Shown: in pieces, positions 1 through 13,211 of the stretch | Layout of the letters: each line of letters begins with the position of its first letter | How positions within the stretch are numbered: the first letter of the stretch is position 1 | From: an uncultured bacterium | GTDB lineage: Bacteria > GCA-001730085 | DNA length: 13,211 nt | NCBI GenBank assembly: GCA_964565945.1 | Contig: CAZMGY010000014.1 | Coordinates: 1 to 13,211 of the forward strand | Direction of reading: 5' to 3' | Made by a program: the position numbers and the translations under genes | Notes under the pieces: model-generated | Seen by the model: the letters and a program-made list of their open reading frames with translations, nothing else | Told to the model about the DNA's origin: nothing | The model's database searches: none

Positions 1-48
1 AGAAGCTTACCAAATACATCTGCAGAATTCTAAACTCATTTAATCTAT

Positions 49-1464
49 TTAAAGTTTCATAATCAGAAACAATTGCCTATACACTGGGAACCCTGTTGCG
101 TCTTCCGACATAACAGAAGGGGGATCGTAATTAACAGACCCATAATAGCTCATTCTAGGGACTCTTGTTACTGCTGCAGGGAACATATGGCGATGCTCAA
201 CTGGTGTCGACCAAATATATTGATGTCTTGGGGACGAACCCTTAGGTCTAACCCAGTGATTATTCAGCGAACTTGAGGTTGTGTTCTGGTAGGTTCGTCC
301 CCAATCTCCAACAGCATGTCCATGTGATATATCAATGAGGATCTCAGGATGATCGTAAGTATGAGTATGGCCCAAAGCCACTTTAGATGCTTCAATAACG
401 GCCTTATTCGTCACACTCGAAGCACCTCGTATGAATTCCCCTCTTAAATCAGGGGTCCCATGTAGTCCATTGCACAAGACCCAACCTTGAGGAATAGAGC
501 TTAATGTTCCTCGGTAAGAAGCAATCACACCCGATGGCAAAATATCATCACCGTTTTCGAAAATGCGACCTTCTGTGGTCAAGTCAACATCATGGGATCC
601 AGCTCCAATCTTAACATTACCCGTTTCACCTTCGATCATCAGAATAGGCTCACGTCCATCTATACGAGAATAGGACTCGACCACAAGTCCACGTTTTTTC
701 CAAATACCATTTCTACGTACCGAACCACCAACACGAAAACGCAAAGCATCACCATTAAACTTGGCTAAATTCTTCACTTGATCACCACCAGCTGGAGCTC
801 TTCGACCAGCAATAGCTTTACCCGCTCCAGAATCACTCACATACATGCCCCAAAAATTGTCCCCTGCAGACATAAGATTGTTAAAAAAAACTTTTTGACT
901 CACATGCAAATCTCCTGCAACCCTAATCTCTGCCGCAGAGGTCGTCGAACGTTCCACTTTTTTGTACTTGGTTGTCGACTCATTTTGACCTGCAGAAATA
1001 AAAATATCATGTTCCGTTCTGAGCGCTACAACACTGTCCGAGGCACGAACACTGTTGAATTCGCCAATCAAAGCATTCAGATGCGACCCCATATAAACTC
1101 CGCTGTTATTTTCAGAAAAAACAATTGAACCACCCGAAATATCGATATAGCTGTTCACCTGATTGATTGTTTTTTTGTTACCAGTGACGGGGTAGGGTTC
1201 AACTAGTTCATTCAAAATATACAAACCCTTATGAAACACAACAGGCTTAAGGTTCACTGTTTTTAAGTCCCCCTTCACACCATAAATCGAACCTGCTACG
1301 TTCAAATTATTGGCAAATAATAATTCAAAGTCGCCAAAGGGCGCAGGAACAAAACGCGAAATCTCGAGCTTCCTCTTTTTCGCCCAAAGAGAATCTTGCC
1401 CGATCATCATCAACGTAAGTAACATCACTGCAAAAATTTTAAGATTCCATCGTATCATTTTCAT
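49..1464 (-). CDS. Secreted tail-fibre-tip / tail-collar-domain-like protein (third, most downstream paralog)
   Basis: The long ORF 49..1479 starts in the track at a GTG (1479) that overlaps the upstream gene's stop. The ATG at 1462-1464 is preceded by GAGGGGTGAT (SD-like). It gives MKMIRWNLKIFAVMLLTLMMIGQDSLWA, which has a basic n-region, a hydrophobic core and an A-x-A-like end. The C-terminal third reads ILPSGVIASYRG..IPQGWVLCNGLHGTPDLRGEFIRGA, followed by HTH, HGH and HRH motifs, and ends in FLIMKL. It shares clear architecture and motifs with the two upstream genes. Confidence 0.85.
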   Translation of the reverse strand: MKMIRWNLKIFAVMLLTLMMIGQDSLWAKKRKLEISRFVPAPFGDFELLFANNLNVAGSIYGVKGDLKTVNLKPVVFHKGLYILNELVEPYPVTGNKKTINQVNSYIDISGGSIVFSENNSGVYMGSHLNALIGEFNSVRASDSVVALRTEHDIFISAGQNESTTKYKKVERSTTSAAEIRVAGDLHVSQKVFFNNLMSAGDNFWGMYVSDSGAGKAIAGRRAPAGGDQVKNLAKFNGDALRFRVGGSVRRNGIWKKRGLVVESYSRIDGREPILMIEGETGNVKIGAGSHDVDLTTEGRIFENGDDILPSGVIASYRGTLSSIPQGWVLCNGLHGTPDLRGEFIRGASSVTNKAVIEASKVALGHTHTYDHPEILIDISHGHAVGDWGRTYQNTTSSSLNNHWVRPKGSSPRHQYIWSTPVEHRHMFPAAVTRVPRMSYYGSVNYDPPSVMSEDATGFPVYRQLFLIMKL

Positions 1465-1475
1465 AGCATCACCCC

Positions 1476-2990
1476 TCACGTCTTCATCAAAAAGATAACT
1501 CTTGCAAAAGCTGGAAGTTCCTCCTCAGCACCAGAACTCCCACGGGATAAACTCCTACTGGCGGGTGCAGTCTTGACCTCGCCGCTGTACATCGGAAGAT
1601 CATAAACAACTTTACGACCAGAGGTCCCCATCAAATGCCCATGCAAAATAGGGAGCGCTCTCCATTGGGGAGTTGCAGTTGACGCCCAACCGCTATGGTA
1701 TTGGTTTCCATCAAAGTTGAACTTGGTGAAATTTCGATCCATCGTACTAGAACCAGCGTTATAAATCCCTTGGGTTGACGTCATACCACCTGAAAGAGAC
1801 GTCCACTTCATAGGAACAAAACCATTGACAGAGTTGTGATCGTGGTCAATCGAATAATTAAACTGAGGACGAGAGATCCAGTGCTGATGAGTATCATCAC
1901 CAAAAGAAGGGTGCCGATTAGTCCCATCAACTAGGGTAGATACGCCAGCAGGCGCACTCCGAAAAAAACTATCAACCATATCAGGGGTAGGAACCCCATT
2001 CACAACCTGTCCGTTACAGACAACCCATTCATTCCCAGAAGGGGGTGTATTACCTATGAATCCTACGATAAGCCCTGGAGGAACTAATTGTTGATTATTT
2101 TGCACAGCATACGTACCTGTGATGTCTAAATCGCCACTAATATAGATGGCACCATCGCTATCACGAATGGACATGAGCGTTTTATCAACATCATCTTCAA
2201 TAATCAAACCTGATGTTGCCCTGTCATCGGTGCGAATATAAAGATCATTTTTAAATGCTGGCTTTGTGGAATTTTGACCAATGCTGGCTTCCGAGCTAAT
2301 CGACCACACATTATCTGTACTGGAAAATCTCACACGTGGTATCGATACTTTGTCTCCCAAAAGATGAACGGTACCACTACCAGCATTATCAACAAAACGC
2401 CAGTTGGGCGCATCATCCGTTCCTAAAGAGGAGTTGACAGTGCTACTAGCACCTGGTTGAAGATAAATTTTTCCACGACTTCTTAACGAAATCGGCTCAC
2501 TAAATGCATTAACATCATTATTGAACACTAAGCCGTTGAATGAGTTCTGAAAAAATAAACCGCCACTTAGGCTATGATTATCAAACCGAAACTCTACTTT
2601 GTCCGATCTAAACATAATAAAATTAGACATTTGATCGTAAGTCTTAGCCGAATAAGGCTTTAAAAGCTCATTGGTCACACGAATCTCTTTAGGAATATAC
2701 AAAGGTTTCAAATCTTCTAACCGGCTCGGTGTCGAAAACAAGTCTGGAAGAGCACTGAGCACACCCGAAACCCAAAGCGTATTGGCTGTAATGTTGGCAT
2801 AATCACCCTCGGGTCCAGGGGTCGAATTGTAAAATTCCCTATTAATAATGTCTGCATTAGCAGATCCTTGCGCCGTCAAGGTGCTATTTCCAGTAGAAGC
2901 ATCATTGTCCACACTTTCAATAGAATAGACAGGAGAAACAAAAACTAATAGCATCAAACTTATTAAGCTATAAAAAAATCTGCATTTCAT
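1476..2990 (-). CDS. Secreted tail-fibre-tip / tail-collar-domain-like protein (second paralog)
   Basis: The ORF 1476..3014 starts in the track at a GTG at 3014. The ATG at 2988-2990 is preceded by GAGTGAGGTGTGAT and gives MKCRFFYSLISLMLLVFVSPVYS, a signal-peptide-like N-terminus. The C-terminal part reads LVPPGLIVGFIG..PSGNEWVVCNGQVVNGVPTPDMVDSFFRSA, followed by HQH, HDH and HGH motifs, and ends in VIFLMKT. Confidence 0.85.
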   Translation of the reverse strand: MKCRFFYSLISLMLLVFVSPVYSIESVDNDASTGNSTLTAQGSANADIINREFYNSTPGPEGDYANITANTLWVSGVLSALPDLFSTPSRLEDLKPLYIPKEIRVTNELLKPYSAKTYDQMSNFIMFRSDKVEFRFDNHSLSGGLFFQNSFNGLVFNNDVNAFSEPISLRSRGKIYLQPGASSTVNSSLGTDDAPNWRFVDNAGSGTVHLLGDKVSIPRVRFSSTDNVWSISSEASIGQNSTKPAFKNDLYIRTDDRATSGLIIEDDVDKTLMSIRDSDGAIYISGDLDITGTYAVQNNQQLVPPGLIVGFIGNTPPSGNEWVVCNGQVVNGVPTPDMVDSFFRSAPAGVSTLVDGTNRHPSFGDDTHQHWISRPQFNYSIDHDHNSVNGFVPMKWTSLSGGMTSTQGIYNAGSSTMDRNFTKFNFDGNQYHSGWASTATPQWRALPILHGHLMGTSGRKVVYDLPMYSGEVKTAPASRSLSRGSSGAEEELPAFARVIFLMKT

Positions 2991-3006
2991 ATCACACCTC
3001 ACTCTT

Positions 3007-4509
3007 TTACACACTTGCTAATTTTACAATGAACACAACATCGGCTCTTGGTAAGTTCCAATAGTTACTTCCCGATGTTGCACCATTAAAGGTAACAACT
3101 CTAGGGAGAGTCCTAAGTGGAGATTCAGGAATATCCACTTGCACAGTCCTGTTCCCAAGATGATGATAATGGTCCATGGACCCCACAGCTATGCCCGAGG
3201 GAGCGTGCGGACCAACTTTTAAAAAACAATAGTAAGGGGTATATCCATCATAGTTTGACGAATATCCAGACTCTGTTTGAAAGCTTTCGACTTGATAAGC
3301 CTTATATGCACCGCTTACAAGCCTGGTATTAGGCCAACCTATACTGCCACTCACTTTCCTGCCTCCATCATAGATGTTTGTGACCGTTCGAGCTCCCCAA
3401 ACAGAAGTGGTTTTCAAATCAATAAGCCCAAAAGATCCTGCAGGATGCTTATGCGTAACATCTGGATTGGATATAGCATTAGGTGTATGAAAATGGCTAT
3501 GGGGGGCACCTCCTCCAAAATCAGATACCTGAGGAAGCGGGCGTCCTCTTAAAAAACGACCAACAAGATTGGGGGTTACGTAGCCATTACTAAGTACTTG
3601 CCCATTGCACACGGCCCATCCTGAAGGGACCGAAGTTCCACAAAACATCATAATAGTCCCTGCTGGAACAATGTTTTGACCATTAATTTTAACCCTCTTC
3701 TTAACATATATATTGCCGCGCATAGTTACTTTGTCATTCGCAGGATCAACTTTAAGAGTCACTTCATTATTATCATTTTTAACAATTAACAAGCCTTGTT
3801 CATCTTTATTAACCGATAAAACAATTGCCTCGTCAAAACCAGCAGAGTTAATATTCTTTACGATCATCTGAGGAGACACATGCGAATTTCTTTTTTTATG
3901 CTCAAAATTAATAGGCATTTTTGTACGAAACTTCAGATTTCCTTGAACATACACATCTCCAGTAGGACTACTTTTATCCCAATGCTTATAATGACCTGGT
4001 GATTGAGAAAATAAAGGCTGCAAAAATACAGACCCTGTACTTCTTAATTGCATACCTGCGTCACTACCAGTCGTGTCGGTCAAAAGACCTACGCGTTGGT
4101 TATGTGCATAAATACCAGAAGATCGGGAAAACATCATTTTATTCGACAATAACGATAAAGAATCATTTGAAGCGGAAAGCACTGTATCCAAAACGGTATA
4201 AACATTATCGTCCGTTGGGATAATATCTCCCACAACAAAACCTTTATGAAGGTTCACTTTATTTATTTGGGCTAAAGAACTCACAGTGCTACTTTCAGTA
4301 TTGTAAATTCCACCAATCATTTTGAGACCATAGGTTCTCACACGACCATATTTGGCATAAGGAGTGGGGTAAAACGTGGTCGTAAAATGCTTTCGCACAG
4401 TCTTAGAATCTCCATAAACAGGGGCATCTAAGGCTAAATTTAAACCGAACACTAGAATCATTGACAGTGCATGACAACGTTGGACTTGAACTTTAAATTG
4501 AACATTCAT
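3007..4509 (-). CDS. Secreted tail-fibre-tip / tail-collar-domain-like protein (first paralog)
   Basis: The ORF 3007..4614 has a 35-codon N-terminal extension in the track that starts at a GTG and runs through a promoter-like region. The ATG at 4507-4509 is preceded by GGGGTGAAGAT and gives MNVQFKVQVQRCHALSMILVFGLNLALDA, which is signal-peptide-like. The C-terminal part reads IVPAGTIMMFCGTSVPSGWAVCNGQVLSNGYVTPNLVGRFLRGR, followed by HSHFH, HKH and HYHH motifs, and ends in VVFIVKLASV. Confidence 0.85.
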   Translation of the reverse strand: MNVQFKVQVQRCHALSMILVFGLNLALDAPVYGDSKTVRKHFTTTFYPTPYAKYGRVRTYGLKMIGGIYNTESSTVSSLAQINKVNLHKGFVVGDIIPTDDNVYTVLDTVLSASNDSLSLLSNKMMFSRSSGIYAHNQRVGLLTDTTGSDAGMQLRSTGSVFLQPLFSQSPGHYKHWDKSSPTGDVYVQGNLKFRTKMPINFEHKKRNSHVSPQMIVKNINSAGFDEAIVLSVNKDEQGLLIVKNDNNEVTLKVDPANDKVTMRGNIYVKKRVKINGQNIVPAGTIMMFCGTSVPSGWAVCNGQVLSNGYVTPNLVGRFLRGRPLPQVSDFGGGAPHSHFHTPNAISNPDVTHKHPAGSFGLIDLKTTSVWGARTVTNIYDGGRKVSGSIGWPNTRLVSGAYKAYQVESFQTESGYSSNYDGYTPYYCFLKVGPHAPSGIAVGSMDHYHHLGNRTVQVDIPESPLRTLPRVVTFNGATSGSNYWNLPRADVVFIVKLASV

Positions 4510-4545
4510 ATCTTCACCCCACACATTAACTCCAACTTCTAAAAT

Positions 4546-4575
4546 AGCATACCATACGTCGCACTGAAAAATCAA
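4546..4575 (-). promoter_or_regulatory. Putative sigma70-type promoter for the first fibre-tip-like gene (TTGATT-18-TATGCT)
   Basis: The minus strand reads ttgatt tttcagtgcgacgtatgg tatgct about 37 nt upstream of ATG 4509. The same hexamers are conserved in the duplicated copy. Confidence 0.45.
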
Positions 4576-4629
4576 ATAATACCAACAAATACCAATACAA
4601 TCAAGTAATAACACTTTGAGATTATAATG

Positions 4630-4745
4630 AATGTTGGACTTGAACTAATGTTGGAGTTGAACTTTAAATTGAACATTCATATTTTCACCCCGCACATTAA
4701 CTTTGGCTTCTAAGATAGCATACGTCGCACTGAGAGATTATCAAG
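4630..4745 (-). repeat. Duplicated copy of the promoter / RBS / first codons of the 3007..4509 gene (original at ~4478..4575)
   Basis: The segment 4647..4738 aligns by eye over ~92 bp with 4478..4569. The aligned elements are tttaaattgaacattcata-t-ttcacccc-cacattaac...ttcta-a-atagcata...cgtcgcactga. An extra 17-bp internal duplication (aatgttggacttgaac / taatgttggagttgaac) is present. The copy retains -35, -10, SD and ATG (4678-4680), but the reading frame stops after 11 codons (MNVQFKVQLQH*, 4645..4680). Confidence 0.85.
4717..4744 (-). promoter_or_regulatory. Putative duplicated promoter (TTGATA-16-TATGCT) upstream of the 11-codon relic ORF
   Basis: The minus strand reads ttgata atctctcagtgcgacg tatgct. 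Its geometry relative to ATG 4680 matches that of the proximal copy relative to ATG 4509. Confidence 0.4.
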
Positions 4746-4749
4746 TTAA

Positions 4750-4765
4750 CATAATATATATTATG
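4750..4765. repeat. Perfect 16-bp AT-rich palindrome CATAATATATATTATG in the giant-gene / fibre-gene intergenic region
   Basis: The sequence is self-complementary as read. It lies 24 nt downstream of the giant gene's stop codon and just upstream of the distal promoter copy. Its function is unknown. Confidence 0.9.
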
Positions 4766-4788
4766 CGACACTCTAACAACGCCCCTTC

Positions 4789-7700
4789 TTAGGCGCTATA
4801 CAAGGTCGAGTTCCGTTCAAACGTTCGAGCTAAGCTTACTCCTTCAACGAGCGGTGTTCCCTCAATAAGTTGAGAGAAAGATGCCCCTCCAGCCTTAGCA
4901 TCCAACGTGATTTCAGCCATATTAATCAATAATAATAGCTTTTGAACAAGTCTCTGAAGATCTTCGTTACCAATAGCTTGGACCCGCTTAATAGCCGCAC
5001 TCAAAGCCTCTACCGAATCACTAGGAAGAGCCAGTATATCTAAACCCAGATCTGTAAGCTCACCAAGAGAATCCTGGTAGCCCCTTAATCCTACCACTAA
5101 AGCTTTCAAGTTGGACACCTCCATGTTAGCCATTGCTAAAGCATGAACCTTAGCATTGAATAGTCCAAGAGCTATAATATACTCCTTAGTGTCCGCCGTA
5201 ATAGCTTTAGAAGTTAAACCATATTGTAGAAGCATTTCTGCCTCCGAAACAACCGCAGCTTTTGTCATCATCGAAGCTTTGATAGCTTCAAACAAAGCCG
5301 TATATTCAAACACCGCCTCCGAAGGAAAGCTTTCTTTAACGCGAACAACTCCAACCCAACGACTCCTTTCGGGACTCCAGCGAGTAACACCCGCAAACGG
5401 ACTATCCTCTGATTTATCAGTAAGATAAACTGTTTCTGTTTTCAAAGCAGCACGATCATTTTCTCTAAACTTAACTTGTTTTTTAGTTATACCCTCAGCG
5501 CGAGTATCAAAAGGATTAGCTTTACCTTTAAATCCTTGAACACGAGCAGCAGCTTCTGGGCTTACCAATTCTCCTCCCAAATCTAAGGCTAAAAGACTAG
5601 CACTCACTCTCTCTTCTTGCTTACCAGCTTGATTGCGACTTAAAAAGGCCTCAAAACGATCCTGCGTTACCAAGGGCCTTATATTCTCTGCAATTTTTCC
5701 ATAAAAAAGCTTGGTATTATCTGATTTTGAAAATTCAAATACTTCAGAACTATCTTTTTTATACAATTCTACAGAGGACTCTCCAGATTTAACCATGAGC
5801 AAAGCATAGACCGCCACAAGCTCGTCTGTTGTAGCTGCAATCAGGTTATCAAGATCTTTTTTAATTTGAGAACGAATTGCTTTTTTTGTTAGCGCAGTTG
5901 CACTCAAGTCATCCACCGACTTTTCCCACCGTACTAAGTTAAAAGTCTTTGACTTAGTCACCTCACTTGACGCCCCATCTTCTTGTTCAGCTTTTGCGTT
6001 CACCTTTAGAAATTCATTGTAATTCGCTGTATTCAGGTAGGGCTTTAGAGCCTCTTGAATTTCTTTATAACGCCACTTTGTTTTTGAAACTTTAACTGTT
6101 CCACCATTTTTTAGGTGCACTGTTCGATCGGAAGTACCAGCTTTAGCCCTAATCAAAGCATAGGCCGCCTCCTGCCTATTATATGTCTCAAATCCAACCC
6201 GGCCCTCAAGCCCTCTTTGAATTTGCCCAGAGAGTCCAGCTCTCGCTTGCTCAGGTGCATCCAATGATTGCACCACCTCTTCCCAAGTCTTTGACTTAGT
6301 ACGGGATGTCTGATTACTTACTCCAGGATCGTTCTCTTTCACCTTCTGTTTACCTCGTGCGTTCAGGGCTAAAAATTTAGTGTAAGCCCTTATATCCACG
6401 GAGAGCCGTAGATCGTCTGCAATTTTTCCATAAAAAAGCCTGTTATTTGATAGGCTTGAAACTTTTAATATTTCACCACTTATTGTCTTCAAGGTTGGTA
6501 CCTCGGACCTACCAGCTTTAACTATGAGCAAAGCATAGGCCGCCTCCTGCCTATATCCCTCAAATCCAACCAGGCTCTCAAGGTCTCTTTGAATTTGCGC
6601 AGAGAGTCCTTGTTTTCCCCCCGAAGTTATATCCAACGCTTGCACCGCCTCTTCCCAAGTCTTTGAATTATTCGCCTTACTTGACGCCCCATCTTCTTGT
6701 TCAGCTTTTGCGTTCACCTTTAGAAATTCATTGTAATTCGCTGTATTCAGGTAGGGCTTTAGAGCCTCTTGAATTTCTTTATAACGCCTCTTTGTTTTTG
6801 AAACTTTAACTGTTCCACCATTTTTGCGGTTCACTTTTTGATTGGAAGTACCAGCTTTAGCCATGATCAAAGCATAGGCCGCCGCCTCCCTATCTGTCTC
6901 AAATCCAACCAGGCTCTCAAGCTCTCTTTGAATTTGCCCAGAAAGTCCCTCTTTTACTTCGGCAGTTGCATCCAACGTTTGCACCGCCGCTTCCCAAGTT
7001 TTTGAGTCATTCGCCCTACTTGACGTCCCATCTTCCTGTTTACCTTTTGCGTTCAGATCTAGAAAGGCAAAATAATGCTCTGTATTCAGGCGGGAGGGGT
7101 CTAAACCCTCCGCGATTAAGCGATAGAACCACTGCTTTGCTAGTGAAGGCTCAACTATCCTACCATCTCTTAGCTTCAATTCTCGCTTGGGGGAAGAAGC
7201 AGGCGCATTTGAAACCAAAGGAATATCAGCTCTAGCCAGCATGAAAGCATAGGCCGCCTCCTCCTTATACTCCTCAAATCCAACCAGGTTCTTAAAAGCT
7301 CTTTTAAGGTTCGCAGAGACTTTGCTTTTCGTCACCTCATTTATAACAGTCAACCCTTGCAACACGTCTTCCCAAGTCTTTGAATCATTGGCCTTACTTG
7401 ACGTCGCACCTTCCTGTTCACCTGCATCGAATTGGGCAAGTTCATTTTTTGCGTTCAGCTCTAGAAATTGCTTGTACTTTGGTCTACCTATTATACTGGG
7501 ATCTAGGGCATTTAAGATGCCTTGATAGGCCCACCAGATGTCCGAAGATTTAACTGTTCCACCACCTCTTAGCTTCAATTCTTGATTGCCAAGCCCCTTC
7601 GGAGTCGCTCCTTTCTTCCCAGTCAAAGATGAACCAGTTCTAAGCAGGATCAAAGCATAGAGCGCCTCACTCGCATATTGCTCAGATCCAACAATGTTCT

Positions 7701-10700
7701 CAAAATCTTTTTTAATTTCATTGCGAAGCCTTGTTTTATTTTCCTGCTCTAGATTATCTAGGCCTGCCAGTGTGCTCTCTAGAAAAAGGTCTATATTCAA
7801 CGTCGCATCTTTAGCAGACGGGTCCTGTATACCTCTTTTGTTCAGCCGTAGAAAGTTAGCGTAATTCTCTTTATTCAGGTAGGGCTGTAGAGCCTCTCTA
7901 AGTTTCCTATACGGCACCAGGTTATAGTTTCCCTCTACGGTTCTACCATCTTTTAACTTCAATTCTTGATCGGAACCACTTCTAGACATGATCAAAGCAA
8001 AGGCCGCCTCCTCCTTATATTCGTCAAATCCAACCAGATTCGGAAGATCTCTTCGCATTTGAACCAAAAGTCCTTGTGTTGTTATCCCCGTTTCATCCAA
8101 GCTTTCCAGCACCTTTTCCCAATTACTTACTGCAAGAGCTTTCTCTTGCACCTCACCTATCGCCGCAGCTTGATCTTGCTGTTCACCTTTTGCGTTCAGC
8201 TCTAGAAATTTCTTGTACTTTGCTTGATCAAAGAGCCTATGTTCCCACATAATCTCTCCGACTCTTATATAATGTGAACGAGGGATTTCTGAAACTTTAA
8301 ATGTTTTGCCACCTTTTAGCTTCAATCTTACAGTGGTGGCCAAATCAGCTCTATCCATGATCACAGCATAGGCCGCCTCTTCCCTATAGTCCTCAAATCC
8401 AACCAGATTCTCAAGATATTGTTTTATGTCATTACGAATTGCTTCTATCATGTAAGAAGATACCTTCATAGAATCCAAGTATTTCAGCGCCTCTTCCCAA
8501 AGAACTTTCTCTTTCACCTTACCTGCCGCCGCAGCTTGATCTTGCTGTTCACCTTTTGCGTTCAGATCTAGAAATTCCTTGTACTTTGCTTGATTAATGA
8601 AGGTGGATAGATCCTTTTCGAGGGCTTGATAGTGAGGAAGCAGGCTGGGGAGACTAGGGGCAGCATCAGTTATTGTACCATCCTCTAGGGTCAATTTTAC
8701 ATCGGAAAAACCAGCTCTAAGCTTGACCAGAGCATAGATCGCCTCATCCGTATATTTCTCAAATCCACGCACCCGCTTAATATCTTTTTGAATTTCCGTA
8801 AAAAGTGCTTCTTTTATTTCATTAGATGTAGCCCGCAAGTTGTCCAGCACGTATTTCCAACCATTAAGAACGACCTTTACTGTACCATTGTCTAGGATCA
8901 ATTGTGTATCAATAGATATTTCTTCTTTTTTATCCCCAGACAAGTTTTCCACCACGTCTTCCCCATTATTAGGAGCGTCCTCTTGCGCCTCACCTGTCGC
9001 CTCAGCTTGCTGTTCACCTTTTGCGTTCACCTTTAGAAATTCATGGTACTTTGCTTGATCAATGAAGGTGGATAGATCCTTTTCGAGGGCTTGATAGTGA
9101 GGAAGCAGGTTGGGGTCATTAGGGACAGTATCAATTATTCTACCATCCTCTAGGGTCAATTTTACATCGGAAAAATCAGCTCTAAGCTTGACCAGAGCAT
9201 AGGCCGCCTCATCCGTATATTTCTCAAATCCACGCACCTGCTTAATATCTTCTTGAATTTCCGCAAAAAGTGCTTTTTTTATCACGTCGTCTTCCCAATT
9301 ATTAGGAGCGTCCTCTTGCGCCTCACCTTCCGCCTCAGCTTGCTGTTCACCTTGTGCGTTCAGATCTAGAAATTCCTTGTACTTTGCTTGAGCAAAAAGT
9401 GCTTCTTTTATCACGTCTTCCAAATTATTAGGAGCCCCCTCTTGCGCCTCACCTTCCGCCGCATATTGCTGTGCATGTTTTGCGTTCATCTCTAGAAATT
9501 CATTGTACGTTGTTTGATTAATCAGGAGGCGTAGCGCCTCTTCGAAATCTCGATAATGAGAAAGCAGAGGCTTTCTGGATGTAAGTCCAGATGCTCCATT
9601 AATCATTTCACCATTCTTTAGGATCAATTGTGGACTGGAAAAACCAGCTCTAAGCCTAACTATAGCATAGACCGCCTCATCCATATATTTCTCATGTCCA
9701 TGCAGAGACTCCATATCTTTTAGAATTTCCGTAAAAATTTCTCCGTATATGTTCTCAGACACATCCAGCAAGTCTTCCAGCACATCTTCCCAAGTCCACT
9801 CAGCATCATTAGGAGCCCCCTCTTGCGCCGCACCTGTCGCCTCAGCTTGCTGTTCACCTTGTGCGTTCATCTCTACAGAAGCTTTCTCTTGCGCCTCACC
9901 TTGCTGTTCACCTTGTGCGTTCATCTCTACAGAAGCTTTCTCTTGCGCCGCACCTGTCGCCTCAGCTTGCTGTGCACCTTGTGCGTTCAGGGTTAAAAAT
10001 TCATTGTAATTCGTTCTATTTATCTGGGGCCGTAGAAGCGCTTCAATTTCTTTATAACGCCCCTCTGTTCTTGAAGTTGTAACTGTTCCACCACCTTTTA
10101 GCTTCAATTCTTGATCGGAAACACCACCTTTAGCCTTGATCAAAGCATAGAGCGCCTCCTCCCTATATTGCTCAAATCCAACCACCCTCCTACGCTCTTT
10201 TTTAATTTGATTATAAAGACCTTGTCGTGTACTATGATCTGCACTCAACTGATTCACCGCCTCTTCCAAAATCTTTAACTCCTTCGCCTCACCTAGCGTC
10301 GCACCTTGCTGTTTATCTTTTGCTTGGTTCGCTAGTAGAAAGGTACCGTAAAGAGAGAGAAAGCGTTCCATTGAGTTAGCTAGAATTATCTTCTCTTGTT
10401 CTTGAACAAATTCTATTTCTAACTCTTCTGTTGAATTTGTGAAGACTGTTTTCTTCCATGCTTCAAAAGAAGGATAGCCGCCACCCTCAACCTCCTGAGC
10501 CTTCCTCCACTTTGCTAAAGAACCAAATTTCTCCTTATTATTAGGATCCTCCATAAAAACAAAAGTAGCGAGAAGATCAAGCATAATTTGTCTATAAGCA
10601 GACCTCGTTTCGCTTGATTCTGGAACTTCAACTACTGCACCATTTTTTAGATTCACTTCATTCTTGGAAAGAGAACCTTTAGCCTTAGCCCAAGCATACA

Positions 10701-11835
10701 TCGCCATAAAAACGTCCGTCTCAGCTCCAACCACTTCTTGCTTAACCTTCTCTTTCATAGACTTATCACCAAGGAAAGCTTTTCTTTTAGAATTTTCCAA
10801 CATCCAAGCATTCCAAGCTTCTGCGCCTGTCGAAGCAGCTACTACAGGCTCTTCTTCCTTTTTCTTTTGCTTTTGTTGTTGTTGACCTTGTTCTTCGTTT
10901 TTGTGGTTGGCACTTAAAAAGTCATTGTAATCCACTTCCGATATCCGCCCAGAGCCTTCTAAAACTCCTGCTATCGTCTTATAATACTCCGTCTTCCATA
11001 TTGATTGTCCTATTTGAATTGGGCTATTATCTATTGTTTCTAATTTTATCCCCTCGACCATACCACCTTCAATCCTGGCCAAAGCCAAGAGTGCCGCCAA
11101 CTCGTTTTTCTCAGATCCAACTATTTTCCTAACATTGTGTTGCAGTTCCTTAAAAAAGGGGTCTGTTAGCCACATCCCAGCTGCCACAAGCACATCCCTC
11201 GCCGCCTCTAAACTGTGGGATGATACCTCTTTACCAGCTACTACTACAGTTGTTTGCTGTTTTTCCTCTTTACGCTGGGTTCTAAGCATCTCTGGCGTAA
11301 CTTCAGGAGGAGTTTCTAGCTCCAATTTCTCACCCAAAACAATCAATGTTTTGCGCACAACGAATTTACCCTCAATTTCACCAGCAAGCGCTTTCCTTGC
11401 AAACAAACGCAACGCAGTATTATTCTTATCCGCAGTTAAACCAATCGCCGAACCTCCATCCGATGGACGAAACACCAGCTCAACAAACTGCTTATCCAGT
11501 CCCATTTTACTTGCAATCGCTTCCTTCACATCGTCTACAGTTTGGTCCGGCATAAGTTTCACATCAACTTCAAAATGATCACGCGTAGCCGCAAAACCAA
11601 ATTTGGTAGCACTCTCACCAGAAACTTTACCCCAACTCTCAACCGTAAGCTTGCCCAAATCGATCTCGTTTGGTATCTTCTCTTGAAGATCCTTTCCTGT
11701 AACCTGCATCTCCACAAGCGCCTGTTCAAAACCACGCAATTTCGTAGATGTGGCCAAAGACCATGCCCCTCTTGACACCACTGTTACCATAGCAAACACT
11801 AAAAATATTACCCATAGCCTCATAATACTATTCAT
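4789..11835 (-). CDS. Giant (2348 aa) signal-peptide-bearing tandem-repeat protein, unrecognised repeat family, with a unique C-terminal domain
   Basis: The ORF is 7,047 nt without interruption. The ATG at 11833-11835 has GAGGAGA 9 nt upstream and a TTGATA-17-TATAAT promoter further upstream. The N-terminus MNSIMRLWVIFLVFAMVTVVSRGAWS is a hydrophobic signal or anchor. About 14 repeat units are marked by (L/V)VGFExY(R/K)EEAAYALI..AG ... LKLK.GGTVKVS ... Y.EFL.LNAKGEQQ. The non-repeat C-terminal region (aa ~2100-2348) ends in GVSLARTFERNSTLYSA. Confidence 0.9.
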   Translation of the reverse strand: MNSIMRLWVIFLVFAMVTVVSRGAWSLATSTKLRGFEQALVEMQVTGKDLQEKIPNEIDLGKLTVESWGKVSGESATKFGFAATRDHFEVDVKLMPDQTVDDVKEAIASKMGLDKQFVELVFRPSDGGSAIGLTADKNNTALRLFARKALAGEIEGKFVVRKTLIVLGEKLELETPPEVTPEMLRTQRKEEKQQTTVVVAGKEVSSHSLEAARDVLVAAGMWLTDPFFKELQHNVRKIVGSEKNELAALLALARIEGGMVEGIKLETIDNSPIQIGQSIWKTEYYKTIAGVLEGSGRISEVDYNDFLSANHKNEEQGQQQQKQKKKEEEPVVAASTGAEAWNAWMLENSKRKAFLGDKSMKEKVKQEVVGAETDVFMAMYAWAKAKGSLSKNEVNLKNGAVVEVPESSETRSAYRQIMLDLLATFVFMEDPNNKEKFGSLAKWRKAQEVEGGGYPSFEAWKKTVFTNSTEELEIEFVQEQEKIILANSMERFLSLYGTFLLANQAKDKQQGATLGEAKELKILEEAVNQLSADHSTRQGLYNQIKKERRRVVGFEQYREEALYALIKAKGGVSDQELKLKGGGTVTTSRTEGRYKEIEALLRPQINRTNYNEFLTLNAQGAQQAEATGAAQEKASVEMNAQGEQQGEAQEKASVEMNAQGEQQAEATGAAQEGAPNDAEWTWEDVLEDLLDVSENIYGEIFTEILKDMESLHGHEKYMDEAVYAIVRLRAGFSSPQLILKNGEMINGASGLTSRKPLLSHYRDFEEALRLLINQTTYNEFLEMNAKHAQQYAAEGEAQEGAPNNLEDVIKEALFAQAKYKEFLDLNAQGEQQAEAEGEAQEDAPNNWEDDVIKKALFAEIQEDIKQVRGFEKYTDEAAYALVKLRADFSDVKLTLEDGRIIDTVPNDPNLLPHYQALEKDLSTFIDQAKYHEFLKVNAKGEQQAEATGEAQEDAPNNGEDVVENLSGDKKEEISIDTQLILDNGTVKVVLNGWKYVLDNLRATSNEIKEALFTEIQKDIKRVRGFEKYTDEAIYALVKLRAGFSDVKLTLEDGTITDAAPSLPSLLPHYQALEKDLSTFINQAKYKEFLDLNAKGEQQDQAAAAGKVKEKVLWEEALKYLDSMKVSSYMIEAIRNDIKQYLENLVGFEDYREEAAYAVIMDRADLATTVRLKLKGGKTFKVSEIPRSHYIRVGEIMWEHRLFDQAKYKKFLELNAKGEQQDQAAAIGEVQEKALAVSNWEKVLESLDETGITTQGLLVQMRRDLPNLVGFDEYKEEAAFALIMSRSGSDQELKLKDGRTVEGNYNLVPYRKLREALQPYLNKENYANFLRLNKRGIQDPSAKDATLNIDLFLESTLAGLDNLEQENKTRLRNEIKKDFENIVGSEQYASEALYALILLRTGSSLTGKKGATPKGLGNQELKLRGGGTVKSSDIWWAYQGILNALDPSIIGRPKYKQFLELNAKNELAQFDAGEQEGATSSKANDSKTWEDVLQGLTVINEVTKSKVSANLKRAFKNLVGFEEYKEEAAYAFMLARADIPLVSNAPASSPKRELKLRDGRIVEPSLAKQWFYRLIAEGLDPSRLNTEHYFAFLDLNAKGKQEDGTSSRANDSKTWEAAVQTLDATAEVKEGLSGQIQRELESLVGFETDREAAAYALIMAKAGTSNQKVNRKNGGTVKVSKTKRRYKEIQEALKPYLNTANYNEFLKVNAKAEQEDGASSKANNSKTWEEAVQALDITSGGKQGLSAQIQRDLESLVGFEGYRQEAAYALLIVKAGRSEVPTLKTISGEILKVSSLSNNRLFYGKIADDLRLSVDIRAYTKFLALNARGKQKVKENDPGVSNQTSRTKSKTWEEVVQSLDAPEQARAGLSGQIQRGLEGRVGFETYNRQEAAYALIRAKAGTSDRTVHLKNGGTVKVSKTKWRYKEIQEALKPYLNTANYNEFLKVNAKAEQEDGASSEVTKSKTFNLVRWEKSVDDLSATALTKKAIRSQIKKDLDNLIAATTDELVAVYALLMVKSGESSVELYKKDSSEVFEFSKSDNTKLFYGKIAENIRPLVTQDRFEAFLSRNQAGKQEERVSASLLALDLGGELVSPEAAARVQGFKGKANPFDTRAEGITKKQVKFRENDRAALKTETVYLTDKSEDSPFAGVTRWSPERSRWVGVVRVKESFPSEAVFEYTALFEAIKASMMTKAAVVSEAEMLLQYGLTSKAITADTKEYIIALGLFNAKVHALAMANMEVSNLKALVVGLRGYQDSLGELTDLGLDILALPSDSVEALSAAIKRVQAIGNEDLQRLVQKLLLLINMAEITLDAKAGGASFSQLIEGTPLVEGVSLARTFERNSTLYSA
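5965..6111 (-). repeat. 147-bp block nearly identical to 6679..6825 (repeat unit 13 vs unit 11)
   Basis: Direct comparison of the text shows acttgacgccccatcttcttgttcagcttttgcgttcacctttagaaattcattgtaattcgctgtattcaggtagggctttagagcctcttgaatttctttataacgcc[a/t]ctttgtttttgaaactttaactgttccaccattttt. I see a single mismatch. The offset is 714 bp. Confidence 0.9.
6679..6825 (-). repeat. Partner copy of the 147-bp block at 5965..6111
   Basis: Same evidence as 5965..6111. Both copies encode ...GGTVKVSKTK(R/W)RYKEIQEALKPYLNTANYNEFLKVNAKAEQEDGASS. Confidence 0.9.
9821..9989 (-). repeat. In-frame tandem micro-repeat: two 54-bp units (9847..9900, 9901..9954) nested in a 120-bp direct repeat (9821.. and 9941..)
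   Basis: The 54-bp unit ttgctgttcaccttgtgcgttcatctctacagaagctttctcttgcgcc(t/g)cacc occurs twice back to back. It encodes GEAQEKASVEMNAQGEQQ twice within AQQAEATGAAQEKASVEMNAQGEQQGEAQEKASVEMNAQGEQQAEATGAAQEG. Confidence 0.9.
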
Positions 11836-11903
11836 TGTCTCGTATCTCCTCTACTCAATTACTACCTGCGCAACAAACATAACTCAATTCTAGTTGTTCG
11901 GAT

Positions 11904-11932
11904 ATTATAACATCTAATTCAATACTTATCAA
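11904..11932 (-). promoter_or_regulatory. Near-consensus sigma70-type promoter of the giant gene (TTGATA-17-TATAAT)
   Basis: The minus strand reads ttgata agtattgaattagatgt tataat. The -10 element lies ~69 nt upstream of ATG 11835, and GAGGAGA (11845-11851) lies 9 nt before the ATG. Confidence 0.6.
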
Positions 11933-12138
11933 TCATTTTTTTAATAAATGACAATATTTTTTTATGTTTTTTAAACTTTATGCTCAATACGAGCCTCCTA
12001 GAGATCAAACATCCTTTTGGCCACTTGGCCACTCTTAACGAATAACCTCCGCAAAATGAAATAGCAATATACCCCTCCCCTATTATTTTCATCGCAGGGT
12101 TTTCACAAACTTTTTCTGTATCCCATGGCTTTTGGACC

Positions 12139-12374
12139 CTATACAAGGTTGAGTTCCATTCAAACGTCCGAGCTAACTTTACTCCTTTAACAACCGATGT
12201 TCCCCCAATAACAGCAGGGAAAGCTACTCCTCCAATCCTATGATCTAACATATTTTGATACATATTAGTCAGAAATAATAGTTTATGAACAAATCTTTGC
12301 TTCAGCGAGAGGTGTCGGGTTACCTGTTCCGAAAGCTCGTTAATATCTCTAAAATGTTGTTCTGTTTTTAATTC
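12139..12374 (-). pseudogene. Orphan, diverged copy of the giant protein's C-terminal ~79 codons (gene relic)
   Basis: Minus-strand translation gives ELKTEQHFRDINELSEQVTRHLSLKQRFVHKLLFLTNMYQNMLDHRIGGVAFPAVIGGTSVVKGVKLARTFEWNSTLYRV. This aligns with the giant protein's ...DLQRLVQKLLLLINMAEITLDAKAGGASFSQLIEGTPLVEGVSLARTFERNSTLYSA. About half the residues are identical by eye, and the last 17 are nearly identical. DNA similarity is visible between ctatacaaggt.gagttcc.ttcaaacgt.cgagctaa at 12139.. and the matching text at 4796... An in-frame stop lies at 12375-12377 with no upstream body. The native stop is lost, so the frame reads on to 11919 through the giant gene's promoter. The track's 114-aa ORF 11919..12263 is part of this relic. 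Confidence 0.6.
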
Positions 12375-12502
12375 TTATTCTTCTCGACAATGATTTACGA
12401 ATATATTTTAAAAAATAATATTCGACAGTATATTAAAAAGATTTTAATGTTAAAACATCTAGCCATTATCCTTAATATTTAAGCAGATATAAACATCCTT
12501 TC

Positions 12503-12691
12503 CTATATTTTTATCTTAAAAATCTTATTCTGTAAATTTAATTTAAAATATTTCTTGCCGTTCCCTTCATAAATACAATCAAAATCATGCCTTGAACTAC
12601 TTGCCGTTTCAAAATTTATATTTTTCAAAAGATAGTTTTCAAAGTCATTCTTGCTAGGATGATAACCCCCCATCCAAAAATAAAAAAGCAC
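12503..12691 (-). CDS. Doubtful small ORF (62 aa from a GTG), possibly a fragment with a truncated hydrophobic N-terminus
   Basis: The frame is open back to 12733 without an ATG and reads KDFFIGTIIAVGISVLFYFWMGGYHPSKNDFENYLLKN.... The hydrophobic helix is cut by the only available starts. I see no SD and the surroundings are very AT-rich. It could be a relic or noise. Confidence 0.15.
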   Translation of the reverse strand: MLFYFWMGGYHPSKNDFENYLLKNINFETASSSRHDFDCIYEGNGKKYFKLNLQNKIFKIKI

Positions 12692-12721
12692 AGAAATCCC
12701 AACTGCTATAATGGTTCCAAT

Positions 12722-12751
12722 AAAAAAATCTTTTCACCCAGTGGGTGAAAA
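12722..12751 (-). terminator. Hairpin (9-bp stem, 3-nt loop) followed by a T7 run on the minus strand; terminator-like, with no identified cognate gene
   Basis: The stem is ttttcaccc (12731-12739) paired with gggtgaaaa (12743-12751), with loop agt. On the minus strand the hairpin is followed by ga + ttttttt (12728-12722). The stem is AT-rich and no minus-strand gene lies upstream of it in the window. Confidence 0.25.
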
Positions 12752-12897
12752 CACCAAAGGTAAGCAAACCTTTCTAAGCCTTAACCAAACTTTTGTGCTT
12801 ATGAATATTTTAAACTATAAATTCACCCCCACCAACGAACTTCTAAGTGCCCACACACCCTTGTTAGCACCCGCACATTTAATGCAATCACTTAGCC

Positions 12898-13211
12898 TTG
12901 ATAAAAGCCCTTGAGCAGCACTTCCCTGCTTTAAATAGTAATAGTACTATTAAATCTTTAACTTTGATCAATACCTTTTGTTGGAATGAAAAAGTTGCTA
13001 CTTTTACCCAGTGCTATGGTGCTGATGAATTAGATTCAGGGAATCTGCTTATGTGGACTATGGTTTTATCGATGCGAAGGATCTTCGCTATGTCAGTACG
13101 GTGGAACGGACTTGGGAAGAACTTTGCCAAGACCACTTGATGTATCGCTACAACAGCGAAGATGATTTTGAAATCCCGTCCTCGTCGTTCACGGTGTGTA
13201 CCTTTTGGATG
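12898..13211 (+). pseudogene. GH15 (glucoamylase/trehalase-like glycoside hydrolase family 15) gene relic, 3' part, frame-disrupted, continues beyond the window
   Basis: The frame from 12898 reads ...FCWNEKVATFTQCYGADELDSGNLLMW. A different frame from 13029 reads ...YGFIDAKDLRYVSTVERTWEELCQDHLMYRYNSEDDFEIPSSSFTVCTFWM and stays open to the window end. Joined, they match my recollection of the conserved GH15 C-terminal pattern (F.Q.Y....LDAS.LLMP..GF....DPR...T...I...L....L..RY...DD........F..C.FW). The join requires a frameshift near 13052-13058. Weaker similarity extends back to ~12780 in a third frame segment (..HLMQSLSLDK|ALEQ..). The ~350-400 codons expected upstream are absent. Confidence 0.55.

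Follow-up and report, generated by a model that had tools for sequence, protein, structure and literature searches.

A fixed chromosomal triad of exported proteins with phage tail-collar-type tips, candidate surface fibres of a PVC-related bacterium

The DNA analysed here (the window) is an entire 13-kb contig of 13,211 nucleotides from an uncultured, PVC-related bacterium (PVC: planctomycetes, verrucomicrobia, chlamydiae). Four co-oriented open reading frames lie on its minus strand, one for a giant secreted repeat protein and three for the smaller paralogs A, B and C, a triad of chromosomal genes in fixed order. The features of the window are the following.

4789..11835, minus strand: gene of the giant secreted repeat protein, 2348 aa
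5566..11223, minus strand: array of 14 divergent repeats of 113-183 aa each in the giant, delimited from DNA repeat families and protein units
4792..5655, minus strand: C-terminal domain of the giant, ending ...ARTFERNSTLYSA
3007..4509, minus strand: paralog A, 500 aa from its ATG, with signal peptide, N-domain (~aa 40-200), middle and collar/HxH module (~aa 278-500)
1476..2990, minus strand: paralog B, 504 aa, with signal peptide (…SPVYS/IE), N-domain, middle and collar/HxH module
49..1464, minus strand: paralog C, 471 aa, with signal peptide, N-domain carrying a PAPFGDFE motif, longer middle and collar/HxH module
11904..11932, minus strand: sigma-70-like promoter, TTGATA-17-TATAAT with an extended -10 TG, 11/12 consensus matches
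4476..4723, minus strand: partial tandem duplication of the 5' region of gene A, a 77-nt direct repeat, 88% identical
12141..12299, minus strand: relic of the C-terminus of a second giant-type gene, stop codon lost (tblastn 58% over 53 aa, E 3e-14)
12898..13211, plus strand: relic of a GH15-type trehalase/glucoamylase gene, 5'-truncated, frameshifted and running off the contig end (NCBIfam TreH1)

A, B and C share one layout, in which a ~110-aa N-terminal domain (the N-domain) is followed by a variable middle and a single C-terminal collar/HxH module per chain. The genes are separated by 16 nt (A/B) and 11 nt (B/C), with a G(A/G)GGTG ribosome-binding site inside each gap; the 535-aa reading frame of A begins upstream of the real start. 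The triad system has no name in any library searched, Pfam, NCBIfam, PADLOC and PHROGs among them, and neither Rfam models nor a tRNA scan matched anything in the window. A reading of the module as a defence system was rejected, as the PADLOC models gave no match in the window at E up to 0.01.

To judge export, we used heuristics for signal peptides together with their conservation across loci. By these heuristics all four proteins carry the Sec-type N-termini that had been claimed for them: a K/R-containing start and a hydrophobic core of 10-14 residues (Kyte-Doolittle 2.1-3.2), with no transmembrane segment after it. Of the 22 N-termini compared between loci, 19 show this pattern; the three exceptions are a miscalled start (A of L001), a frameshifted gene (B of L001) and a called start that is perhaps wrong (B of L087). 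The window's proteins showed no sign of a lipobox, an autotransporter domain or a sorting domain, and no outer-membrane translocation route or anchor is encoded within the window.

The C-terminal halves of A, B and C are, as judged from their sequences, true homologues of phage tail-collar receptor-binding modules, as the earlier note had read from their signature. Pfam PF07484 matches A at 8e-7 with 29.3 bits, above its cut-off of 24, in a match confined to profile positions 1-24 of 57, while B (0.027, 14.9 bits) and C (0.07, 13.5 bits) taken alone fall under the cut-off. PHROGs tail-fibre families match all three (A 9e-11, B 2e-3, C 6e-13), and the family profile matches solved tail fibres in the PDB (9qgo at 1e-8, 9cuy at 4e-6, T4 gp12 entries 1pdi/1ocy at 1e-4 to 3e-4). 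Moreover, the same profile matches 12,855 collar proteins, solely via positions ~270-400. T4 gp12 and the other tail-collar fibres (PF07484; 1OCY, 1PDI, 9CUY, 9QGO) have in common with A, B and C the pattern P.G.I..F.G..P.GW..C.G...TPDL..F.RG, then HxH, then a closing hydrophobic strand, whereas A, B and C lack the central Y.ALF..LG..YGGDG segment of the PF07484 model, which is why only its positions 1-24 match. They also differ from gp12-type fibres in their signal peptides, in their N-terminal domain and in the absence of a virion or baseplate context. Three HxH sites align across all A, B and C sequences, at 337/339, 353 and 447 in A, at 368, 383 and 450 in B, and at 366, 381 and 424 in C, and the chains end in VVFIVKLASV, VIFLMKT and LFLIMKL, respectively. 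In T4 gp12 and gp37, such HxH layers hold Zn or Fe on the three-fold axis. An AF2 monomer model of A, built from a 15-sequence alignment, reached a pLDDT of 47 and was too poor for a fold search.

The predicted promoter at 11904..11932, which had been described as strong, lies 69 nt upstream of the ATG of the giant and is the best consensus match in the window, consensus match being all that this ranking expresses. What had been read as a duplicated promoter before the triad is a real direct repeat in the DNA: its copies lie at 4476-4552 and 4647-4723, with promoter-like sites upstream of each at 4604..4576 and 4744..4717 (9/12). The repeat extends into A, taking in its ribosome-binding site and start codon as well as the first 10 codons, and its upstream copy is therefore an 11-codon mini-ORF (MNVQFKVQLQH*). 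This duplication was not found in L001, L002 or L086. Upstream of the giant, the orphan C-terminal fragment of the earlier note is genuine and matches aa 2294-2346 of the giant. The truncated GH15 gene, a neighbour outside the module, stands in part: NCBIfam TreH1 matches it at E 1e-9 (profile positions 426-509 of 570) once the reading is spliced across the frameshift, but Pfam gives no match in the region.

The family is very rare. We counted about ten full-length members among 1.84 billion proteins; word-index searches for homologues were nearly empty (4, 3 and 1 matches), an alignment used as query brought no further members, and neither exact-product look-ups of the giant and of P0001 nor a scan of genome contigs with A-type patterns returned a match. 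Nevertheless, its gene order is constant. A is followed by B in all six recovered loci (the window, L001, L002, L085, L086 and L087), C follows B in all four that are long enough to reach it, and the gaps between intact triad genes are 9-18 nt across loci. Intact orthologues occur in at least five lineages. Identity to the relatives in other loci is 26-47% for A, 30-45% for B and 31-45% for C, so that orthologues between loci are 26-47% identical, against ~23% between paralogs. A, B and C are thus old orthogroups, apparently maintained by vertical descent, and L001 and L086 have a downstream flank gene in common. Acquisition or rearrangement, which had been suggested as the origin of the module, is therefore not the main story.

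We lean, with modest confidence, towards a chromosomal operon of three ancient paralogs that would form exported, trimeric, metal-stapled fibres, used as the cell's own adhesins or receptor-binding fibres. After Sec export the collar modules of A, B and C would trimerise, the HxH layers would coordinate Zn or Fe along the three-fold axis in the manner of T4 gp12/gp37, the N-domain would anchor the fibre to an envelope structure, and the tip would bind a ligand on a host or partner cell. The closest described counterparts are the mosaic adhesive trimer (MAT) fibres of Bdellovibrio bacteriovorus, which combine a signal peptide and a conserved N-domain of ~130 aa with a trimeric stalk and variable phage-tail-fibre-like tips (Caulton et al., 2024; PMC10769870). 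Their genes are chromosomal, their N-domain has no homologue in the PDB, and the fibres are proposed to be located at the cell surface and to attach to another cell (PMC10769870). A, B and C resemble them in being bacterial rather than viral and in joining a signal peptide and a conserved N-domain (~110 aa after the signal peptide, against ~130 aa, beta-rich, in MAT, a likeness of description) to tail-fibre-like tips. On our best reading, which is one of analogy, the fibres of A, B and C would work as those of MAT do. MAT tips are of S74 (a C-terminal chaperone-protease) or other folds on a trimeric beta-prism stalk, and those of A, B and C are of the collar/HxH type, with no Pfam Peptidase_S74 match in the window's proteins; MAT genes are scattered single genes that encode homotrimers and have no giant repeat partner, whereas A-B-C is a fixed triad. 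The putative surface fibres are probably of a kind that nobody has described, and literature searches for tail-collar proteins in Chlamydiae, and for tail-collar adhesins with a signal peptide, yielded nothing.

The place of the giant is less certain. The earlier note had counted it as part of the module and had proposed a repeat-protein stalk or scaffold with domesticated tips on the envelope surface. Of that hypothesis the export signals, the tip homology and the non-phage context are borne out, whereas the surface location and any role of the giant as a stalk are putative, and the giant is not an obligate partner. When its co-occurrence with the triad in other genomes was followed up, the triad kept its order in the six loci and the C-terminal domain of the giant was recovered before A in L002, as a cut reading frame 37.5% identical over 280 aa; in L086, however, no giant gene lies upstream of the triad, and in L001 an unrelated repeat protein occupies its place. 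The C-terminal domain is not detectable in L001 or L003, HMMs of the repeat and of the C-terminal domain did not match the upstream proteins of these two loci, and hhalign between the two types of giant C-terminal domain gave a probability below 1%. It could therefore be argued that the giant has nothing to do with the triad beyond its position, being for instance a secreted effector or a surface-layer-like protein, and that A, B and C alone are the functional unit, the more so as they have promoter-like sites of their own in the 174-nt spacer. We regard this as a substantial possibility, although one that falls short of an even chance. Against it stands the fact that a large secreted or repeat protein lies directly upstream of an N-domain gene in each of four lineages, those of the window, L001, L002 and L003, and also in L090-92, and that these upstream proteins all end in [LFYM]-[SA]-A despite their unrelated domains. 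Where it does precede A, in the window and in L002, the giant is probably expressed together with the fibre proteins, as a scaffold or as a protein displayed with the fibres, and is an accessory rather than a defining part.

A second alternative concerns how the chains assemble. Rather than three homotrimers, A, B and C may form one obligate 1:1:1 heterotrimer in which each HxH layer takes one motif per chain, as a split version of cellular proteins in which the same collar/HxH module occurs three times in one chain. Hundreds of cellular proteins carry three such tandem copies, and they are the best matches outside the family (E 1e-34 to 1e-25; P0012, P0014, P0015, P0017-19, P0024 and P0028), each a single polypeptide with exactly three diverged modules. 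They resemble A, B and C in the module variant GW..CNG.NGTPDLR.RF, in their several HxH and in LPPYY.LAFI.K; they differ in having three modules per polypeptide and no N-domain, whereas each chain of the triad has one module and its own N-domain. Among ten such sequences that we read, 8/10 had three tandem modules and 8/10 a signal peptide, a lipobox or an N-terminal membrane-anchor-like segment, so exported collar proteins outside phages are not unique to this locus. Since these single-chain relatives exist, the idea that three different modules make one unit already has a precedent. Consistent with a heterotrimer, every locus that is long enough holds the full set of orthogroups, in one constant order and with the same short gaps, the three chains have equal numbers of HxH at the same aligned positions, and the first His of site 2 has been lost from A and from B alike in L086. 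This co-loss, however, is a single observation; the PDB entries of solved phage relatives each hold three chains of identical sequence, a homotrimer; and the middle regions differ in length (127, 135 and 162 aa) and show no clean covariation across loci. On balance we think a heterotrimer rather unlikely.

A model for such an assembly is vertebrate C1q, a recognition protein in which three tandem-encoded paralogous chains form a heterotrimeric stalk with globular heads, and which would be an analogue of the triad, not a homologue. In its fullest form the proposal would be an obligate, metal-stapled A·B·C fibre, the gene-split counterpart of the triple-collar proteins, whose N-domains dock on the C-terminal ends of giant secreted repeat proteins or, in other lineages, on pseudopili; the sequences leave this version somewhat more doubtful than the heterotrimer itself. 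If true, it would be the first heterotrimeric relative of phage tail-fibre tips, and would give a deep, host-associated lineage of the PVC group an envelope appendage not known before.

The N-domain is specific to this family, its profile gave no match in the PDB, and it is absent from viral contigs. It recurs in single-gene relatives that adjoin other giant secreted proteins (L003, L090-92) and, in the low-GC loci L084 and L089, in single genes placed between prepilin-type genes (Pfam N_methyl 6e-7 to 6e-5), in L084 also after a GspF/PilC gene (T2SSF 4e-53). This company of giant secreted proteins or pseudopilin/GspF operons points to a role in an envelope apparatus. It also raises the idea that the three proteins of the triad belong to a type IV pilus or a type II secretion pseudopilus as its tip or accessory adhesins, carried to the surface by an N-domain docked on minor pilins. 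This we judge improbable, as the pilin-linked relatives lack the collar module, Pfam N_methyl finds no prepilin motif in A, B or C, and the surroundings of the triad in the window, L001, L002 and L086 hold no gene for a pilin, GspF or a secretin.

The cellular nature of the triad is best seen in L086, a contig of 34 kb that comes from Bugula neritina and belongs to a bacterium of a deep PVC lineage. Upstream of its triad lie uppS, cdsA, dxr, rseP, proS, nusA, infB and RNase P RNA, so the triad there is not in a prophage, and no phage gene was called on either side of it. This bears out the claim that the module stands outside any phage context. Searches of the window with Pfam, NCBIfam and PHROGs likewise agreed with the earlier note that the 13 kb hold no capsid, terminase, baseplate or other phage genes, the collar modules being the one exception; L001, L002, L085 and L087 contain no capsid, terminase, sheath, tube, baseplate, integrase or lysis genes, and IMG/VR holds no full-length relatives. 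A degraded prophage, tailocin or contractile-injection remnant with leftover tail-fibre genes, for which the homology of the tips, the gene relics in the window and the unseen flanks of a window that is a whole contig could be cited, is very improbable given the signal peptides on all chains, the intact orthologues at such divergence in at least five lineages, the housekeeping genes of L086, the lack of any other matched phage family in any locus, and an N-domain that viral contigs do not have.

Experimental proof that phage receptor-binding modules serve as the surface fibres of cells came only recently, with the MAT proteins of Bdellovibrio. The A/B/C family would be a second, independent case, set apart by its collar/HxH tip, by an anchoring domain of a new type and by a fixed design of three paralogs. 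Its carriers are uncultured, partly animal-associated bacteria of the PVC superphylum. The triad also offers a clean test of whether trimers of the tail-fibre type can evolve into heterotrimers, and its family draws attention to exported triple-collar proteins as a large class that has gone unstudied.

Finally, the giant deserves attention in its own right. It consists of a signal peptide (~aa 1-26), a unique N-terminal region to ~aa 204, the 14 repeats (aa 205-2090) and the C-terminal domain (~aa 2061-2348), and the core of the repeat reads W-E..LVGFE.Y.EEAAYALI..AG....LKLK.G.TV....Y..I...L.P....Y.EFL.LNAKGEQ. The giant had no match in Pfam, NCBIfam, PADLOC or the PDB, and a word-index search of 5.8 billion proteins returned the giant itself as the sole match. 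Foldseek of a modelled single repeat unit against the PDB and BFVD gave no match (best E >1, TM at most 0.37). The AF2 model of that unit, five helices plus one small hairpin, is confident (pLDDT 89, pTM 0.82), and since it is modelled with such confidence yet lacks a structural match, the repeat may represent a new fold.

The four-gene module is real and no artefact, and on sequence evidence the three ~500-aa paralogs A, B and C are best filed as probable exported fibres, cell-encoded and with phage-type tips, a kind already known. Four minus-strand ORFs occupy positions 49-11835 of the window, which is the entire 13,211-bp NCBI contig; evidence of context was drawn from related loci. The features are:

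11835..4789, minus strand, giant gene (2348 aa)
4509..3007, minus strand, paralog A (ATG start at 4509, GGGGTGA just before it)
2990..1476, minus strand, paralog B
1464..49, minus strand, paralog C
12141-12299, minus strand, relic of a second giant-type gene covering its final ~53 codons (58% identity, E 3e-14, stop codon lost)
12898-13211, plus strand, GH15-type trehalase fragment (NCBIfam TreH1, E 1e-9, profile positions 426-509 of 570)

For A, the 535-aa ORF start and the 505-aa database call were both rejected as wrong, the true start being the listed ATG. The spacers measure 16 nt (A/B) and 11 nt (B/C), both with a G(A/G)GGTG ribosome-binding site. The strong promoter that the earlier note had placed at 11904-11932 is the top sigma-70-like site of the whole window (11932..11904, TTGATA-17-TATAAT with TG, 11/12 matches). 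The orphan C-terminal fragment and truncated GH15 gene that it had reported were also recovered, the former by its match to the giant-type C-terminus and the latter by TreH1, with no match in Pfam; the GH15-type fragment is 5'-truncated, frameshifted and continues past the contig end.

A, B and C are ~23% identical to one another and share a common layout of leader, ~110-aa N-terminal domain (N-domain), variable middle region and C-terminal module. The N-domain carries the motifs (F/Y)P.P(Y/F)G(D)(F/Y)E ... P(V)..HKG ... G(L/I) ... LRS.G.I.LQP and found no match in Pfam, NCBIfam or PDB. The C-terminal module reads P.G.I..F.G...P.GW..C(N/D)G...TP(D/N)L...F.RG, followed by three HxH motifs at aligned positions and a closing strand (A, VVFIVKL; B, V.FLMKT; C, F.LIMK.). 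Pfam Collar matched A at 8e-7, which passes the gathering score, although the alignment is limited to profile positions 1-24 of 57; A lacks the central segment Y.ALF..LG..YGGDG. PHROGs tail-collar/tail-fibre families matched A at 9e-11, B at 2e-3 and C at 6e-13, and the family profile matched the solved tail fibres 9qgo (1e-8), 9cuy (4e-6), 9nxk (1e-5), T4 gp12 1pdi (1e-4) and 1ocy (3e-4). The collar or receptor-binding signature first read at these C-termini from sequence alone is thus upheld, and, judged by profile comparison, homology of the module to phage tail-fibre tips is statistically sound. In the gp12 and gp37 structures, Zn or Fe sits on the three-fold axis, bound by HxH motifs of all three chains, so the three aligned HxH layers suggest a metal-stapled trimer. 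An AF2 monomer model of A reached a pLDDT of only 47 and was excluded from further use.

All four proteins show a K/R-containing start followed by a 10-14-residue hydrophobic core (mean Kyte-Doolittle 2.1-3.2), and no transmembrane-like segment follows the leader in the giant, A, B or C. The same pattern is present in 19 of the 22 N-termini tabulated (20 family members and two giants). The A protein of L001 lacks a leader as called and regains it from an upstream TTG start; the B protein of L001, whose gene is frameshifted, and that of L087, whose called start may be wrong, are without the pattern. The Sec-type N-termini proposed earlier for all four proteins are supported by heuristics and conservation.

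Members of this family are rare. Searched exhaustively with HMMER, 1.84 billion representatives yielded only about ten full-length members and four shorter relatives with an N-terminal match only (three collar-less proteins and the truncated B-type fragment P0074); 12,855 generic collar proteins matched the family profile at positions about 270-400 only. Database names for family proteins are either none or 'hypothetical protein'.

Loci carrying the triad (A-B-C genes) or parts of it
window: NCBI contig, 13.2 kb; giant, A, B, C
L001: ENA; repeat protein, A, B (frameshifted), C
L002: Logan; C-terminus of giant-type gene, A, B, C (cut)
L085: ENA; A, B (cut)
L087: ENA; end of C-type gene, A, B (cut)
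L086: NCBI, 34-kb contig; A, B, C fragment, C

Across the five other loci (L001, L002, L085-L087), relatives share 26-47% identity with their counterparts in the window, far above the identity between paralogs, which indicates that the triplication is old and that all three copies were kept. L001 and L086 also have a homologous downstream flank gene in common. Between its B and C, L086 has an additional 200-aa gene (12917-13519) that duplicates just the leader and N-domain of C; it is 28-32% identical to C-type N-termini and is a truncated fourth paralog. At positions 3-149 of L087, the gene before A ends in ...SSTLPTHQEMLFIIKVSS, a C-type C-terminus, so the order there is C, A, B, implying tandem triads or a rotated order.

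The L086 contig comes from the 'PVC group bacterium (ex Bugula neritina AB1)'; the AB1_div genome is a deep PVC-superphylum lineage close to candidate division NPL-UPA2 (PMC5041132). Upstream of its triad lies a 1.3-kb ORF-free gap holding a bacterial RNase P class A RNA (9005-9358, minus strand, Rfam RF00010, 237 bits), with uppS, cdsA, dxr, rseP, proS, nusA and infB farther out; downstream, two genes without Pfam match precede a gene with SMC_N and AAA_15 domains. A prophage reading of the triad was rejected, given these housekeeping genes and no phage gene called within 10 kb on either side. In IMG/VR, phage contigs were matched by the collar motif region only and the N-domain patterns found no match; PADLOC returned none for the window. 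As far as the data reach, then, the earlier note's grounds for refutation did not arise: no prophage surrounds a related triad, and no described system was matched.

The best non-family profile matches (E 1e-34 to 1e-25) are single chains with three tandem diverged short-collar/HxH/LPPYY.LAFI.K modules, for example P0012, P0014, P0015, P0017-P0019, P0024 and P0028 and loci L093-L095. Three modules were found in 8/10 sequences read, and 8/10 had a signal peptide, lipobox or N-terminal membrane-anchor-like segment, some relatives also having a C-terminal membrane anchor. With 909 profile matches at an E cut-off of 1e-10, many of them matched in three stretches, these proteins are apparently a large, unstudied class, and from their sequences look like exported pseudo-trimers; P0015, on short metagenome contigs, has no obvious phage neighbours. 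Since such relatives are commonly exported outside phages, export of A, B and C is less surprising, and since they join three non-identical modules in one unit, an A·B·C heterotrimer, rather than separate homotrimers, is plausible. The three genes co-occur in the same order with tight spacing, their HxH sites are identical in number and position, and in L086 the first His of site 2 is lost from both A and B. Nevertheless, the solved phage relatives are homotrimers, and the middle regions (127, 135 and 162 aa) show no clear covariation.

Behind its leader, the giant has an N-terminal region of ~200 aa that is unique to it, then 14 divergent repeats of 113-183 aa (aa 205-2090) and a ~290-aa C-terminal domain; Pfam, NCBIfam, PDB and a 5.8-billion-protein word index gave no sequence match. 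AF2, with the 14 internal repeats as alignment, modelled the repeat unit as five helices and a small hairpin (pLDDT 89, pTM 0.82), for which Foldseek searches of PDB and BFVD gave no match (TM no higher than 0.37, best E above 1). DNA identity between units is 92-94% in the pairs 5943-6179/6657-6893 and 8534-8817/8999-9282 and only 60-70% in others, so recent duplication or conversion within the gene is still remodelling the array. The link between giant and triad, proposed earlier as one module, is partial but real: the ORF preceding A in L002 is 37.5% identical to the last 280 aa of the giant, whereas L001 has an unrelated repeat protein there and L086 no giant-type gene upstream. Tandem giant paralogs in L003 and the relic at 12141-12299 suggest that giant-type genes turn over side by side. 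All large secreted or repeat proteins recovered just upstream of N-domain genes (window 4789-4836 at the giant's C-terminal end, L002 2-835, L001 2386-3108, L003 40-1524 and 1583-9874, L090 1-1008) end in [LFYM]-[SA]-A (LYSA, AFSA, NLSA, SLSA, ALAA, AMAA), most with an aromatic residue 8-10 positions before the motif; homology among their C-terminal domains is undetectable (hhalign probability below 1%). The motif may be a common docking, processing or secretion tag.

The N-domain also occurs elsewhere. L003, from the same Bugula bacterium as L086, encodes a 2763-aa secreted protein followed by a 340-aa protein sharing the N-domain only, and the pairing recurs in another lineage (L090-92), where the C-terminus of the large protein shares 35-39% identity with the upstream ORF of L003 and TPR-LysM-YkuD, accA and cysS come next. 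Each time, the genes after this collar-less one are TPR-LysM-YkuD (an L,D-transpeptidase), accA and cysS (L003 11782-13879, L088 1408-4974, L090 2273-5768), a conserved core-chromosome neighbourhood beside a peptidoglycan-remodelling enzyme, seen in three lineages with GC from 35% to 48%. In low-GC L084 (72-3676) and L089 (50-2189), a collar-less N-domain protein lies inside pseudopilin operons among prepilin-type genes, its L084 neighbours being GspF/PilC (T2SSF 4e-53) and three genes with a prepilin N_methyl motif, which points to a possible tie between the N-domain and a type IV pilus or T2SS-like filament. Together, the L003, L090-92, L084 and L089 contexts indicate that it travels with envelope or secreted apparatus genes.

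We propose that the giant would be transcribed from the site at 11932..11904, and A-B-C with it or from the duplicated spacer sites. Sec would export all four products, and the C-terminal modules would trimerise around three metal sites. The N-domain might dock the fibre onto an envelope structure, either a giant secreted protein at its C-terminal end or, in other lineages, a pseudopilus, and the tip could bind a ligand carried by a host or neighbouring cell. The nearest functional analogues are the mosaic adhesive trimer (MAT) fibres of Bdellovibrio, cell-surface proteins in which a signal peptide and an invariant N-domain of ~130 aa, whose partner is unknown, precede a trimeric stalk with variable tips (PMC10769870). 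A, B and C carry a Sec-type leader and a conserved N-domain of ~110 aa; their tip differs from that of MATs, S74 is absent, and they are placed beside MATs by described architecture, as analogues rather than established members of that family. What is new here is the N-domain, the fixed ancient three-paralog operon, the recurrent pairing with giant secreted proteins, a repeat without known fold and, possibly, the heterotrimer.

The duplicated promoter described before the triad proved to be part of a larger repeat. The 174-nt spacer between giant and A, together with the first part of A, holds a 77-nt direct repeat (4476-4552 and 4647-4723, 88% identical), so the duplication is genuine but extends beyond the promoter-like site into the coding start, each copy including that site, a ribosome-binding site, ATG and the first 10 codons of A. 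The upstream copy therefore forms an 11-codon mini-ORF, MNVQFKVQLQH*. The repeat was not found in L001, L002 or L086, and it may represent a leader peptide or regulatory element, or simply a recent duplication.

Follow-up and report, generated by a model that had tools for sequence, protein, structure and literature searches.

Three divergent tail-collar paralogs in a conserved tandem as candidates for an exported, possibly heterotrimeric fibre of the phage receptor-binding type

The window analysed in this work is a stretch of 13,211 nt from an uncultured bacterium (GenBank assembly GCA_964565945.1, contig CAZMGY010000014.1, positions 1 to 13,211). On its minus strand lie three consecutive genes, here called A, B and C, together with a gene located upstream of A that encodes a protein of 2348 aa. 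The genes and the leader region of A are as follows:

4789..11835, minus strand: upstream neighbour, 2348 aa, exported; at least 12 repeats (~115-165 aa each) and, at the C-terminus, a conserved domain of ~280 aa
4476..4738, minus strand: leader of A with a duplicated ~90-nt segment (copies at 4476-4572 and 4647-4738, 88% identical)
3007..4509, minus strand: gene A, first in the triad, 500 aa (open reading frame and start reading), with a Pfam Collar match and orthologs in five other loci
1476..2990, minus strand: gene B, second in the triad, 504 aa, starting 16 nt past the stop codon of A
49..1464, minus strand: gene C, third in the triad, 471 aa, starting 11 nt past the stop codon of B

The three open reading frames had been listed on the minus strand at 49-1479, 1476-3014 and 3007-4614. 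Direct reading of the sequence supports revised ATG starts at 4509 (A), 2990 (B) and 1464 (C), each preceded by a ribosome-binding site of the GGGGTGA/GAGGTG type. With these starts, protein sizes and intergenic distances agree with the initial annotation, which had described a triad of ~470-505 aa proteins separated by 11-16 nt. Scans for promoters and terminators gave results at chance level only, tRNA and Rfam searches of the window returned no match and no secretion genes were found within it.

Pairwise BLASTP comparison of the three proteins gave 23-24% identity over 380-400 aa (E = 9e-17, 9e-18 and 2e-18). This similarity, far beyond chance, identifies A, B and C as paralogs and bears out their earlier description as highly divergent copies. 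The three products share one layout: a signal-like hydrophobic N-terminus is followed by a conserved N-terminal module (N-module) and a shaft that varies, and then come a short-form tail-collar motif, HxH motifs and the C-terminal strand. In the product of gene A, three HxH motifs and a 92-aa head insertion are found between the collar and the C-terminal strand, and the shaft of C contains a C-specific insertion (NFWG...). Most of the common sequence patches that had been proposed were found in all three proteins, namely xLR(S/T)...(I/V)(F/Y)(L/I), (V/L)P.G.I...G...P.GW..CNG...TP(D/N)(L/M)...F.R and the C-terminal F(I/L)(V/M)K strand. The patch NEL(V/L)(E/K)PY was recovered in B and C, but A reads GDIIPTDD at that place. 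The parts of the three proteins map to the window as follows:

4411..4509, minus strand: signal-peptide-like N-terminus of A, residues 1-33 (hydrophobic maximum 2.14, K/R ahead)
2922..2990, minus strand: signal-peptide-like N-terminus of B, residues 1-23, MKCRFFYSLISLMLLVFVSPVYS (hydropathy and direct reading)
1381..1464, minus strand: signal-peptide-like N-terminus of C, residues 1-28 (hydropathy; AF2 helix at residues 2-21, pLDDT 77-89)
3910..4392, minus strand: N-module of A, approximately residues 40-200, YPxPY...LRS.G.(V/I)(F/Y)LQP (landmark spacing conserved in 12 of 12 family members)
2346..2858, minus strand: N-module of B (BLASTP 1e-37 against P0133, 4e-17 against P0129 and 4e-16 against P0138)
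880..1377, minus strand: N-module of C (BLASTP 1e-14 against P0147 and 7e-13 against P0129; AF2 pLDDT 70-81 over residues 70-155)
3535..3687, minus strand: short-form collar motif of A, residues 275-325, VPAGTIMMFCGTSVPSGWAVCNG...TPNLVGRFLRG (Pfam Collar, PDB profile match and collar HMM)
1950..2102, minus strand: short-form collar motif of B, residues 297-347 (Pfam Collar and collar HMM)
418..558, minus strand: short-form collar motif of C, residues 303-349 (Pfam, PHROG and collar HMM; AF2 pLDDT 74-89)
3163..3501, minus strand: HxH region of A, H337/H339, H353/H355 and H447/H449, with a head insertion of ~92 aa between motifs 2 and 3 (alignment)
1635..1889, minus strand: HxH region of B, residues 368-370, 383-385 and 450-452, with a 65-aa head insertion (alignment)
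187..369, minus strand: HxH region of C, residues 366-368, 381-383 and 424-426, with a 41-aa head insertion (alignment, codons checked against the sequence)

Signal peptides were judged by a hydropathy heuristic alone, and by this measure an N-terminal hydrophobic segment is present in the 12 family members (Kyte-Doolittle 12-residue maximum of at least 2.0, the A protein of locus L001 excepted). As originally called, that protein has a maximum of 1.22 and no K/R, and only a longer open reading frame reaches 1.99. K/R precedes the hydrophobic segment in all complete N-termini but one. The N-module that follows is shared with relatives that carry this module only (P0129, P0138, P0147 and P0168). 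Two single-gene relatives of this kind sit in type IV pilin clusters (L131 and L088; Pfam ComP_DUS at 41 bits, N_methyl), and others adjoin a gene for a LysM-YkuD L,D-transpeptidase. In viral contigs, a search with the back-translated motif YPAP(F/Y)GD(F/Y)E gave no match and no full-length relatives were found; only residues 216 onwards produced matches there.

The C-terminal half of the proteins is homologous to the fibre tips of phages and injection systems. The Pfam model of the phage tail collar (PF07484) matched A with 29.3 bits, above the gathering cut-off of 24 bits; B (14.9 bits) and C (13.5 bits) stayed below it, and a collar HMM built from the family itself matched their collar motifs at 1e-19 to 1e-24. 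PHROG tail-fibre families were also matched, down to 5.6e-13 with C, and every PHROG match was a tail-fibre family. Among solved structures, the best relative of the family profile was Photorhabdus Pvc13 (9qgo; 4e-12 over profile positions 255-420, the last HxH motif included); the profile also matched the solved phage tail fibres 9cuy and 9nxk, the bacterial structure 6ov6 and T4 gp12 (7e-4 to 8e-3). These matches support the kinship to collar and fibre-tip folds on which the initial annotation had staked its reading of the C-terminal domain. The annotation was also right in noting that the LF..IG..YG insertion is missing: the Pfam Collar model aligned in A, B and C over positions 1-24 of 57 only, the central segment of the model is absent and CNG runs straight into TP(D/N)L..F.R. 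The aligned segments of Pvc13 and of the Bizionia protein C24 (6ov6) likewise have the short form of the collar. Structure prediction gave a more limited view. The AF2 monomer of A, built from a 6-sequence alignment, was unusable (pLDDT 32), and that of C, built from 41 sequences, reached a pLDDT of 61, with moderate confidence only in the N-module, the collar and the last strand. With a model of pLDDT 61, Foldseek matched viral predicted tail-collar structures at 6e-7 to 1e-3 and PDB entries weakly (6ov6, E = 0.014; T4 gp12, 5iv5, E = 0.021; TM-scores of at most 0.2).

Within this tip, H337, H339, H355, H447 and H449 (numbering of A) are invariant in 12 of 12 members, so that the HxH motifs provide five of the 12 invariant residues in proteins of ~20% identity. 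In A, B and C alike, the distances from the collar to the first and second HxH motifs, and from the third to the end of the protein, are conserved, and, as in a tip of the gp37/gp12 type, HxH motifs both follow the collar and precede the return strand at the C-terminus. In the profile match to Pvc13, the last of them is aligned with an HDH. Shafts and heads are unequal in length among the three paralogs, and the lineage-specific insertions in the A proteins of L002 and L005 are not matched by any in B or C of the respective locus. In L004, A and B have both lost the first histidine of HxH motif 2; as a sign of co-assembly this shared loss is too weak (p of roughly 0.17 from a simple count).

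Besides the window, five full-length related loci were found (L001-L005). Gene A is followed by B in all six loci, and C comes next in the four that extend far enough (five of five and three of three, respectively, when the window is set aside). B orthologs are thus present in L001 (frameshifted), L002, L003, L004 and L005, and C orthologs in L001, L002 and L004. The initial annotation had asked whether the copies are always retained together and had regarded single-copy orthologous loci as evidence against its reading. No such locus was found, and the sole additional copy among the loci is a truncated fragment of C. The orthogroups of A, B and C are clean, with 26-48% identity within groups and 17-24% between them, and the three groups predate the split between the six loci. 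The triad family is very rare: a scan of genome contigs from 185,579 species yielded the AB1-3 contig as the only full-length relative, an earlier scan of genome contigs with close-relative patterns gave no match, a metagenome scan revealed no additional full-length loci and a word-index search with B returned B itself only. The genome that contains L004 belongs to the PVC superphylum, is 1.9 Mb in size and comes from bryozoan ovicells. Its triad has cellular flanks, with the housekeeping genes uppS-cdsA-dxr-rseP-proS-nusA-infB on one side and an SMC-like gene on the other. Neither the window nor the 19.5 kb around the L004 triad contains phage or injection-system genes (sheath, tube, baseplate).

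The upstream neighbour of A showed no match in Pfam, NCBIfam or PDB. Over 280 aa, its C-terminal domain shares 37.5% identity with the product of the gene upstream of the L002 triad, and the neighbour and the triad may function together; the repeat proteins encoded upstream in L001 have no significant similarity to it. Between this gene and A, the upstream copy of the leader duplication contains a decoy start and an 11-codon open reading frame. The duplication was not found in related loci.

Tandem collar genes elsewhere stop at three. A survey of ~120 unrelated collar loci contained 13 trios, 16 pairs and no larger cluster, and 60 of 180 collar proteins carry exactly three collar motifs in a single chain, with four motifs in only one of the 180. 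Other collar trios of 330-460 aa exist, some of them with signal peptides, and the initial annotation therefore overstated size and export as distinctive marks of this trio. A position-by-position orthology between A, B and C and the members of other collar trios was looked for and was not found.

From these data we tentatively favour the reading that the A/B/C operon encodes a Sec-exported, metal-stapled trimeric fibre built on the phage receptor-binding plan, which would act as an adhesin and would most likely be an A:B:C heterotrimer. The signal peptide would probably direct each chain to Sec export, and the N-module (~110-160 aa) would form the proximal attachment end. A beta-rich shaft would lead to the distal tip, in which the short-form collar would be continued by an ascending segment with two HxH motifs, topped by the paralog-specific head insertion (~92 aa in A, 65 in B and 41 in C), and a descending segment with the third HxH motif would bring the final hydrophobic strand back to the collar. 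On the model of T4 gp37 and gp12, three chains would probably assemble around one axis, and each HxH layer would hold six histidines on one metal ion; in T4 gp37 the HxH motifs bind iron (PMC11705849). One A:B:C heterotrimer with an asymmetric head, probably displayed at the cell surface, would then serve a host-associated bacterium of the PVC type as adhesin or receptor-binding fibre. Because the ancient orthogroups always occur together, in the same order and with gaps of 11-16 nt, A, B and C probably work together, which favours a mixed trimer. The mixed trimer is also favoured by the collar genes elsewhere, since tandem copies stop at three and many single chains contain three collar modules. 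A more specific version, in which the metal-held A:B:C fibre is obligate and asymmetric, the N-module docks on a type IV filament or envelope structure and the three head insertions of unequal length jointly make up one composite site for a ligand of a eukaryotic host, seems doubtful to us.

A different arrangement, in which each gene specifies a homotrimeric fibre of its own, with its own tip and its own ligand, is a real possibility. The triad would then be a co-expressed repertoire of adhesins that do not co-assemble, comparable to the MAT fibres of Bdellovibrio or to a set of receptor-binding proteins in one phage. Head insertions of 92, 65 and 41 aa and unequal shafts point in this direction, as do the unmatched insertions in A of L002 and L005, since an in-register, intertwined heterotrimer would have to loop them out. 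Collar-bearing phage fibres and Pvc13 are homotrimers, and invariant HxH motifs are equally expected of three homotrimers. However, copy number and order would be expected to vary in a repertoire, whereas these loci keep A, B and C as single copies in fixed order, the truncated C fragment being the only extra copy. Tandem collar genes that stop at three and fused chains with three modules also speak against separate homotrimers, and the subunits of the virophage DSLV2 differ in length and yet form a heterotrimer (PMC12724248).

We consider it unlikely that the proteins have a structural or cell-wall role in the periplasm or envelope, or are factors associated with the tip of a type IV filament, rather than free-standing surface adhesins. 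Such a role would fit the N-module-only relatives within type IV pilin clusters and next to the L,D-transpeptidase gene, and a Sec signal by itself reaches the periplasm only. Nevertheless, this context evidence comes from distant relatives without the tip, no pilin or peptidoglycan-related genes lie beside the triad at any of the six loci and the tip is of a type known for external receptor binding. Finally, a remnant or cargo of a prophage, tailocin or extracellular contractile injection system, with fibres assembled in the cytoplasm onto a baseplate, could be suspected from the injection-system fibre Pvc13 as best solved relative and from PHROG matches that are all tail-fibre families, but is highly improbable given the signal-like N-termini in all members, the absence of phage and injection genes from the window and around the L004 triad, an N-module not found in viral contigs and the conservation of the trio across loci that are only 26-48% identical.

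If the three chains do co-assemble, the triad would provide a clear example from bacteria of a heterotrimeric fibre of the phage receptor-binding type. Known receptor-binding fibres are nearly all homotrimers, and the only heterotrimeric precedent that we found is the virophage trio described in 2025. An asymmetric tip would break the three-fold symmetry that limits recognition by homotrimeric fibres, and the finding that collar genes and modules come in threes, not more, is a hint that heterotrimers may be common yet unrecognised among the many proteins of the 'MdpB / tail collar' class. In the little-studied PVC-type lineages that have it, the triad is a compact, three-gene candidate for a host-attachment factor.

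The tip of the triad proteins resembles those of T4 gp37, gp12 and Pvc13 (PDB 2XGF, 1OCY/1PDI and 9QGO) in having a collar and HxH motifs and in the return of the chain to the collar at the C-terminal end. Those proteins, however, are homotrimers on the baseplate or fibre of a particle assembled in the cytoplasm, whereas here we find three distinct chains with signal-like N-termini and no particle genes. The homology to Pvc13 is confined to the tip: an injection-system fibre of the Pvc13 type would be expected to have an N-terminal helical baseplate adaptor and to be encoded in a contractile injection system cluster, unlike A, B and C, in which a beta-rich module follows the signal-like N-terminus. 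A cellular, non-phage use of phage-like trimeric fibres is known from the mosaic adhesive trimer (MAT) fibres of Bdellovibrio bacteriovorus, encoded by 21 dispersed homotrimer genes with swapped tips, some of them with S74 chaperone domains (PMC10769870); for A, B and C the trimer is predicted. In MAT proteins, too, a conserved beta-rich N-terminal domain comes immediately after the signal peptide, and a shaft then leads to a variable tip (PMC10769870), which is a likeness of design; the MAT structures that have been deposited comprise C-terminal parts only. Unlike the MAT genes, A, B and C stay together as a trio of ancient paralogs that have one tip type in common.

Small bacterial MdpB-like/PF07484 collar proteins share with the triad the collar motif, a C-terminal strand of the form ...PPY..L.(Y/F)IM(K/R), the HxH motif and frequent tandem trios; trios with signal peptides and 330-390 aa are found in Kiritimatiellae, Lentisphaerae and Verrucomicrobiota (L016, L025, L043 and L064). 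Compared with A, B and C, these other trios are 30-68% identical internally, are mostly shorter (217-390 aa) and are devoid of the N-module. An obligate heterotrimeric fibre with stalk and heads is also formed by complement C1q, encoded by the tandem genes C1QA, C1QC and C1QB, with a metal ion on the axis of the heads. The parallel is an analogy only, C1q being eukaryotic, with a collagen stalk and unrelated in sequence and fold.

A close parallel in gene organisation is that of DSLV2 and related Synechococcus phages, in which three consecutive, co-oriented paralogs carry a collar domain and a gp37-like tip (PMC12724248). The DSLV2 proteins are shorter (196-247 aa, compared to 471-504 aa), are virion components and lack signal peptides, whereas A, B and C belong to cellular loci, have signal-like N-termini, carry an extra ~270 aa of N-module and shaft not found in viral contigs and are far more diverged among themselves (17-24% identity) than the DSLV2 subunits. 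As in the triad, the DSLV2 trio is conserved among relatives and its subunits are unequal in length, and its three collar proteins form a heterotrimer according to AlphaFold3 models, a pull-down in which one tagged subunit brought the three down together, and electron micrographs that showed fibres (PMC12724248).

An ORF scan of the window found three co-oriented ORFs on the minus strand, which the DNA reading delimits as follows:

3007-4509, minus strand: gene A, ATG start at 4509, 500 aa
1476-2990, minus strand: gene B, ATG start at 2990, 504 aa
49-1464, minus strand: gene C, ATG start at 1464, 471 aa

A GGGGTGA or GAGGTG ribosome-binding site lies a few bases 5′ of each start, and from these supported ATG starts the intergenic gaps measure 16 and 11 nt, in agreement with the 11-16 nt of the initial annotation. 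That annotation had described the products as highly divergent paralogs. Pairwise BLASTP bore this out (23-24% identity over ~380-400 residues; E = 9e-17, 9e-18 and 2e-18), and A, B and C are true paralogs. The motif patches listed as shared are present in the three proteins, with the exception of NEL..PY, which occurs in B and C only and not in A. The triad observation as a whole was confirmed, and its interpretation, that three old copies are retained, perhaps for non-redundant roles, was supported.

The A/B/C family is very rare. Searches covering 5.8 billion clusters, 1.84 billion representatives by family profile, 185,579 species genomes, JGI metagenome contigs and viral contigs yielded five other loci in all (L001 to L005). 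By tblastn, each window protein had its own ortholog per locus: B comes after A in all five, C comes next in L001, L002 and L004, and the contigs of L003 and L005 stop inside B. The orthologous loci are therefore not single-copy. Identity is higher within the groups (A, 26-48%; B, 29-37%; C, 35-47%) than between them (17-24%), which indicates that the triplication predates the divergence of all six loci.

Deviations from one A, one B and one C are minor. In L004, a 200-aa ORF between B and C (12917-13519) repeats the N-terminal part of C in truncated form, the sole extra copy found at any locus. The B ortholog of L001 (4991-6392) carries two frameshifts in a contig of 2.17x coverage, and reflects either a pseudogene or an assembly error. 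Upstream of A in L005 lies the end of a C-like gene (3-149; ...LPTHQEMLFIIKVSS) with a C-type collar C-terminus; the genes there may run C-A-B, or the set may occur more than once. In L003, two tandem terminator-like hairpins (102-185; AAAAAACCAGTGATGAACTCACTGGTTTTTTTT) are found upstream of A, which suggests that the triad begins its own transcription unit.

Within the window, the region upstream of the triad (4789-11835) encodes an exported protein of 2348 aa with a signal-like N-terminus and at least 12 repeats of ~115-165 aa, anchored by EAAYALI and Y.EFL.LN. Its C-terminal domain shares 37.5% identity over 280 aa with the gene upstream of the L002 triad; no relatives were found in Pfam, NCBIfam or PDB, and a counterpart is absent upstream of the L004 triad. 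This protein may work with the triad. Just upstream of its gene, a 114-aa ORF (11919-12263), the first 41 residues of which are 56% identical to the last 41 of the 2348-aa protein, looks like a relic of the 3′ end of another copy. A second copy of the gene A leader and first codons lies 171 nt further upstream (4476-4572 and 4647-4738, 88% identity); in this copy the ribosome-binding site and an ATG are retained, and the frame gives MNVQFKVQLQH before a stop. The related loci have no such copy ahead of A. It may serve as a leader or decoy ORF, or it may be the scar of a duplication. GC content is 0.34-0.37 in positions 12000-13211, which hold no convincing gene, compared to 0.40-0.45 elsewhere.

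Every family member has a hydrophobic stretch at its N-terminus, with K/R ahead of it in all complete N-termini but one; the stretch is helical in the AF2 model, and its resemblance to Sec signal peptides was judged by a heuristic. The stretch leads straight into a conserved module (consensus YPxPxGDYE ... LRSxGxIYLQP), whose landmark spacing is near-identical across A, B, C and all orthologs. The shaft is beta-rich and spans ~92 residues in A and B and ~125-145 in C, and A of L002 and L005 contains lineage-specific insertions.

The N-terminal module is not a phage part: viral contigs matched solely residues from ~216 onwards, and a search of them for the module's hallmark motif found nothing. 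Proteins of 328-377 aa that combine a signal peptide and this module with a different C-terminus were retrieved by a profile search (P0129, P0138, P0147 and P0168). Two of these relatives, which share only the N-terminal module, are enclosed in type IV pilin gene clusters (ComP_DUS-type pilin, 41 bits, plus N_methyl motifs):

L131, 2-2489: N-module-only single gene, preceded by a ComP_DUS-type pilin gene and followed by two genes whose products carry N-terminal methylation motifs
L088, 50-2189: N-module-only single gene, with the same types of neighbour on either side as in L131

Two others are adjoined by LysM-YkuD, accA and cysS. The pilin clusters and the LysM-YkuD neighbourhood suggest, as a lead only, that the module functions in the cell envelope or on a filament.

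The C-terminal half opens with a tail-collar motif (VPxGxIxxFxGxxxPxGWxxCNG...TPxLxxxFxRG). Pfam Collar scored 29.3 bits in A, over the curated cut-off of 24, and below the cut-off in B and C. In all three the alignment is limited to model positions 1-24 of 57, so that the central segment is missing, as the reported lack of an LF..IG..YG insertion had implied. PHROG tail-fibre and tail-collar-fibre families match the collar region, down to 5.6e-13. When the 12-member profile was compared with solved structures, it matched Pvc13 (9qgo), the tail fibre of the Photorhabdus virulence cassette, at E = 4e-12 over profile positions 255-420, the last HxH motif included, and also the phage short tail fibre 9cuy, the Pa223 fibre 9nxk, T4 gp12, the bacterial Bizionia C24 protein (6ov6) and adenoviral fibre. 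Foldseek with a moderate AF2 model of C retrieved viral tail-collar proteins at 6e-7 to 1e-3; matches to solved structures were weak (6ov6 at 0.014, T4 gp12 at 0.021). The Pfam Collar, PHROG and Pvc13 profile matches thus relate the C-terminal domains to tail-collar and fibre-tip proteins, as initially proposed, and the tip is a short-form member of this class.

Twelve residues are invariant in 12 family members of only 17-48% identity, and five of them (H337, H339, H355, H447 and H449, A numbering) are histidines of the three HxH motifs that lie C-terminal of the collar in each chain. Spacing is conserved from the collar through motif 1 to motif 2 and from motif 3 to the C-terminal strand, and the interval between motifs 2 and 3 is paralog-specific (~87-137 aa in A, 64-66 in B and 41-52 in C). 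In L004, A (10001-11524) and B (11540-12907) have both lost the first histidine of motif 2, which C of this locus and all nine other family members retain. In T4 gp37, an early stretch of the chain and its very C-terminal end together make the collar, and the receptor-binding domain lies between the two (PMC12724248); the HxH motifs of gp37 coordinate iron along the trimer axis (PMC11705849). The A/B/C layout fits this plan, in which the chain would run from the collar start through two HxH motifs, the head insertion and the third HxH motif to the terminal strand; metal binding and trimerisation are putative.

Tentatively, we place first the reading that A, B and C form a predicted A:B:C heterotrimer. 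It is favoured by a trio that is neither broken up nor reordered over deep divergence, by short gaps that fit coupled, equimolar expression, and by the tendency of tandem collar genes and fused collar motifs to come in threes. Some 120 unrelated collar loci yielded 89 single genes, 16 pairs and 13 trios, and nothing larger. None of the other trios was orthologous to A, B and C position by position, so the arrangement seems to have originated repeatedly. Of 180 collar proteins, 60 are single chains in which collar motifs ~140-215 aa apart number exactly three, and only one chain has four. This fraction is biased by a profile-search ranking that favours multi-domain proteins; the stop at three is unbiased. 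Such chains would be expected were three unlike modules able to form one three-fold unit. The heterotrimer is also favoured by virophage DSLV2, whose three consecutive collar proteins (196, 205 and 247 aa) are reported to form one (PMC12724248). Less probable, yet a real possibility, are three separate homotrimers, one per gene: head and shaft lengths are unequal between the chains, neither B nor C has a counterpart of the insertions in A, and the HxH motifs would be kept in homotrimers too.

It is unlikely that the triad is a phage or injection-system remnant, considering its signal-like N-termini, its deep conservation and the housekeeping genes flanking it in L004. L004, a contig of 'PVC group bacterium (ex Bugula neritina AB1) isolate AB1-3', probably, to judge by contig numbering and name, the AB1_div bin (1.91-Mb genome, 34.7% GC, placed in the PVC superphylum), has uppS-cdsA-dxr-rseP-proS-nusA-infB on one side of the triad and an SMC-like gene on the other, and no phage genes were found around it.

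Among known systems, the DSLV2-type tripartite tail proteins resemble A, B and C in trio arrangement, but the latter are twice as long, cellular and provided with signal-like N-termini. Compared by layout, the Bdellovibrio MAT fibres share the design of signal peptide, conserved N-terminal domain, shaft and adhesive tip, whereas their genes are dispersed and encode homotrimers, unlike the tandem trio (PMC10769870). Large size and export, initially taken to set the window trio apart, are not unique by themselves, since signal-peptide-bearing, exported collar trios of 330-390 aa occur in Kiritimatiellae, Lentisphaerae and Verrucomicrobiota (L016, L025, L043 and L064) and L119 carries a trio of 450-463 aa that lacks signal peptides. 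L119, L120 and L125 are lake metagenome contigs, whose tandem collar trios are of this larger size and lack signal peptides. What is distinctive of A, B and C is the extreme divergence inside the trio, the non-viral N-terminal module, the rarity and the strict one-to-one-to-one conservation.
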